Below, in pieces: positions 1-64,000 of a stretch of 64,000 bases of DNA. The translations under genes and the position numbers were made by a program. Each line of letters starts with the position of its first letter. Positions within the stretch are counted from its first letter, which is position 1. The notes beneath the pieces were generated by a model. That model was not told the origin of the DNA, searched no databases, and saw only the letters and a program-made list of their open reading frames with translations. Source of the DNA: Salisapilia sapeloensis CBS 127946 (taxonomy: Eukaryota > Protista > Oomycota). The stretch is taken from the NCBI GenBank assembly GCA_023334545.1, contig JAADVB010000059.1, positions 19,524-83,523 on the forward strand, read 5' to 3'.

Positions 1-2148
1 CTCGTCCTCCACTCTGGTATTGAGCTCGAGAACCAGGAAGAAGCGTTCCAAGTGCACTCTGGTCGAGCGACGAAGATTGTGCTATCGACAAACATTGCCG
101 AGAGTAGTGTGACGATCCCAGATGTTACGCATGTGATTAATTGCGGCGTGGAAAAGAATATTGAAATGCCCAACGCTGGTAGTAGTCATGCAGAAGTGCT
201 AGTGGACGCCTGGTGTTCTCGAGCGTCCGCTAAGCAACGCTCTGGTCGTGCTGGACGTGTCATGCCAGGCACTGCCTTCCATCTCATGCCGGAAGAGTTC
301 TTCACCAAGTGTCTAGCCGAGTACTCGACGCCTGAGATCTTGCGTAAGCCCCTTGATCGAACGATTTTGCTATTGAAAGCCAAGATGAAGGATTATGGTA
401 TCCCGAGTGATCTCTTAGCCGAGACACTGAATGCGCCGAGTAAGCAAAATGTCGCTGGTGCATACAGACTGTTGGCTCGACATGAAGCGTTGGATAGTGA
501 CATCGAGACGAAGGCGGAGATGACTCGCTTTGGTGAATTCGTATGCCACATCCCGTTGAGCCTAGAGCTCTGTCGATTGTTGATGACAGGTATGTTCGTA
601 TCGACAAAGGAGGAAAAAAGTAGTAAGCAAAGCTCTTGGAGGATACTACTGCACACTGTCATTCTCGTAGCTATCCTATCAGCTGAAGATCTCTTCACGA
701 AACCGTCGTTCTACCACGCACACAGTCCTTCTAGCTACATGGAAGACATGAAAGAAAATTTAGCTGCGAAGATGGGTCTGGATAAAGGTGAGTGGAGTGA
801 ACCACTATCTATGTGGGCATTCTATTGCCAGATCTTGAGCACGAAACCGAAGGGATTGCAGGATCGTAGGTGGAAGATTGCCTTGACGAAGAACTGCATC
901 TCCCATCGTCGTTTCCAGACACTCAACTTTATAGTATCAGACATTTGTGGTCGACTGGTGAGACTCGCGAGGCGAGAGGAAGGCCGGTTTGGTCAGATGC
1001 TGGATGAAGGAGCGGTCAAGATGCTCGGGAAGCTCGAGAACTATGCTTCCTCTCAGAATGCATCCGACCCGCAGCTCGTGCAAATGGCAAAGAAAGCGTT
1101 GCAGACCAACGGGGATGGACGACAGATCACACAAGCACTTCGGTTCCTCATCGTGCATAACTTTGATGAAAACTTGATCGTCGGCAAATTCCAACCGTCG
1201 AATGCGAAGAAGTCACAAAGTGATACAGAGGAAGCGACGTTGAAACTAGGCAAGGAAGAAGCTGCGAGCTTTGCTTCGTTAAAGAGTGGGGAGAAGATGT
1301 ATATGTTTGATCAGCTAGCAACGCAAGAGGAGAATGTCATCAAGGCAGTGCAAGAACAACCGACGAAAATCCGAATTACATTCAAGGCCAATCCTCCGAC
1401 GTCATCGGATATCGCGCCAGAATTTGCACTCCCGTCATTACCTATCTCTCTCTTGCACTATGTTGTCGAGAAGGGCTTCCCCGTCAACCTCGGACGAGTC
1501 GTCTCGCAGGATACGGAGCACAGTCATCGCTTCCGACTGGGAGAGACGTCGACGTGCAAAGTGACGTGGTCGCCGGTTGCCAAGCAGGGCAGTGTCTACA
1601 CTACAAGTCGGAGTCTATTTGGTCTGCCGCTGCGTAACTCGGAGGCGACGCAGAAGAAGCAGGCACAGACGCAGTTCCGAGCTGTGTATGCCGAACGGAC
1701 GTATCTTGGTGACGAGTCCAAGATGCATGCTGGTAAATGCACGTTGCTGCCGTCGGGTTCGGCAGGCTACTTTCCCATCTTGCTGCTACTGACGGCGCGT
1801 CGTGGCAAGGGAGTGTTCATCCACGTTGGACAGACGACTGGACAGATTCTGGCTGTGACATTGAATGCTGTCACCACTGCGACGATGCCGAAGGGGTATG
1901 CACTGGATTGTTCAGTGCTGGATCCAATCAATACCTGCCGTCAAGCACTATCGGACTCTTTCAATGCGAACTCGGAGTCGGACCGATTGGCCATGGAGCA
2001 CATCCTTGCATTCACCGACGATGCCAACTACGTCGTGAAGAAATCCGAAGATACATTCAAGATGGTTAAGCTCAATATGGCAGGTAGACCAGCAAGTAAG
2101 GAGGGTGAGGAGACATTTGAGAGTCGATACCCTCCCTTCGTGGGTTAA
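1..2148 (+). CDS. DExH/DEAH-box RNA helicase, C-terminal part (HELICc + HA2 + C-terminal extension); 5' end lies outside the window
   Basis: Frame is open from base 1 (LVLHSGIELENQEEAF). Motif V region STNIAESSVTIPDV and motif VI QRSGRAGR are present, followed by an HA2-like segment (MTRFGEFVCHIPLSLELCRLL). Confidence 0.85.
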   Translation, partial: LVLHSGIELENQEEAFQVHSGRATKIVLSTNIAESSVTIPDVTHVINCGVEKNIEMPNAGSSHAEVLVDAWCSRASAKQRSGRAGRVMPGTAFHLMPEEFFTKCLAEYSTPEILRKPLDRTILLLKAKMKDYGIPSDLLAETLNAPSKQNVAGAYRLLARHEALDSDIETKAEMTRFGEFVCHIPLSLELCRLLMTGMFVSTKEEKSSKQSSWRILLHTVILVAILSAEDLFTKPSFYHAHSPSSYMEDMKENLAAKMGLDKGEWSEPLSMWAFYCQILSTKPKGLQDRRWKIALTKNCISHRRFQTLNFIVSDICGRLVRLARREEGRFGQMLDEGAVKMLGKLENYASSQNASDPQLVQMAKKALQTNGDGRQITQALRFLIVHNFDENLIVGKFQPSNAKKSQSDTEEATLKLGKEEAASFASLKSGEKMYMFDQLATQEENVIKAVQEQPTKIRITFKANPPTSSDIAPEFALPSLPISLLHYVVEKGFPVNLGRVVSQDTEHSHRFRLGETSTCKVTWSPVAKQGSVYTTSRSLFGLPLRNSEATQKKQAQTQFRAVYAERTYLGDESKMHAGKCTLLPSGSAGYFPILLLLTARRGKGVFIHVGQTTGQILAVTLNAVTTATMPKGYALDCSVLDPINTCRQALSDSFNANSESDRLAMEHILAFTDDANYVVKKSEDTFKMVKLNMAGRPASKEGEETFESRYPPFVG

Positions 2149-2281
2149 ATAGGTACTTTGGTACGAGAATGAACGTCTATCTTTTCCATCTAACTACATT
2201 CCGCTTCGTCTTCATGACCTGTCAATTCGTGATGTCGCGCGTAATCAAGTGGATTGACCTGTCTCATTTCTGAAATAGACC

Positions 2282-3100
2282 ATGATTGGGATTGCTGGAG
2301 GCGCCGGACCTGCGGCTGGTATTCTGCTGCAGCAGACGATTTTGAACCAGACCAAGAGTCACGGACGAGACCAAGGTCACCTGCCAGTGACGCATATATC
2401 TAGACCGGCGGACATTGCAGAGCGTGTGAGCTACTTGCTGCCCACGGAGGATGGCAAACCGCGAGGTGAGAGTCCCGCAATCGGCATGGCAAAGACGTTT
2501 AAGTTGCTACGTGCGACGGCCGAGGCTTCGGATGAGCCACTGGTTGTCGGCGTCGCATGCTGTACGTTCCACGCGAAACGGACGTGGAAAGAGTTTTGCG
2601 ACTTGATCGAGTTCGACAATCTCGTCCACGCCTCACCGTCTGTCAAGTGCCTAAACATTGTCGACGAGACCATCCACTTCATTAGACAAGAGCTGCCTTC
2701 GTGCAAGAAAGTGGGCATTCTCTCGACGACTGGCACGCGCATCGCTGGCGTGTTCGAAGATATTGAAGCTGCTGGCTTTGCCATCACCCAAGTCCCGGAG
2801 TCCATGCAAAGCGAAGTGCAGGACACGATTTCCAATCCCGAGTGGGGCATCAAGAGCTGTGCACCGAACACAAACCAGCGATGCATTGACAATTGTAAAA
2901 AGTTTGCTCGTCAGCTCATCGCTGATGGTGCCGACATCATCGTCTTAGGTTGCACGGAACTTCCGTTTGGTTTCCAAGCAAGCACAAGTGATGAAGTACC
3001 GCTGTTCGAAGGAGCAAGACTCCTTGATCCGATGGTTCCTCTCGCTCGTGCGCTTATACGAGAGACGGACCCGACGAAGCTGAAACCACTTCCAACATAG
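2282..3100 (+). CDS. Aspartate/glutamate racemase family protein (PLP-independent, two-Cys type)
   Basis: N-terminal IGIAGGAGPAAG (cf. GxxGGMGP), DQGHLP, first catalytic Cys in ACCTFH, KVGILSTTGT, second catalytic Cys in LGCTELP. Intronless, 272 aa. Confidence 0.85.
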   Translation: MIGIAGGAGPAAGILLQQTILNQTKSHGRDQGHLPVTHISRPADIAERVSYLLPTEDGKPRGESPAIGMAKTFKLLRATAEASDEPLVVGVACCTFHAKRTWKEFCDLIEFDNLVHASPSVKCLNIVDETIHFIRQELPSCKKVGILSTTGTRIAGVFEDIEAAGFAITQVPESMQSEVQDTISNPEWGIKSCAPNTNQRCIDNCKKFARQLIADGADIIVLGCTELPFGFQASTSDEVPLFEGARLLDPMVPLARALIRETDPTKLKPLPT

Positions 3101-3156
3101 AATATCCAAAACGAATGAAGAAAATCATGTTCGATCAAACTACCCATACAATCGAC

Positions 3157-6100
3157 CTACTCAAAGTCACTGTCGTCACCATCCTCCATCTCTTCAAATT
3201 CGCTACTGTGCCCACCATCATCCTCGTCGCTCACCAAGTCCGTGTACACGACAGGTTTCTTCGCTCGACCTGCTCGTCGAGGTGCAATCGGCGCAACCTC
3301 CTCCACTTCTTCTTCACTGCCACTCTCCTGCTTCTTGCTAGCAGGCTTTGACTTTGGTTTTGCTTGACTCTTCGAACCATTCGCCTTCGTGCCATTCGCC
3401 TTCGCACCATTTGCTGGAGCTTTCTTAGGCGTGTTGCTCGGTCGCTTGGCAAGTCGTTCCGCCAACGACAAGTTCTCCACTTCCTCTTCTGAAGACTCTT
3501 TCATAGGCTCTTCCTTCAGCTCTTCCTTTGCTTCTTCCTTCGGTTTAGCTTCAAAGAAGTTTGCGATGCTCGACTTGGTTTTTGGAGCAGCAGGAGGCTT
3601 GGGCTTCGCCGTCATCTTTGGTTTTGCCGCTGTCTTGGGCTTCGCAGGCGATTTCGGTTTCGCCGGTGCTCTCCGTTTCTTCGGTCTCTCTTCATAGTCC
3701 GAGTCTTCACCATCCTTCTTCCGCTTCGTCTTCTTCGGACGCACCTTTTGCACCTTGGACTGCATTTCGACTCGTGTTTCCTCCGTCTCGACAATCATCT
3801 GCTCAAGCTTTTCCAAATCATTCAGCCATAGACTATCTACCGCCGTCGCATCCAACTCGGCATACTCTCTTCGTCTCTCTTCCACCTCCGACTTGAGTTT
3901 ATCGACTCTTTCCTTGGTCAAACTCCAGATCTTTAACGACAGCAAGTAATCGTATCCCTTGGCAGCTTCCCCTACATCCGTCTCATCATCACTTGACTCC
4001 GACTCCTCCTTCTTACTACTCGCCTGGGATTTGATCTGGTCGTAGCCTTCGTCCAGAAGCTGTTGCAAGATATCTTCTCGCTTCCGATTGCTCACGATCA
4101 TCTGACCTTCTACGACTGCAAGCACGAAGCGAGCTTTATTCGACAGCAACTTGATTTGGAACGCTAGCTTACTTAGCATTGATTCCTTCCGCTTCGCATA
4201 AAAGTCCAGACGCAAGTCGTAGAACTCATCAATGACTTCATGCGGGTTCTTGTACTTTTGAATCTGTCCTTCATGATCAAACATGTGCATATTGGACGTC
4301 GATAATGTCGTTTCGAGTTTAAATTGCTTGATAATACCACCTGGAGCTTCCCGAATCGACTTGAGTCGATTCGGATCCAATGTCAACGTAAAGAGGACTT
4401 TGCTTTCTGTATGATTCTCCTTGAACTCTTTCACCACTTCCTTCTCCACCAGTGATTCTAAAAACGTCTTGTATGGTTGTGTCCACGTACGAATGGGTAA
4501 CTCGGTGATCACGAGTGTACTCTCATCCGGTTCTTCATAAGTGCCTTGGACGACGAATGTCTTGCCGCCATCTCGGTTATTCGTCGGCTTGGCAAAGATC
4601 TGACCAGAGAAACCACGATACCAAGGTACAAGTTCCTCCATCTCTTCTCCCTTCAACTTCTTTCTCAAGTTTGCAATCAAGTCTAATGGGTTGTAGTTCG
4701 GGATGGTGCACGACCAACCTGTACCAATACCTTCATTCCCGTTCACGAGTGCCATGGGGATCACTGGCATGAACCATTCCGGCTCAATCGTTTCTCCATC
4801 TTCTTGTAGATGGTTTAGGATGTCGTTATCTAACGGATCAAAGATACAGCGAGAGAGTTGCTCGAGGTTTGTGAAAATATAACGCGGACTAGCGGCATCT
4901 CGTCCGCCCATCAAACGCGTACCGAATTGACCGTTCGGAGACAAGAGATGGATGTTGTTGCTACCTACAAAGTCTTGTGCCATGTTCACGATCGTCGCGT
5001 GAAGACTATTCTCGCCGTGATGGTACGCAGTGTGCTCTGCGACGTAACCAGCGAGCTGTGCGACCTTGATCTCGACCTTTAAATTGCGTTTAAAGCATGC
5101 GTACAACACCTTCCGTTGGGACGGTTTAAACCCATCAACAACGCTCGGAATCGATCGCAAGTTGTCTGCCATGGAAAAGAGGATGAGCTCTTTGTTCACA
5201 AAGTCCGCGTACGGGATTTCGCTCACGTCGTGGTCAATATGATCGCCCAAAGTGTATCCACGCAGCCAATCCTTGCGTTCCTCCACGCGCTTCTTACTGA
5301 AAGCCATATCGATCGAGTCTCCATCCGCTTCTTCACCATACACAAAGTCGATCTGATGCTTGCCCAAGTCGGAAAAGTACTCTTTCGCCTCGGCATTGGA
5401 GCTCGTACCGAGACCTTTATAGTACTTGATTTTCCATCCACGTCCGTGATTCGTACTCTCACGCCATGCTTCGTACTCTGGCATGGTAAAGAACACTTTC
5501 TTCTGCGTACCTTTAGTGCATTTGACAATCGGCGTAATAAACTCTTGCAAAAAGCCTTCGATACGTAGCAAGGATGGCCAAAAGTGATGGATAAAGTTGA
5601 TCACGAGACCTTTGATGTGGCTACCGTCGTGATCTTGATCTGTCATCACCATCAAGTGACCATATCGCAGACTCTTCGTGTTGTCGTACGTCTCGCCGAC
5701 CCTCAGTCCGAGGATCTTGATCAAGTTCTGGATCTCTGCGTTTTCCATAATCTGCTTATGACTCGCTTCTCGAACGTTCAAAAGCTTTCCACGGAGAGGG
5801 AAGACACCGTACTTGTCTCTACCGACGACTGCCAAACCACCAACAGCAGTACTCTTGGCTGAGTCCCCTTCCGTCAGAATCAACGTACATTCTTTTCCTT
5901 TAGCTGTGCCAGCCCAATTCGCATCATCCAGCTTCGGGATACCAAGTAGCTTGACTTTGCGACCACTGCTGCCACCCTTTCGGCGTAGTGCAGCGGTTTG
6001 TTTAAACTCGGCAAAAGAAAGAATGCGATCCACAATGCCACTTTTTGCGATTTTTTTCATAAATCCATCGCTCAAAGTATACGTCGATCCAAATGAATTC

Positions 6101-7540
6101 GGACGAGTCGTAAGTGTTTCCTTGGTCTGAGAGTCAAAAGCTGGATTCTCGATCAAGGCATTTACGTACACCATGAGATGATTTTTAATATACGAAGGTT
6201 TGACGCCGTCATTCTTCTTCTTCACGGCAGCACTGAGCTTGGCTGTGATCTGGTCTGTGATATAGTTCACGTGCTGTCCGCCTTTCGTGGTACAAATGCC
6301 GTTCACAAAGCTGATTTGTTGGAAACTGTCGTCACTAAGTGCAACTCCGACTTGCCATCTCTCACCCGGCTTGTCGAAGAACACCTCGGGTTCACTATTT
6401 GAGGCGTCTCCAGATTTTGTGCCACTTGGAGAAGGATACATCTTTACATACTCTGCAAACGTACGCACAGGCACGAGTTCACCGTTCAAGTAGACCTTGA
6501 GCGACTTATCAGATACGCCAGCAATATCGTAAACGCGCTTTTTAAAGAGCGCAATGATATCTCTATCCAGCTTGTCCATTTGGAAACGCTCCAGATCGGG
6601 TTTGAATGAAATGCAAGTGTAATCCTTTTTAGACCACGAAGTGATCTTCGGCTTGTTAATCTTCCCCATATTGTCCGTAAAAACTTGCTTGTACTTGAGT
6701 TGGTTGCTCTTGTCTGCTGTCTCTACGGTGAATTCTGTCGAAAAAATATTCGCAAGCTTTGCACCATATCCATTCCGTCCTCCCGTTGTCTTCTTCTGCT
6801 TGTCGTTAAAATTGCTGCCCGTAAGCAAGTTACCAAAGATAAGCTCTGGCACATACACTTTGTGCTCTTTGTGCATGACGACTGGGATACCGCTACCATT
6901 ATTCCAAACAGAAATGCGATTATCCTCAGAACTAATGTCCACTTTCAAAGTGTTCATCGTCTTGTCGCGTTGCTTATTATCGTACGCATTGACAATAATT
7001 TCGTCAAAAATCTTGTACAAACCAGGGATCTACACGTACATCGAGCACTTAGTCATAAGCGATCAACCAATTATTTAAGCAATACTTACAAACGTGATCT
7101 TTCGGTATTCCATCTTCTTACTTTCATCGTCAAAGACCCACATGTCCTGTGTCACGTGCTCCGTCGACCCAACGTACGTGTCCGGTCGCAAGAGAATGTG
7201 TTCGATAGGAGTCTTCTTCTGGTAGATTTCCTCTACACTTTGCCCATTCTCGTCTACGCCAGTACCATCCATGGCGTCATCTTCATCGTCACCACTCGAC
7301 TGCTTGCTACCACCCGTTTTCTTACTCGTAGCACCAGTCAACGTCGTCTGCTTTGTCTTAGCCGGAGCTTTCTTTTTCGCAGGCTGCTTCTTTGGTGGAG
7401 GAGATGCCTCGTAGTCGCTCACATCCTCCTCTCCGTCCGACGAGATTTCGTATGCCTACGTTCACATATCACAAGGTCATATATACAGCTATAGGGTAGA
7501 ACTACAATGTAGGTTAGAGGTATACCTCTTCAGAATCCAT
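3157..7540 (-). CDS. TOP2: DNA topoisomerase II (type IIA); exons 7540-7526, 7455-7090, 7029-3157
   Basis: YQKKTPIEHILLRPDTYVGS, spliced ITF|IPGLYKIFDEI, GGRNGYGAKL, TEGDSA, PLRGK, MTDQDHDGSHIKGL, YKGLGTS and ASPRYIF (catalytic Tyr). Acidic/basic CTD with PAKPK repeats. Both introns are canonical GT-AG (70 and 60 nt) and in frame. Confidence 0.97.
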
Positions 7541-7764
7541 GGATACCCTGTCAAGTAGATCGGACGATGCTGCGGTACTTGCGCCAACTGCAACGTTTTC
7601 AAAATGCGGCGCGTAGTTCAAATTTATAAAGTGGGTTTAAATTAGTAGTAGGAAAAGGTACCTTTACTATATGAATTTGACGGATGCAAGAGCAGAATAG
7701 AATGATAGTGGAGCAATTTAGTTTAGATGATAAGATCATGAAGCGTCGTGATAAGAATCGAAGC

Positions 7765-10700
7765 ATGACGCTGAAAAGCTTTTGGACGACATCCTTTTGC
7801 TTTGCGCTCTTCGTTTCCTGTACGCTTTATATGCCTTTGTATGGAGAAGAGGATGTGACTTCTATGCTGTATTCGTCGAGTCGATGCACAGAAGTGTCTC
7901 GAACGAACGCATGCCGAAATTATGAACGTTGCAAGGAAACTCATCGATGTGCACGAGGAGTGGAAGGTATATTCCTTTTGAATGGTCTTCATTTTTTCGA
8001 TTAATCAGTTTTGTACGTAGAGTATCGTATAAGAGAAGCACAACTTCATAGTTATACTAATCAATATCCTGGAGGACAGCAACATGCAATCGCTTTATCG
8101 AGCGATTTTGAAGATTGGAAAGCTGGATCGCATCAGTGGGACATTACGCGAGGTAAAGAACGCTATAGTGACTATCTTATACACTGCAAATAATGCTTCG
8201 GACTTGCATTAGTAGACAAAACGAGTGCTTCTACCCATCTCATGGGCTGGGATACATATTCCTTCCCCTTGATCGGATCTCTGGAGCTATCGAAAGGTTA
8301 CCTTCTATTTGACACGGATACAGCCCAGCTATCTGGCGACATGACACTGAATGGAACTATTGCTAAGACAAGAAACGGTACCCTGGTGACTGTTTTCAAC
8401 TTTCTCACAGTTTATCTCGGTCCTGATGTCCGAGTACGATTCAAAGGGCACAACGCGATCGCCATTTTGTCTCGCAGTAGTATGCTTATAAACACCGACA
8501 TGAAAGTACGCCCAGGGACACTAGGAGGCTTTCCTGGTGGCGGCTATGTCGGTTATGATGCTACTAATAACAATCGAAATGGACCAGGAAGTTCAAATGT
8601 ACGAGTGTACGTGGAAACCTTGTCGACATATGCTACCCATGTACCAGAAGTGCAAGAGATTGAAACAATCGTTGGTGAAGGCCAGCGATTAGGAGGCTAT
8701 TTTAGATTATTAGATCATACATCCAGTCTATCAACGTCAAGAATCGATTACGATACGAACGCTGAAACTCTTGAACATATTCTGGAGACTGCATTTTCAA
8801 ATATTGGACAGATACATGTTCATCAGGAACGTGAAGAGGGTGAAATCTGGTCAGAAGTTGGACGCCTATGGAGAATCACGTTTTTAACCGCAGTGGGTAA
8901 TGTACCTCAGCTCCAAGTGGAAAGTAAACTGACAGGAATTGGTGCGGATGTATTGACAAGAACAATACGGGAAGGAAACCAACTTGGAGGGACATTTCAG
9001 CTGCAGTTTCTAAACAAAATAACGAGGCCGCTTGCACATGATGTCAGTGCTCATGACCTTCGTAGTGCTCTTTTACAAGACTTTCCATTCCTTGTGGACG
9101 CAAAAGCTACCAGGACAGATCCATTATCCAGTTGTAATCAAGGATCCACTCTTCCTGATCAAAGGGCAGTATCGACAATGTCCATTTTACAAGATGCTCT
9201 TCTTTATCCATCTAATTGGACTACCCCATCCAAGCAACTAGTGTATGATCCAGAAAGTCTAAAACGCTACCAGGACAGAGTTTGTTCAAATGGCCGTGGG
9301 GGAGCGGATGGGTATGTATGGAAACTTCAGTTGTGGACAAGAGTCGGTAGCAAGTCTTCAACGAGTCCAAAGGCTGATGCTTATGGTCAAATAGACGCTG
9401 TAGAAGAGCTACGTGTCGTCGACAGTGGCCTAAGTGGAGAAGGAGCACTAGCAGAAGTAGTTCATTCGGGCGCATTTACTTTATCTTTCGGTGGTGGTGG
9501 TGCTTCTTTTACAAATACAGGTGGGAACGGATACATTCATGCCCAAATGGATGTAAGAGAGATCTATGCAGATCGATATATTTCGGATTTAATTGCCGGT
9601 AGTGGTGGGAGTGGAGGCGGGACAGAGCCTTTGGACATGTACCCTCTTCTACAACCGCCACTAGGAGGTGCTGGCGCTGGAGCTATGCTACTATCTGCTG
9701 TAAACGATGTTGTCATTGGGTCTCACGGGCGTATTCAAGTAAATGGTGGTAATGGTATGTCCTCCGCAAATGCTGGAGGCGGAGGCTCAGGTGGTACCAT
9801 TCTCATCGTGAGCCAAGGTACTGTCAGCCACCATGGCTCAATACAAGCCGTTGGAGGGCATGGTGGCACTTCATCTTTGCCTTCTACATCAACTTCTCAT
9901 AGATATGCAGGCGGTGGTGGAAGTGGAGGTAGGATCGCCATCTACGCGCAAAGCTACTCTGCATGGGGTGAAGGTACTCTTGAACTCAATGGTGGATCTT
10001 CACAAGACTTGTCACAAAGTGGAGGTAGAGGGACATTGTATATCCATGTGCAGACAAACCTTGCGTATCGTGTAGATCCTACCATAGGTGCTGCCGGAAC
10101 GTTTAAATCACTTTTGGTTAGTGGTGCCGAATCCTATCAGTATGGAAAAGAGGGTTCTTTAGATGGCATGAATCAAATGAGCTTAAATGGACCAAGATAT
10201 CGTATCGACAATGACACACATCGCCGACCGACTCGGATATCATATTTTGTTCGCATCGGGAATTTTGATCATGGCAACATTGGTTCCAATCGCGGTGCAC
10301 TCTTTGGTGTCCATCGAGGTTACGATGATGCTGATAAGGAGGGAGAAGAACTGTTGGTTGGAATTGCTATTGTCAATGGAAACTTTGTATACGAGTCGAA
10401 CACATTTGGATGGCCGCGACGCGTCTTTCAGCGAAAGATAGAGCCTAAGAGATGGTATAAGGTTGACGTGTACCTTAATTGGGACTTGCACCACTACTCT
10501 ATTTACCTAAACGATGTTCTTAAAGTCTATCAGACTCGATTTGACGGAGAGCAAGTATCAGCTATTAGTCTAAATAACTTTCATCCGATGTCTATTTGGT
10601 GGGATGAAATTTATGTCGGTGAAAGCTTCTTGATGAACTTTGTCTGTCCATCCGTGTCACTCTTCCCCTCTTCTATTGAGACGCTCGATGAAACACTTCG

Positions 10701-13700
10701 AGTTCCTTATCGACGATTGCGAAAGTTGTGGAAGGAGAATACTTATGGACCAGAAACGTCGTTTCATCCGATGTCGAAGCATGAAAGTCACTTATCTCAA
10801 CAAGAAGTTTATCAGTATGACACGAGTGGTCAAGTAGCTTTTGACGGAGAAGAGCATTATGCATTTCTAAACGATATTAAAGAATTTGAAGAGGAAATAG
10901 AAAGTGATGACGACCAAAGTGAAGCTGTGACGAGAGCAGAAATGATGTTTGTTGATAACTTTCCATCCGACGCAACCATCGTTATACCACTTGAAACTGG
11001 AATGGATTACACGACACTGAATGCAGATCGCTCGTACAATACGAAGACAGCATACACACAATTAAATCGTTCTCGTATCTATTGGTATTCAGAAGTTTAC
11101 AACGAAACCCTGGGAATTGGAGGTGTCGGTGCTTGTTCAACGATGGATTACCAAGACTGGCGAAATGAAGGCATCATGCTCCATTTTGACAACCTTACCG
11201 ATCCCTTTGGCGATGTGTTAAGCCACACTCTTGTCGCTGACCGACCAAAAGCTATTTACAATCCCAAGACAAAGAAATTTGTGCTGTGGTTTCATGTCGA
11301 TACAATTGAAAACACAATAGGCCTTGCAGGTGTTGCTACAAGCAAACTTCCAAACGGACCCTTTCGCTTCCAGCGTAGCATGTACCCGACGGCCCCACTG
11401 GAATCACCTGGTGGTCAATCAATTAATGAGACTCGTGATCAAACAATTGCACTTGTACCATTGCATCACCCGTCAAAAGACATTCCATCGACAGCATATC
11501 TCATCCGGACGTATTTTAAGACAGTCGAGTATTGGTTACCACGTCCAGTGATGGATCCACTTTGGGAAAGCGTGAAAGCAGCGGATGGGTCAATTGACTT
11601 TTCATTAAACTACCATCGAGCAGTGCATCATGAAGGTTACGACGATCCGGACGACATCTACCTTCAACGATGGCGGATGGAAGGTGTGCCTTGGGCAGTG
11701 GTCTGCTGTGCAATAACGAATCTGACTGATTGCTTGACGATAACAGAAGTACCGAATGCCACCCATCCGAACGTTTGTCCTGATGATCATTCGAAGAAGA
11801 TGAAAATACTTGGTCAAGCTCAGACGGCATCGCAAGCTTCCACTCGATACTTGGACCCTAACGATCCGTACAATAGCATATATCGTCCAAACTCTGTCCC
11901 ATCTTATACAACATGGGGAGCTCAAGTGTATAAAGTCAAAACTTGGAGAGGAACGTACTTTGACGCACTTAGCACGAACATTACAAAGTACGTTTTCGAT
12001 CGATATGCAAGTGAGAGGCGTCGAATACAAGTAGCAAATGATCCTACGATACCATATGAATACTTTGATCCATCACCACCGACATTTATACCAACAAATG
12101 ACGTTGAAATACTCGATCTCATGTTTGGAAACTTGGGAGTACCAATTACCAGTGAATTCCAGGCTGCTCATTCCTCTCCAGATCTCGCTGAAATCGATCC
12201 CAATGAAGATGGAAAGATCACTTCGTACGAGGTTGCAATGTTAGAGAAGAAGCTAGAGAATAAGGAGCTTGCGAAGCATGTGGTTGAAGCACTTTTATAC
12301 GATTTTGAAAAGATGAAATGGAATCAAATTCATGCATTAGATGTCAACAACGATGGAGAGATTACTTTCAGCGAATTTGAAGCGTGGGTTGGAATGGACC
12401 CAAATCTTTTATTCGATCAATATGACCTAGACAAGAATGGATATCTGGATGAGAATGAGCTATCTCGCTTCCTGTGGGATCGGCAACTCCCACGCATCGA
12501 CACGGCGATCATCCTTCTCGATCCGTCATTTGATGGGAGAGTGTACTATAGTCGATTTTTGGCTATTGTCCGTGACTTTCCCGATTTTATCTATCGGCAA
12601 TATGACTTTGACAACTCGGAAACATTGACACAAGACGAAATTGACTTGATCGCAAAAGATTTAGGCGCTCCATTCGCGATACCTGGTAAGCTTGAAGCTT
12701 TGAAAGATGCATCCATCCATGCTATTCATAAAGAGGACTACAAACGTTGGTTTAGTGCGACAACGAGTTTACTAGCAGGGGAGCGAAACTATTTAAAGGT
12801 CGATAATGCTGTCCATGCTACAAAACCTGACAGTCTCGTCGGTCCAATGCAAGTGGTCGAAAGACGTCGGGCAAAGTACGTTGGTATAAGCAGATTAAGT
12901 GAGGACTATTTGGATGTGGAAAAAGTGATCGAAGAGATTGAAGGCGACTTTGAAGGTGGTCGAGACGACTTACTTCAGTACTTTGCGTTTGCCCAAGATC
13001 TCTTTGGTCTCACTGAGCTGTCTGTAGTATCTCTGGGTGCAGATGATAACTTAATTCAAGATTATGGTCATACGTACCGACAGTCGCTATCACCTTCGGA
13101 TCTACATAATCGCGCGTCATATTGGAATGGGAGGTATTGGGAAGGTCGTCCAGCAGCTCCTGCACTCTTTACATACGGTTCCCAGTGTCTGCATGTAGCA
13201 GGCGTGGATGCTGAAGATTTAGGTTGCTTACCATGCCTTACTCGGTCACCTTACGTGACGTCAACAATCGAAGAGTATGAATCAGTTAGTCGAGGTACTG
13301 GCCATTGCGACGGATACAAGGAACTTGATGCATACTTGAAACAATTTGATCAACAAGTTGCCATCCAGCTCCAATACCAGCAATCTTCACGCTTTGGACC
13401 GCAAGGCTTACAACCACACTACTCACCATGCTGGAACCAATCCCAATTCTATCCTTGCGACGTGCACAAAGTACTGGAAGGAGATATTGGTGGCAGTCTT
13501 TCAGACAACTTAGTCACGACAGAGTACAATCTTGCTTGGCAACGCCATCCGAATAGCATCGGTTCATCTCAAAAGATCCGTGCTGGAGATGGCCAGAAGG
13601 AGTCGATTGGACCATCATTTCGAGAAAGATTTCCGAGTCGAAATCGAGCCATGGGTGATGAAGAAACCTTGGATACAACTGTGGTTTATCAGCCAGATCA

Positions 13701-13731
13701 ATATGAAGATTCGCTTGGCGGTGGTACTTGA
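7765..13731 (+). CDS. Giant (~1950 aa) predicted secreted multidomain protein: Gly-rich repeats, LamG-like segment, GH43_24-like propeller, EF-hand array; exons 7765-7966, 8021-8152, 8216-13731
   Basis: Signal-peptide-like MTLKSFWTTSFCFALFVSCTL. Two phase-1 GT-AG introns join in frame to the 1829-aa ORF. Motifs: GGGGSGGxIxI repeats; GVGACSTMDYQDWRNEG, DRPKAIYNPKTKKFVLWFHVD, AGVATSKLPNGPF, ETRDQT; EF loops DPNEDGKITSYE, DVNNDGEITFSE, DLDKNGYLDENE. Confidence 0.75.
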
Positions 13732-14240
13732 GAAACTACTTTACTGAGGAATGATAGGATCATTTTTCCAAGTTACCATATCATGACTCGCATTTACAGA
13801 TAGTGTTACAATCGTTTATTGCCGTGCTTGTGTTTGTAGATTCAATGAAGTTACCACGTGCCTTATAAAGCGACTAGATTCATTCAAAATTGGCATGAAA
13901 GATGTGACCATAACGCTTGGAAGTATATGTTAATGGTTGGAAACTCTGAACGAGTGAAAAGTTGGAACATAAGATTGCGGGATGGATCTTTGTAACGGAA
14001 TAACGATCTCAGACTGGCGACAAGCGAAGAGGCACTCGCCAGATCTCTGGATTAACATGCAATTTACGACGACAGTTACTAAAGATCGATTTGTGTCTGG
14101 TCATGACTTATTGAACGCCTCTTCGTCTGATACCTGGAAAGATTTTAGTGGCGGGTCCTGGTGTTGCTCATTGCTTACTTTTAAACAATAGCGATAAACG
14201 CCAACTTCCACCTACTTCTTCATCCGAGCATCTCGCCAGC

Positions 14241-16387
14241 ATGAGAAGAGATAGTGACGCCAGTGAAGACAGCGTCAATGTCGACGATAGCTATGCTTCA
14301 TCCCAAGTTGTTCCGACGATTTCATCCGCACGAGCATCGTACCAATACAGTTTCCAATGCATCGATAGCTCTCGAGGAAGTGCTGTCAATGTTTCACGGC
14401 AATCACTCGACCCGAGTTTGACACGCAAGTCGAACGATGTATTTATTCGTGGCTCACTTGCTGGAAAGCAGATCGAAAAGATCCCACTTGCATCTACTGG
14501 CATACCGGAGCGACCGAAAGACTATAAAGGTCGAATTCGGGTAAGCATTATTTACTTATACATACAATCCAAATGTCCATAGCATTCATTTACATTGGTT
14601 ATATTCATAGACATGGCCAGGCGTCCTCCTTTTCCTGCTTCTATTTTGTGGAGCAATTTTTTCAATCTATTACCAAGGCTTGAAAGCCTACAACGCTCGT
14701 GTCGAACGCGTTCAGCAGTATGAAAAGCGTCGCTTTAGTGGAACGAGCATTACTGGTGGGAAGACGACTACAGATGAAATTATTGGAGGTGAACTGATCT
14801 CTGATGACGGAGCGATTGGCAATCCAAATGAGTATCCGGATGAAGGTGCGTTATCCACACTATTTGTTGACGATACGAATGTTCATGTATTGCACGCACA
14901 GAATGTGAGCTTCCAGATTACCAAAGCAAAGATGGTCATGTCGTTGCTGTATCCGAGAATGGGACTGAAGTGCCGATCAAGATCAAAGGCATTAACTGGT
15001 ACGTTTACTTCCTGTATATTCGTCATTTATCCCATTAAGCTCATATACTTTCGACGCTAGGTTCGGCATGGAAACGTACGGGATAAGTGTTTATATTCTA
15101 TCGTCATGCGATACTCACTTGTGGTTATGATTACATAGAGGCACTGTTGTACCGCTTGGATTGTGGTCTAACAGCGATAACGGAACGACGCTATATCAAA
15201 TTGCTCGATTCTTATCCACGAACAAGTTTAATGGCGTTCGTCTGCCAGTGTGTGTGGATTACTTGCTTAAAAACACCAAGCCACCCCTCGGGCTCGTCAA
15301 CAGCTACGAGAATCGTGCGCTTTCCATGAAGAATTACATGTCGATGCTTCAAAGTATTATTAAAGCGTTTGCTTTCCGACGGATTGGTGTTCTAATATCC
15401 ATGCATACACTCACAAGCAGTGACCATGGTGAAGTATGGTTTGACGAAGAGATCAGTGAAGACGACTTCTTGGACTCGATTGACGTTCTGACGAAAGGAC
15501 TTTGCAGTGAAGAGTATTTCAATATCATGGGTATCGACTTGAAGAACGAACCGTATGGAGCTACGTGGGGCGATGGGACAGACATTGACTATAAAGCTGG
15601 TGCGGAACGTATTGCGAATCGGATGCTCGAGGGATGTCCACAATGGATGGGCTTCGTCGAAGGCATTAATGGCGCTCATTCCGTCGAGATTGACGGTACA
15701 GTGTTCGACTACTACGACTGGTACCTTATGAACGCTATGACAAAAACGTGCAGTTGGGTTAAGCATATGTGATATGTAGGTATGGAGGAGGATTACAGCC
15801 AGCCAAGGAAGACCCATTGAAATTCGACATTAAAAACAAAATCGTCTACGCGCCTCATTACTACAACTCTGGAGGTATCTCCTGTGTGATAACTCAATGT
15901 AAATGCTTGGGATTTAACCTGCTGTATGATAGTGTACCCACAAGATTATTTGTACGAGTCCTTAAGTGGAGAAGAGTTTGTTGAGCTCGATGATGCCACA
16001 TTACGCTCGAGAATTAAAGGCACGATGGATCACATGTTTGGCTTTTTGGCATCGGAAACAGGTCCAGCAGTGATGCTTGGTGAGTTTGGAGGTTTGTATG
16101 CGAAGGACTTGCATCCAAAGAAGACGACACAACGCTGCACGGATTTCCAGATCGAAGTCATCAAGCAACCAGGATGGGCTGGAGGTTTCGTCTGGAGTTT
16201 AAATCCAGAGAGTGCGTATCAGTACAATCCAGTCACACCAGGACATTATACCGAAGGTGTCTTGGAAGACGACTGGTTGAGCGCAGATGATGTCTTTTTA
16301 AAAGGTATGGAGGCGATGGACGATATGGATAACCTCGTCCCATTCCCATGCTTCCCGAAGAAGTCTAAATCCTCGTCCAAAGATTGA
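14241..16387 (+). CDS. Glycoside hydrolase family 5 endo-beta-glucanase (oomycete Cel5A type) with N-terminal type-II membrane anchor; multi-exon
   Basis: TM segment WPGVLLFLLLFCGAIFSIYY; IKIKGINW|FGMET, VRLP, acid/base GIDLKNEP, APHYY and nucleophile LGEFGG, spread over short-intron exons. Start codon is approximate. Confidence 0.85.
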
Positions 16388-16579
16388 GTTCAAAGCGAGG
16401 ACGTACGAGATTGATGCATTAAATCCAAGTTTAAAACTTTTTCCGACTAACTTTGCTCGTTTTTCTTGTGCACGGATGATGTCTTCTGTATTTAGCATCA
16501 GACGAATAAGCTGGCCCAAAGTAGCTTTAGCAATCGGATTGGATAAGTTCAAAAGATTGTATTCTAGTTTTGACTCGGG

Positions 16580-16937
16580 TCAGGTTTGGCAACGCCTCCT
16601 TTCGGTCCACGAATACGCGTGCGCATATCGAGTTGACCACGCTTGCACTCAAAGTATGCTAGTCGCATAGACTATTCACAAGAATGAATAGAGTTAGACT
16701 GATTACAAACACATGGAAGGAACTCGCAACGCTAAAAGCTACTACTGTGTCTATGCAATCACAGACACAGCACCTAATAGTCGTATCGGTCCAATGATAA
16801 AGTCGTACCTGGCACTCGTGTTGATATTCGTTCATTTTAAGGCATTCCTTGAGCGAGCGTGTGCCATCGGCCATGCATTCGCCTTCCATCATGCACTCTT
16901 GCAGCGCAATCGCCATGTCACGACAGGATTTGCCCAT
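16580..16937 (-). CDS. COA5: Cytochrome c oxidase assembly factor 5 (PET191/COA5, twin Cx9C-like); two exons
   Basis: Exon 1 MGKSCRDMAIALQECMMEGECMADGTRSLKECL...CQ; exon 2 reads MRLAYFECKRGQLDMRTRIRGPKG, the PET191 C-terminal signature. Confidence 0.85.
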
Positions 16938-17272
16938 TTTCTTGATTCTTGTCTGCTGTGCTTGTCAATTCGGTACAAAAGCGAGCTTTTGGTGCGATGT
17001 ATTAATTTGGACCAGCATTAACGGAAATAATAAAGTGAACTACTTCGGAATATCTATTGCGTATGATGCATTTGATCTACTTTCAGACTCTGGTCTAGTA
17101 GAAACTCTAATATCTGTATCCATTCGAAATAACCATAGAATGGGGTATACAAGTCTGAATGGACGCGATATGGGACGATGAAAAGTCGGGCACGAGATGC
17201 GTGCTTTCAAGAGTCGTACGAGGATTACCTGGAGGTGCGTAGCAAGTTGCTACGAAGTCGATTAAGCAACTG

Positions 17273-18100
17273 ATGCAGATTGGACATGAAGTTAATACGT
17301 GCAAGCTTTTATCTGGTAATGGAGCGTATACTTTGCAGGCACTCTTAGGTGTCATTGCCGTTGGTACACTATGGTACAAACGCCAGGTCGAACGGCCACG
17401 ACGGCCACTCGAGATATGGGCACTTGACGTCAGCAAGCAGACAATAGGGGTGCGTTGGTATATCGCATTCGCATGAGCAAACACTAACATGTTGAATAAT
17501 GCACCGTTAGGCATTCTTTGCGCACATGCTCAATTTGTTGGTCGCCACGGAGTTTCCACCTGTGACGGACGAATGTGCTTGGTACTTTATCAACTTTGTT
17601 GGTGACTGCACCATCGGTACATTGATCAGTATCCTGTTGCTACGATGGTTGGAAGAACTCGCTGAGTCTTGGAATTGGAAGCGAATCCAAGAAAGTGGGA
17701 ATTATGGTACCCCACCTTGCTATCGGTACACAAACTTTTCAGTCGATTTTAACTGCATCACGTGTATTTATTATTGGTGTTATTTACGTGCAATAGAACA
17801 TGGTGGTGTCAACTACTAGCGTGGATTGGGATTATCATCATCACCAAAAGCGTTGTGGTATTAATTATCCTAGCAACATCAACGAGACTTGGAGCGTTCA
17901 GCGAAATCCTATTCACACCACTTCGTGATCATCCATTCGCAAAACTACTTTTAGTTTTGATAATATGTCCAAGTTTCTTCAACGTTGTACAGTTCTGGAT
18001 CCAAGACAGCTTCCTCAAGAAAGATGCGAGTATCCAAGCACCACACTACCTCGGAGATGGCGTCGACAACACCCTCGCAACTCGGCTACTTATAGACTAG
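17273..18100 (+). CDS. STIMATE/TMEM110-like multi-pass membrane protein; multi-exon
   Basis: CKLL...LQALLGVIAVGTLWYKRQVERPRRPLEIWALDVSKQ, AHMLNL, DECAWYFINF..DCTIG and NVVQFWIQDSFLKK are characteristic of the family. Confidence 0.8.
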
Positions 18101-18215
18101 ATATACGCTTGAAATATACTATTTTGCAACCATCTTGTCATGATATATATGTGGACCACAACAACCTCCACATCTTCAAGGCGAATGCACAAGCCATTTC
18201 CTCTCTTTTGGTAGT

Positions 18216-18572
18216 ATGCTCCGAAGTATCCTACGTACTCCCGTCCGTTCGTCTGCTTTAACAACTCGCTTCTCTCGCACTATGAGCTCTGCTGCTGATA
18301 AAAAGTACTACGTCCTCCGATACGAGTACGTTCCAGATATCCTGGAGAAACGCGGCCCCTTCCGTCCAGAGCACTTGCGGCTAGCACAAGAGGGAAAGCA
18401 AGCTGGACACATTGTCATGGGTGGAGCTTTCCCAGACCCGTCTGACTCTGCCATGTTCATCTTCCGAACCGACAACAAACAACTGATTGAAGACTTTGCT
18501 CAGAACGATCCGTACGTGAAAAACGGTCTTGTTCCGTCCTACTCGATCCGTGAATGGACTGTCGTGATCTAA
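18216..18572 (+). CDS. YciI-like protein with probable mitochondrial presequence (ATG near 18225)
   Basis: R..HL (RGPFRPEHL), GGAF and FAQNDPYVKNGLV...IREW. The N-terminus is rich in Arg/Ser/Thr and lacks acidic residues. Confidence 0.85.
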   Translation: MLRSILRTPVRSSALTTRFSRTMSSAADKKYYVLRYEYVPDILEKRGPFRPEHLRLAQEGKQAGHIVMGGAFPDPSDSAMFIFRTDNKQLIEDFAQNDPYVKNGLVPSYSIREWTVVI

Positions 18573-18619
18573 CACCCAAACCGAGTTCCATTTGAACACC
18601 TTACAATGTCTAGTCTACC

Positions 18620-20827
18620 CTACGATTCTTGTCTTCCCTTCCCACTGGCTGTTCGTTGGATCTGATTTAATATATGCAAACTCCGCTTGGAAGCACGTAC
18701 CGACTTCTTTGGTCCGGTCGCCTGTCGTACAGGTGTGAATCCACTATGCCCCGCTGGCATGACCGACCTCGCTTTCAACCAATGCACTGATTCACTCGCA
18801 CTCGTCTTTCCTTCCGATACTTGTTGTCGACTCCGTTTTCGATTCTTCGGTGTCTCGTACCCTTCTTTCCTTTTCCGAATTTCAGGAGATGCAAAAGGCG
18901 TTTCTTCACGAGGTTTAATCGGGAAGAAACCAATCTCATAAGAGTCAAAGAATGCGAGGTCATCCATGTGCTCCAAGATCTCCTGGAAACTAGGACGTAC
19001 GCCCCATGCCGTGCACTTGAGAAACAAACTACAGAACGGACCTAGCTTGCGTTTCATGGCGTCTGGGAGGGAAGTGACGACGACGTCTTCCAACGACTGA
19101 TGTAGCTTTCTTGTCTCTGTGTGATGAGATGGTACGACGTCGCCAACCAGTAGTCGAAATAAGATCTCTCGAGCAAACGAACCGACATCACAGTTCTTAT
19201 AAAAGCTAAAGTCTCCCATCAGGACGTCCTTCGGCTCTGACGATGGTAATTGGACACGCCCAAGATCCGAGAGTTTCATCAAAGGTGCCCACTCCCTTTC
19301 ATATCCTTTCGGAGGCATCTGGAGCAGGATATTTCGACATGCGAGGTCGCCATGGGCTACATTCAAGTCGTCATGAAGCACGACGAGAGGCTCACAGATC
19401 TGTTTAAGTATCGTCCGCGTCTCTTCTATTGAAAAAGTCACGATCTTCCGCTTCGAACGGCTTATATGATCTCCATCCGGTCGTCCGTATCGACGCAAGT
19501 AGTCACTTAATTTACAATCCAACACTTCGAGAGCGATGCATGTATGGTCGATGGCGTCACAAGCTCCGAGACACTGGACAAATCCTCGCGTGTTCCGTAC
19601 GCGACGTAAATAATGCAATTCCACGGCACTCCGATGCTTGGCTTCTTGCGTGGACGTCGTGTCTGTGCTCTTACTACATTTCAACGCTACTTTCTGTCCT
19701 CGAACAACACAAGCACGCACTCGTCCGTCTGTTCCTTCGCCATACACTCCACCAGTGTATTCTGCATCGAGACTACAATTAAACAGACCTACATCTTGGA
19801 TGACTGACGTAGATGTAAACGCATCGGACGTGCAGATACTATTGGACTCCTCCTGTGACGCTTTTGTCGCAAATGTACCTGGCTCTGATACCTGACTACT
19901 TTCCACTTCATCCTTCCATTCTTCCTCTTCTTCTTTCTTCTCTTCGTCTGCTTCATCCTGCTTAGCAGGTCCATCCTTTTCGTCCTTTGCCAATGTCTCT
20001 TCGTCCATTAAGGACTGCGTTTTACTCACAGCGGAAGAGTGGGATAAAGCTGGTGAGATGGACGACAATGGACGCTTTCCATCTACACGTGTATCGTGCG
20101 TAGGCATAGGAGGTGGCGAGTATAAAGCTGGAGGAGCATTCATACGCTCTTGTAGTTTCTGGTTGTACTTGATATTCCGCTGCATCTGGTGCCAAACTGC
20201 CGAGTCTACTTGTAAGACTGGAGAAGCCTTTTCAGGAGAAAAAGAGATCATGCGTTTACTCGTTGTATCTTGTGTCTTGAGTGGCACAGAAGCAGAGGAA
20301 CTGCTTTGAGCGATTGGACGCTTTACCTTTGTTTTCTTCACAGGAGCTGTGATTTCCCCTGCTAATGTATCCTTCTCTGGTGTCGGAATACGCACGGATG
20401 GAGATTCTATTGCTGCCTGTGTAGTAGCTTTCAAACGACAAGAGGAGCTGGACGATTCTTCTTCTTCCATATACTGTTCTTCTTTCTCTTCTTCTTCTTC
20501 TTCATCTACTTCCTGCTCTTCCTCTTCTTGCTCTTCCTCTTCTTGCTCTTTTTCCATTTCCTCCTCTCTGTTTATTTCTGCATTATTGGCTTCCACAGAC
20601 TCTGAATCAACCTCTTGGTCTGAAACCTTCTCTGCATCTTTCGGATTCACAGACGCGACATTTGCTGTCTTCGCAGCCTTGATCACCTGCAACTCGGCCG
20701 ACCTCTTCGCACGTGTAATGCGTCGGTATTTCGATCGAACCTCTTCAATGGCAGCAGGAGCTTTCCGCAATCGAGCTTCACGTAACTTTTCCGTCTCTAC
20801 CCTTGTCTTGGACCTCGTTCTTCGCAT
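18620..20827 (-). CDS. Protein kinase-fold protein with tyrosine-kinase-like catalytic loop and long acidic N-terminus
   Basis: YGEGTDGRV (Gly loop), VALK, HGDLACRNILL, KLSDLG. The activation segment is short and has no APE. Confidence 0.75.
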   Translation of the reverse strand: MRRTRSKTRVETEKLREARLRKAPAAIEEVRSKYRRITRAKRSAELQVIKAAKTANVASVNPKDAEKVSDQEVDSESVEANNAEINREEEMEKEQEEEEQEEEEQEVDEEEEEEKEEQYMEEEESSSSSCRLKATTQAAIESPSVRIPTPEKDTLAGEITAPVKKTKVKRPIAQSSSSASVPLKTQDTTSKRMISFSPEKASPVLQVDSAVWHQMQRNIKYNQKLQERMNAPPALYSPPPMPTHDTRVDGKRPLSSISPALSHSSAVSKTQSLMDEETLAKDEKDGPAKQDEADEEKKEEEEEWKDEVESSQVSEPGTFATKASQEESNSICTSDAFTSTSVIQDVGLFNCSLDAEYTGGVYGEGTDGRVRACVVRGQKVALKCSKSTDTTSTQEAKHRSAVELHYLRRVRNTRGFVQCLGACDAIDHTCIALEVLDCKLSDYLRRYGRPDGDHISRSKRKIVTFSIEETRTILKQICEPLVVLHDDLNVAHGDLACRNILLQMPPKGYEREWAPLMKLSDLGRVQLPSSEPKDVLMGDFSFYKNCDVGSFAREILFRLLVGDVVPSHHTETRKLHQSLEDVVVTSLPDAMKRKLGPFCSLFLKCTAWGVRPSFQEILEHMDDLAFFDSYEIGFFPIKPREETPFASPEIRKRKEGYETPKNRKRSRQQVSEGKTSASESVHWLKARSVMPAGHSGFTPVRQATGPKKSVRASKRSLHILNQIQRTASGKGRQES

Positions 20828-21021
20828 ACTGACGCTGTCAATCGCTCGTAAGAGAGAGAATCGATCACCTCGTGCCTTTCAAATGCGATAAAACGCGGGA
20901 ACAACTTGGCGCGAGTGCACATATACTTTATTCCAGTGAATAAGGATTGATGTGGTGTACCTTAATTCATGTGTCTGTACACGACGCTTCCAGCACACAG
21001 CTACTAAACCACTGGAAGACG

Positions 21022-22045
21022 ATGACAGAGCTTCAGTTCACTCCAGACGTGTACAAGAAACTTTTTCCACAAGAGTACCTTGCCAAGTGCTTGGAGAATG
21101 GGGTACGACCGGATGGACGGAAGATGGAAACGCCTCGGCCGGTAGAACTCAAGACAAACGTCGTTTCAACGGCCAATAGCTCCAGCCTTGTCAAACTAGG
21201 CCACACGGCGGTCGTCGCTGGGACGAAATTGGCAGTCGCGACACCTGCAGTGGATACGCCAGACCAAGGAGAGATTGGTATGTATTTCCTGTATCGATGT
21301 AGAGATATTGGATCGTGATTGTAACGAGAGTTTATCTGGAATAGTCATCCAAGTCCACCTGACACCACTATGCTCTTCCAAATTCAGTATTGGACGTCCG
21401 CCTGCAGAAGCACATGATATTGCCAGCTATCTCACGCGTATCGTCAATGGGTATGTCAATATTGAGATTGAAAGCTGTCGATCCGACTTTAACAACTAGA
21501 ATCGATAGGTCTCGCGTCGTCGAAATGTCCGATTTGGGCATTGAAAAGGGAAAGTCTGCATGGCGAGTCATGCTCGACGTCTATTGCATCGACCATGACG
21601 GTAACGTCTATGACGCCGCCCTGATGTCCGTCATGGCTGCCCTCCGTTCCCTTGAGCTACCTGCTGTTTCCATCAACGACAGTGACCACATCGTCTCCAT
21701 CAATCCTGGTACGTCGTCAATCCCAAAGAGTATTCGTATCTATGGTAACTTACGGCGTAAAATGTAGATGGCACGCCAACTCGACTGCCTATGCAACACG
21801 AGGCATATTCGACATCTTTTGCCACTTTCAATGGCAAGCTTGTGGTTGATCCTACAAGCCAAGAAGAGCAACTCGCGACATCTTCTTTCTCTTTATCTTA
21901 TACGACCAAGGGTTTCCTCTGCAGTGTCCGTAAGCCTGGTGGCACACCCATTGAGGCGTCAACACTTGAGAAATGTATGACAACAGCCAAACGTAGAACT
22001 GTTCAATGCGCACAGCATGTTGAGGAGCACTTTGTAGCAAACTGA
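21022..22045 (+). CDS. RRP43: Exosome complex component RRP43 (RNase PH-like); multi-exon
   Basis: YKKLFPQEYLAKCLENGVRPDGR, SSLVKLGHTAVVAG, SIGRPPAEA, KSAWRVMLDVYCIDHDGNVYDAALMSVMAAL and VVDPTSQEE. Confidence 0.85.
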
Positions 22046-22272
22046 TCTAGAGAAACTATAAAGAACATCTTTTCGGTATCCTAGACCCTTCATATCCATC
22101 GCCTCCAAGCAGAAACGTAGCCAACATCAGAAAATTAAGCTCTTTATCAGATCAGATTTGGTTTTAGTATGTGTGCAGCATTGTCCAGAAATGAAAGAGC
22201 CTGGTCTATCGAAGCTGCATTCGCATTCGATTCATCCTGTGGCTTCCGGTACCCCTCCCACGAAGCGTCAGC

Positions 22273-23898
22273 ATGTACGGATCGATCGACGACTCCATGT
22301 ACGGATTCCAGAGACCGATGCAATCTACTCCGGATGATCGTCCGCGAAGGAGAGCGATAAAACCCATCGCTTTCACGGCATCGATCATTGCCACCCTCCT
22401 TGTGCTCACAGCCGTCACCAAGCACACGACCAGTAGCAGTGATACACCACTACGTATCGATCCTGCTACAACGAAAGAGCATCACCATAAAAGCGCAGTG
22501 ATCTCATCGAACAAGGACGTCGTACCAGACGATCAAGTCACCTTTGTTCCAGGCTTCGGCCAGCCTCTTGAGACACAGGTATTCGCTCTTCCACTGTTTA
22601 ACATGTGCTATCCCACTGATCAAGATGTGTAATAGTATGCTGGACTAGCAATGGTGAATCCAGACCACGGCGGCGACCTCTTCTATTGGTTCTTCGAGAC
22701 GTCTGGCGTCAAGTCGCAAGACACGCCACTCTTGCTTTGGTTTAATGGAGGTCCGGCAGCTTCCTCCATGACAGGTATGTTGACTGAGAATGGTCCGTAT
22801 CGGATCCAGTCGAACGGAACGCTAGCCTCTCACCCATTCTCGTGGACGAATGTCGGTCACATGCTCTTCATCGACCAGCCAGTCGGCACTGGGTACTCGA
22901 CTGTCAAAGACGATGATGGGTACGTGAACAACGAAGAGGAGATGGCAGATCAAGTGTACAAAGCTCTTCAAGTCTTTTTTAAAAAGCATCCAGAATACTT
23001 GTCCAATCCGTTATATGTTTGTGGCGAAAGCTATGCTGGCAAGTACGTCCCGTACATCTCCAACCGCATCCACAGACAGAATGAAATCGTACAGCAGCAA
23101 CAAATGAATCCGAATGGCGAGACTGGTGACCTATACCTCCATTTCTACGGCCTAGCGATCGGCAATGGTCTCATCTGGCCAGTCCTTCAAACACGTTCCG
23201 TTCCGGACTATGCTATCTCTCTAGGTCTCATCGATTCGCAAGAGTATGAGCGAGCAAACTCTCAGATTAGTGTCTGTGAAGAGTTGCATCGACAGGGAAA
23301 GCAGGTGGAAGCGTTTAAATGGTGTCGAGCTGCCATTGATGAAATCTATGAAAGTGCTGGAAACCCTTTCATCTATGACATTCGAGAGCACAATCCCAAT
23401 CTCTTTGACGATATCTCCAAGAGTCTGTCGACGTACTTTAACGACAAGGCAGTCCGTCAAGCTCTACACGTTCCAGCGGATCGACAGTGGCAGTCAATTG
23501 ATGGCGGCGCGTACGACCCAACGTCGGCGGACATCCCTCCTGTCGTCCAACATTTTACGCAAGACGAGATATTGGATGTCCCGATTGATATCCTTCGAGA
23601 TTTGTTAAACAACTACCGAGTGCTCTTTTATGCTGGAAACATGGACGGATCGACTTGTAACAATCTCGGCGTCGCTCGTATCATCGATCGACTCGCGTGG
23701 GAAGGCACACCCAAGTACCGTGCTGCACCTCGTATGCCATGGCGCATGGACGGCGATGTCGTCGGACTGGCGAAAGCGACTGGTAATATGAGTTTCGTCG
23801 TGGTCACCAACTCTGGGCATCTCGTACCTCGCGATCAACCAGCCGCCGCTCTGGACATGATGCGTCGGTTTGTCCAGGAAGAATCGTTTGCGACCTAA
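22273..23898 (+). CDS. Serine carboxypeptidase (S10) with N-terminal type-II TM anchor; intron 22579-22634
   Basis: [17 protein letters not shown], catalytic GESYAG, GNG, MDGSTCN and [11 protein letters not shown] segment [17 protein letters not shown]. Confidence 0.92.
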
Positions 23899-24036
23899 TG
23901 TTGGTCATCAAGTGTTTCCATCGACATGCTCATGGGAGTACATTGTTGATAAAAGGATCTTGCATCGACATTGGTTTAAACGAAAAAAGAAATGAAACTT
24001 GTTGCTACTTCCTACACCATTTAATTCGATCGAGAG

Positions 24037-25118
24037 TTAATTCAAAATCGACGACAACGCATACGGATTCGACTTGACATTTTGGACGCGGGATTCTTGA
24101 CCGAGTGATAGGAGTGTCTCGACGGCACTTGATTGTTCTGTCTTTCGCACCTTGAGGTTATCCGAATCAGACAAGTGAGAGGAGCAGAGACCCCCTTTCT
24201 TTGCGCGAGCACTGCACCCGCTGAGTTTACATCGGCGGCCACCGCCGTGGCTATAGCATAAGCCGCCACTTTCGGCACTGCTTTTGCATCCGTCCATACG
24301 ACATCGACGTCCGCCACCGTGGCGTTTGCACAAGTCGCGACTAACGGCTCCGTTGGAACAACCTTCGATACGACATCGTCGACCGCCACCATGGCTGTAA
24401 CAGAAACCTCGACTGCGGGAACTGTTCTTGCACATGGGAAAGTCACACTTCTTCGGATAAACATGGCGTTTGGTGCTTGGAGGTGTGAACGACGTGAACT
24501 CTCGCCAGTCGTCTGCCATGCTAGCAGATCTTGTCGTCGGTCTGGAAATGTCGTCTTGACTCGTACTTGAAGTGCACTCACTCTCGCTCCGATACAGAGT
24601 CGGTTTTTCTTCGCTCCTGCCACGATCATTGTGAGGTGGTAACAAGGGCGCTCGAGGTAAAGGAGATGCAGTGTACACTGGCGTGTGGGTACGGTGGTGC
24701 TGGGTCGGACCGTTAGTTGCATACGATGGATTCGGCATCGTTGGGTCGCTCATATACGGAGATTTGAACGCGTCACTTGTGAACGGCGACTCGTTCGTCT
24801 CGTAGGAGAGGACGCCGTATCTGCTCATCTCGAACTTGGGCGGGGTTTCCAATACCATTCTAGCTGGCGTGTCGGAACCCACTCTCGCGGATGTAACGTA
24901 CGATTGGAGAGCTGGGGGTGGAGATAGCACATCTAAATTGGAGGATGGGAACTTGGTTGTAGTACGTGTCGGTTGTACTGCTCCCGGGGAAGTCGTTGTC
25001 GTAGCGTCGGAGACGAGAGCGATACCATTGAGATCGTGCGTCGGTGGTGCCGTTTCGTTGAGTAGGTAGACCATGGTGCTTTCGTCGTGCTCTTTTGCGA
25101 GATATCTTTCCGATCTCA
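24037..25118 (-). CDS. Cx4-Cx10-CxxHGGG repeat zinc-finger protein (WRKY19-like zinc finger; putative transcription factor)
   Basis: Four tandem repeats, e.g. CRIEGCSNGAVSRDLCKRHGGGRR, after a low-complexity Ser/Thr/Pro-rich region. Start taken at MRSERY (approximate). Confidence 0.8.
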
Positions 25119-26280
25119 TGGTGCCTCGTTCTGCTCGAAGAGGCTGAGATGTGTAAATGAATCGTTGACGCGAGAGAGAAGGAGAGATGGGCACCTTCGA
25201 AAAGTCCTTGGGACAGAAACGAGGCTTTGGCTGCTTTGTACTCTCATCAACACGAGATATTTGCTTTCGTGATCAGATGCAAGTGTTTTCCATACGTCTA
25301 GATGAATCTGACTCAGCGCGATGGAGGCAGCGAAAGTCGATTTTCAAAATAAAACGCGGGCGTGGAAGTGGGGTTTAAATAGAAGAATGTCGTTGGAGAC
25401 CATCACTGATATGAAAGCATCTCCTCGACAGAAAGGAGGCTGCTGTAGAGTTGACCTGAGCAGGGTCTTCGTTCGACATATGATTCGTCGGCGGATGTGT
25501 GGGCCAGCACCAGCTCGTGCGGATGTGTAGCCGTTTGCAACTTGATTCGTCGTCAACACTGCAACTTTCCGCTTGGGAATGAACGCCCTATGCGACCCTC
25601 CTTTTTAATCTAATCCTGTAGACGAAGTTTCCTGTCAAGTTAAAACTTGGTGCATGGGATGGAAACTGAATGTAGAGGCTATGTCCGAGCATGACAGGTC
25701 GTTGACTGTTAGATTCTTCAGTGAAGTGTTCATTTTGTTGTAGAGATATCACGTGCTATGCACTGTATACTAGAATGGCGTGTCAAGGAAATTGTGGAGC
25801 AGACAGGCTGGTGCGAGCAGCAATCAACCCGTTCAAGACGGTATACGAATGTACACCGCCTCGAACCCCCTGACGCATCCCGTGGCAACGTGGACGATAG
25901 TTCAAACTGCTGTCAATGTGAAACCTATCGATGAGTAGGGAACACATCCATACGCCGAAATGCTCTATCAGTCCGTATTTCTCTCTGTAGGGACTTGGCA
26001 AGACCCCAATTCCTTGAACCGCAGACATGTCATCTCGGAACTTGCAAGGTCATCGTCTCATGTCAAGTATTCCAATTGATTGGCATAAATAGTAAATTAC
26101 GTCTCGCCATTCGTGGAAAACATACAGTCGCACAAAGTATGCACGTTCTAAATACCTTCGTTATTTATAACACCAAAACGGAAATAAAACGAGAACAACT
26201 TCGCACGGAAGGACGATAAAGTGCCTTCACTTGCGACTGCATTGGCGCTCTTTTCAGCAGTCTAAGCACTCGTCACGCAC

Positions 26281-27508
26281 ATGTCCAGCACCATGAACCG
26301 CAACGTCCGGCCAGAGAATGTCGAGTTCACCGTCAAAGTACGTACGGCTCTATAAATGACCTGTACGCCATCTCATGTAAAACGAATAGGCTGAGGAAGA
26401 CCTCGTGCTCACAGGGCAGCAGCGGTCAATCGTACGTGTGCCAGCGAACAACATGTACTCTTGTCTGATGCAAAAAACACAACGCTTTTCCTCTCTCTTT
26501 CGGCACTACAGCAAGCACCACGGTCTCCCTCGTGAGTCCCTCGACTTTTTCTTTACGGTACACACCCACCTTTTTCCTCTTTTGACTTCTTCTCATGTCG
26601 CTTCATAGGATCGACTCGATGCAGAAGACTCTCCTGACTCTGTACACTTACAAAAGGTACGACTCAACTACATGTACCCACTAACACCGGAAGCTTAATT
26701 CACTCGTAGAACGACATTATCACTGTCCGTCGACGTACCTGCACTTCCGCCATGACGATGCCAGCGATTACAGACGATGACTACTTTACTGCTATGCGGC
26801 AACTTTATTTCGTACGTCCTGTATGTGCACTCAAAACCTCTACCAAGTGGTAAGCAATCGAATAGAGTGAAGAAGGAAGCGATGTAGTCTTGGAAGTCGG
26901 CCCGGAGAAAAAGGTTCTACGTGCCCATCGCCTCATTCTTTGCAGTCGTAGCGAAATCTTTCGTGCGATGCTCAAGCCAGGAAGTATGCGCGAAAGCGAG
27001 GATGGTGTCATTCGCATGGAAGACTGTAGTCCAGACATGGTGTCCAAGATGCTCGAATACATTTACTCGAACCGTGTCGCGGACATTGAAGATCTTACTT
27101 CCATCGTACGTCTCCTACTTGCTAGCTACCGGATCGTATAAACTAACTTGTCTGCTGTAGCAATTGGTGGATCTCTTGACATTAGCCGATCAGTACTTAC
27201 TTCCAGCGCTGAAGCAACTATGTGAGGCTGCAGCAATGAAAGCTGTTGGCATTGGCAACGTTGGTCGCTTCTTGTCTGCAGCAGAGAACTTCCGGGCGAT
27301 GTTTTTGAAAGACTATTGTATCACCTACGTCATGGAGCACTTGCAGGAGCTTATTGACGATGAAAACTTTAAAATGGAAGTGGAAGAGTGTCCGTCCATG
27401 GCGCTGACGATCCTTCGTGCATCGACCAAGTCATCCACAATATCCGTCGAGCCTCCAGTCTCGAAGAGGAGACGGCTGAATATGCCGTTTGATGACGACA
27501 CATACTAG
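26281..27508 (+). CDS. SUMO-like domain + BTB/POZ + BACK-like protein, 320 aa; exons 26281-26337, 26390-26557, 26609-26656, 26710-26811, 26866-27105, 27161-27508
   Basis: Five canonical phase-0 GT-AG introns give one open frame. SUMO-like FSSLFRHYSKHHGLPRESLDFFFT|DRLDAEDSPDSVHLQK|NDIITV; BTB SDVVLEV...AHRLILCSRSEIFRAML; LLTLADQYLLPALKQLCE. Confidence 0.85.
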
Positions 27509-27611
27509 CTCTTGTCGTCGACTAGCCTATTTAAATCCTACGTTTCCTTTGCACGCTGTACTTTAACGTCGCAGTACACAATCAATGCAGTTTGCTTCTC
27601 AAAAAAGAATT

Positions 27612-29957
27612 TTAGTCTTCATGTGATTCAAATGCAAAGCTACCAAACTCGTCATTCCAGTCTCGATACAAGGCCAAGTCTTTCGACGATACGCTCGGTC
27701 GGACCTAGCTAACCATAAGACATGAGAAACAATATATAAAAGAGAAGACATACACTTCGAAGTGCAGAGTGGAAGTCGGGGAGTTCAATTGGTCGGACAG
27801 AATCTGCATCCATTGTGCGAATATCTGTGACGCTACGGATCGGACCCATGGCTGCTTCCGTGCACAGAGATCTCACGTCTGCTCCAGAGTAACCTACCAA
27901 CTATACATCAGTGTCGTCCGTGTAATTGGAGATAGAGGAATATACCCTTGGTTTTATCTGCAATGGATTTGATGTCATCTTCGGATAAGTTGTGCTTGTT
28001 GTTCTTAAGCAGTCGAGCCGTGAGCTCCAGTCGAGGCTCGAGCGATGGTAGTGGGATGTACAGCCGTTTGACGAATCGTCGTCGAGCTGCTTCATCTAGT
28101 TCCTGAGGACGGTTCGTCGCGCCGACTACAAGGACAACGTCCGATGCTTTCGTACCAGCTCCATCCAACTGAACGAGGAACTCGGTCTTGATCCGTCGAC
28201 TCGCCTCATTATCTTCCGAACTGCGTTGCGTCAAAAGCGAATCGATTTCGTCAATGAAGATCACGGAAGGCTGCTTGACAGACGCTACGGCGAACAACGT
28301 ACGCACGAGTTTCTCTCCTTCTCCAATCCACTTACTTGTCAAGGAACTCGCGGAGATACTAAAGAACGTCGCACCAGACTGGTTTGCTATCGCCTTCCCG
28401 ATCAGGGTTTTACCTGTTCCCGGTGGACCGAAGAGAAGAAGTCCTTTTGGCAGGGCACGTAAACCAGTGAAGATGTCTGGTCGAGCCATGGGCCAAATGA
28501 CGAGCTCATTGACACATTTCTTTGCGAATGACAGTCCGGCAATGTCGTCGAAGGACACTGGGTCGCTGTTATCGACGATCTCCATCTCGATTTTACTTAC
28601 CAGCTCTGGATCACAAGATTTTAATCGAGGATCGACGTCTTCTGCTGATGGATCAGTGTCTTCTTTCGTCTTTGATCGACTGGATGACTTTGTTGACTTA
28701 GATCCACCTACAGGAGACACAAACTTTCTTGATACGGCAGATGTGTCGAGATTGTACGCATCGGTAGGGTCATCATCATCAGAATGGCTTGGACCGAGTA
28801 AGACGTTGGCGTTTACAGGGTGATAGACCCCACGTTTTGGTTGTCCCATACTATTCCGCCGATTGGACTTCTTTGGTTCATCCTTTTCATCTTCATACCG
28901 ACCATTCCGTCGATCCGTCTGATGTATAATATGTAAGTGGAAGGTGAAAGAGTGCATATACTAGTTGTAGTACCTGTAGCTGCTGTCCAGCTGTACGAAA
29001 AGGGTTTCCTTGTCCACGGTCGTTGCGATCATGTGCCGGTGTCGGATTCATACTTCGTCTAGGAGCCTTATGGACAGGCATTTCCTCGTCGTCCGAGTCT
29101 GTTCGAGGTGTCTTCTTTCGTAGTAAAGAGGCAAGAGAAGTTGGGTTGGACGCGACCGCATTTTCATCTTGTGCTGGACGTGATCGAGCAGGTTCTTCGC
29201 TCATACGAACGTGCTCATAAGGTTCGTTCTGCTTACTAGCTTGAATAGAGTGTGCCGTTACTTCCGTTGCAATTCCTGCTAAAGGATGTGTAGGTTTGGC
29301 TGTAGATGTCGAGCTAGATGATGGAAGCGGCTCGGAGGGTGGCTCTTTCGCAGTTAAAAAGTTAAATGGGAAAAAGGAAAAGGATAGTGGCTCGGGAACT
29401 TCTTCTGAAGCAGAGGTAACTTCGTCCGCTTGCTCTTGACTGTTTGTATGCTACGCACAACGTTTAACACTATTATCATACATAGTCATCCTCATACTGA
29501 TATACCGGTTGTGATGCCGATGACGCAGTTATTTCTTCCTGTATACGATCAAGCGTGGCAACAGGTGCTCCCGACCATCGATGCCGATTCTTTTCACGAA
29601 GTTTACGTCGTCTTGCTAAGAGTTGCTCATCTAAACTTGACCCCGCGCTATCACGTTGCCTCTGTAGCTGCACTATAATATTCATTCCACAAGTAAGCAA
29701 GCAAATAAACCTAGATCAAATATATAAAGCAACACACTAGTCCCTCTACAACTCCACTATCTACTGTATCAATGCAAATGCTTTCACGTACCGTAGTTGG
29801 CGGTATGTCGGCGACGCAACAGCTTTGCTGTCCCTGTTTCAGGTGTCCCAAGACAGATTGCAGCATCCAAGTGGTTGATCAAGTCCCACTCTGTGTCCAT
29901 ATCAATGTCATCGTCTTTCATGCGCTTAGCATAAGCATCTTCATGTGCATGCGCCAT
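27612..29957 (-). CDS. FIGNL1: Fidgetin-like 1 AAA+ ATPase; multi-exon, 5' exons approximate
   Basis: [63 protein letters not shown], spliced GYSGAD and final exon [22 protein letters not shown]. Confidence 0.88.
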
Positions 29958-30083
29958 GCCGGAAATTGGCGGCAACGTTTGTTGTCTCGATTTTGACCAC
30001 TCCACTTCACTATTGTACAATTTCAATTTACTTTTTGTAAGTGTTAAACACTTTCGAGGAACAATTTACGGACACAAGTTGAG

Positions 30084-31634
30084 ATGAGGTGTCTACGACC
30101 GTCTCGTCCCTTCTACAGAGCTTTTAACTGCTTCTACAGTGGTGGCAGGCTATATAGTCTATTTGGTGGTGGAAAGAAACCTACCTCTGGTCCTGTATTG
30201 ACCCAATCCGATGGTTATGCGCTATTTCCAGAGGAGACACACTGCCTTCTAGGTGTGAATGGCAGTGGGAAGTCGAAGTTTCTGCAAGAATTGCAGCAGA
30301 CGTCCACTGTATCTTCATCTGGAACACGCAAAACAGTGCATGTATCCCCAATCAGCTTGGACACGCATCGAGAATTCCTAAAAACGGATGGCGACAGAAT
30401 TCTTGCAGATGTACTAGGCGGCGTGTCCTCCCCTGACACGAGAGACATCCTCGTACGCTTAGGCTTGTTTCCAATTTGGAAATCCAGAATTAGGCATCTG
30501 TCAACGGGTGAAATTCGAAAGGCGTTGCTCGCAAGAGAGCTACTAAGAAATCCTAAAGTCGACGTCTTGTTGCTTGATCAACCATTTGACGGATTGGATG
30601 TCAAGGCACGAGGACAATTACAGCATCTTCTGGAGCAAACTTCCAAGGGCTTTACGAGACTACTGGTGGATACTGGTGGAAAAAATCTTGCGAACGCATA
30701 TAAAACGCAGTTAGTACTCGTTGTGAATCGCATCGAGCACGCCACATCCTCCAAATTTTTAACGCATGCTGTCTTTCTGCCAAAGTCTGAGAGTGAGGAT
30801 GACACGTACGCTACAGATATTGTAGCGTATTCACCGCAAAAGAATATGCAGTTACAGATACAGGACTTTTTCGAACAAGAACAAAGTAAGAGTTGGGCTG
30901 GCAAACGAGCGATGAGCAGTTCAGAATTGACTGGTCTCGTCTCTTCTTTATATGCAGATGCAAGGGATACGTCCCGTCCTGCAGTCGAATTTGTTGGTCT
31001 GAGTATTGCTTATGGTGACCGTACACTTCTTGATGATCTCCATTTCAGTCGTTCTCGAAAGGAACATTGGGCATTATTAGGTCCGAATGGATCTGGTAAA
31101 AGTTCACTCATGCGTGTCTTGACGCAGATGCCTGGCCACGGACACATCGGTGGAGACATGTTTATAAATGGCATGAAGGCGGATGACACGGAGATCGACG
31201 GAATGGTTGAAATGGTATCAACGGATCAACATATCAAACTTCTAGAGCGTAGTCTCTCAGACACATCCTTAACTGCCAGTCGTCTTATCGAGGAGAAGGC
31301 TGCATCTGTTGAAAAGGCAGAAATTGCAAGTGATCTTTTCGCACTTGATACTAATCTCTTGTCTCGGTCGTTCACGTCATTGTCCAATGGAGAACAGCGC
31401 CTCGTCATGATCGCTCGAGCCATCGCCGCATGTCCAGAGGTGCTCGTCCTTGACGAAATTACGCACGGACTCGATCCTTATAATCGACAGCATGTTCTCC
31501 AAGTGATCAATACGATCGGTACGCATGCATCTCATGCCGTGCATTTGATCTTAATCACACATCATGACGATGAGATCGTTCCTTGCTTCCAAGATGTTTT
31601 CGAAATTCAAGACACGACATTGCACAAACGATAG
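30084..31634 (+). CDS. ModF-like soluble twin-NBD ABC ATPase, no TM domain, possible mitochondrial presequence
   Basis: Walker A GVNGSGKS and GPNGSGKS; signatures LSTGE and LSNGE; Walker B LLLDQP and LVLDEI; H-loop ITHH. Confidence 0.8.
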   Translation: MRCLRPSRPFYRAFNCFYSGGRLYSLFGGGKKPTSGPVLTQSDGYALFPEETHCLLGVNGSGKSKFLQELQQTSTVSSSGTRKTVHVSPISLDTHREFLKTDGDRILADVLGGVSSPDTRDILVRLGLFPIWKSRIRHLSTGEIRKALLARELLRNPKVDVLLLDQPFDGLDVKARGQLQHLLEQTSKGFTRLLVDTGGKNLANAYKTQLVLVVNRIEHATSSKFLTHAVFLPKSESEDDTYATDIVAYSPQKNMQLQIQDFFEQEQSKSWAGKRAMSSSELTGLVSSLYADARDTSRPAVEFVGLSIAYGDRTLLDDLHFSRSRKEHWALLGPNGSGKSSLMRVLTQMPGHGHIGGDMFINGMKADDTEIDGMVEMVSTDQHIKLLERSLSDTSLTASRLIEEKAASVEKAEIASDLFALDTNLLSRSFTSLSNGEQRLVMIARAIAACPEVLVLDEITHGLDPYNRQHVLQVINTIGTHASHAVHLILITHHDDEIVPCFQDVFEIQDTTLHKR

Positions 31635-31681
31635 AGGTTTAAAAAAGAAAACAAGTGTGTTGTTGCTCTCGTTTCTAATGT

Positions 31682-33166
31682 CTACTTGGCGTACGGACAG
31701 TCGACGCCGTTCATCTCGACATAGACCGACTTGAGCTGCGTCCACGAGTCGGCGCCGGCAAGTCCGTTCTCACGGCCGAGACCAGACTTCTTGTAGCCAC
31801 CCCATGGTGTCTCCACGGGCGAAAGGTTGTAGTTGTTGATCCACGTCGTACCAGCCTGTAGATCGGCAATGACTCGGTGGGCACGCTGCAAGTCACGCGT
31901 GAAGACACCAGCAGAAAGACCGTAAATGGTGTCGTTGGCGCGCGCAACCACCTCCTCTTCATCATCAAATGGTAGGACCGTCATGACCATACCAAAGATC
32001 TCTTCCTTGACAATCGTCATCTCATCTTTGCAGTCGACAAAGATCGCTGGTGTCAAGAAGTATCCGTTTTTGAGCTCCTCCGACGGAACCACACGCTGTC
32101 CTCCCCCAGGTAATAGCGTTGCTCCTTCATCCTGACCGATCTGGATGTACTGCTGCACCTTTTCCATGTGCTTCTTGTGGACCATCGGTCCGATCTCCGT
32201 CGACTCGTCCAACGGATTGCCAATCTTCATCTTTAACGTACGCTCTTGCAACCTTTCGACGAACTTGTCAAAGATGTTGCGGTGGACGAACACACGCGTA
32301 CCATTGGAGCAGACTTCTCCGGACGAGAACCAATTGGCCATCATGGCACCCGATACAGCTTCTTCAAGATCCGCATCTTCAAACACGAGCAAAGGCGATT
32401 TTCCACCCAACTCCATCGTCGCTTTCTTTAAATCCCTCGCAGCGGCTTCGTACACCTTTGTACCCGTGGCTTTGGATCCGGTGAATGACACCTTGGCGAT
32501 TTTCTCATGCTCCGACAAGGCTTGGCCGGTGGATCCAGCACCCAGGACGACATTGAACACACCTTCTGGTACGCCAGCTTCCACAAGCGCTTCTCCAAAC
32601 TTCAAAGCCGTCAACGGCGTCTCTTCCGACGGCTTAAAGACCATCGAGTTACCGAAAGCGAGAGCAGGTGCTGCTTTCCAAGCGGCGCTTTGCAACGGAT
32701 AGTTCCAAGCACCGATGCCAGCCGTGACACCCAGCGGTTCACGACGAGTGTAAGCCCAGCTACCACCCGGCATGTCGAGCATCTGTCCTCCAACGGACGG
32801 CACGACACCACCATAGTAGTTGAGGCAGTCAGTGGCACTTAGGATGTCCGTCGTGGTCGTTTCAGCAATAGGGCGACCAGTGTCAATGGTCTCTAGCTTT
32901 GCAAGTTCATCCGTATTGGCCGTAAGAATGTCCGCAGCACGACGTAGGATAGCACCACGTTCCGTGGGCGAGTATTTCTTCCATTTGAGCTGTCCTTCGG
33001 CAGCAGCGTCGATGGCATCAGATACGGTCGAAGCGTCCGCTGGCGTGAACGTCGTTTCCGGCTTGTCCGTCCACGCGTTCATTAGCGTGATCGCCTCCGA
33101 TGAGGATGCGGAAGCGACGTACTTGCCGCCAATGTAATTTTTCACAGTCCGAAGTGCTTTGCTCAT
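31682..33166 (-). CDS. Betaine aldehyde dehydrogenase (BetB/ALDH9-like)
   Basis: GIGAWNYP, KPSE, FTGS, ELGGKSP, catalytic Cys in SSGEVCSNGTRVFV, EEIFG and PWGGYKKSGLGRENG. Intronless. Confidence 0.92.
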   Translation of the reverse strand: MSKALRTVKNYIGGKYVASASSSEAITLMNAWTDKPETTFTPADASTVSDAIDAAAEGQLKWKKYSPTERGAILRRAADILTANTDELAKLETIDTGRPIAETTTTDILSATDCLNYYGGVVPSVGGQMLDMPGGSWAYTRREPLGVTAGIGAWNYPLQSAAWKAAPALAFGNSMVFKPSEETPLTALKFGEALVEAGVPEGVFNVVLGAGSTGQALSEHEKIAKVSFTGSKATGTKVYEAAARDLKKATMELGGKSPLLVFEDADLEEAVSGAMMANWFSSGEVCSNGTRVFVHRNIFDKFVERLQERTLKMKIGNPLDESTEIGPMVHKKHMEKVQQYIQIGQDEGATLLPGGGQRVVPSEELKNGYFLTPAIFVDCKDEMTIVKEEIFGMVMTVLPFDDEEEVVARANDTIYGLSAGVFTRDLQRAHRVIADLQAGTTWINNYNLSPVETPWGGYKKSGLGRENGLAGADSWTQLKSVYVEMNGVDCPYAK

Positions 33167-33181
33167 GCTTAGTCGATGGTG

Positions 33182-33195
33182 AAAATGGAAAATGA
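33182..33195 (-). promoter_or_regulatory. Oomycete Inr+FPR core promoter element upstream of the ALDH gene
   Basis: Minus strand reads TCATTTTCCATTTT, an exact fit to TCATTYYNCAWTTY, 15 nt upstream of the ATG at 33166. Confidence 0.75.
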
Positions 33196-33393
33196 TCGAA
33201 TCTTGTACTACTTTTGTGTACGTCTGGCCAGACGTCTCATAATATCACCCACTTTACGTGTTTAGTCCACCGTACTGCGTGTTGCAAGTCACGCAATGAA
33301 TGGCGCTACTTTTTTCAGACTTGTATGCGTTTTACATGCCAATATGCAGAATAAAGTGAATATGAATGCAAGTTTTGATTGTCGACAAGTAAG

Positions 33394-35517
33394 ATGGCAC
33401 AGCGGACCATGGCAGCTTCTTCCGCTTCACAGGTACCTTTATGTCTCTTTCAATCGTCTGGGTAGATAGCTGATAGTAATGGTATGGATAGAATTCACTG
33501 GCGAGGATACAAGAGGAGAATCAGCGTCTACGAAAGGAATTGGGCGATGTGCAAATGCACAAGTCTTTGATTGAAGACAGTTTACGCAAGAAGGAAAATG
33601 AGATTTTCGATATGCATCTTTCTGTATGTACGCTCGAGTACGAATTGAATTCGCGGCAGCCTGCAGAAGGTCCTAAAGTTGAAACACTGCAAAGTCAGCT
33701 CAACTTTGCTACCAACCAACTGACGGAAGCCAAGCGAGATAATCGATTGTTAAAGGCACAGGTGCAAAAGGAAAAAGCTTTGAGATCGGAGAGTAATAGG
33801 CAGAAGGCACAGGAAAAGTTGCGGTCGAGAAAGCGAAAAGCGACTTCCAGTGCAGACATAAGCTCAACCCAAGCACCATCTCAAGCATCGTCCGAAATAC
33901 CGACACTAGGAACGCAACGTCCTCCTCAGTCACAGCTTCACTCTACAGCTACTGCGTCACAGGAAAAAGAACAAGACAGTCACTTTGATGAGGTATTCTA
34001 CTATTACATCATTCATCAGTTTCCGTCTAACGGTAGGGTGACAGGAGAATGCTCGAGTGATTGCAAGTCTGCTAAGCAGTCCATCGCATGATCTGCTGAC
34101 CTTACTATGTGGTCAAGACGAAAACAAGAGTGCTGACCCCACACCGCTATCTTCCAACCGACAGGAGATGCTACTGCACTCGTTTGCCTCGACAGAAGCG
34201 TCCATGAGCTTTGCCAATTCATCCAGGTACGATACTCGACATGAAAGCACGCTCGGCACTAGTCGTGGCATGAATGATTCTTCCATCCAGGAGTCTGTAG
34301 AGCAGAACTCGTCCATGTTTCTATCTCAGAGCATACCACAGCACCCTTCCAACGTCCAGTCTTCTTTACAGAAACTACAAACTATATCTCCACCTGCGCG
34401 TTCTCGTTTCATGGACAAACAATCAAAGTCTCTCTTCTTCATTCTAGGCGACATGGCAGGAGGTGGTGTCAAAGCAACAGCTCTCTTGCCGATTTTGACA
34501 GCGTACTTGGAAGTGGAGAATGATGCCGACGCGGTTATAATCGCCACAGTGACACGTCTACTTTCCTCTTTAATCTCTGAATGTGAATGCGTTCGAAGTT
34601 TCTTGCTCCAGAAGGCTGGGTCATACGTCCATCGAGGCATTCATCGTCGACATCGGTCAGGGATCTTCACAAACCAACGCCACATCTCAGTCACATCAGC
34701 TCGTCAAGACATTCTTGTCCACAACGATGACATGAGCTTTATGGATGAAGCTATTGTGTCGAAAGACCGCGCACACTTGCGTGAACGACTTCACGCAGCT
34801 CTTGGGAGTGCTCTTCGTCGACACGTGAAGAGCTCACCTATCGTCGTAGAAAATATTCTGATGGTCATTCGGAATCTTGTGGAGCACAGTCCTACGTGGT
34901 ATGAACAGGCAGACTTGCATTGGATCCTTGGAGACCATCTACTTGAAACGGTACTTATGTGTGATCCAAAACTTGGACTCGGTATCCAAGTGGAAGCCAT
35001 TGGTCTTTTGCATGGGTTACTACGCTGTTCGTGGATGGTGTCGAAAGTCACTAGTACCTGCACACGCTCCGACTTGCTGCATGCCATTGTCAAGTTACTT
35101 GATCACACAGTTGCGTCTTTGGCTAATGGAGATTTCATGCTACTACGTCAGGCACAGAAGCAAGCTTTGAGCGTTTTGCATGCTTTCGTCAAAGCGGATG
35201 GAGAGCAAGGCGTGCGCTTTATCATCCAGCGGACGCCAGGACTCGTGAAGCGGGTCGTGAGATTCATTGAAAAGGAGACAAGGGAGATGGATGCTCTATC
35301 TGTGGGTGCGGACGGCGGGATGGCGTACCAACTAGTAGCTACTGCGGTAGAGTTATTAGTAGCAGTTGAACCCCATGTCGAGCTCGAAGCGACACTTCAC
35401 GATACTAAATTAATCACTGCCTTGCGGTCTCTCGCACATAAACTCCATCGAATGGAAGATGACGATAAGAAGCATTGGCAGTGGATGGGAAAAGAGTTGG
35501 AACGAGCGTTGCATTAA
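33394..35517 (+). CDS. Coiled-coil + ARM/HEAT-like helical protein (~670 aa), candidate ATRIP/Rad26/Ddc2 orthologue; exons 33394-33432, 33492-33992, 34045-35517
   Basis: Two phase-0 GT-AG introns join the ORFs in frame. N-terminal heptad coiled coil, S/T-Q-rich linker, helical C-terminal domain. The gene model is solid; the identity is an inference. Confidence 0.6.
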
Positions 35518-35726
35518 GAATGAAAGTTGCTTTGAAACGAGATGGTCGTCTATGCATTTGCAGTTTGGATCAGGTGACGCTACCACCTGTCGTTATTCCT
35601 GTTGTCACAACCAACGACGTGGGTGAGACCTGCAGGACGAGTTGTAGACGACATTTTTCCATACCCAGCACTGGCTCCACTTGTCTTTACGGCAAATTTT
35701 GGGCAAAGACGAAGAAATAAGAGAGG

Positions 35727-37660
35727 ATGGGACGAACGTGGAGGTTGGCGTTCTTCGCTAGCATGCTGCTTTTTGCTGCCATTAGAAATGCGAGTGGACA
35801 GTCAGGTAGGCGCATGTATCTTTATTGGGCGTTTTGGCATGGATGTGAACTCACCGAGTACATGATGCAGACTGCTTCGACCTACCCGTCTTGGTGTTCT
35901 CGAATTTGCCAGCGGAAAGCTCCGAGACAGCTTCTATCCAAGTGATGTATCAAAACAGTAGCGAACGGAATTGTTTTACCAGTAGCTTGTACATGACCGG
36001 ACCCTTGGCTACGATCTCTAAAAGTAAAGTCGAGTCCGAGGAACTGCTATTGCGTTTTAATTCCACTACTGCCCTCTTGGATCTACCACCAAGCACTTCG
36101 TTCGTTCTGGAGAACCTTGGCAACGTGGACGATAGTTTAATTCGAGAGTCATTCAGCCAACAACTTTTCCGTAAGGCTGGACACTTTGCTCCACAGAACC
36201 AGCATGTGCTGGTATTCACCTCCGACGGCAATGATCACCCGCAATACCACGGACTATTTCTAATCTCCCAGGGAATCTCCTTTGCGTCTGAAAACGCGTT
36301 GAACCTCGACGTCCTGGATAATACTTGTCAAGACGACGAATTGAGTGGCGGATGGGCTTGGCGATTTCCGTCATCTCCTTCCGATATTGGATATTCTGCC
36401 AACGTACTTCAGGACAAATATGAAGCCATGTTCGGTGGCAAGTCTCGCCCGATCATGCTGCACCCACCGCCTTCGATGTTGACCCAGACGATGCGAAACT
36501 ACTTTGTCGATGCACGCACAGGACCATTGCCTCAGCTCTATCGGTTCCTGTACGACAACATGACAAGTCCAGATGATATTGACCGTCACCTCGATCTGCT
36601 TTCCTTTGCAGACTTTTTCCTCCTCTCTGAGCTTGCCAATAATCCATCTTCATATCAATCAGGTAGCTACTTTTATAAAAATCGAGGAACACCGATTCAA
36701 ATCGGATCGCACCATCATTGGGGACGCTTTTATCCAAAGCAGAACGTCAAAGACCAAAGTTGGCAATACCAGCAATCGATCTTTTGGAAACGATTGACTT
36801 GTAACTACCGATTCGCCGCCTTTGTGCAGCAACGGTGGGCTGAGTTGAGGCAGGACAAGTGGAGTGATCAAGAATTAAGTCAGGACATTACTCGCATGAC
36901 TCGAGTACTTCGTCAAGGCTTAAACCATACTGGTATTCATTCAAATGATTCGAATATCGAGGCAGAAATCTTGCTTCACAGATCCAATTTGGACGAGGGT
37001 ATCGATGAACTTCTACAAGCAGTAGCTAGTAGAGTAGCGTGGATCGACAGTCATATTGCTAAACTCTTTCGGTCACTCAACAGCGACACGTGTGGTTCAG
37101 CTGGAGCACTACCGCGCTTCAACTGTGCGCACAAAAGCGATGATGATGGATGTCTGTATAATCCAAAAGCATATGCCTTGTCAGTGCGACCTGCTACCTT
37201 GCATACTGCTTCATTCCAGTCAACATGCTCTAGCCATGCTGAAAAGGGTGCGCTAGAAGCTGCTTCGATCGACTCGTGCTGGATGCCAATCGCTGATTAT
37301 CTCCAGAACAGCGCATTGACTCCATTCTGTTCCGGCCATGGATCTTGTCCACCAGGTCCGAATGCCATCTGCGTCTGCTCCAATAAAAGCTCACTAGCCG
37401 ACTGTAGTGCAGTAGACAGCTATGATGATGCGAATGAAACTCATCCAACTGCTGAGCACGAGTCCATGCAACCAGTGAAGGAAGACATGGCACCAGACTG
37501 GTCGTTTTTCCTCATCATAGCAGGAGCATTTGGCGTGTCTGTACTCATTTCCCAGCAACGTCGACAACGTATCGAGGAACGGAATCGCGTGGAAATGGAT
37601 CGACAAAATCGCAGACGTGATCGACGTCGAGCACGGGCTGCTCAATACGGGACCATGTAG
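35727..37660 (+). CDS. CotH-like kinase-fold protein with signal peptide, EGF-like module and C-terminal TM helix (type I membrane protein); one intron near 35806-35870
   Basis: Signal MGRTWRLAFFASMLLFAAIRNASG; LPVLVF; DLLSFADFFLLSELANN, SYFYK, FWKRL...FAAFVQQRWAELR; EGF-like FCSGHGSC...CVC...DCS; TM WSFFLIIAGAFGVSVLI followed by an Arg-rich tail. Confidence 0.75.
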
Positions 37661-37732
37661 CTTCCTTCTTGTATACAACGAAATCCAATGCACAAACTTT
37701 TTTACATGATACTATTGTTCATGCGTTTTTAT

Positions 37733-39075
37733 CTACACGAGTACGACTTCCATCTTCCGTTCACTCTCGGTTTCATCCAGCGAGCCACTACTCCTCCGTC
37801 GCATCGGGTGTCTATCAAAAGGATCTTCTTCCGACTCGAAAATCGTGTCTTCATCTTCACTATGCTTGGCAACAGGAGCATACTTTACATCCTTTTGGAT
37901 CGTATCCAGGTCACCCTCACCAACCTTGTCATCCCCACTGTGATAGTTTTTAATGACAGAGTACGTGATCATCCCCGTGGTTGCGACGATGAGTCCAGCA
38001 ATATTAATCGGGAGCAAGATATCGTTAAAGACGAGGACGGCCAAGAGTACTTGAGTGACATCTTTGAAACTACCAGCGATACCGAGCGATAGAGCAGACG
38101 TCTTTTTGACAAGTGCAATCTCCACGAAGATCAGACCAAAGGCGAGTGTACCACTGAATACAATGGAAGCGATACACACGGCGAATAATTCTCCATCATG
38201 GAGAAATTTGGATCCGATCAGACTAGGGCCGTCTAGAACAGCAGCTATTGGCACGAGGCCTAGTGCACTCGCTGGAGCAATGTAATAGACGACCGCAAGG
38301 ATCCGGTAGGAAGTCGATAAGGAGTCATTCTTGGGCAGTTGTTGGAGTAGAGATTGAGTGAGTACCCACCGCAAGGAGCCTAGCATCGCTGCAATCAGTA
38401 CCATCGAAAACCCTTTTAAACTAAACTGTGTCGATCCGTAGCTAGTTAATGCGATTCCAACGGAAATCAATACGACAACCGACGTGAGTCTCCAGGATGG
38501 ATCTTGATGGCCAAGTGTAAAGGAGAAAAGCAAGTTCCTATTCGATCTTTAATATGAGTTCATGATATGTTTATGGAGAGTATGTACCAGACATTGGTGC
38601 TGGATTTCGTGATGGTGTAGAGAGTCACCGTGATGAATAGAAACGAGAGGTTTGAAAGCATGATATCAAGAGCAGTGCTCAGTCCAATTGGTACAGCTAA
38701 TCTCCAGTAAGTCTTTGTCGGAAGAGGATCGATCGGTGATGACCACCATGCTAGTCGAGATAAGATCCATTTGAGCATCATGTGCAAGCAAGTGACTGTC
38801 GTGGCATATGGAAACCCTCCACCGGCCCACACACCAAAGAACCATTTGTTAAACAGTGTCATACTGATACTGATGCTGTACCAAAGCACGATCAGGTGTG
38901 CGACATCAAGGGCTAGCTGCAGCTTCGCGTGGCTCTGTTTATCCACGACTCGTGATGCAACTTTCAGTGCAAACGATAGTGTCAAGAAGGAGCAGCCCAT
39001 GATGACGAGCGCTTCTGTTTTGTCCGTAGGTGCATGGAGCTCATCCTCGGCGCTCGATGCGTCGAGCATGCCCAT
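37733..39075 (-). CDS. Nucleotide-sugar/triose-phosphate transporter family protein (SLC35C2-like); two exons
   Basis: WYSISISMTLFNKW, FPYATTVTCLHM, LDIMLSNLSFLFITVTLYTITKSS, LRWVLTQ and TSALSLGIAGSFKDV; about 10 TM helices. Confidence 0.88.
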
Positions 39076-39676
39076 ATCACTCGGGCGTTCAATAGTTGCA
39101 GTTGTGTTTTAGCAACAGATTCGTTGCAATCTAGGAATTCATCGCCTGTCCATCCTGAAAGGTCGTTAGCTCGTGACGCTGATTGCGTGGTACGGAGTTC
39201 ATGAGCGAGGACTAGGAGTATCCGATCTGGAATGCATAGTCTCTACTTGAACTTGACGCAGCTGATGATCATAAGCTCAAGATACATTCGCGTGCCTTTA
39301 CGTACGTATCCATTCTCGAACTTGTTCGTCCTCTACCTTCAACATGAAAGGGTCTGCTCAGCAGAAGGCGGACTCACGTACCTCTGGAAAATGCATGTCG
39401 ACGGATTATTTCTGGCGATACGTGCGCGAATGTGTGTCGTATTCGCTCGCAGTGTTCCAAGAATAAATAACTGATAAAATCAAGTGGCCAGTGCCTTAAA
39501 TTCTTGTGCGAGTTGAAAGTTGTCGCAACGTCTTGCCTCTGGTCGTAGCCATTTTCGCTTTCTGGGTTCTTTACGTCAGCCTCCAGTACCAACTCGGATC
39601 GTTTCGTTGTTGGGTTAGCACCTCTGGATTTCCTTTACTACCATAATCAAATTTGCCGATAAGAGCTTGCACGAAA

Positions 39677-40606
39677 ATGCCTGCAGCCTACCCAACACCA
39701 GCAGGATCACGACGATATGGCCGTATACCTGCTCGAAACGACATTATCCATCGAACCAAATGCGTACCCGTCGGCGATATGCTAAAAACGTCTTCTGATA
39801 ATCTACTCCCACTCGAGCTTCGTATCCTTTCACCGACAATGATAAATGGTCGAGCAGTCTACACATGCCAAGTCACAAGTCGACAGACCGGGCAAGAGTT
39901 TCAAGTACATCACCACTACTCCGATTTTCGAAATTTTGCGCTCCAAATCCAAGAAGACTGGACTTGCCATGAATTCATGAGATGCAATGGAGCTTGTGAA
40001 GCGATCCAAGACTTTCTCCGACTCGAGTTTCCATCCCGACTATGGGTTCTTTCCAATACACGTGGGATGCTCCGAAGACGCCGTCAGTCATTAGAGCAAG
40101 TTTTTACAAATTTACTTCGCATCGTCCTGCGATTTGGAAACACAATGATGTGTCTTCATGCTCGTCAACACCTGCCGACCAACCTCTTTGATTTCCTGGG
40201 CGTCACAGAAAGCCAATGCCAGCGATCACTAGTAGAGACTTACATCGATGGCATTCAACCAAAGATTAGAGCAAGCTCTATTTCAAATGCATCCACCGTA
40301 TCTGCCACGATCGACTTACCAACCTCGAACCAAACGAATATGGACTGCCACAACGACACTTGTGTCGTCTGCTACGACAATCTAGAAGACGAAAACGACG
40401 TCGTCACGACCTTGAAGTGCGGTCATGCTTTCCATCGTAGCTGTGTTTTCGAATGGCTTAAGCTCAATCTCCACTGTCCAATCTGCCGAGTCCCTGTTGT
40501 GCATTCTCTCGTCGCCGTATGCTGCCGTCCTCGAGGCCGGATTATCTGGTGGCTGGATGACTATGAAAAGAGCTTGCTAGACTTTGAATTAAAACAAGTA
40601 AACTAG
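39677..40606 (+). CDS. PX domain + C-terminal RING-H2 E3 ligase
   Basis: PX features VYTCQV...YSDFRNF...FPSR...RRRQSLE...LFDFLG; RING-H2 CVVC...LKCGHAFHRSCVFEWL...CPICR. Confidence 0.8.
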   Translation: MPAAYPTPAGSRRYGRIPARNDIIHRTKCVPVGDMLKTSSDNLLPLELRILSPTMINGRAVYTCQVTSRQTGQEFQVHHHYSDFRNFALQIQEDWTCHEFMRCNGACEAIQDFLRLEFPSRLWVLSNTRGMLRRRRQSLEQVFTNLLRIVLRFGNTMMCLHARQHLPTNLFDFLGVTESQCQRSLVETYIDGIQPKIRASSISNASTVSATIDLPTSNQTNMDCHNDTCVVCYDNLEDENDVVTTLKCGHAFHRSCVFEWLKLNLHCPICRVPVVHSLVAVCCRPRGRIIWWLDDYEKSLLDFELKQVN

Positions 40607-40637
40607 TTCATTATTCGCAACGAGTACTTGCATTGGA

Positions 40638-41944
40638 CTAATTCGTTTCGTCCTTATGATTCTTCAAAATGACTTCAATTTTATCTGCGAGCTCCACTGC
40701 TGACGGTCGCTGCGCCGGATTATGCTGCCACGCATCTCTCACGACATCCTGCATCTCCTTTGGAAAGCTTTCCATCTCATCCACAGGAGGTCGCATTCCC
40801 TTTTGCACAGCTTCATACACGTCAGTTCGTGCCATGTCTTCAAACGGTTTATTACGCGATCCGATGGACCAGATCACGACGGCGACACTGTATACATCGA
40901 GTTTCTCATCCAGAGGCTGGAATGCAAACTCTTCTGGAGACCTCCACTTGCCTTTTGCCACCGGTGTGATCGGATGACACTTTGGGCCAGTGTACAACCC
41001 GTCTGGACTACGTCGAGGACCCGCATATTTGAGTCTGTTAAAGTCGTTTAGCAGCAAACGCCCGTTGGCATCCACGAGAAACTGTCTTGGCTGGAGATCT
41101 GTGTGGGTGAACGGACCTCCTTTGGCTGCATGTAGCTGTGCAACACCCTTTGCAGCGTCCAAGGCAAGTTCCAAGGATCTTCGAGGTGAAATTTCTACCT
41201 GGCTTTCAAATAAGAGGTCGTCTAAATTAGTCGGAACGTAGTCGACGACGACTGTGGTATTGCACCACCCAACGAGTGACACGATGTTTGGTGCGTCTCG
41301 AATGCTAAAGGTGGCTGCAGCCTCTTGAACGTGTCTTGGAAGGATGTCCGTACGATTAAGCAAGTGGTCCTTGACTTTCTTAATAGCAATCTCTCTCCCT
41401 ATTTTAATATACTTGAGTACCACTTCGTACATAATTTGGATAGAGGATCGTACCTTGCCACTTCGAGTGATAAACTTCTCGCCAAAAGCCTTCTCCAAGA
41501 TATTCGCCTAAAGCGAGTTCATCGATGTTATCACAATTGATATCCAACTCTTCTGGCTTGAACATGCTAACGACATTCGCAAAATCGCATCCTTTCTATC
41601 CTCCACTACGTTATGCTGCATTGAGTAATCATAAAAGCAGTAAATCGTACCTGTTTCTTATACGTCTCCGGTTTTAAGAACCACGGAAGCTCGCTAGTTT
41701 TCTTCATAACCTTCTCGGGCTTCTTTCGTAGTTTGGGTGATTCCTGAGGCTGGATGAAAGCTGGGTTCGATGCAGTGGCATGCCCATCACCGGACTTGAG
41801 CAGCGATAGAAGACCTTCATCCCGGTGTTGCACGATCACCGTGAGCATAGACAGGTTCCAACCCAGTAGCAGCAAGATTGCAGCTGCAGCGCATTTCCCA
41901 AGTACGTTCAGTCGAGTATCGTACTCCCGTCCTCGCCGCGACAT
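40638..41944 (-). CDS. Type-II membrane PKDCC(VLK)/POMK-like secretory-pathway kinase (~400 aa); exons 41944-41651, 41595-41454, 41398-40638
   Basis: Signal anchor CAAAAILLLLGWNLSMLTVIV; spliced INCDNIDEL...YLGEGFWREVYHSKWQG|REIAIKK; LVGWC; HTDLQPRQFL; NDFN; WRSPEE; DVYS. Confidence 0.78.
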
Positions 41945-42066
41945 CCTGCTCCTTCGACCTCCACGTGATATGGCTTCACAATCCCTTATCCAATCGCCGG
42001 GAATTAAAAGTCGATTTTCTACCAATCCTCATCCGGAAGAGCAAGAAAAGCGAAAGATTGATCGTC

Positions 42067-44190
42067 ATGCTATCACTGCCGCCTTACGACTTACGCATTC
42101 GCCATCATTCGAACCAAGCGACGCCTTCTTTATCTCAACTTGTTGCTGAAAGAGAGTATCGAGGAAATGGCGAGCAAATAGGTCGACGTATGCACGGTCA
42201 CGGTGCAATGATTCGTCGCCTGCGATGCGAAGCGGTCTTGGACGGCCATGCTGGATGTGTCAACCATCTTTGTTGGAATCAAAACGGTACGCTCTTAGCG
42301 TCAGGCTCTGACGACCAAAAGCTAGTTGTCTGGGACTACGCCACCTGTAAACAACGTGATACGATCAACACAGGTCATCATCTCAACATCTTCGCGACGT
42401 GCTTTGTGCCTGGATCAGACGACCATGTCATTGCGTCGGGTGCAATGGACAACGAAGTTCGCATCCACTACGCTCCTTTCCGAGACGACAGTACGCGAGT
42501 GTTCAACGCACATTATGGTCGCGTGAAAGACATCGGGAGTCATCCAGCTCTTCCAAACATCTTTTACAGCGTCGGTGAAGACGCGCAAGTGTGTCAATTC
42601 GACCTCCGATCACTACCGACTGGACGTAATGCTACAGATAGTTCTGGTATGGTGATCAATTTAGGCAAAAGCAGACAAGGTCGAAGTGTGCGTGGAATGG
42701 CCATGGACATGCATCCACTCGATCCGACAAAGATAGCCGTTGCGTGTGGAGACTTTTACACACGCTTGTACGACCGCCGGATGCTTCGTATCTCCAATTA
42801 TACATCCGATATGAGTCGATTACGAAGATCGAGTGCTTCTCAAGAAGAGCTGAGTGAAGCAACACAACCTGTAGAGGTGTTTGCTCCTCCTCATCTACAT
42901 TACGACATGTATAATGACGAGACCATCAAACGTGATCATGACCGATGTCATGGCACAAGTATCTCGTTTAATAAAGACGGGACGGAACTGCTCGCAAACT
43001 ACCATAGTGACCACATCTACTTGTATCGCGTGAATGGCGGTCCAAAGCTCGAAGACCAAGACTTTACGACGAACCATCGAGGGTTGGTTCCATTCTGGAA
43101 GTATGGCAAACGCATGGATGAGAACAGTCTGTACGCACATCTATCCTCGCAAGAGGTACAGACTTGCTATCAACGTGGGATGGAAGCTTTTGAAAGTACC
43201 CGCATCTCCGATGCGATTGCTTATTTCAATAAAGCATGCAGTGCTAAAGTCTTTGGCGATATGGACGTGTCTTTCCAACGAGATGTCTATCATCAATGTG
43301 CCAAAGCTTACTTACAACGCGCTTGGAATGCAGATGTATACCTCGCTTGTGTCTATTGCAAACGTGCTTTGGTCATTAGTAGATACGACCGACTCGTGTA
43401 TTTGACGTACATCGAGGCGTTGAATAAAGATAAACGCACGACGCAGAGCATTCGTTGTGCTAGGGCTTATGCCGAAGGGTTTCCAGAACATGCAGACGAT
43501 GTAGAAGAGTACATTCAATCGAGTGATCCGGAGCCACGACAGCAGACGGCAGAGGATGAGGAGGACAATGACGATGACGATGACGATGAGCAAGAGGAAG
43601 AGGAAGAGGAAGAGGAAGAGGAAGAGGAAGAAGAGAATATTCATGATGAAGACTCGTCCGATGGAGAGTATGAGATGGCGGAAGATGTGGTCTTGCCGGA
43701 GAGAGACGATGGATTCTACGATGGACATCAAATGGGAGAAGACTTGTTACCGAATACGAACGTCTTGAAGCGGTATATGGGCTATTGCAACGTCCAGACA
43801 GATATCAAGGAAGCAAACTTCTTTGGTCGAAACGACGAGTTTATCGTCGCTGGAAGTGATGACGGACGTGCGATCATCTGGGATAAGAAGACTGGACAAG
43901 TGATCTCGGCGTTGCATGCAGACGAAGATATCGTGAATTGTGTCCGGCCTCATCCAACTGATGCGTGTTTGGCGACGAGTGGTATTGAAAACGTTGTACG
44001 ACTATGGAAACCGACAGCTGGTGAGGATATGACTCCAAGTAGAGACGAACTGGACGAGATGGTGGAGCGGAATCAATCACAGATGGGTGATGAGCTCGGA
44101 GGCTACTTCGGTAGCATCAATCCGAATCTCGTGCGTCTTATATTTGAAGGCGGAGAAGGTGAAGAGCGAGTACAATGTCCGACGCAATGA
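42067..44190 (+). CDS. WD40 + TPR DCAF-type protein (WDTC1/DCAF6/DCAF8-like CUL4-DDB1 adaptor)
   Basis: GHAGCVNHLCWNQNGTLLASGSDD, TGHHLNIF, YDRRML, TPR-like helices, CNVQTDIKEANFFG, IVAGSDDG and VNCVRPHP...LATSGIE. Confidence 0.85.
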   Translation: MLSLPPYDLRIRHHSNQATPSLSQLVAEREYRGNGEQIGRRMHGHGAMIRRLRCEAVLDGHAGCVNHLCWNQNGTLLASGSDDQKLVVWDYATCKQRDTINTGHHLNIFATCFVPGSDDHVIASGAMDNEVRIHYAPFRDDSTRVFNAHYGRVKDIGSHPALPNIFYSVGEDAQVCQFDLRSLPTGRNATDSSGMVINLGKSRQGRSVRGMAMDMHPLDPTKIAVACGDFYTRLYDRRMLRISNYTSDMSRLRRSSASQEELSEATQPVEVFAPPHLHYDMYNDETIKRDHDRCHGTSISFNKDGTELLANYHSDHIYLYRVNGGPKLEDQDFTTNHRGLVPFWKYGKRMDENSLYAHLSSQEVQTCYQRGMEAFESTRISDAIAYFNKACSAKVFGDMDVSFQRDVYHQCAKAYLQRAWNADVYLACVYCKRALVISRYDRLVYLTYIEALNKDKRTTQSIRCARAYAEGFPEHADDVEEYIQSSDPEPRQQTAEDEEDNDDDDDDEQEEEEEEEEEEEEEENIHDEDSSDGEYEMAEDVVLPERDDGFYDGHQMGEDLLPNTNVLKRYMGYCNVQTDIKEANFFGRNDEFIVAGSDDGRAIIWDKKTGQVISALHADEDIVNCVRPHPTDACLATSGIENVVRLWKPTAGEDMTPSRDELDEMVERNQSQMGDELGGYFGSINPNLVRLIFEGGEGEERVQCPTQ
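43567..43635 (+). repeat. Coding hexanucleotide microsatellites (GATGAC)n and (GAAGAG)n encoding a poly-Asp/poly-Glu tract
   Basis: Directly visible tandem repeats inside the WD40 ORF. Confidence 0.9.
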
Positions 44191-44489
44191 AATGTTTTTA
44201 TATGAAACTAAGTATACTTCTTCAACATAACTTCAGCATACTATTATGTACATAAAACCTACTAATTAGCGCAAAACGCTATTAATTCATACTAAATTTG
44301 AATGGCTGCGCGTCGAGGCCGCTCGCGCCATTCGAGTTCATTTTCGAATTGACCAGCAAGGTAGCTAGTGCCTCACTTGTATGCGATGAAGACATCTATT
44401 AGAAATATTGTCAGATTAGAGTTGCTGAACAGGGGTAGTAGCCTGGTTGTCGAAAACTCTAATTCGGAGCATACTATACGTTTGTAGGA

Positions 44490-44555
44490 GGGAATGACGA
44501 GATTTATATAACTTACCATCTTTCGGGGCTGAGCCATTCCACCGGCGCTGATGGA
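44490..44555 (+). ncRNA. Probable box C/D snoRNA (snR39B/SNORD2-like) guiding 2'-O-methylation of an LSU rRNA G; ends approximate
   Basis: Box C-like ATGACGA 44494-44500; 13-nt ACCATCTTTCGGG (44515-44527), antisense to the conserved LSU segment CCCGAAAGAUGGU; CTGA at 44529-44532 and 44548-44551. Confidence 0.7.
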
Positions 44556-44607
44556 TATCTTGTATCACGGACCCTTAGAAGAAACCAATACACTGTTTAC
44601 GATTTTA

Positions 44608-47600
44608 TCATGTATTTGTTTGTGGCAATTCCTTCGCCTTATGAAAGTCTACTGCATCTAATCGGCAGCACCCGAGTATCCGTTCCGGTAACTCGTCTTC
44701 ACACTCTCCTTGCAACACGAACGAAACGTCCACGACTAGTTGAGGGCACTTGTCCAGCATCAAGTGGATTCCTCGCCTAGCAATGTATGAGAACTGATGG
44801 ACATCGACAACCACCTCGGTCGTCTTTTGACCAGTCTCCCCTTCCACGTGATAGATTCGATGCTGAGGTCTCGTCAGCACAGGCGTGGCATTATGACTCG
44901 TAAGCAGTCTCTTCGACATCCCTGATAAACCACACTCATCTTGGTTCGTGACTTGTGCAATGACTTTAAACCGGTCGGTCAATGACGTATCTTTCCCAGC
45001 ATGCACAAACTTTTTAAAAAGCTTCAGCTCCGGTGTCTTTGGATCCTCCAGCTCTGCACAGATATCCTCCGGGATGCGCCAATACAACATGATACTGTAC
45101 CCTTCACCGTCACTATCGCTATCACTCCACATACTCGGACCGTACGACGGCAGCTGAGCATTGATGATAAAAAGTCGAGACTGCTGCAATTCCACTGGTA
45201 GTTCCATGCGCTGACTAAGTAGATCGACCTTTCTACTAGTCTTAAAGATATCTGCGCCAAGGAACTCGAACAGTGCTTCCGAAGACTTTTGCTTCTTCCT
45301 CGATTTCTTGTAATCGAGGCTGCGGACGTGGAAGGTGGTTCCTTCCGCATTCGACCACGCGTGCTGCACGCCACTTTTACGTCCGTCTTTCGTGCTCTCC
45401 GTTTGATCCATCGAGCTTTTCATGGTGAACTTGGCTACGTCCAAACCGATGGCGACAGGATCTTCCTTCTCCTCCTCTTTCCGGTGGAGACAGCACGACG
45501 ACGGGTCGACGCAGTCCGCAGCAGACGGATTGGCTGCACCGACAGCAGAACTCTTCTTCTGACAAGTACAGCACTTGCAAACAGCAGTATCAGTCCATCC
45601 AGGAGGGTGATAGACTGCAAAGACGAATGCTGCCGTCACGACGAGGCACACGAAGAGCTTACTAAGGATAGTCTGGTCATCAAAGAACTGCACTGCGATC
45701 GCATTCACCAAGAATCCTGCAATAAAACACTGCTGTGGTCCGTCCAACGTAAAGTGAAGTCGGAACCTAGCAGTAGGCGACACTGAAGAAGAGTAAAACG
45801 TAATGGACGGACGCCTTTCTAACGTCGGCCTACTCTCCTTGTCATCTTCACTCGCACTACTGCTAGGCACACGTGATATGGGCACTTCGTGCATCCGCTC
45901 TTCCCTCTTCTTTTGCAACTGTTCTTTAAAAAGCTGTTGGTGTGGCACAGCAGGAGTCGCTTCTCCTGAATCCAAATGCTTGCGATTAATCGCCTCTGCT
46001 ATGGCAGTTGTCCACAGGTTAAAGTCGTGTTCATTCTCCGCACAGAGTTTGTACTTGACACCTCGTTTCGAGTCAAAGTCTTTCAGCGACAGTGTCGACA
46101 CTTGAAAGAAAAAGTCGGTCGGTGCATTTCGTGCCAAGGATTTTTCAAACAAGAGCGACACACTTTTCTGGTTCAAGTCCATCTCGTCACGAAACCAATG
46201 ATGGGATGTGTTCACGTACAAGAGACCATGGGACTTTCGTCGCATCTCCTCCGTCGTCGCTTTCGCTTCCTTCTTCTCGGACATTTCGTGAGACTGCACG
46301 TCCGGATCGTCATCAGATGATGAACTGTTCTCTCTTTCAACTTGTCCAGTCGGTTGCGTCTTCATCTTGTCAGGTGAATTGACGTCATCCATATGAACAA
46401 TGTTACCTCGAGGTGTCCTACTAATGTGTTCCGCCGGATTATGACGGTAGTACGACAGCATACCACGTTGTCGATCCAAGACAAACCATCGACGGTTCCA
46501 CGACCTCTTCGAAAACTTGCCGTCACTTACTTTATGTAAGTATCCACAGACGTAGTCTCGATTGGCCTGCGACTCGTTTGAAAACAAGAAACCAGCGGCT
46601 AATAGCTGTGACGATGTCGTTGGATGCTGCACTGGCGGTGCGGAAGAGTGTAGTAGATGTCGCCCAGCACTTCCAACTTTACCGACTGCTTTGCCAATAT
46701 TCTTGCCAACTTTCTGCACACCACTCGTGCGTCGACCTTTATCTTTCATCTTCGAAGGGTCTTGTGGAAAGACAGAAGTCGACTTGTTCGCATCGGCATG
46801 CTCCCCTGTTTGGGAATCCAAACTCGAAGACCGACGGGCACGAGCCTCTTGGCCCTCCACGGCATGTATCGGACTATCACCAGGCGCTGAGATCTCATCC
46901 GAGTCGTACAAGTCGTCCGAGTCTTCACCACTGTCTTCACCGCCAAGAAACTCAAAGCTTGCAAATGCACTCTGGGACATTGCATCCTTGCCTTCTCGAA
47001 AGGATGGACTGTTCTTGAACGGATCTCTATGGTTTTAGTAAGTACATGCCGTGATGGATGAGATGGAGTCGCTTACACGTCTGAGCCGGTGCTGTTTCGA
47101 CGGTTCTGGTATCGAGGACTTGATGGAGCTGGCGAAGGAGGAAATTTTGACACAATGAACTATCCAGAGATGACATTAAGAGCGAGGATGACGACAAGGG
47201 TGAGAGTATGGTACATTCATGGCAACCGAGTACTGATGAACCCAAATGACAAAGTCTGTGTACGTGAGCAAGTCGTCTTCTTTGGACGACTGCTCGTCAA
47301 ACGCATCATACAGTTTCTATATTATAAAGCTAAGTACATGATGGATTGGCATATATATATACTACGAGTACCTTGGGGACATTGTTAAACTGCTTCGCAT
47401 ACTGCAATAACGCAGTGTAATTCGTCTTTGAAATTGCAGGCTCTCCATTTCTACAGAATTTGTCGTATTAGATGATAATTGTGATAGGATCCAGATAAAT
47501 AAATATACCTTTCAGAGCCAAAAGCAATGCTGTACATGGAAAAGAGATAGTGCAGTCGGTCTTCTGTATTCCCACTATCATTCTGATTAGGTAGGGTGTT

Positions 47601-48114
47601 CTGCTATATCAAATAATGAAGTGTACGCGTAGGTCCTCGCTAAAACGGTAGTGAACAATTCAACCGGGATGTACTCGCTTTTCGACTTTTCAAAGTGCTC
47701 CATCGTTGCATCTGCAGTATGCATTTTCCATTGCGTAGTGCATCTCGTTAGTACTGTGCTACTATAGAGTATCTTTGATTCTATCTACCTCCAAAGAGTC
47801 CTCGTAAAAGCTTCGACGAGACAAGATCAGCCTTCCGAGCAGCATACCGTCCATCTTTCTCCGTCACAGCATCACTCTACCACCCGACATCAATACAACA
47901 TCTCATAATTCATCTCATAAAGCTCTTTATCACCTTAAAAGTAAGCCATGCCACCGTAAATTCACTACTGTCGACTGCAAATCGACGATTATACCACACA
48001 AGTCCATAATAGCAATGAGTACGATCATTTAAAAGGGGTCCATATGCATTCGAGTAAGAGGATTTAATTACAATGGCGGTAGAAAGGTCGAGGGGAGGAT
48101 GCGACGACTCCCAT
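44608..48114 (-). CDS. MGxxxS EF-hand-like domain + PH + hydrophobic hairpin + EDR2_C (DUF1336) protein, ~1001 aa; exons 48114-48072, 47974-47934, 47876-47789, 47711-47627, 47574-47509, 47450-47372, 47316-47215, 47159-47077, 47026-44608
   Basis: Eight canonical GT-AG introns (50-97 nt) keep one frame into the 790-aa ORF. PH: CGYLHK...WNRRWFVL...LSYY...WTTAI. EDR2_C: WSNAEGTTFHVRSLDY, DRFKVI, NATPVLTRPQH, VDVHQF, ELPERILGC. Confidence 0.82.
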
Positions 48115-48262
48115 ATCTCAATATGGTCAGTGCCCTTTTACGTTGTGAATGAACTCTTTTTATCAAGAAGATGCTTAAAACCATTAATTCGGAATAGAAT
48201 TGCTACCTGGGTTACTACTACGCCCAGCACCTCGAAGCATACGCTCTTCTTACTCGTCCTAC

Positions 48263-49678
48263 CTATGGATGATAGATACGCACTTTTGCATCACGGGATG
48301 CAGTCCAGATACGATTTGTGCGCAGGCCGACAGACACGTCGCGAATGGCTTCGTACACTGGTCCAGTAAGTGTCTTGCGAATGCCTCCTTGCTTGTCCTC
48401 TGGATTATATAGAGACCGATTCCAATTGCAAACGCTTCCATCACCATGAGCTGTCCAGACCATCCCATCGCCATCACTTGGAGTGATAGAATGGATAGAG
48501 GCTGCACTACGAGAGACGCATTGCACAGGAGATCTACAGACAGCGTGAGTGTTGGACGCTGTAAAGAGATGAGAGCACGTACGACGCATGACGGAGATCC
48601 CAAGCACTCAATATGCCATTTTCGCTACCTGTGAAGATCAGGTGCTGGTTACCACTTGCAATGCTAGCAATGGAGTCTGTTCCTGGCAGTCGCAAAATCT
48701 TTTCACGCGACCGAATATCGATACCAACAGCTTCGCCTCTGGAAGTACCCACAAACGCGACCTTACCTTCCGTTTCAGCTTCTGATGCATCCTTTTGCGC
48801 ATCATTTTCAGACGCAATCAGATAACCAGAGTCAGATAGTACAGTCATGCATTGAAGTGCATCGCCTTCAGCCCACGATGCCACTACGCTCTGGTCACCC
48901 ACGTTCCATAGATGCATATATCCATCGTTCGCACATGCTGTCAAACACTTTAGTACTCATTTGTTGTAAATACAAAAGCATGCTTACACAAAACATTTCG
49001 GCCGCGACCTAGGATCGCAAGGTCCGAGATACCGCCACGATGGCCTTTCAAGGTAGCTGCACAAGTTCCGTTTTCAGCACTCCAAACGCGGAGAGTGAAA
49101 TCCAATGAGCCAGATAGTAAAACTTTAGAGCTAGGAAAGAATGACAGGCTGCTGATATCAAGCAAGTGTCCTTTTAATGGACGCAAGTGAGGTTCCGTCG
49201 AAGCTGCATCAGATCCATGGGATGGTGTCATTGCATCGAAAATAGCTGCAAAGCCATTATTTCCTCCAATGGCAGAAAACCGCTCATCCTTTGATAGAGC
49301 TAGTGCATGCAGCTGAGAAGTGTGGCTGGATAAATCAATGCAGTCAGTCGGAGCCTGGAAGTCCGTGCCGATTGTGCAGGTCTCGGCAGCACCATCCGCT
49401 TTTACGTCCGCAGAGAGCGCAACTGAATTACCATCTTCACTGCGTCTCGATACCAACACATTCACATGTTCTTTCGTGTCTGTATTATGCGTAGAGAATT
49501 CATGCGGAAGCTGGTCAGACAGACTCAGCTCCAGATGGGTGGAAGTGCTTGTCGTAGCCCGAGCTGATTGGGTCTCCTCGACCCATTCCACTTGTCTGCG
49601 TGATACATCCACCCAACATGCTTCACCTGACGGAGTACTTTCCCAATCAGGTTGCAGATGCAGATAGTATGGCTGCAT
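48263..49678 (-). CDS. PAAF1: Proteasomal ATPase-associated factor 1 (PAAF1/Rpn14 WD40 chaperone); multi-exon
   Basis: N-terminal LHLQPDW; LKGHLLDISSLSFFPSSKVLLSGSLDFTLRVWSAENG...LKGHRGGI...GRNV; C-terminal LTGPVYE...WTASRDAKVRIY. Confidence 0.85.
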
Positions 49679-49749
49679 TCTTACTCTTCCGACGCGAATC
49701 CAACTCTTGTTGTTTATCTTTGTGTCAGCCAGAATCAGTCGATATTCCA

Positions 49750-49758
49750 CCAATCAAA
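49750..49758. promoter_or_regulatory. CCAAT-box-like element in the ~135-bp divergent PAAF1/PDI promoter
   Basis: CCAATCAAA (reverse strand TTTGATTGG) lies midway between two head-to-head ATGs. The motif is short and could be chance. Confidence 0.4.
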
Positions 49759-49814
49759 ACACGAGGAATGGCGCGAAGTAGATATATATGCAACGTGGCA
49801 AAAGGACGATGAGG

Positions 49815-51240
49815 ATGAAGAGCTACCTGGCGCTGGTTCTAGTAATAGCACTAGCTCTACCATTTGCATGGGCAGACTACGGACCGAAAGGCGCAGTCGT
49901 TGTACTTGATGAAAAGAACTTTGAAAAAGAAGTGCTTGAAAGCAATGACTATTGGATCGTCGAGTTCTATGCTCCATGGTATTTGCTTTTAGCTAAAGAC
50001 ATTGCTAGCAACTTTCTTATCTAGAATGTTATAGGTGTGGTCATTGCAAGAAGTTAGAGCCTGAATATAAGAAGGCTGCAAAAGCACTGAAGGAACATGT
50101 GCGACTACCAATGCTGATACGAAATCACCAGTCGTCACTTATCGATATCCATAGGCTCGACTCGGAGCAGTGGACGCAACGGCGAATCAACATCTTGCCC
50201 AAAAGTATGGCATTCGAGGATATCCGACGATCAAAGGTAGATTGTATTATCTGTATAATATACAATCCCACTCTCATTCCTTTTACAGAGTTTGGTGCCA
50301 AGAAGAAGAGTCCGAAAGACTACCCTGGTGGCCGTACGAAAAAGGATATTGTAGAGTATGTGAAAAACTCGGAAGAAGCCAAGAAACTCGGAGTCAGTGG
50401 ATCGATTTCGACTGTCGATTTTCACTCCGTCTACCAATTCCTGCAGATGGATGGATCCACGCCAACAGCCTTGTTCTTCGGTAGCCCACAATCCAAGAAG
50501 AAAGACAAGAAGAGAGCTCCATCTTGGCTCTCATCTCTCTCGAACATGTATTCGAAGAAGAAAAAGGTCCAAATCGCGTACGTCCCTGGCAATGAGAAGA
50601 AGATTGCTCATCAGTTGGGTCTTTCCGACGACGACCTACCTGCTATTGCGATGATCTTCCCGTCTTCAAAGAAATTCATCACTTCCAGCATCTCTCCACT
50701 AAACGAAGCCTCTTCCAAAGCATTCATTGATGAGAACATAAAGCAGGGCGGAGATGACAGTCAAGACTTGCCTCACTTCCCGTCTCCAGACGTTGCAAAG
50801 AAGAAGCCACAGTATCAACTGCGTAGTCTAGATGCGACCAACTTGAAGACTTGCTTGACGAAACGTGGGAAAATGTGCGTCATTGTGTCTAGAGAAGATG
50901 AGAATGTCGCCAAGTCGTTGGCGAAAAAATATCGCCGAGACCCTTTCGTTTTCCTACATACGTCTCCATCCAATGACCTCTTCATATCCCTCCAATCTTC
51001 CATCGGAGCAGTCGATACCAACGCTTTCGTCCTAAAGCCTGGTCGGAAACCAAAGTACACTGGTAAGTGCATCTTCTTTCCGACGATTAACATAGGTTAA
51101 TGTCCTTGTAAATAGCCATCTCCTCGACGGATGACAATTTGTCTACGACGTTGGACCGTATTGTCGAAGGCTCTGGTAGCTTTAGTACCCTGCCATCGGA
51201 CATCCACAACCTGCTTGACAGTACGCACGACGAACTTTAA
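49815..51240 (+). CDS. ER protein disulfide isomerase family protein (single WCGHC a-domain + b-like domains, HDEL); multi-exon
   Basis: Signal peptide; VEFYAPW|CGHC, split by a phase-2 intron at 49979-50034; GIRGYPTIK; last exon ends STHDEL-stop at 51240. Confidence 0.88.
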
Positions 51241-51291
51241 AGCAACAATCAAACCCTTCGGCCTTGTCATCTACGTCCATTTTCTTTATAT

Positions 51292-52242
51292 CTAACTCGA
51301 CGTTGATTTCGAGATACGAAGGCGGGACCCGACTTCCGTGTCCATCGCACGATAGGCTGGGATACAGTCCGCTCGCTCGCAGTATCCGTTCGCAGGCATA
51401 ATGTTGGCAAAGCATCGAATCACATCATCCTTATCCTGAGCTTGGTTCGTGAGCGAGAAGGACGTTGCTAACTGCTGCTGGCTAGTCGTCGCAACTGGTC
51501 TCAAGTTCTCAGGCAAAACTTCAGGACCACGGAATTGACGACGTACGAGATGCGGCAATAGATCTGCTTTAATACTTGCTAGATGCTTCTTCTCCATCAA
51601 AAGACGTAGAACCCAGTGTGAGAAAATGTATAGATGGGCATCATATAGATCCGAGTGTAGGACGACTCGAGTTCGCCGTTTCAATAGACTCTTCGGAACT
51701 TCGACATCGTCATTCATGTGCACGGCAGGAGAGAGTAAGACCACTCGTTGGTCGCGATGCGTCAGACCGAAGCAGTCTGTCATTTCCTTATCACGACGCG
51801 GCTTGGCATTCTTTCCCGTCGGTTGTTCCTCTCGTTTTAAAAGCATTGTCACAGTCGAATCGTGAAGGCGATGGCAGTCTGCCAGGTCATGCAGGACAGC
51901 GTCCGTCACGAGATCACCAGCGATGACGATAAAATCACGCGTGATACGATCTGCGATTTCACGCAAAGCTTCTCCAGTCTCGCAATTGTCCGTGACTTCT
52001 GCAATCTCTACTTGCAACGTGCCGTCATAGGTGCGAGTGATAAAGTCTTCGATACGAGGCGCGAGTTCGTGGCCGGTGACGACGATCGCTTCTGAGAACC
52101 CAGAGCTTTCAAGAAGCTGAAGTTGGTACCATAGCAACGGACGTCCGTTAATCGGTAACAACGATTTTGGTGTGTCTTCTGTCAGTGGGTACAAGCGAAT
52201 GCCGCTGCCACCAGCAAGGACGATCGCCTGGAACTCGGCCAT
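51292..52242 (-). CDS. EIF2B3: Translation initiation factor eIF2B gamma subunit (nucleotidyltransferase-like domain only)
   Basis: MAEFQAIVLAGGSGIRLYPL...PKSLLPINGRPLLWYQL, DFIVIAGDLVTD, DLYDAHLYIFSHWV and SIKADLLPHLVRRQF. Confidence 0.85.
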   Translation of the reverse strand: MAEFQAIVLAGGSGIRLYPLTEDTPKSLLPINGRPLLWYQLQLLESSGFSEAIVVTGHELAPRIEDFITRTYDGTLQVEIAEVTDNCETGEALREIADRITRDFIVIAGDLVTDAVLHDLADCHRLHDSTVTMLLKREEQPTGKNAKPRRDKEMTDCFGLTHRDQRVVLLSPAVHMNDDVEVPKSLLKRRTRVVLHSDLYDAHLYIFSHWVLRLLMEKKHLASIKADLLPHLVRRQFRGPEVLPENLRPVATTSQQQLATSFSLTNQAQDKDDVIRCFANIMPANGYCERADCIPAYRAMDTEVGSRLRISKSTSS

Positions 52243-52344
52243 TTCGATCGTTTGTGGCGAATTGATGTCTAAAGAAAAAGAAAAGAAATACGTGCTCTGA
52301 AGAGATGTTGAAGCCATCAAGATATCCGTTTCGTCATTGACACG

Positions 52345-53004
52345 ATGACAACGATCTGCTTGTGGACGCTACTTGCTATCGTCGCAAGTATTGCAAGCGC
52401 CGACGAGGTGGCTACTACGAAGGGAAATTCAAGCTGTGGGTATATAAAGAAAGGATCGCTGCCGTTTTGCTCCATGGTCGACTATTATGCTGTTGTGACC
52501 AATGACGATGTAAATGGAGTGGCAAAGGATTTAACGGCAAAGAACTATTACGACAATCTTGATATTATATTGCAGCGTTTTGGATGTAATGTCAAGTACA
52601 GCTTGTACGGGTGTGACGACTGCAGAGATGCGTACAAGTATTGGATCTGTAGTGTCCAATTTCCGCGATGCAAATCATCTACTGTATCAACGGAAGAATG
52701 TACCAGTAGCGAAATTGCATCCTCCAATATGCGATGCGAAGGAAGCACTATCGATCACGGCCGCACATGCCTTTCGATATGCCAAGATGTCGTTCGAAAA
52801 TGCCCCTACGTTCTTGAATTTAAATGTCCGCAAGTACGTCTTGTAGTACCATACTTTCACAAATCATTCGATTTCTCATCTTTCCACCACCTATAGAAAG
52901 ACACAGCTTTCTTCTCCTCTGACATCACAACCTGTAATAAGCTCGATCGCTTTCAGCATCCAGAGTTTCCGGATAAACCGTGGCCTGGAAACTTTCAAGA
53001 ATAG
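52345..53004 (+). CDS. Secreted Mid1/NALF(FAM155)-like cysteine-rich (Frizzled-CRD-related) protein, 198 aa; exons 52345-52833, 52897-53004
   Basis: Signal peptide; LPFCS; KYSLYGCDDCRDAYKYWICSVQFPRC; CLSICQDVVRKCPYVLEFKCP; second exon DITTCN. Phase-0 GT-AG intron. Confidence 0.75.
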
Positions 53005-53123
53005 AAGCGCCAAGATAAATACATTAATAATCTCTTGGATCCTCCATTCATTCCTATTTCTTGAAACCATTCCCACACTTTCTAAGGGGAATGTATAGAA
53101 GGAGATTTGGAGTCTTCTAAACT

Positions 53124-54639
53124 TTATTCCGTACAGTGTTGGTTGTTCTGGACTTCTTCAAACTCCATTTCAAAGTACATGGAGAAAAGGAGATGGAGCG
53201 ACTGCAAATAACCTTTGTTGTAAATAGGAATATCCAGTATCCCACAAACGATCTGAACCAGTTGCTTTAGGTCAACATCTAGTGTTGTCACGTTGGCACA
53301 CAATTGAAGAACGGATTCATCCAGACCATCTTCGAATGCTTCAGACCAATACCCCATAAGACTATCCACTGCTGGCATGGGTTTATCATAAACAACCTAA
53401 AGACAATTAAAAGTGGGATAGATGAAATTTTTAAAGTAATAAACGTACTTGTGGAAACGGCGTCATCTTTCTTACTCGCTCTACACTTTGCATCCACTCA
53501 TCAATTGCTTGAGGTCGATGACTTGCATCATCAATACTGCGAACAGGCACAGCCGATCGGTTCCGACTTGATCGTTGCTTGGACTGTGCTTGTAAAAGTA
53601 GCTCTATTTCTGATCTATTTGATCCCAAGGTCGGTTCTCGCAAGACACTCCTTCCGATGCCGTCATCCATATTATCTGGTCGAGGGATCTAGATCCAAAA
53701 TAAGAAAATTCACTTAGAAATTATAAAGGTTCTGCCTACGTTAATCGCGTCGAAGGGGTCCCCAATCGCTGGTATCCAAGTCGGAAGGAATGGTTTGAAT
53801 TTGCATTCAAGGTCAAACGTCGTAGGCTCGAAATCATCGATGTACTATATTCACGGGAAGGTGTTACTTGTAAAAGAGTATGTGTAAAAAGTTCAAACAT
53901 ACCTTGAATATCTGTTGAAGCCTATCATCTTGAAGCACTTTCACATCCTCCACGACCTCTTTGGGACTATCAGGCGGTATTGAATCTACGACTAAAACTT
54001 CAGGACTGCTCGGTTGCTGCTGTGTTGCTGAGTCTGGACTGTTTTCCCTTTTCTTGAAGAAGTCACTTGGAACAGCGTTTCGATACTTTTCTAACTCTTT
54101 CGCAGCCGTCTGTGGCCGGCGGTCCTTGCAGATAGACGATCTGTGTTTAATAAAGTCACGTTGAATCATGTTTAGATCATCCTCTTCCGAAGAGCTAGAG
54201 CTGCATAATTCCATGGCACGTGGATCCTCTTCCTCCCTCGTCTCATATTCGTCAGCTATATACATCCATTCTTATCTCGTGTTTGCTATATGGTAAGATG
54301 CTAAAGTCTACCTGCTTCTGTGATTAATTCATCCACTTGTGCAGCTGTTAGCTTGTCCTTGGGAGAATGGAAACTTGGTATGCTACGTGGAGATGAACGA
54401 GACGGACTGAGGCCTTGGAGCGGTGAACCGGGTATCTCTGGTGGTCCGTCCGTACTCGTACTATCATCGCTTTCCCGATTGTGTTCATCAAATTGTGAAT
54501 GCAGGAATGGAGAGAGGACGTGACTGCCATCTTCGTCACTTGACAGCTCACTCTGTTCTATATCGCTCTCATTGATTGAGCCAATGCTTCTTCGGTGACG
54601 ACCATCTAATATATCGTTAATAGGTGCTGAAGGAATCAC
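53124..54639 (-). CDS. IFT46: Intraflagellar transport protein 46-like; multi-exon, further 5' exons probably extend to ~55100
   Basis: Spliced FDLECKFKPFLPTWIPAIGD, IPRPD..DGIGRSVLREP, VRSIDDA...AIDEWMQSV and MPAVDSLMGYW...ICGILDIPIY-like...SLHLLFSMY match IFT46_B_C. Confidence 0.75.
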
Positions 54640-55436
54640 TTTGGATTAAATGTGTCACCATGCCGATGGGTTGGGGATGGTGACGCATCGGTATCGATGC
54701 TAGACAAGGTCATGCATCGATTAGCAATGAGTAACGATAGAAGGGTGCATAGCAAAACAACCTTTGTCGCAATACTTCATCAATGCGATACACCTCATCC
54801 ATACTCTACACTACTGTTTAGTACGTAACTACGTCCTTACTCTGATGTCTGCTCTACCTGATCATGTAGTAGTGTCGTGTCCTAGAGATACAAGAGCCTA
54901 GAAATGAGTCATGGCTTACTACGTAGCTCATAATCGCCTACCTCTTCCATGGCACTCATCGTCATACAAATCTTCACCAGGACCTCGTGACGGAAGAATA
55001 TAGCCAGTGAGCTATCGAGGCATGCACCGTACTATCGTCTCAAGTCTACGCTCACCTAGTGTCTGTTCAGAGTACGAAGCGACGTACAGCCGTTCAAGAT
55101 CGAAATCTTCCGCATAGTGTAATCAAGTCAAGCTGGAGGAACCCACAAAATCATCTGTACGGTTGCTCACATAATTACGTCTATTGAACCATCCCAAAAG
55201 AAAGTGGAAAGTAAGAAGCAAAGCGCATCAATCCTCTTCCGCCTGCACACCTATCGCCAAAAGGAAGAACGATCTGGAGACAAACTAGCTTATTCTCCCA
55301 CACGTTCAACCCATCTAGGATTTTTTATCGTGGGCATTCGTAACAGAGAAAAGGAAGAAGGAATTGATTTTGTTATTTTTATCCGCCGAGAAGACCGAAG
55401 AGTAGCCACGGACAGCATTCATTCTTTCTATTGCTC

Positions 55437-58400
55437 ATGCAGTTCTTTAAACAGCTCACGGACCCGGCCCTTAAGCGCCTCTACAAGTTCGTCCTCAAGC
55501 GCATGATCGGTCGCTTCCTTGCGACAAACGAACTGGATTTGGATCAGCTTGACGTACATTTGAGAGCTGGACGGATCGAGTTGTGTGACTTGGAGCTCGA
55601 TGCCAATGTCCTCAATACAGAACTATGTGAAGCCTATGGACTGCCGTTCCGAGTCCAAAAAGGCTACTTGGGCTCTGTACGTGTTGCCATATCGTATGCG
55701 AACATCATGAGCGAAAGCTGCCTTGTGGAAGTGGATGACATTGAAATCGTACTTGCTCCACTAAGTGACGTCGAGTTCGATGCGGCATCTCGTCCTTCAC
55801 AAGAGGCGAGAAAATCAGATGAAGAAAATGAAGAAAAAAGTTCTTCCGTGTCATCTGCTTCCGCTTCTACGACGCCAGAGCCGGTGGATGACATCTCGCA
55901 AGAAGGACTAGACTTTGTCGCGAACTGGATCGAGCAAGTCACATCAAAGATCAAGGTGACGTTCTCCAACATTTGTATCTCACTTACGACTGGCACTGGA
56001 TGCGATGAAGACATTGCCTTAGCTCTCAAATTGGAATGGGCACAGGTTACAGATGAATCTGCTAGTGAAGTACAGAGTGCGTACGGTCGCAGCAGTTTAA
56101 CAGATCCTCCTGGTATGCAAGATGCACAAGGTGGTATGTTCGGTAGTTTTCAGCAACAATCGATGGCAGGTAGCACACTCTTTGGCATTTCACAGAAGGC
56201 TGTCAAGTTCCATGGCATTAGCATTGAACTAGAGTCAAGACAGAAAGATTCAGACGATTTAAATCTGTCGCATTCGATATTGACGAGTGATGCATCGAAA
56301 GCATGCTACATCCAGCTCAAGCTATCGCATTATGAAGCTGTGCAGGCTCCGACGGTGGATGCAGATGTCTTCTTACATTCCGTTCGAGCGGTGCTACAGC
56401 CTCAAGACTTTATTCCGCTGGGAAAACTCATCGACACGTATTCACAAGAGCCTAGTCAACTGCGCAAGAAGCTTGTGGATGGCGACTTTGGATCCACATC
56501 TATGTTCGACTCGGTATGCGATGGTAAGCCGCAGTGGATGGCCGGAAATGAGCAAGCTGGTGGAGATGACGAAGAAGGTGCGGTGGATCTATCGTTCAAG
56601 GAGTTTCAACGCATCGAGCAACTGCTCCAGCACTATCGTCAGACTCGAGACGAACTGCGCAAGTCTCGCGTACACACAGACGATCGAGAGGATCCTCCAT
56701 CCACTGCAGCATTCGCACGTAAGCTGTCTGCCGTAGACAGTGTTGAGAGCGTCGGATTATCTGACCTGGAGGATGAAGACGACGGATTCTTCGATGCAGA
56801 GACCGGGACGGAATCGATGCTAGGTGGAGATGCCCAGACGACGTTCATGAACGAATCCATCTACGCCTCTGCGATCAACGACGAGACGTCCAGTCAAGGT
56901 GGCTTCGGAATGTCCAAGCAAGACCGAGCATCTAAACGTCTTCAGAGTCGAGTTAAAGTCCATTTGCTTGAGTGCGACGCCATTTTACTCTACGAAGACT
57001 TGTTCGAGGATGAAGCGGAGCCGACAGAAGAAGAGAAGCCTCTCTTCCGGAAACCTCCTGTGTCTGTAAAAGGGCAGGAACGACTCATTCTGCATGGAAA
57101 AGACCTCGTATGCTCTTGTCTCATGTACCCTCGTCACGTCGCGGTGTCATGTTCCGTCGGAAGTCTCGACGTGAATGAAAAATTCCGCCCTCGAACATCA
57201 ATGAGTGACATTGAGGAAGAAGACAGTTTATTAGAAGTCAATGTTCTCGGATTTGCAGAGAAGCATCCATTGAGTGGCAAACGCGTGCACATGACCAGCG
57301 CTTTGACAGCTCAAATCCGATTGGACTTTGATGCAGACAGCGAAGCAAAGGAGACACAGTCGCTGTCGATCCAGATGAACACACGACCGGTCTTGTTGGA
57401 GTGGGACATGTACTTGCTCGATCGAGCACATAACTACATGGACCTGATGGAACAGCATGCACAGGCGAAGGCCAAGGATCCAGTGATGAAGGTTGTACAG
57501 GATTACCCAAAGACCCTGGAACTCTCAACTGATTGCGTCGAAGCGATCTTACGGTTCCCCATGGTTAGTAGTGATGCCATCCGCCATGGTCCGTCTTCCA
57601 ATCGAGGTCTGTGTGAAGATCGGATGGTCGTCTTGCTCCACAGTGTACATGTAACGTCCGATTCTTCCAACGAAAAAGAGCAATCGGATCGAAGACGTTT
57701 GGAATGGCTATCAGAATTCGATTTAGAGTTCACGACAGGTCGAGTTACTTTACTAACTCCAACGAACGGTGATCAGCGTCTACCGGTGGAAGAGTATGTG
57801 CTTTTGGATGGACGAGAAGAGACGAGTACGTCGGACAAGTGCAGACTTAAGCTCCGTCTCCAGACACCGACTCGGTCTGAGATCCAACAAGCTATGGACG
57901 CCAAGGACAGTCTGTCGCAGGATTCTAGCCAGAACATTGATAAGAATGTGTCTAGTGACTCGAATCCGACTGGAGAAGATAATGACGGTGGTCGTGTCGG
58001 TCTCAACGGATGGAATCTAGATGCTCTAGCTAGATGCCAGCACTTTGAGAAGTGTACGAGTGCTGCGTCACTCTTCTGTCTTGATATTGTAGTGCCGCAT
58101 GCGGATATCGGGATTGCTCGTCCGACACTTGCACGGTTGATGGTACTCATCGACGCTTTACTTCTCATTAATCCTCTCGATGTGAATGGGTACAATCAGT
58201 CGGTGGCGTCATCTCACGGTCGGAAGCTACCCCCATGCTACATGAGTGTCAACGTCCTCTTGCAAGATGGTACGTTGACGCTACAGGACAACATCCAAAC
58301 GTGTTCAAAGACGCAAGAGACGTTGTTCAAGTACCACTTTGCATACGAAAGCGTTCGTATCTTCCAAGTGTCACAATGGATGAGTCAGCTGACATCCAGA

Positions 58401-61400
58401 CTGCACGCGTCTGCGCAGAATGTCACATTACTAGAGGAGAATGGGGACTCAAAGGAAGTACTTCCGATCATTTACAAGACACCGTTTGGTATCTCGAGTG
58501 CGCCCATGCTCTTTGTCGGTGTCGATATTATCGATCAGACGCAAGAGATGCGAGAGATGAAGGTCGAAATGCACTTGTCCAACTTGAGTCTGCGCTATGA
58601 CGCAACGTCCAAGTGGCTTCTGCAGTTCCTCGATATGATCTTAATCGACTACCCGGCACCTATCATTCCTCTTGACAGTGGAGACGTGAGTGAGGATGAA
58701 GTGGAAAGGATTCGAAGTGAATTAGCTCGAGGCGAATGTGAAGTCGTAAAACTAGCAACGCCACCTCGCACCATCTTCACGAAACTCTTTGTCAACATGT
58801 ACGACGGCCTAGTTGACTATGCACCTCCAGACATTAGCTCTCGCGTCATTGTCGTCGTTGGCAACCTCTGCGTCTCGTCCAACGTCGTGACGGGAGCTCA
58901 GCTACAAGGATACAAGATCATCGCGAGCGATCTTCAGCTCTTTTTAACCGAAGCACGTTCCAGTTATGATGAGATCGACCGCTGCGTCTTAGGTAACGAG
59001 CTCTACTTTCCAGAAGCACAGAGCTTACAACGTGGTAACCCGCGCTTCGCCTGTGCGACTGCACGTCAGGACCTAGCACAAGTGTATCCTTCATTGCTCA
59101 TGTTTTTGGAAAAGTCTGGGTTCCTACAGCTCGCAACCATGGACTTTATCGATATTTTCCTGCGGATTAAAGTTCCTGAGACGACAGACGATGATGCAGC
59201 GTCAAGTGATTTCCCTGAGCTGTCGGTGGAACTGAATTTGGGGACTGCAAACCTTTACGTATGCTTTGATTCGTTTAATACGCTAGTGGAAGCCATTGGG
59301 AAGTTTACGGACGACTTGGCGATCGAACAAACGCCGACGGATACGACCGGGTACGTTGGTTTTGATAAAGATCAAGAACGTTCGAGTGTGTCTGTCGCGA
59401 CGAACTTGCAGGCGAGTCCGAATATCGGATCCTCGTCTTCAACATCTCCGCCTACAGGTATGCTGAAGACTGAGAGCAGGTTGTGGCGAAGCGATGTGAG
59501 TGAATCAAGGAGCGAGCGAGGCATGAGCGTAGAGGATCTATCGTCTGGACGTGATAGTGACTTGAACGTGATGCAGCAAATTGAAGAGAATGCATTTGGA
59601 GGTATGATGAATATGCCAGAGACAAAGGCCGCGACAGACACAGAGGCGAGACTCCTCCGAACTCGTTTAAATGAGATGAAGAAGCAGAAGGAACGTATGG
59701 TCGGATCGGATGTCGAGACGGAGTCATATATGACAAGTCGCATTGGTCAGCAAGAGGAAGAGAAGCCGCGTGTACGTATCAATGAGCTCGTGATCGAGAA
59801 CTACTATGCGCAAGGACAACAAGAGGATACGAATGCTGACTTCCTCATGGATTTGGAAGAGAAACGAGCTCCGGATCCATGGTTTGACAACACGAGTCAA
59901 CGAGATGGTTCGTGTGACGAAGGAAATGCCAAGTGGTTGGGCATGCACGAAGCGTCTAGTCCACACTCTGCTGCATCCTCCTCCCCGGACTTTGAAGCTG
60001 TGGACGACAATCACGAGTGGCGATCGTTCCATTCGCAGAGGCTGCTGGAAGACTCGGATGAAGAAAGCGATGTGTTTGACCCGAATGCGAACGGCAAGAG
60101 TCGATGGTGGGGACGACAGCACGAGTTTGAGTTGAGTGAACTCCAGACGGAAGAGACAGCCTCTTCTTTCTCGAGACACATGGATCAACTGGATGATGAA
60201 GGCTATCATCCGCCAGAGTCACAGGAAGCCATGTCCATGTCAATCCTTTGTTCTGGCGAGAATGAAGATGGGGAAGACGCAGAGGTTGAATTGGACTTTG
60301 AACTCGATAAGGAGCTCCAGACACAGTTTAGTCGACTGCTCAGTGACTCGGACAATGAAGATGACGACTTGAGCGACTTGTCGGACGCTCGATACCGTCA
60401 AGAGAGTGGTAAACCGTCTGTCTCTAGCTCTTCTCCTCGTAATATCCCGTCGCAATCCTTCACGTCAAGTCAAGTGGGCTCTACGACTGAGAGCTCCGTT
60501 CGTGATGAACCGACGGCTAGATGGTTTTACGATGAAGACGATAGAGAGCATGGTACACCTACAGGTCCTCCATCACGTATCTATCCGCACCATATTGAGA
60601 TTCCAATTGGAGGAGCTGGTGCATCTCTTTCGTTTGGTGAAAAGGAGATGGATGATGCCATTCGGAGTATTGCCAAGGAGAGTGCAGCAATGAAAGTAGA
60701 GACGTCTACTCCGGTCGTCGTCACGAACGTCTTACTGCGTGACTTTAACCTCTGCGTCCGGTTCTTTGGTGGATCCGACTGGATTCGATCGGAGGCGAAA
60801 AAGCAGTCGGAGGCAAAGCCACCAACGAGTCAGACTGCTACAAGCGAACGAAAGCAACCTGCGAAGAAGGAGAAACTGCTAGATGCACTATTAGATGACT
60901 ATGTCCCATCCAGCACGCATCTCTTTGAAGAAGACGATACGTTCTCAATACATACGGACACGAAGACGCAGACGAGAAAACGATCGATGAAGAGTGGACG
61001 CAAGACGGAAGAGATGCTGGAGATGAATATCTCTAGAGTTCAGCTCCGTGTCGATCGGTTTAATGAAGCCGAGTCACAGCCATTGGCATCCAGTCTGGTA
61101 CTGGCGCTTGGAGATCTAGAGCTGCTGGACTACATCTCAACGTCTCAGATACGGAAGATTATATGCTACTGGAAGAGTGATACGACACATCGACGTGAGA
61201 GTGATAGTAGTATGGTGCATGTGCACTTGATGACCGTTCGTCCTGGACAAAGTCTGTGTGAAGAGCATCGACTCAAGGTGAAACTCCTGCCTCTACGCAT
61301 CAATTTGGACCAAGAGGTCGTGGCATTCTTGCGGCAGTTTGTGCCGGAAGAAGACGCGACGTCGAGACCACGACGTCATTCTTCGTTTAATGAACAAGAT

Positions 61401-62375
61401 GTGAGTATGGAGGAAGGAACCGAGTTACCTACACGTAATGTCGGGTCAGACGTTGCGTTAGGCTCTTGGTTCTTCCAGAGCATTGACATTCGACCATGCA
61501 AAATTAAGATTGATTACCGTCCGACACACGTCAACTATAGAGCGCTGAGAGAAGGCGACTACTTGGAAGTAATTAATCTATTTGTCTTGGAAGGCATGGA
61601 ACTCGTGCTGCATCGTGTCAAGATGAGTGGCGTGGACGGATGGAAGGCGCTGGGAGATCTAGTGCTTGGCTCGTGGGTCAATGACATCTCTCGTCATCAA
61701 CTTCACAAGTGTGTCGCTAGTGTCTCTCTACCTCCTCTACGCCCGTTCGTGAATGTCGGATCGGGTGCAGCTGACTTGATCCTGCTGCCGCTGGAGCACT
61801 ATGGGAAAGACCGACGACTCGTAAGAGGGCTCAAAAAGGGAGCTCGGAGCTTTTTGCGATCGCTCACGGTGGAAACGCTGAACACTGCTTCAAAGGTGGC
61901 ACAGGGTACACAGGCATTGCTGCAGCATGCAGATGACGTTGTATCAGCGTCTTCCTCGTCTCGTAAGCGTCAGATCGCGTACCGTCAATCGGGAAGTCGC
62001 ATCAAGCGCAACTCGAAACGACTTGGCGGAGGAGGTATCCGTCAAGCTCAGGAAAGTGGTGGCGGTATCGGCAGTCGACAGTACCTGGCTCAACAACCTT
62101 CGAATGCATCGGAGGGATTGTACCAAGCGTACGATTCGTTCTCGAGAGAATTGCAGACGGCAGCAAAGACGATTGTTGCCGTACCGCTGGTAGAATACAA
62201 AAAGACTGGGTCGCAAGGGTACGCCCGGTCCGTCATTCGAGCAGTTCCCGTGGCTGTGCTTCGACCGATGATTGGCGCCACGGAAGCCATGTCCAAGGCT
62301 CTGATCGGTGCACGCAATGGCGTGGATCCAGAGTTGATGGAGGACATTCAGAACAAGTTCAAGGACTTTTCATAA
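55437..62375 (+). CDS. ATG2: Autophagy-related protein 2 (bridge-like lipid transfer protein)
   Basis: Chorein_N (KRLYKFVLKRMIGRFL...LDLDQLDV), ATG2_CAD (RLKVKLLPLRINLDQEVVAFL..F), KIDYRP and ATG_C (QPSNASEGLYQAY, RAVPVAVLRPMIGATEAMSKALIGARN). Single 2312-aa exon. Confidence 0.95.
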   Translation: MQFFKQLTDPALKRLYKFVLKRMIGRFLATNELDLDQLDVHLRAGRIELCDLELDANVLNTELCEAYGLPFRVQKGYLGSVRVAISYANIMSESCLVEVDDIEIVLAPLSDVEFDAASRPSQEARKSDEENEEKSSSVSSASASTTPEPVDDISQEGLDFVANWIEQVTSKIKVTFSNICISLTTGTGCDEDIALALKLEWAQVTDESASEVQSAYGRSSLTDPPGMQDAQGGMFGSFQQQSMAGSTLFGISQKAVKFHGISIELESRQKDSDDLNLSHSILTSDASKACYIQLKLSHYEAVQAPTVDADVFLHSVRAVLQPQDFIPLGKLIDTYSQEPSQLRKKLVDGDFGSTSMFDSVCDGKPQWMAGNEQAGGDDEEGAVDLSFKEFQRIEQLLQHYRQTRDELRKSRVHTDDREDPPSTAAFARKLSAVDSVESVGLSDLEDEDDGFFDAETGTESMLGGDAQTTFMNESIYASAINDETSSQGGFGMSKQDRASKRLQSRVKVHLLECDAILLYEDLFEDEAEPTEEEKPLFRKPPVSVKGQERLILHGKDLVCSCLMYPRHVAVSCSVGSLDVNEKFRPRTSMSDIEEEDSLLEVNVLGFAEKHPLSGKRVHMTSALTAQIRLDFDADSEAKETQSLSIQMNTRPVLLEWDMYLLDRAHNYMDLMEQHAQAKAKDPVMKVVQDYPKTLELSTDCVEAILRFPMVSSDAIRHGPSSNRGLCEDRMVVLLHSVHVTSDSSNEKEQSDRRRLEWLSEFDLEFTTGRVTLLTPTNGDQRLPVEEYVLLDGREETSTSDKCRLKLRLQTPTRSEIQQAMDAKDSLSQDSSQNIDKNVSSDSNPTGEDNDGGRVGLNGWNLDALARCQHFEKCTSAASLFCLDIVVPHADIGIARPTLARLMVLIDALLLINPLDVNGYNQSVASSHGRKLPPCYMSVNVLLQDGTLTLQDNIQTCSKTQETLFKYHFAYESVRIFQVSQWMSQLTSRLHASAQNVTLLEENGDSKEVLPIIYKTPFGISSAPMLFVGVDIIDQTQEMREMKVEMHLSNLSLRYDATSKWLLQFLDMILIDYPAPIIPLDSGDVSEDEVERIRSELARGECEVVKLATPPRTIFTKLFVNMYDGLVDYAPPDISSRVIVVVGNLCVSSNVVTGAQLQGYKIIASDLQLFLTEARSSYDEIDRCVLGNELYFPEAQSLQRGNPRFACATARQDLAQVYPSLLMFLEKSGFLQLATMDFIDIFLRIKVPETTDDDAASSDFPELSVELNLGTANLYVCFDSFNTLVEAIGKFTDDLAIEQTPTDTTGYVGFDKDQERSSVSVATNLQASPNIGSSSSTSPPTGMLKTESRLWRSDVSESRSERGMSVEDLSSGRDSDLNVMQQIEENAFGGMMNMPETKAATDTEARLLRTRLNEMKKQKERMVGSDVETESYMTSRIGQQEEEKPRVRINELVIENYYAQGQQEDTNADFLMDLEEKRAPDPWFDNTSQRDGSCDEGNAKWLGMHEASSPHSAASSSPDFEAVDDNHEWRSFHSQRLLEDSDEESDVFDPNANGKSRWWGRQHEFELSELQTEETASSFSRHMDQLDDEGYHPPESQEAMSMSILCSGENEDGEDAEVELDFELDKELQTQFSRLLSDSDNEDDDLSDLSDARYRQESGKPSVSSSSPRNIPSQSFTSSQVGSTTESSVRDEPTARWFYDEDDREHGTPTGPPSRIYPHHIEIPIGGAGASLSFGEKEMDDAIRSIAKESAAMKVETSTPVVVTNVLLRDFNLCVRFFGGSDWIRSEAKKQSEAKPPTSQTATSERKQPAKKEKLLDALLDDYVPSSTHLFEEDDTFSIHTDTKTQTRKRSMKSGRKTEEMLEMNISRVQLRVDRFNEAESQPLASSLVLALGDLELLDYISTSQIRKIICYWKSDTTHRRESDSSMVHVHLMTVRPGQSLCEEHRLKVKLLPLRINLDQEVVAFLRQFVPEEDATSRPRRHSSFNEQDVSMEEGTELPTRNVGSDVALGSWFFQSIDIRPCKIKIDYRPTHVNYRALREGDYLEVINLFVLEGMELVLHRVKMSGVDGWKALGDLVLGSWVNDISRHQLHKCVASVSLPPLRPFVNVGSGAADLILLPLEHYGKDRRLVRGLKKGARSFLRSLTVETLNTASKVAQGTQALLQHADDVVSASSSSRKRQIAYRQSGSRIKRNSKRLGGGGIRQAQESGGGIGSRQYLAQQPSNASEGLYQAYDSFSRELQTAAKTIVAVPLVEYKKTGSQGYARSVIRAVPVAVLRPMIGATEAMSKALIGARNGVDPELMEDIQNKFKDFS

Positions 62376-63102
62376 AGACTTTGCCACCAAGTCGATCGAC
62401 TTTTATATCTTTGAAAAAAAGAAATATCGATTTCATTATTGAATGTCTTGTTGCTATTCTATTCTTGCTAGTCCAGTACTCTTTAATAATTAGGAAGCGA
62501 AGCGTAGGAAAAGTTTCTGCATAACTGGTAACCTCGGATGTATTGACATTCCTTGAAGATGAAGGTTCAAGCTGCGCTAGTCAGAATCTGTCAGTGCAAA
62601 AATACACCATCGATAGATTTAATTAAAGGGTATGTCTATGAAACTTCTGTAAATTAAAATATTCATCGTCCAAGCAAAGCTCTATGGTGATGTCATCACT
62701 GGTAGCTTTGAGATGCTGATAGCAGACGATACGACTAGTCAAGTGCAGGAACGTATCTTTGACTCACCCGTTGAAAGATAAAACGCTTCGTATAAAAGAT
62801 GTTCGGGGATGGAAAGACTAGAGGGAAACAACAATGAATGTAAGCTCTATGCTTGAAACCGATGTAGCTGGATACTTGTGTGCGCCCTCTTCTAGCAAAC
62901 GGACATCAGAAGCTTACCCTTTATCATCCTCTGTCGATGGCCACATTCTCAAGTGTCTTCTCGTTCTTCTCTATTCCTGCTCAACATTGTCTCTTGACAC
63001 GATGGAACCGGAGCAAAATTTAAATCGAGCGTTTCCCGAAGTAATCGTTGAACGTATCCGGGCAACTTTTCTGGTGCTTAATCGAGTTACTCGAATCGAT
63101 CC

Positions 63103-63116
63103 TCATTCTCCAATTT
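63103..63116 (+). promoter_or_regulatory. Oomycete Inr+FPR core promoter element upstream of the CBEL-like gene
   Basis: TCATTCTCCAATTT is an exact fit to TCATTYYNCAWTTY, 44 nt upstream of the ATG at 63160. Confidence 0.75.
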
Positions 63117-63159
63117 GCCTGGATCCAGTAACCTCACCTCCCAACACTCTACAACGAGT

Positions 63160-64000
63160 ATGAAAGTCACTGCTTTCTCAGTATCCCTGCTAGCATCCTT
63201 GGGTGCTACATCCGGAGATGAAAATCCTCTCATGTGCCAAGAAGATATGGGAGGCAAGTGTGGTGACAGCAGTCAGCCTCAAGAATGGAATTGCTGTATG
63301 TCTGGATACTGCCAACCGTGGAACAGCGAGTACTATCAATGCGTCGAGAAGCCTGACAACTGCCCGATCCAAGAAACGGATATCGATTACTATGGCAATG
63401 ATATCGAGACCATCAAGGACATCTTCCCTTGGGAATGCTGCGATAAATGCAACGAAAACGATGAATGTAAAGGGTATACTTTTGTCAATGAAAACGACGA
63501 TGGCCAATCTGCGTGCTACTTGAAGTCAGCGATGACTATGCAAGCACGAGCAGAGAAGAAAGGAGCTGTCTCTGCGCATGTCAACGAAGAAGGAAGTTGC
63601 GTTAGCCCTGGCCAGGTCTGTGGAGATGCGACGGATCAACTCTGTTGCGAAGCGTCTAGCGTTTGCACACCATGGACTACCGGAACATATCGATGCATCG
63701 ATATTCCTATGGACTGCCCAGACCAAGAGCCAGACATCGATTACTATGGAAACGATCTAGAGACCGTTAAAGGTGTCTTGCCCTGGGTGTGCTGTGATAT
63801 GTGCAATGCTGACGAACACTGTGCCGGATACACATTTGTGGCTGACAACGACGATGGACTATCGGCTTGCTACCTCAAGACGGCCATGACCGACGAGTCT
63901 CGCGTTGAGAAGCAAGGAGCTGTGTCGGCCGTCGTGCGCAATGAGCCGAGCTCAGGCTGCGACCAAGCCGTCGGCGACTCGTGTGGTAACTCGGACGGCA
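63160..64000 (+). CDS. CBEL-like secreted protein with tandem CBM1-like + PAN/Apple units; runs off the window end (absent from the ORF track because it has no stop)
   Basis: MKVTAFSVSLLASLGATSG signal; CG..CC..GYCQPWNSEYYQC (CBM1-like); DIDYYGNDI...ECCDKC...CKGYTFV...CYLKS (PAN). A second full unit and the start of a third follow. Confidence 0.88.
   Translation, partial: MKVTAFSVSLLASLGATSGDENPLMCQEDMGGKCGDSSQPQEWNCCMSGYCQPWNSEYYQCVEKPDNCPIQETDIDYYGNDIETIKDIFPWECCDKCNENDECKGYTFVNENDDGQSACYLKSAMTMQARAEKKGAVSAHVNEEGSCVSPGQVCGDATDQLCCEASSVCTPWTTGTYRCIDIPMDCPDQEPDIDYYGNDLETVKGVLPWVCCDMCNADEHCAGYTFVADNDDGLSACYLKTAMTDESRVEKQGAVSAVVRNEPSSGCDQAVGDSCGNSDG

What the first reader, a model, noticed from the sequence alone, without database searches (positions are those of the whole stretch)
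11100..12960. GH43_24-like beta-propeller apparently split by an inserted EF-hand array in a giant secreted protein
Seen: GH43_24-like blades (GVGACSTMDYQDWRNEG, DRPKAIYNPKTKKFVLWFH, AGVATSKLPNGPF, ETRDQT, STAYLI) stop at ~11510. The motif that normally follows AYLI within a few residues (cf. LHIxxLxxDYLxV) reappears ~450 aa later as YVGISRLSEDYLDV (~12880-12920). The intervening segment holds at least five EF-hand-like loops (DPNEDGKITSYE, DVNNDGEITFSE, DLDKNGYLDENE, DPSFDGRVYYSR, DFDNSETLTQDE). Known: GH43_24 enzymes are exo-beta-1,3-galactanases. Inference: a Ca2+-gated extracellular glycosidase or glycan-binding protein in which an EF module is inserted in a blade loop. The catalytic acid (EAP motif) is not clearly retained.
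Basis: partly seen in the sequence, partly recalled or inferred. Interest (0 to 1): 0.75.

Follow-up and report, generated by a model that had tools for sequence, protein, structure and literature searches.

The report
GH43-like propeller carrying nested EF-hand module
A giant secreted oomycete protein holds a remodelled sugar-cutting-enzyme fold in which one hairpin has been stretched into a stalk carrying an unknown domain plus a calcium-binding EF-hand array; the split is real and I found no description of it in the library I searched, but the fold looks incomplete and no enzyme activity or calcium control is shown.

Summary
Residues about 940-1092 of the 1829-codon ORF 8242-13731 match GH43 subfamily 24 exo-beta-1,3-galactanases (PDB E 1e-12 alone, 5e-22 as a family profile). 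The ISRL..DYL segment (12877-12918) is the only later part that matches GH43_24 (profile-profile P 4e-4). In two AlphaFold models it returns to blade III as strands C and D (VIA-align Z 17.6 and 14.8 to Pc1,3Gal43A). Five EF loops lie at 12196-12639; four are canonical and conserved in 49 oomycete sequences.

- The insertion is composite. A domain of about 145-160 aa (Q1104-1247) is present in every homologue, in 164 clusters out of 1.84 billion proteins, and has no known relative. The EF module (Q1248-1520) occurs only in oomycetes and MAST-4-like stramenopiles; it is one event on the core tree.
- It replaces the blade III B-C loop, which forms the +1 subsite in Pc1,3Gal43A.
- No counterpart of blade V, Trp229 or the base Gln263 was found, so a closed five-blade propeller is not supported.
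- Ca2+ gating is untested.

RNA contigs show that the gene is spliced and expressed and that the EF module stays in the mRNA. They also show an in-frame 72-nt segment (12956-13027) spliced out just after the putative acid. The scan had flagged this same stretch before (s1-280881).

The parts
7684..7966 (+). Exon 1: start codon(s), signal-like hydrophobic segment and a Cys-rich conserved N-terminal motif
   Evidence: The translation aligns to the N termini of Pythium, Phytophthora and Saprolegnia orthologues. RNA contigs end this exon at 7966.
7967..8020 (+). Intron 1, 54 nt, GT..AG, in frame. An alternative acceptor gives a 113-nt intron, 7967-8079.
   Evidence: Joints in the RNA contigs of X2 (54 nt) and of X3-X5 (113 nt); sequence.
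8021..8152 (+). Exon 2, conserved N-terminal segment
   Evidence: tblastn to orthologues; RNA contigs.
8153..8215 (+). Intron 2, 63 nt, GT..AG
   Evidence: The joint is seen in all four RNA runs.
8216..13731 (+). Exon 3. It holds the 1829-codon ORF (8242-13731) used for Q numbering: residue n starts at 8242+3(n-1).
   Evidence: ORF list and translation. Full-length orthologues occur in all oomycete orders sampled.
11059..11517 (+). GH43_24-like blades I, II and strands A-B of blade III (Q940-1092). Equivalents of subsite -1 residues: Glu57 = E951 (11092-11094), Glu102-Arg103 = D1000-R1001 (11239-11244), Asp158 = D1066 (11437-11439). Tyr126 is replaced by Asn1024.
   Evidence: alignments to 7byx and 7byv; conservation; residue roles from PMC7939473.
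11518..11550 (+). Outgoing strand of a two-stranded beta-ribbon stalk. Strand B of blade III is extended to Q1103.
   Evidence: DSSP strand 195-214 of model 1 and 165-180 of model 2.
11551..11982 (+). Nested family-specific alpha/beta domain (Q1104-1247). It holds the most conserved residues of the region: invariant W1108, H1125, R1126, Y1133, D1134, Q1142, R1145, E1147 and W1235.
   Evidence: Present in all homologues. Found in 164 clusters of 1.84e9 proteins, always between the blades and the return strand. No Pfam, PDB, Atlas or GH43 profile match.
11983..12801 (+). EF-hand module (Q1248-1520): linker plus six helix-loop-helix units in three pairs. Loops at 12196-12231, 12340-12375, 12424-12459, 12520-12555 (Arg at position 12), 12604-12639 and a degenerate one at 12703-12741.
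   Evidence: Pfam EF-hand_7/1/6/5. Calmodulin, ALG-2 and CDPK hits at E 6e-12 to 1e-8. AlphaFold helices with pLDDT around 90. Loop conservation. Absent from diatom and other homologues. Covered by RNA contigs without joints.
12832..12942 (+). Returning ribbon strand and strands C and D of blade III (Q1531-1567). Includes the ISRL..DYL motif at 12877-12918.
   Evidence: DSSP strands 642-663 and 670-678 with pLDDT 81-93. VIA-align spans the model from residue 10 to 701. hhalign P 3.7e-4 to the LHIAELSDDYL block of GH43_24.
12940..12954 (+). Glu1567-Gly-Asp-Phe-Glu1571: the candidate remnant of the general-acid position (Glu208 of Pc1,3Gal43A)
   Evidence: E1567-G1568 are almost invariant. Position 1571 is E or D in 48 of 48 aligned oomycete sequences and in 27 of 38 others. 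Spacing taken from the 7byv alignment.
12956..13027 (+). In-frame 72-nt GT..AG segment that is spliced out in RNA contigs. It removes Q1572-1595, a predicted helix that is conserved as coding sequence in orthologues (exitron-like).
   Evidence: Joint 12953>13026 (cut +2) in X3 and X4, which are one sample. Sequence. Conservation. Helix 685-699 of model 1.
13028..13236 (+). Conserved tail (Q1596-1665) with Trp- and Cys-containing motifs. It is not recognisably blade IV or V.
   Evidence: hhalign P 0.35 against GH43_24. No PDB hit for the profile. Mixed short strands and helices, pLDDT 50-74.

Best explanation
This is the C-terminal module of a secreted protein of about 1,950 aa that is conserved in stramenopiles.

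Anatomy (shown):
- The module descends from a GH43 subfamily 24 beta-propeller, but only blades I-III are recognisable.
- In blade III, the hairpin between strands B and C forms the +1 sugar subsite in real exo-beta-1,3-galactanases. Here it is drawn out into a two-stranded stalk.
- The stalk carries a family-specific domain of about 145 aa.
- In oomycetes and a MAST-4-like lineage, a calmodulin-like module of six EF-hands, four of them canonical, was inserted once between that domain and the returning strand.
- Half of the -1 pocket survives: the equivalents of Glu57, Glu102 (as Asp), Arg103 and Asp158, plus an acidic residue near Glu208.
- The wall normally given by blades IV-V (Trp229 and the base Gln263) is not detectable.

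Mechanism (inferred): the module is a glycan-binding site, or possibly an atypical glycan-cleaving one, built from the old pocket plus the highly conserved nested domain. The EF module acts as a Ca2+-dependent brace that orders the nested domain once the protein meets high Ca2+ in the secretory path or outside the cell. That is a structural role, not a signalling switch.
For: - Homology of blades I-III to GH43_24.
- Residue mapping onto Pc1,3Gal43A.
- The post-insert strands rejoin blade III. Two AlphaFold models agree. VIA-align gives Z 17.6 (rmsd 2.6, 171 aligned, model 10..701 against chain 43..241) and Z 14.8. hhalign gives P 3.7e-4 to exactly the blade III strand C motif.
- The nested domain is universal and specific to the family.
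- The EF module is restricted and is one event on a tree built without its columns (SH-aLRT 98).
- EF loops are canonical and conserved.
- Secretory signal in the window and in orthologues, with no strong membrane-spanning segment.
- The gene is transcribed and spliced, and the EF module is kept in the mRNA.
- The gene is single-copy in its genome.
Against: - No sugar binding, hydrolysis or Ca2+ binding was measured.
- Pfam GH43 does not reach any threshold.
- Tyr126 is replaced, and Trp229 and Gln263 are untraceable, so the pocket may be dead.
- The AlphaFold models are of middling quality (mean pLDDT 70 and 74, pTM 0.57-0.58; nested domain pLDDT 55-85), and I could not inspect coordinates. 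The packing of the nested domain against the pocket is therefore assumed.
- The transcript form seen across 12956-13027 removes 24 residues next to the putative acid. Its effect is unknown.
Confidence: 0.55

Rival explanations
1. One reading: an active extracellular glycosidase, such as an exo-beta-1,3-galactanase or a glucanase. Its five-blade propeller closes around the insertion, and its activity is switched by Ca2+ binding to the EF array.
For: Subsite -1 acidic residues and Arg are retained, and there is a Glu near the acid position. The insertion sits at the +1 subsite loop on the active-site face. Four EF loops are canonical.
Against: No counterpart was found for blade V, Trp229 or the catalytic base Gln263. 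All three residues tested in Pc1,3Gal43A (Glu102, Glu208, Gln263) are essential there (PMC7939473). Diatom homologues end about 75-130 aa after the acid position, too short for two blades. Outside the cell the EF hands would probably be saturated with Ca2+ (my own knowledge).
Confidence: 0.15
2. The GH43-like part is only a vestigial scaffold with no sugar site. The EF module is a Ca2+-dependent protein-protein docking or assembly device (dockerin-like or SPARC-like) that helps build an extracellular matrix, adhesive or spore or zoospore surface structure.
For: There is a weak Dockerin_1 match over the EF pair: E 2.4e-4, 21.7 bits against a cut-off of 22.9. The protein is very large and multi-domain, with Gly-rich repeats and no recognised enzymatic domain. 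Named hits come only from taxa that I know to have flagellated stages, and none from pennate diatoms or non-zoosporic downy mildews.
Against: The residues most conserved with GH43_24 are exactly the sugar-contacting ones: Glu57, Arg103 and Asp158 equivalents are near-invariant. That is not expected of a pure scaffold. The dockerin score is below threshold. No partner is known.
Confidence: 0.22
3. Artefact: the EF block is an unrecognised intron, a separate gene, or a misassembly joined to a GH43 fragment.
For: None beyond the unusual architecture.
Against: The ORF is uninterrupted. About 50 orthologous proteins from independent oomycete genomes show the same order of parts. RNA contigs at 12088-12563, 12405-12709 and 12534-12953 cross the EF block with no joints and no differences.
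Confidence: 0.02

Closest known systems
GH43 subfamily 24 exo-beta-1,3-galactanases (Pc1,3Gal43A 7BYS/7BYX; BT3683 6EUG; BT0265 6EUF; Ct1,3Gal43A 3VSF)
   Same: Blades I-III align by sequence (E to 5e-22) and by shape (Z 15-18). Equivalents of Glu57, Arg103 and Asp158 are kept, and Glu102 is kept as Asp or Glu. The blade III strand C motif (I-[AS]-x-L-[ST]-x-D-Y-L) is kept.
   Different: The B-C loop of blade III, which forms the +1 subsite, is replaced by a stalk bearing about 430 inserted residues. Tyr126 is Asn. There is no EAP motif. No counterpart was found for Trp229, Gln263 or blade V. The Pfam GH43 model is not matched. There is no CBM35. The module is embedded in a protein of about 1,950 aa.
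Calmodulin / penta-EF-hand proteins (e.g. ALG-2, PDB 2ZN9) and CDPK regulatory domains
   Same: Paired helix-loop-helix units with 12-residue loops of the D-x-[DN]-x-[DNS]-G-x-[ILV]-x-x-x-E type. Profile hits at E 6e-12 to 1e-8.
   Different: Here the module is nested inside another domain of a secreted protein. It has six units, one with Arg at position 12 and one degenerate. No target-binding role is known.
Type I dockerin and other extracellular EF-hand modules such as BM-40/SPARC (comparison from my own knowledge, plus a weak Pfam hit)
   Same: Ca2+-binding EF-like loops attached to extracellular carbohydrate-active or matrix proteins, where Ca2+ is structural.
   Different: The Dockerin_1 score is below Pfam's cut-off (21.7 against 22.9 bits). 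Dockerins are terminal 70-aa modules, not nested six-EF arrays.
Integrin alpha I-domain inserted in a beta-propeller loop (an analogy from my own knowledge, not homology)
   Same: A cation-dependent domain nested in a loop on the ligand-binding face of a propeller.
   Different: Unrelated folds (von Willebrand A domain, seven-blade propeller) and unrelated sequence.

Membership tests
GH43 subfamily 24 | Significant sequence similarity to characterised GH43_24 catalytic domains | tested here: met
   E 1.6e-12 for the single sequence and 5.5e-22 for the profile. The match covers only residues 25-175 of the 305-residue catalytic domain.
GH43 subfamily 24 | Match to the Pfam Glyco_hydro_43 model (PF04616) at the gathering score | tested here: not met
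   No hit even at E 10, for the whole protein or for its pieces.
GH43 subfamily 24 | Complete five-bladed beta-propeller | tested here: inconclusive
   Two AlphaFold models align to chain residues 27-246 only, which is blades I-III and part of IV. The tail and the nested domain show no blade IV-V similarity. The models are of moderate confidence and coordinates could not be inspected.
GH43 subfamily 24 | General acid Glu208 (EAP motif) | tested here: inconclusive
   There is no EAP. Glu1571 lies one residue from the expected position and is E or D in all aligned oomycete sequences. Glu1567-Gly1568 are almost invariant.
GH43 subfamily 24 | Catalytic base Gln263 and platform Trp229 | tested here: not met
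   No alignable counterpart. A Gly-Ser-Gln-Cys motif at Q1646-1649 resembles the Gln263 motif, but its spacing is wrong and it is predicted helical.
GH43 subfamily 24 | pKa modulator Asp158 and subsite -1 residues Glu57, Glu102, Arg103, Tyr126 | tested here: inconclusive
   D1066, E951 and R1001 are kept. Glu102 is Asp1000 (Glu in diatom homologues). Tyr126 is Asn1024.
GH43 subfamily 24 | Exo-beta-1,3-galactanase activity | not testable with these tools
   Needs an enzyme assay.
EF-hand (calmodulin-like) domains | Pfam EF-hand models above the gathering score | tested here: met
   EF-hand_7 50.1 bits (cut-off 30), EF-hand_1 42.5 (25.4), EF-hand_6 39.3 (25) and EF-hand_5 38.1 (25.9).
EF-hand (calmodulin-like) domains | Canonical 12-residue loop with ligands at positions 1, 3, 5 and 12 and Gly at 6 | tested here: met
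   Loops 1, 2 and 3 are fully canonical. Loop 5 is canonical except that position 6 varies. Loop 4 has Arg at position 12 and loop 6 is degenerate. The pattern is conserved across 49 oomycete sequences.
EF-hand (calmodulin-like) domains | Ca2+ binding | not testable with these tools
   Needs ITC, DSF or a 45Ca overlay.
Type I dockerin | Pfam Dockerin_1 at the gathering score | tested here: not met
   21.7 bits against a cut-off of 22.9.

The most novel reading that the evidence does not exclude
The nested family-specific domain takes the place of blades IV-V and completes a new kind of composite glycan site on a three-blade GH43 remnant. In oomycetes, the EF module makes access to that site depend on Ca2+. 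An alternatively spliced 24-residue helix next to the acid position adds a second layer of control. This would be a secreted, Ca2+-switchable CAZyme-derived lectin or enzyme, present in the zoospore-forming oomycete pathogens among the named hits.
Probability: 0.12. Interest if true: 0.8.

Novelty: new variant of a known kind. Interest (0 to 1): 0.52.

Why it matters
The protein is single-copy in this genome. It is conserved from Saprolegnia to Phytophthora, and in centric diatoms, a pelagophyte and MAST-4-like stramenopiles. It is annotated only as 'EF-hand domain-containing' or 'carbohydrate-binding protein', and I found no paper on it.

It gives a clear example of domain nesting two levels deep, placed exactly at the substrate-binding loop of a glycoside-hydrolase fold. 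It also shows a GH43 propeller that appears to have lost two blades yet keeps its sugar-contacting residues.

If the module binds or cuts a wall or matrix glycan in a Ca2+-dependent way, it would be a new handle on oomycete surface biology. If not, it is a well-documented pseudo-enzyme.

Tried and rejected
- Pfam on the whole protein and on five pieces gave only EF-hands.
- PDB sequence searches gave nothing for the C-terminal 329 aa, the post-insert profile A3, the nested-domain profile A4 and the upstream 386 aa, Q560-945. The last result argues against a circular permutation with blades IV-V lying upstream.
- An ESM Atlas feature search of the nested domain gave a best score of 0.76, which is noise.
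- Alternative alignment considered: the conserved 'insert' might really be diverged blades III(C)-V, making the DYL match chance. I rejected this. Local hhalign of the insert against GH43_24 gives P 0.34, whereas the post-insert block hits exactly the strand C motif at P 3.7e-4. Both models also pair the post-insert strands with blade III.
- A Gly-Ser-Gln-Cys motif at Q1646-1649 looked like the Gln263 base motif. I rejected it because it is only 15-20 residues from the nearest Trp, against 34-36 in GH43_24, and it is predicted helical.
- Literature searches by eleven accession or locus identifiers and by 'GH43 + EF-hand + oomycete' found nothing relevant.
- The oomycete flagellar-proteome paper (PMC3471859) does not mention such a protein in its main text. 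Its supplements were not read.
- I did not fold or search any joined (spliced) model. All searches used the uninterrupted exon-3 ORF or single exons by reference. The isoform lacking 12956-13027 was not modelled.
Full report
**Gene and coordinates.** The finding lies in one long ORF, 8242-13731 on the + strand, of 1829 codons. I number residues Q1-Q1829, with residue n starting at 8242+3(n-1). The real gene starts earlier. tblastn with orthologue N termini, the translation of 7684-8004 and spliced RNA contigs define the structure:
- exon 1: 7684-7966, with a start codon, a hydrophobic signal-like segment and a Cys-rich motif;
- intron 1: 7967-8020;
- exon 2: 8021-8152;
- intron 2: 8153-8215;
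- exon 3: from 8216.

No strong membrane-spanning segment follows; the best 19-residue Kyte-Doolittle mean is 1.5. Orthologues have clear signal peptides, and one is named 'secreted protein' by its source. 'Giant secreted protein' is therefore reasonable.

- Q942-1065 matches the solved GH43 subfamily 24 exo-beta-1,3-galactanases 6eug, 7byx, 5flw and 3vsf at E 1.6e-12 to 5.7e-8.
- A profile of 89 homologues raises this to 5.5e-22. Foldseek on the AlphaFold model gives E 4e-7.
- Pfam's GH43 model does not match at all.
- Pfam finds only EF-hands, at Q1317-1411 (E 3.6e-13).
- Across 49 oomycete sequences, loops 1, 2, 3 and 5 keep Asp at position 1, Asp/Asn at 3, Asp/Asn/Ser at 5 and Glu at 12. 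Loop 4 has a conserved Arg at position 12, so it is unlikely to bind Ca2+ canonically.
- The model shows a sixth, degenerate helix-loop-helix at about Q1488-1500, which would make three pairs.

**Is the propeller really split?** Four lines of evidence agree.
1. The family profile gives a weak but collinear second stretch. The ISRL..DYL block (Q1549-1569) aligns with Pc1,3Gal43A residues 185-205, ten residues after the AYLL strand.
2. In local profile-profile comparison with an alignment of 120 bacterial GH43_24 proteins, the post-insert block hits only the corresponding LHIAELSDDYL motif (P 3.7e-4). The 160-aa conserved insert and the tail hit nothing (P 0.34 and 0.35).
3. I made two AlphaFold models. 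One covers the window's Q890-1829 (mean pLDDT 69.9). The other covers a Thalassiosira homologue that lacks the EF block (mean pLDDT 74.1). Both predict long strands before and after the insertion at pLDDT 80-95.
4. VIA-align maps model 1 residues 10..701 onto Pc1,3Gal43A residues 43..241 (Z 17.6, rmsd 2.6, 171 aligned). It maps model 2 residues 1..416 onto 27..244 (Z 14.8).

With the blade limits given in PMC7939473, the secondary structure reads as blade III:
- strand A, Q1066-1072, starting with the Asp158 equivalent;
- strand B, from Q1084, which runs on to Q1103;
- strand C, reached by a strand that starts at Q1531 and ends at Q1552;
- strand D, Q1559-1567.

Strands B and C are each about 11-14 residues longer than needed. 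I read this as a two-stranded stalk. The split is thus in the B-C hairpin of blade III. In Pc1,3Gal43A this hairpin holds Asn179, Asn180 and Gln181, which bind the +1 galactose. The insertion therefore sits on the active-site face and replaces a substrate subsite.

**The insertion is two nested things.** Diatom (Thalassiosira, Skeletonema, Conticribra), Pelagomonas and many metagenomic homologues align continuously to Q1247 and again from Q1520, with only 0-34 residues between.
- *Q1104-1247 is part of the family itself.* It contains the most conserved residues of the whole region: invariant Trp1108, His1125, Arg1126, Tyr1133, Asp1134, Gln1142, Arg1145, Glu1147 and Trp1235.
- An exhaustive HMM search of 1.84 billion cluster representatives with this domain alone found 164 proteins. 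Every long one has the order blades - domain - return strand - tail, and none of the newly retrieved long ones has an EF block. The domain has no Pfam, PDB or Atlas relative.
- *The EF module, Q1248-1520, is found only in oomycetes and in two clusters*, one of which contains a protein labelled MAST-4. On a maximum-likelihood tree built only from the core columns, all EF-bearing sequences lie on one side of one branch (SH-aLRT 98). This fits a single insertion, or a single loss, depending on the root.

**Is the propeller complete, and is it an enzyme?** Of the eight subsite -1 residues of Pc1,3Gal43A:
- Glu57, Arg103 and Asp158 have near-invariant equivalents (E951, R1001, D1066);
- Glu102 is Asp in most oomycetes and Glu in diatoms;
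- Tyr126 is Asn;
- the acid Glu208 has no EAP motif. However, Glu1571 lies one residue from the expected position (E or D in all aligned oomycete sequences), and Glu1567-Gly1568 are almost invariant at the end of strand D;
- Trp229 and the catalytic base Gln263 have no counterpart.

The structural alignments end inside blade IV. The ESM Atlas search aligns only about 186 residues of GH43 models of about 330 residues. The sequence after the acid position is predicted as helices and two short strands. Many homologues end 75-130 residues after it. I therefore cannot support 'one five-blade propeller closes around the insertion'. The models suggest a three-blade remnant whose missing side may be filled by the nested domain and the tail, but I could not inspect coordinates, so this is inference.

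**Expression.** Four runs of the same organism hold contigs identical to the window that carry GT..AG joints, so they are RNA-derived.
- Contigs cross the EF module (12088-12563, 12405-12709, 12534-12953) without joints.
- Unexpectedly, the only contigs that cross 12956-13027 (two runs from one sample) lack these 72 bases, with GT..AG ends and in frame.
- The removed 24 residues, Q1572-1595, start right after Glu1571. They form the helix that follows strand D in model 1, and they are conserved as coding sequence in other oomycetes and in diatoms. This looks like an exitron.
- Contigs cannot show whether the unspliced form also exists.

**Mechanism, and what is shown versus inferred.**
- Shown: the homology of blades I-III, the place and composite nature of the insertion, the conservation of sugar-contacting residues and of four canonical EF loops, the secretory signal, and transcription.
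- Inferred: the old half-pocket plus the nested domain form a glycan-binding, or atypically catalytic, site. The EF module acts as a Ca2+-dependent brace. Because the protein is secreted, I expect the EF hands to be loaded constantly, so a structural role is more likely than gating.
- Rivals: a true Ca2+-gated glycosidase (0.15), a non-sugar scaffold with a dockerin-like Ca2+-dependent docking module (0.22), and an artefact (0.02, refuted).

**Novelty.** The parts are known kinds (a GH43_24 fold, EF-hands). The architecture is a two-level nested insertion at the +1 subsite loop of an apparently truncated propeller, conserved across stramenopiles. I found no paper describing it. I rate it a new variant of a known kind, with interest 0.52.

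**Limits.** The isoform without 12956-13027 was not modelled. The structure tools gave only ranges, not residue pairs. Taxon sampling of eukaryotes is limited to what the protein collection names.

Noticed in passing
window 12956-13027: An in-frame 72-nt GT..AG segment inside conserved coding sequence is spliced out in the only RNA contigs that cross it (runs X3 and X4, one sample). It removes 24 residues directly after the putative acid Glu1571. This looks like an exitron. The unspliced form was not seen, but contigs cannot exclude it.
   Followed up: partly
window 7967-8079: Intron 1 has two acceptors. The 54-nt form (to 8020, run X2) keeps exon 1 in frame with the main ORF. The 113-nt form (to 8079, runs X3-X5, whose contigs show one extra A at the joint) differs by a length that is not a multiple of three. 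It would put the signal-peptide exon out of frame with the main ORF. The extra A is unexplained.
   Followed up: partly
window 3157-7020 (-): The divergent upstream neighbour is a type II DNA topoisomerase (Pfam DNA_topoisoIV, TOPRIM_C, DNA_gyraseB). A Pythium insidiosum gene model (P0028, 2556 aa) fuses topoisomerase domains with this protein, which suggests that the neighbourhood is conserved.
   Followed up: partly
window 14148-16400 (+): The downstream neighbour encodes a GH5 (Pfam Cellulase, E 1e-8) split over several exons. This puts two carbohydrate-related genes side by side.
   Followed up: no
homologue set: Named homologues come from zoospore-forming oomycetes, centric diatoms (Thalassiosirales), Pelagomonas and MAST-4. 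No hit came from Hyaloperonospora, Peronospora, Bremia or pennate diatoms. This may indicate a link with flagellated life stages, or it may reflect sampling or gene-model gaps. Brown algae are also missing, which argues against a simple rule.
   Followed up: partly
G000 (whole assembly) and the tree: The assembly is only 22.4 Mb in 1365 contigs. On the core tree, the window's protein branches below Albugo plus Pythium/Phytophthora and above Saprolegniales. Its best identity to any public orthologue is about 60-66%. The organism therefore appears to be an oomycete without a close sequenced relative in the collection.
   Followed up: no
window 8242-10900 (Q1-890): The N-terminal 890 residues have no Pfam or PDB match, although they are conserved from oomycetes to diatoms (Q21-1241 aligns at about 32%). 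They include Gly-rich repeats at about Q420-600 and a conserved block at about Q640-870.
   Followed up: partly

Follow-up and report, generated by a model that had tools for sequence, protein, structure and literature searches.

The window (the whole stretch of DNA analyzed here, 64,000 nt) carries on its plus strand, at positions 26281-27508, a gene of six exons. Joining the exons on the window letters gives a spliced coding sequence of 963 nt, corresponding to a protein of 320 aa in which a SUMO-like domain (exons 1-4) precedes a BTB-BACK module (exons 5-6). Introns 1 to 5 are 52, 51, 53, 54 and 55 nt long, and each is in phase 0 and has the form GTAC...TAG. Position 26281 is the first ATG downstream of an in-frame stop; the second Met, at residue 5, is the start in most orthologs. 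The gene is made up as follows:

26137-26280, plus strand: 5´ untranslated region, by the start of the longest contig
26281-26337, plus strand: exon 1 (19 aa), N-terminal tail and SUMO β1 (VEFTVK)
26390-26557, plus strand: exon 2 (56 aa), inserted hairpin, β2, α1 and β3 of the SUMO-like domain
26609-26656, plus strand: exon 3 (16 aa), loop of the SUMO-like domain
26710-26811, plus strand: exon 4 (34 aa), β5 (NDIITVRRR) without di-Gly, linker and first BTB helix
26866-27105, plus strand: exon 5 (80 aa), BTB core
27161-27508, plus strand: exon 6 (115 aa and stop), end of the BTB domain, 3-box/BACK and tail

A different intron within exon 2, 80 nt long and running from GTACGT at 26432 to AG at 26511, was considered and rejected; removing it would cause a frameshift leading to a stop, and none of the contigs described below uses it. 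A short upstream ATG at ~26145, within an ORF at 25995-26219, lies inside the 5´ untranslated region of the longest contig and is a possible uORF.

The gene is spliced and expressed as RNA

Three public runs from one study of organism A, possibly the source strain (X1, X2 and X3), each gave one contig that is 100% identical to the window and from which all five introns are removed at the exact positions. The joint between exon 1 and exon 2 (26337/26390), at which 52 nt with GT..AG ends are skipped, is found in X1-X3 as well as in X5 (organism B, ~94% identical), whose contigs have introns 1, 3 and 4 spliced out. Since the contigs skip GT..AG introns, X1-X3 represent RNA, though the run records are silent on that point. 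The X1, X2 and X3 contigs start at 26137, 26179 and 26188, that is, 93-144 nt 5´ of the ATG. As they begin upstream of the ATG and carry every exon, the transcripts are not BTB-only, and the refuting condition of this kind that an earlier reading of the locus (hereafter the sequence-only reading) had named does not hold. Where that reading wrote of four small exons and five junctions, the layout is more exactly exons 1-4 for the SUMO-like domain and exons 5-6 for BTB-BACK. The gene is real, spliced and expressed as RNA. Of the five differences from organism B in exon 2, four are synonymous, on which basis purifying selection appears to act on this exon in the close relative.

One X5 contig has intron 1 spliced out and intron 2 (26558-26608) kept. 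This contig probably represents a splicing intermediate and not an isoform, because the kept intron has a TAG in frame at its end. On the minus strand, a convergent neighboring gene (27509-28957) adjoins the 3´ end. Judged by motifs alone, its ORF at 27908-28957 resembles a katanin/fidgetin-type AAA ATPase, and its 49-nt intron (27703-27751) is spliced in the same X1-X3 contigs. The X1-X3 contigs pass from one gene into its neighbor, which means that the genes overlap or meet at their 3´ ends.

A predicted SUMO-type fold at the N-terminus

Domain scans of the window protein were run by exon piece and local comparisons were made on the spliced model, while the fold models were those of an ortholog, P0160. 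This protein and the window protein share 80% identity across residues 1-121, and 70% across the full length, and the P0160 model should serve as a fair proxy. Exon 2 alone matched the Pfam Rad60-SLD domain with E 0.067 (13.5 bits, profile positions 5-46 of 72), and a feature search of the same exon gave weak (0.82) ubiquitin/Rad60-SLD leads only, which were taken as a lead. Among 10 orthologs scanned, five matched Rad60-SLD (PF11976) at 16.6-23.4 bits, all below the cut-off of 23.8 bits, and the other five had no match at E 0.01; the Pfam SLD model misses the family by a few bits.

Clearer assignments came from a profile of 40 N-terminal domains (A1), against which the window protein scores 179 bits. 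The profile matched 166 PDB sequences, and the best 60 of the 166 were all SUMO/Smt3 chains or SUMO-tagged proteins, with E values of 1e-6 to 1e-5 for single-domain SUMO/Smt3 and coverage from β2 to β5. The AF2 model of P0160 residues 1-121 has a pLDDT of 88.8. When this model was used in a Foldseek search, the best 50 matches were all SUMO (TM 0.88-0.92), and VIA-align placed it on SUMO1 with Z 13.8 and an rmsd of 0.8 Å, covering 74 of 75 SUMO1 residues with model residues 7-96. On the strength of these models, the N-terminal domain is predicted to have a SUMO-type β-grasp fold. Two segments of this domain recur below:

26393-26443, plus strand: β-hairpin EEDLVLTGQQRSIVRVP, 16-17 residues in the β1-β2 turn, with extra strands 20-23 and 28-32 in the P0160 model
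26453-26527, plus strand: β2-α1 segment MYSCLMQKTQRFSSLFRHYSKHHGL, aligned to SUMO2 and equivalent to the SIM groove of SUMO

In the hairpin insert, E, L, G and R are invariant in the 40 sequences.

A metacaspase identity for exon 2 was also considered. With the single exon 2 sequence, phmmer against the PDB matched only yeast metacaspase-1 (E 0.009), around the catalytic His, with the pattern LTxxQxxxVRVP...SLFxHYSxHxG. We judged this match to be chance and rejected it, because the best 60 matches of the family profile are to SUMO/Smt3 or SUMO-tagged proteins and the predicted fold is that of SUMO at 0.8 Å.

After β5 there is no di-Gly; instead RRRTCTSAM follows and then the BTB domain, and GG is found at this place in no family member. 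Since there is no GG after β5 and the chain continues into the BTB domain, the SUMO-like domain is not conjugatable and is no modifier. The linker has a pLDDT of 67-71 in the AF2 models of P0160, and the full-length P0160 model has a pLDDT of 86.2 with a pTM of 0.59. Low confidence in the linker and a low pTM despite the high overall pLDDT suggest that the SUMO-like domain is tethered, as is MATH in SPOP.

The C-terminal two thirds resemble the BTB-BACK part of SPOP

Exon 5 matched Pfam BTB with E 2e-16 (60.6 bits), and its best PDB sequence matches were SPOP chains. Exon 6 alone scored 27.0 bits (E 4.9e-6) against Pfam BACK_BPM_SPOP (PF24570), for which the cut-off is 27.4, and PF24570 is precomputed as present in many orthologs. 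The PDB sequence matches of exon 6 were SPOP chains only and are collinear with SPOP 272-367; the alignment runs up to a common PP (GPP367 in SPOP), which is followed by a basic tail, here KRRRL. Two short motifs stand out in this part:

26986-26994, plus strand: M-R-E, aligned with M-E-E of SPOP (S-M-R-E-S in the window, E-M-E-E-S in SPOP)
27464-27475, plus strand: KRRR, a candidate nuclear localization signal after the PP, just beyond the last residues aligned to SPOP

We take M-x-E in SPOP to be the phi-x-E motif that contacts CUL3, as seen in SPOP-CUL3 structures. The Glu of this motif is nearly invariant in a family alignment (A2), and the K and last R of KRRR are ~90% conserved in the family. 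Where SPOP has Tyr353 in its BACK interface, the window protein has a hydrophobic residue, the Leu in TILRAS. With the full-length P0160 model, the best solved match in Foldseek was the BTB-BACK part of SPOP (4j8z; TM 0.85, rmsd 2.1 Å, 28% identity).

No MATH domain was found by Pfam on any exon piece or in any scanned ortholog, and the SUMO-like domain occupies the position that MATH has in SPOP. The window protein is SPOP-like in its ligase-binding half only; it is not a SPOP ortholog, because it is without MATH and has an N-terminus with a SUMO fold. These results agree with much of the sequence-only reading. The SUMO-type β-grasp N-terminus that it proposed was recovered by the A1 profile, AF2, Foldseek and VIA-align, all of which point to SUMO, and its assignment of an SPOP-type BTB/BACK part is upheld by the aligned phi-x-E, by SPOP as the best PDB match and by the collinear basic motif at the C-terminus. 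The replacement of MATH by a SUMO-like domain, which it also put forward, fits the lack of a MATH match and the location of the domain, and the SUMO-like pattern, the absent di-Gly, the BACK motif LLTLADQYLLPALKQLCE and PPVSKRRRL are each present as it described them.

The architecture is conserved across stramenopiles

A phmmer search with exon 6 against 1.84 billion representatives returned many proteins of ~300-400 aa in which the N-terminus is likewise shared, and the SUMO-like domain was present in 216 of the 343 cluster representatives that were fetched. Oomycete orthologs were found in Globisporangium, Pythium, Phytophthora, Peronospora, Bremia, Lagenidium, Albugo, Saprolegnia, Achlya, Thraustotheca and Aphanomyces, covering all oomycete orders. 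Others came from diatoms, chrysophytes, pelagophyte(-like) and raphidophyte transcriptomes, Triparma and Chrysoparadoxa. The combination of a SUMO fold with BTB-BACK is therefore conserved across stramenopiles, in oomycetes and ochrophyte algae; it is not a chance arrangement, because the same protein is present in 216 clusters of other organisms. A subfamily marked by YPCQMQKNQ is chrysophyte (Chromulina, Ochromonas).

Two members deserve mention. P0067, a protein of 498 aa from a Corethron transcriptome, has two tandem SUMO-like domains (residues 20-117 and 163-280) ahead of the BTB domain and is a natural "di-SUMO-like" variant. P0069, from the transcriptome of the amoebozoan Pyxidicula operculata in EukProt, is a divergent member; it shares the architecture and, at 23.4 bits, has the top Rad60-SLD score. 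It has three close relatives only, and may reflect either a reach of the family beyond stramenopiles or a prey contaminant.

The names given to family members in public records are only "BTB domain-containing protein" and "speckle-type POZ protein", and their precomputed Pfam matches are to BTB, with or without BACK, only. Our literature searches for SLD together with BTB/POZ/CUL3 found no description of the SUMO-fold/BTB-BACK architecture.

Conservation of the putative interaction surfaces

Within the protein, conservation is highest in the SUMO-like domain, where the mean top-residue frequency is 0.74, compared with 0.58 for BTB and 0.49 for BACK. Conservation peaks in the β2-α1 segment (YSCLMxKTQRFSSLFRHYxKHHGL, ~0.85 per column). 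The residues C, M, F, L and Y that line the groove floor are nearly invariant (over 90%), each being present in 188-206 of the 216 members, and correspond to the positions of SUMO1 Phe36, Val38, Leu44, Leu47 and Tyr51. The basic rim is lost, the equivalents of SUMO1 Lys37, Lys39 and Lys46 being L/Q, L/Q and S/C across the 216 members. SUMO1 numbering was checked against a published account (PMC12687455). Because the rim lysines are replaced, though the hydrophobic floor is kept, the case for a classical SIM with acidic flanks as ligand is not clear; should a strand bind in the groove, its motif is probably of another kind. The earlier suggestion that the domain recruits SIM-bearing proteins is weakened by the changed rim.

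The recruitment of SUMO enzymes, also suggested by the sequence-only reading, is not supported either. Glu67, Tyr91 and the acidic stretch 83-86 of SUMO1 have been described as "signature hot spots" for E1, the back side of Ubc9 and SENPs (PMC12687455). The Glu67 equivalent is never acidic in the family (V in 151, T in 44 and M in 9 of 216 members) and is T in the window protein. At the Tyr91 equivalent the window protein has R, and the 216 members have R/E. The acidic stretch is represented by Q-K-N-D in the window protein and by Q-(R/P/K)-(G/N/Q)-D in the family, leaving a single Asp. With these hot spots gone, it is unlikely that the domain recruits SUMO enzymes.

Comparison with known systems

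SPOP and the plant BPM proteins, which are MATH-BTB-BACK CUL3 adaptors, share with the window protein a BTB domain and 3-box/BACK of the same subtype, the M-x-E motif and a collinear basic motif at the C-terminus. SPOP is also comparable in length (374 aa, against 320 aa here) and likewise carries its N-terminal domain on a flexible linker. The window protein differs from SPOP/BPM in having a SUMO-fold domain instead of MATH, and the BTB-BACK identity is only ~28%. Known receptors of BTB-BACK adaptors include MATH, Kelch and PHR, and UAF1 and Rad60/Esc2/NIP45 are known examples of proteins with an integral SUMO-like domain.

Like the window protein, Rad60, Esc2 and NIP45 (NFATC2IP), the RENi family, have a SUMO-fold domain without di-Gly within a larger protein, and there are weak Pfam Rad60-SLD matches in common. 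RENi proteins have N-terminal SIMs, their SLD2 binds the back of Ubc9, and they have a role with Smc5/6 and Ubc9. The SLDs of RENi proteins are two and C-terminal, whereas the domain here is single and N-terminal, with a tandem arrangement only in P0067; moreover, the Ubc9-contact residues are replaced, an extra β1-β2 hairpin is present, and BTB-BACK follows. In the fold search with the window family's domain, the Rad60/Esc2/NIP45 SLDs were less close than true SUMO. With one N-terminal SLD followed by BTB-BACK, and with the Ubc9-contact residues absent, the window protein falls outside the RENi family.

STUbLs (RNF4, Slx5-Slx8) also tie SUMO-type recognition to ubiquitination, but with the reverse polarity, as STUbLs carry SIMs that read SUMO on the substrate, whereas here a ligase subunit carries the SUMO fold. 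In Elongin B-Elongin C, too, a ubiquitin-fold module accompanies a BTB-fold cullin adaptor; unlike the window protein, however, this pair consists of two polypeptides and serves CUL2/CUL5, and Elongin B resembles ubiquitin, not SUMO, and does not act as a receptor for substrates. A precedent for the receptor logic comes from UAF1 (WDR48), whose integral SUMO-like domain binds a SIM-like loop of FANCI and so brings it to a ubiquitin-system enzyme, the USP1 deubiquitinase of the USP1-UAF1 complex (PMC12687455). UAF1 differs in that it has a WD40 propeller and assists a deubiquitinase as cofactor instead of serving as a cullin adaptor, and it has no sequence kinship with the window protein beyond the fold.

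Proposed function and alternatives

On balance, we favor the interpretation that the gene encodes a nuclear SPOP-type BTB-BACK Cullin-3 adaptor in which a flexibly tethered, non-conjugatable SUMO-fold domain has replaced the MATH receptor; the use of a SUMO fold as the receptor of a CUL3 adaptor is plausible. Such a protein would contact CUL3 with its BTB/3-box part, through the M-x-E surface that is kept, and would be directed to the nucleus by its KRRR tail. The SUMO-like domain would serve as a partner-binding module through its nearly invariant β2/α1 face, perhaps along with the invariant hairpin. It could capture a strongly conserved partner by β-strand addition and present that partner for ubiquitination, and it would probably make no use of the enzyme-binding (class II) face of SUMO.

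A different possibility, which we regard as unlikely, is that the domain is a SUMO mimic that brings classical SIM proteins or SUMO enzymes (Ubc9, as for SLD2 of Rad60/NIP45) to CUL3, in the manner of an "inverse STUbL". SUMO is the closest relative in both fold and sequence, the hydrophobic residues of the groove are kept, and the tandem domains of P0067 resemble a SUMO chain. Such mimicry is difficult to reconcile with a Glu67 equivalent that is never acidic, a Tyr91 equivalent that is R/E, a stretch 83-86 reduced to a single Asp and a groove rim from which the lysines are gone, and in the model a 16-residue hairpin lies at one end of the groove. The domain might alternatively act in cis, a ubiquitin-fold domain stabilizing or regulating the BTB-fold adaptor in the way of Elongin B, with substrates arriving via another subunit. 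Elongin BC offers a precedent for pairing a ubiquitin-like protein with a BTB-fold cullin adaptor, and the very high conservation would suit an obligate structural interface. A fixed interface, however, is at odds with a low-confidence linker and a full-length pTM of 0.59 in a model in which both domains are confident, no other candidate receptor domain exists in the protein, and the best 50 Foldseek matches are to SUMO and not to Elongin B, so that we hold this arrangement to be improbable.

BTB-BACK proteins also have CUL3-independent roles, and self-association through BTB/BACK could display the SUMO-like domains on a scaffold that acts in a nuclear body or in chromatin or transcription, with no ubiquitination. 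The BTB-BACK part resembles that of SPOP, which polymerizes through both domains (PDB entry titles refer to oligomers of full-length SPOP), and the residue at the SPOP Tyr353 position is hydrophobic here (Leu). Against this, the protein has kept M-x-E and the 3-box region, and we give a pure scaffold little credence. A CUL3 adaptor with a SUMO-fold receptor remains the reading that we prefer. We offer only tentatively, as a speculative extension of it, a stramenopile-wide "inverse STUbL". This would be a Cullin-3 ligase whose SUMO-mimic receptor, with a remodeled, more hydrophobic groove and an added β-arm, captures a specific strand motif of an ancient nuclear partner, and in which SPOP-like self-association through BTB/BACK yields a built-in poly-SUMO-like array.

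The stronger conservation of the SUMO-like domain than of the ligase-binding half, from oomycetes to diatoms, points to an old and constrained interaction. It would connect SUMO-type recognition with ubiquitination in a new way, in organisms among which are major primary producers as well as pathogens of plants and animals. A SUMO fold at the receptor end of a cullin adaptor is new against the literature searched. If the "inverse STUbL" were true, it would be a device for ubiquitin-SUMO cross-talk that is unknown in animals, fungi and plants.

Follow-up and report, generated by a model that had tools for sequence, protein, structure and literature searches.

Does the apparently empty DNA upstream of a PH-EDR2_C open reading frame (ORF) in Salisapilia sapeloensis CBS 127946 belong to the same gene, and what does it encode? 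The locus lies in a window of 64,000 nucleotides (contig JAADVB010000059.1, positions 19,524 to 83,523), for which an initial annotation, made from the letters alone, had proposed a hidden N-terminal extension together with a built-in short isoform. All coordinates below are those of the window, and every feature lies on its minus strand. The EDR2_C domain (DUF1336) is widespread in plants, algae and stramenopiles and is tied to cell-death control in plants. We know of no biochemical activity for this domain.

Gene structure and transcript evidence

The sequence reads as one nine-exon gene from 48114 to 44608 with a 1001-codon open frame, that is, a protein of 1001 aa. Its exons occupy 48114-48072, 47974-47934, 47876-47789, 47711-47627, 47574-47509, 47450-47372, 47316-47215, 47159-47077 and 47026-44608; the first eight measure 43, 41, 88, 85, 66, 79, 102 and 83 nt, and all eight introns (50-97 nt) are of the GT..AG type. 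The joined frame holds every peptide quoted in the initial annotation. The MG start is fixed by an in-frame TGA at 48118-48120, two codons 5′ of the ATG at 48114, and the stop codon lies at 44608..44610. RNA contigs from three runs of the same organism (X1-X3) lack exactly these eight intervals, base for base, and one contig of 3324 nt spans 48138 to 44314. The minimum 5′ UTR, which contains no upstream ATG, is 48115..48138, as RNA contig X1 begins at 48138. Two junctions also occur in a relative that is ~96% identical (RNA run X5).

At the protein level, the 215-aa N-terminal part matches orthologues in blastp at E-values from 1e-57 to 1e-26, aligned from their residue 1. The Pythium oligandrum orthologue has the same lengths for its first eight exons, and introns sit at conserved positions in Pythium, Phytophthora, Aphanomyces and Achlya. 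Given the RNA, the blastp matches and the exon lengths shared with P. oligandrum, the exon structure is not a product of chance. The 47.0-48.1 kb region, "empty" at first sight, was correctly read as eight micro-exons in one frame: RNA contigs match all eight junctions, including the one (47026|47077, in runs X1-X3) that splices exon 8 in frame to the PH ORF. Positions 48138-44608 are a single, constitutively spliced nine-exon gene. A gene structure of this kind is in itself ordinary for eukaryotes.

The last intron deserves separate treatment. Intron 8 (47027..47076, phase 2, GTAAGC...TAG) is spliced in all RNA contigs. Translation reproduces the earlier prediction that its retention gives ...GSDV-stop and a product of 196 aa. 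Each of the eight introns, if retained, leads to a premature stop within 1-19 codons, and in intron 8 the immediate stop follows from the phase-2 GTAAG donor. An equivalent intron is found at the same position and in the same phase in four orthologues, those of Pythium, Phytophthora, Aphanomyces and Achlya. Read-through in three of the four (Pythium, Aphanomyces and Achlya) amounts to 16-24 codons; the retained-intron product is therefore not conserved. Across four runs, not one RNA contig includes intron 8, and the bin depth equals exon-only coverage, both at the contig level, where a rare form could escape. The only fact relevant to a short isoform is that the position of this intron, right after the EF domain, is kept across orthologues.

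Two other readings of the locus can be weighed on this evidence. The 790-codon ORF possesses an ATG of its own at 46980, and some public orthologue models (P0004, P0005 and P0010) carry no N-terminal part, as if there were two neighbouring genes, one for a small EF-hand protein and one for PH-EDR2_C; this arrangement is hardly credible, since in three runs all junctions are spanned by single RNA contigs, more than 15 species have full-length orthologue models, and the truncated models start within the EF domain and so look like annotation errors. Regulated retention of intron 8, which would yield a free, myristoylated NCS-like protein of 196 aa beside the full-length one, draws on the place of the intron exactly between the EF domain with its linker and the remainder of the protein, on the conservation of that position and phase in the four orthologues, and on the expectation that a last intron, when retained, would escape junction-dependent decay. 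We nevertheless consider such a switch very unlikely: the contigs leave 47027-47076 uncovered, a stop upon retention is a property of every intron and a by-product of the donor here, the product is not conserved in Pythium, Aphanomyces and Achlya, and a conserved DPLNxSPSxR motif directly past the junction argues that selection acts on the spliced form. The functional product would be the full-length spliced protein. The isoform switch had carried much of the interest originally attached to this locus, and it is now without support.

A divergent four-EF-hand domain at the N-terminus

Exons 1-8 with introns 1-7 (47077..48114, joined according to the RNA junctions) encode a predicted Ca-blind, NCS-like 4-EF-hand domain (approximately residues 15-180) followed by a Pro/Ser linker. 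The start codon opens the N-myristoylation consensus MGVVASS (48094..48114; Gly2, Ser6). The earlier reading of an MGxxxS signal agrees with PROSITE PS00008, a sequence consensus test passed by the window protein and by 18 of 19 orthologues; in the N-domain alignment of these 19, M1, G2 and S6 are nearly invariant.

Fold and structure searches were performed on an orthologue of 47% identity (P0008), and the profile was built from the 19-sequence alignment rather than from the window's own spliced sequence. Against PDB sequences, the profile matches GCAP1 (8.1e-7), hippocalcin (3.4e-5), KChIP2 (5.6e-5), neurocalcin (8.9e-5) and NCS-1 (4.3e-4). The AF2 model of P0008 has a core of pLDDT >85 with four helix-loop-helix units, whose loop strands are paired; the units are modelled as two EF-hand pairs, as in proteins of the NCS type. 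Foldseek returns 4-EF-hand proteins exclusively, at E-values of only ~1e-3, and the closest whole-domain resemblance is to Ca-free myristoylated NCS structures, with low global TM-scores of 0.3-0.47. By hhalign, the N-domain aligns with the EF modules of protist myristoyl-EF-PH-kinases over 161 columns (probability 99.1%, E 8e-19). The agreement of profile matches, hhalign, AF2 model and Foldseek upholds the NCS/calcineurin-B-like fold that had been proposed: as judged from profiles and model, the domain is a genuine 4-EF-hand module, though a degenerate one, with homology to the NCS/GCAP/KChIP class. It adds to the NCS-like EF-hand superfamily an unannotated branch, predicted to be Ca-blind, that Pfam misses entirely; its EF-hand models report nothing for the N-domains of six orthologues, even at E<=10.

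With the NCS class (recoverin, NCS-1/frequenin, hippocalcin, GCAP and KChIP, and also CBL, CIB and calcineurin B) the module has in common the MGxxxS signal, a length of ~180 residues and four EF-hand units in two lobes, and over the whole domain its structure comes closest to forms that are free of Ca and sequester the myristate. NCS proteins, however, stand alone at ~190-200 aa and normally have at least two canonical Ca2+ loops (EF2 and EF3, sometimes EF4), whereas the module described here has no canonical loop and forms the first fifth of a 1001-aa protein, with 800 further residues in the same mRNA and frame. In Peronosporales sequences, hhalign also shows additional residues immediately ahead of the EF3 loop. 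Leaving the orthologues aside, the N-domain is closest in sequence to the myristoyl-4-EF-hand-PH-Ser/Thr kinases in transcriptomes of Cantina, Aplanochytrium and Pigoraptor. These have the same order of MG start, 4-EF module, linker and PH, but their own EF2-EF4 loops are canonical (with Pfam EF-hand_1 matches) and they end in a protein kinase instead of a hairpin and EDR2_C. A blastp comparison of the window protein's PH domain with those of the kinases, made with the origin of the EF-PH pair in mind, shows no specific similarity.

The loops themselves were read by eye at ligand positions 1/3/5/12, guided by the hhalign alignment of the orthologue profile. In the window protein, these positions are E,S,S,L in EF2, E,N,E,N in EF3 and S,K,D,D in EF4; EF3 has the canonical loop length of 12 residues and a Pro at position 6. 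The PROSITE EF loop pattern PS00018 finds no match in the window protein nor in 18 of the 19 orthologues, the one exception being EF3 of the Aphanomyces euteiches orthologue, DRNDDGAISSVDL. That the Ca loops are degenerate, as first suspected, is borne out by this absence and by the loss of ligands in EF2, EF3 and EF4. The Salisapilia N-domain is predicted to be Ca-blind, as no loop has canonical Ca-ligand geometry; residual metal binding may persist in some lineages, given the A. euteiches EF3.

Linker, PH domain, hairpin and EDR2_C

The EF and PH domains are separated by a disordered linker of ~150 residues that contains two motifs. DPFKNSPSFR (46996..47025; family consensus DPLNxSPS[CF]R) lies directly past the exon 8/9 junction, and its S205, P206 and S207 are invariant or nearly so in the alignment of 19 orthologues. 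A conserved acidic motif, ASFEFLGGEDSGEDSDDLYDSDE, follows at 46894..46962; the orthologue alignment defines its core as SF[DE]x[ILV]GG[ED][DS]S, which is present in all orders. The stretch DLYDSDE was considered as an FFAT-like (VAP-binding) motif and rejected: it has Leu at position 2, where an EFFDAxE-like core needs Phe/Tyr, and its Tyr is missing from every one of the five Saprolegniales orthologues as well as from P0023 and P0025 of the Peronosporales.

Upstream of EDR2_C, as in the EDR2 family, stands a split PH domain (residues 352-550, 45964..46560) with a ~75-residue insertion of low model confidence. Its WNRRWFVL...LSYY segment may resemble PH domains of the OSBP/FAPP type; phmmer against the PDB gives weak, generic matches, all with E>0.01, and structural comparison is likewise non-specific. 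After a further linker of ~75 residues comes a hydrophobic helical hairpin (residues 624-670, 45604..45744), in which the short polar turn DDQT connects two helices. In the AF2 model, these helices span 415-431 and 438-457 of the 790-aa ORF (17 and 20 residues, pLDDT 70-84). No other 17-residue stretches have a mean Kyte-Doolittle hydropathy >1.5, and the first segment is only moderately hydrophobic (mean 1.1-1.7). The two hydrophobic segments noticed earlier between PH and EDR2_C are accordingly recovered by hydropathy, and the hairpin is conserved in 21 of 21 aligned orthologues. A Cys cluster, CKCCTC...CVDPSSCCLH (45484..45579), contains the nearly invariant family motif Cx5CCLH; C490, C496, C497 and H499 of the 790-aa ORF are kept in at least 90% of the aligned orthologues.

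The EDR2_C domain (PF07059/DUF1336, 44647..45357, Pfam E 1.9e-48) is matched over its full length, profile positions 1-213 of 213, scores 165.6 bits (cut-off 24.7), and is modelled at pLDDT 72-94. Its Atlas structural neighbours are all EDR2_C families, proteins outside the family reaching TM<=0.33. A search for a solved structural relative with Foldseek against the PDB and VIA-align, run on the 790-aa model, gave PH-domain matches and noise only. One paper calls the domain "related to galectins" (PMC3261905), another "viral capsid-like" (PMC8947239).

Plant ENHANCED DISEASE RESISTANCE 2 (PH-START-EDR2_C) resembles the oomycete protein in having PH ahead of a full-length EDR2_C, and the oomycete protein, too, is likely to act at membranes. 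In place of its START domain, the oomycete protein has the hairpin and Cys cluster; no START match is found between PH and EDR2_C at E<=0.1, and in the AF2 model this stretch is made up of the two-helix hairpin and disordered sequence only. The oomycete protein further adds the predicted-myristoylated EF module at the N-terminus, and it has no convincing counterpart of the FFAT-like motif described in plant EDR2 proteins (PMC3261905). Diatom and other algal proteins of the PH-EDR2_C and EDR2_C-only types have, according to the Atlas clusters, an EDR2_C of the same family.

The search for homologues found 41, every named one being an oomycete. Orthologues of Peronosporales, Pythiales, Albugo and Saprolegniales have the same N-domain with its MGxxxS start, and no profile match of the N-domain outside the oomycete orthologues has an EDR2_C. 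As far as searched, the EF-PH-hairpin-EDR2_C combination thus appears to be confined to oomycetes. It is not hidden in the sense first claimed, since the N-terminus is already present in public models of Phytophthora, Pythium, Saprolegnia, Aphanomyces and other orthologues. What is new is the EF-hand nature of the N-domain, previously unannotated in a protein family that is unstudied; no paper was found that mentions the orthologue locus tags or this architecture. The protein is a real new architectural variant within the EDR2_C family. As a practical point of annotation, the N-terminal micro-exons are cut off or mis-fused in several public oomycete gene sets.

Proposed membrane arrangement

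The 1001-aa protein carries, in order, a myristoylation consensus, a divergent 4-EF-hand module, a disordered linker with two motifs, a split PH domain, a hairpin with Cx5CCLH and EDR2_C. Together with the arrangement that follows, which is inferred, we consider this reading likely. The hairpin would embed the protein in a membrane with both termini cytosolic, while myristate and PH would provide two further weak lipid contacts for the N-terminal half, made either with that membrane or with one facing it. PI4P is a candidate ligand of the PH domain, since the PH of plant EDR2 binds this lipid; the plant protein is localised to ER, plasma membrane and endosomes (PMC1955445). EDR2_C could be the effector or partner-binding end, by analogy with a DUF1336-only plant protein, from pear, that binds ARF1 (PMC8947239). 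The EF module would most likely be a Ca-independent structural or partner-binding module, which may shield or present the myristate. Considered as a parts list, hairpin, PH and myristate are compatible with the three-anchor contact-site tether put forward in the initial annotation, a plausible but hypothetical role.

Two rival views concern how these parts work. The N-domain might sense Ca2+ (or Mg2+) through EF3 and operate a recoverin-like Ca2+-myristoyl switch: positions 1, 3 and 5 of the 12-residue EF3 loop carry acidic or amide residues, the A. euteiches orthologue passes PS00018, a position 12 Asp (D120) is invariant in the alignment of 19 orthologues, and the modelled domain looks like an NCS protein in its Ca-free state, with the myristate tucked in. 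This is unlikely in view of positions 6 and 12 of EF3 in the window protein (Pro and Asn), the lack of ligands in EF2 (Leu at position 12) and EF4 (Lys at position 3), and the failure of the Pfam EF-hand models even at E<=10; in NCS proteins, moreover, a single weak Ca2+ site rarely drives a switch. The other view dispenses with tethering between membranes and makes the protein either a scaffold on a single membrane or a hairpin protein of the lipid-droplet/monolayer type, with myristate, PH, hairpin and possibly S-acylated Cys on one surface and EDR2_C recruiting a partner such as an ARF GTPase. The short polar turn between two short helices of 17 and 20 residues fits a monotopic hairpin, the juxtamembrane CC motif suits S-acylation, the linker from PH to hairpin is only ~75 residues long, and the pear protein binds ARF1 (PMC8947239). 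On the other hand, the ~150-residue disordered EF-PH linker could span a contact-site gap, and plant EDR2, with its FFAT-like motif, is found on ER, plasma membrane and endosomes (PMC1955445, PMC3261905); sequence alone does not tell cis from trans binding. We regard the single-membrane arrangement as possible but doubtful.

A more specific version of the tether can be imagined, in which the Ca-blind NCS module of an oomycete-specific contact-site protein would act as a Ca-independent myristoyl switch, perhaps set by the linker motifs or by PH-PI4P binding, and would govern the bridging of two membranes by a hairpin-anchored EDR2_C effector; a minor intron-8-retained mRNA might then supply a free 196-aa regulatory copy. 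Taken as a whole, this scheme is quite unlikely. Oomycetes, among them major pathogens of crops and animals, keep one deeply conserved gene in which EDR2_C is combined with three recognisable devices for membrane binding; this offers a testable handle on the site and target of EDR2_C action.

Gene model and transcription

The PH/EDR2_C ORF spans 790 codons on the minus strand (44608-46980), and eight short exons can be read upstream of it. According to both sequence reading and RNA contigs, these minus-strand exons lie at 48114-48072 (exon 1), 47974-47934 (exon 2), 47876-47789 (exon 3), 47711-47627 (exon 4), 47574-47509 (exon 5), 47450-47372 (exon 6), 47316-47215 (exon 7) and 47159-47077 (exon 8), followed by the large exon 9 (47026-44608). 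Joined, the nine exons give 1001 open codons, a frame containing each of the peptides quoted in the initial annotation. All eight introns are GT..AG and 50-97 nt long; GC content is 0.28-0.39 in six of them versus 0.47 in exons, with intron 7 at 0.47 and intron 8 at 0.44. Since an in-frame TGA lies two codons 5' of the ATG at 48114, the placement of the MG start is not arbitrary.

Transcription of 44300-48500 of the window was examined with four public RNA data sets. In each of the three same-organism runs (X1-X3), one contig omits exactly all eight introns (47027-47076, 47160-47214, 47317-47371, 47451-47508, 47575-47626, 47712-47788, 47877-47933 and 47975-48071), one contig being 3324 nt long (48138 to 44314). 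The eight micro-exons are indeed spliced in frame to the PH ORF, as had been proposed, and every junction is found in these contigs, including the one across 47076-47027. X5, from a second organism (organism B, 2025 runs), is ~96% identical (range 95-99%) over window 44699-47830, differs mostly by transitions, and has the junctions of introns 8 and 3 in common with the window gene; hence, public transcriptome data exist for a close relative or strain. The window gene yields one mRNA and one protein, and its model is correct but ordinary.

As for the flanks, RNA in X1 runs ~290 nt beyond the stop codon (window 44314-44609), where X2 and X3 have short contigs of their own (44354-44595 and 44384-44609) at ~1.5-2x gene depth. 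On the plus strand, 44488-44576 matches a C/D-box snoRNA family of Rfam below threshold (SNORD96, 28.3 bits; gathering score 43; E 0.0023). Upstream on the same strand, a WD40-like ORF ends at 48263, and its RNA contigs stop at 48170-48184, ~30-45 nt from the contig start of the gene studied (48138), so the intergenic promoter region (48138-48172) is very compact.

Conservation of the N-terminus and its introns

The large ORF has 41 homologues, and every one with a named source comes from an oomycete (Phytophthora, Pythium, Globisporangium, Peronospora, Bremia, Hyaloperonospora, Albugo, Saprolegnia, Achlya, Thraustotheca and Aphanomyces). BLASTP puts their identity to the query at 35-47%, and orthologue alignment A2 at 38-53%. 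Most are ~1000-1140 aa with the same N-domain at the start; blastp of the first 215 residues of the window protein against orthologues gives E values of 1e-57 to 1e-26, with alignments beginning at residue 1. Orthologue N-termini read MGASAS, MGLSAS, MGSVSS, MGQVTS and similar, and the N-terminal PROSITE myristoylation pattern is passed by the window protein and 18 of 19 orthologues, in agreement with the consensus noted initially.

For intron comparison, four orthologues were mapped exactly to their own genomic loci. Exons 1-8 of Pythium oligandrum (43, 41, 88, 85, 66, 79, 102 and 83 nt) are identical in length to those of the window, and Phytophthora ramorum, Aphanomyces invadans and Achlya hypogyna have the same intron positions, save for a single intron lost in P. 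ramorum and a single one in A. hypogyna. The micro-exon arrangement therefore goes back to the oomycete ancestor. The N-terminus cannot be called hidden, as many public orthologue gene models already capture this structure. Some public models (P0004, P0005, P0014, P0028) are truncated and miss the N-terminal micro-exons, while P0019 and P0020 are fused to an upstream DUF4504 (PF14953) gene; the latter is conserved in the upstream position in Pythium and Phytophthora (loci L001 and L002, 132-1270) and is not in the window.

Retention of intron 8 does, as originally read, end the frame at ...GSDV-stop after 196 aa, and the position of this intron at a domain boundary is conserved, the sole point in favour of a designed switch to a short isoform. 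However, retention of any one of introns 1-7 likewise gives a stop, after 2-19 codons; the immediate stop in intron 8 is a consequence of the phase-2 exon end and GTAAG donor; read-through of the equivalent intron in Pythium, Aphanomyces and Achlya adds 16-24 codons; and a conserved motif begins directly 3' of the exon 8/9 junction. Furthermore, in each of X1-X3 the depth of the bin with intron 8 is 91/141 of contig depth, which is the exon-only fraction; therefore, no assembled contig in the four RNA data sets covers 47027-47076, a rare retained form lying beyond the contigs' reach. A built-in short isoform is thus very improbable.

The N-domain is an NCS-like EF-hand module

Pfam gives no match on the N-domain even at E<=10. 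A profile built from 19 orthologue N-domains (A1) matched only 4-EF-hand proteins among PDB sequences, over profile positions 55-178: GCAP1 (8.1e-7), hippocalcin (3.4e-5), KChIP2 (5.6e-5) and neurocalcin (8.9e-5), followed by NCS-1, calaxin, calcineurin B, CIB1 and recoverin. It had 102 matches in a set of 1.84 billion representative proteins. All 20 non-orthologue matches scanned are EF-hand proteins, and 16 of them, most of those checked with an MG start, have a 4-EF-hand, PH, Ser/Thr kinase architecture (P0057, P0067, P0070, P0072, P0081-P0084, P0094, P0096, P0098, P0099, P0104, P0118, P0119 and P0122), the known sources being the distant protists Cantina, Aplanochytrium and Pigoraptor. This architecture constitutes a widespread protist family. 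Its EF module (alignment A3) is the one most closely related to the oomycete N-domain, the profile-profile comparison of A1 with A3 by hhalign giving a probability of 99.1% (E 8e-19, 161 columns).

AlphaFold2 modelling of orthologue P0008 (residues 1-215, with A1; pLDDT 79, core >85) gives four helix-loop-helix units with loops paired via short strands, bearing out the suggested EF-hand-like fold. Foldseek with this model returns only NCS, CBL, CIB, calcineurin B, KChIP and GCAP proteins (probability 0.9-1.0, E ~1e-3, TM 0.3-0.47). Taken together, the profile, hhalign, AlphaFold2 and Foldseek results establish that the N-domain is homologous to the NCS-like EF-hand class.

The Ca loops are degenerate, as had been noted: the PROSITE EF-hand pattern finds no match in the window protein or in 18 of 19 orthologues, and matches 4 of 8 kinase relatives used as controls. 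By our own reading, with the hhalign alignment of the orthologue profile as guide, window loop positions 1/3/5/12 are E, S, S, L in EF2, E, N, E, N in EF3 (with Pro at position 6) and S, K, D, D in EF4; the EF1 loop is non-canonical in relatives as well. Judging from these residues, Ca binding is probably lost in the window protein. Across the family this loss may be incomplete, because the window EF3 loop keeps canonical length and that of the Aphanomyces euteiches orthologue P0033 (residues 105-117, DRNDDGAISSVDL) passes the PROSITE pattern, the only one of 19 to do so.

Linker, hairpin and proposed working

The disordered linker (46894-47025) has two short linear motifs conserved in all oomycete orders: DP[LF]xxSPS[CF]R (DPLNxSPS[CF]R), directly 3' of the exon 8/9 junction, and SF[DE]x[ILV]GG[ED][DS]S, inside an acidic tract and with an acidic, Ser-rich stretch after it. 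The F-x-x-[ILV] core of the second resembles an LIR/AIM in form. Pfam identifies PH and EDR2_C, the latter full-length (E 1.9e-48) and with no solved structural relative in the structure searches run. The two hydrophobic segments reported between them are the sole strongly hydrophobic stretches of the protein, and these helices, with a short polar turn between, are kept in every orthologue. C-terminal to this hairpin, 20-40 residues past it, is a nearly invariant Cx5CCLH (window 45484-45579), a candidate juxtamembrane S-acylation or metal site, with an additional CKCCTC in this species.

From N- to C-terminus, the protein comprises a myristoylation signal, an NCS-like module that is probably Ca-blind, a split PH, the hydrophobic hairpin with its Cys cluster, and EDR2_C. 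The hairpin would anchor it in the membrane with both ends cytosolic, while myristate and PH would supply further lipid contacts of low affinity, either on the same membrane (a cis multi-anchor scaffold) or on an apposed one (a trans tether), and EDR2_C would be the effector end. The plant literature serves as analogy only: the PH domain of plant EDR2 binds PI4P and the protein is located on ER, plasma membrane and endosomes (PMC1955445), and in pear, a protein with DUF1336 as its sole domain binds ARF1 (PMC8947239). An FFAT-like motif is present in plant EDR2 (PMC3261905), whereas the window protein's candidate, DLYDSDE, was rejected, with Leu at position 2 and the motif absent from Saprolegniales.

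A literature search found no paper treating the oomycete EF-PH-hairpin-EDR2_C family, and none of the other, non-orthologue matches to the N-domain profile carries EDR2_C. As far as searched, the combination is confined to oomycetes. This restriction is new. Also new are the identification of the N-domain as a degenerate NCS-like module and its relationship to the EF module of protist EF-PH-kinases. The protein adds a new architectural variant to the EDR2_C family and a divergent branch to the NCS-like EF-hand class.
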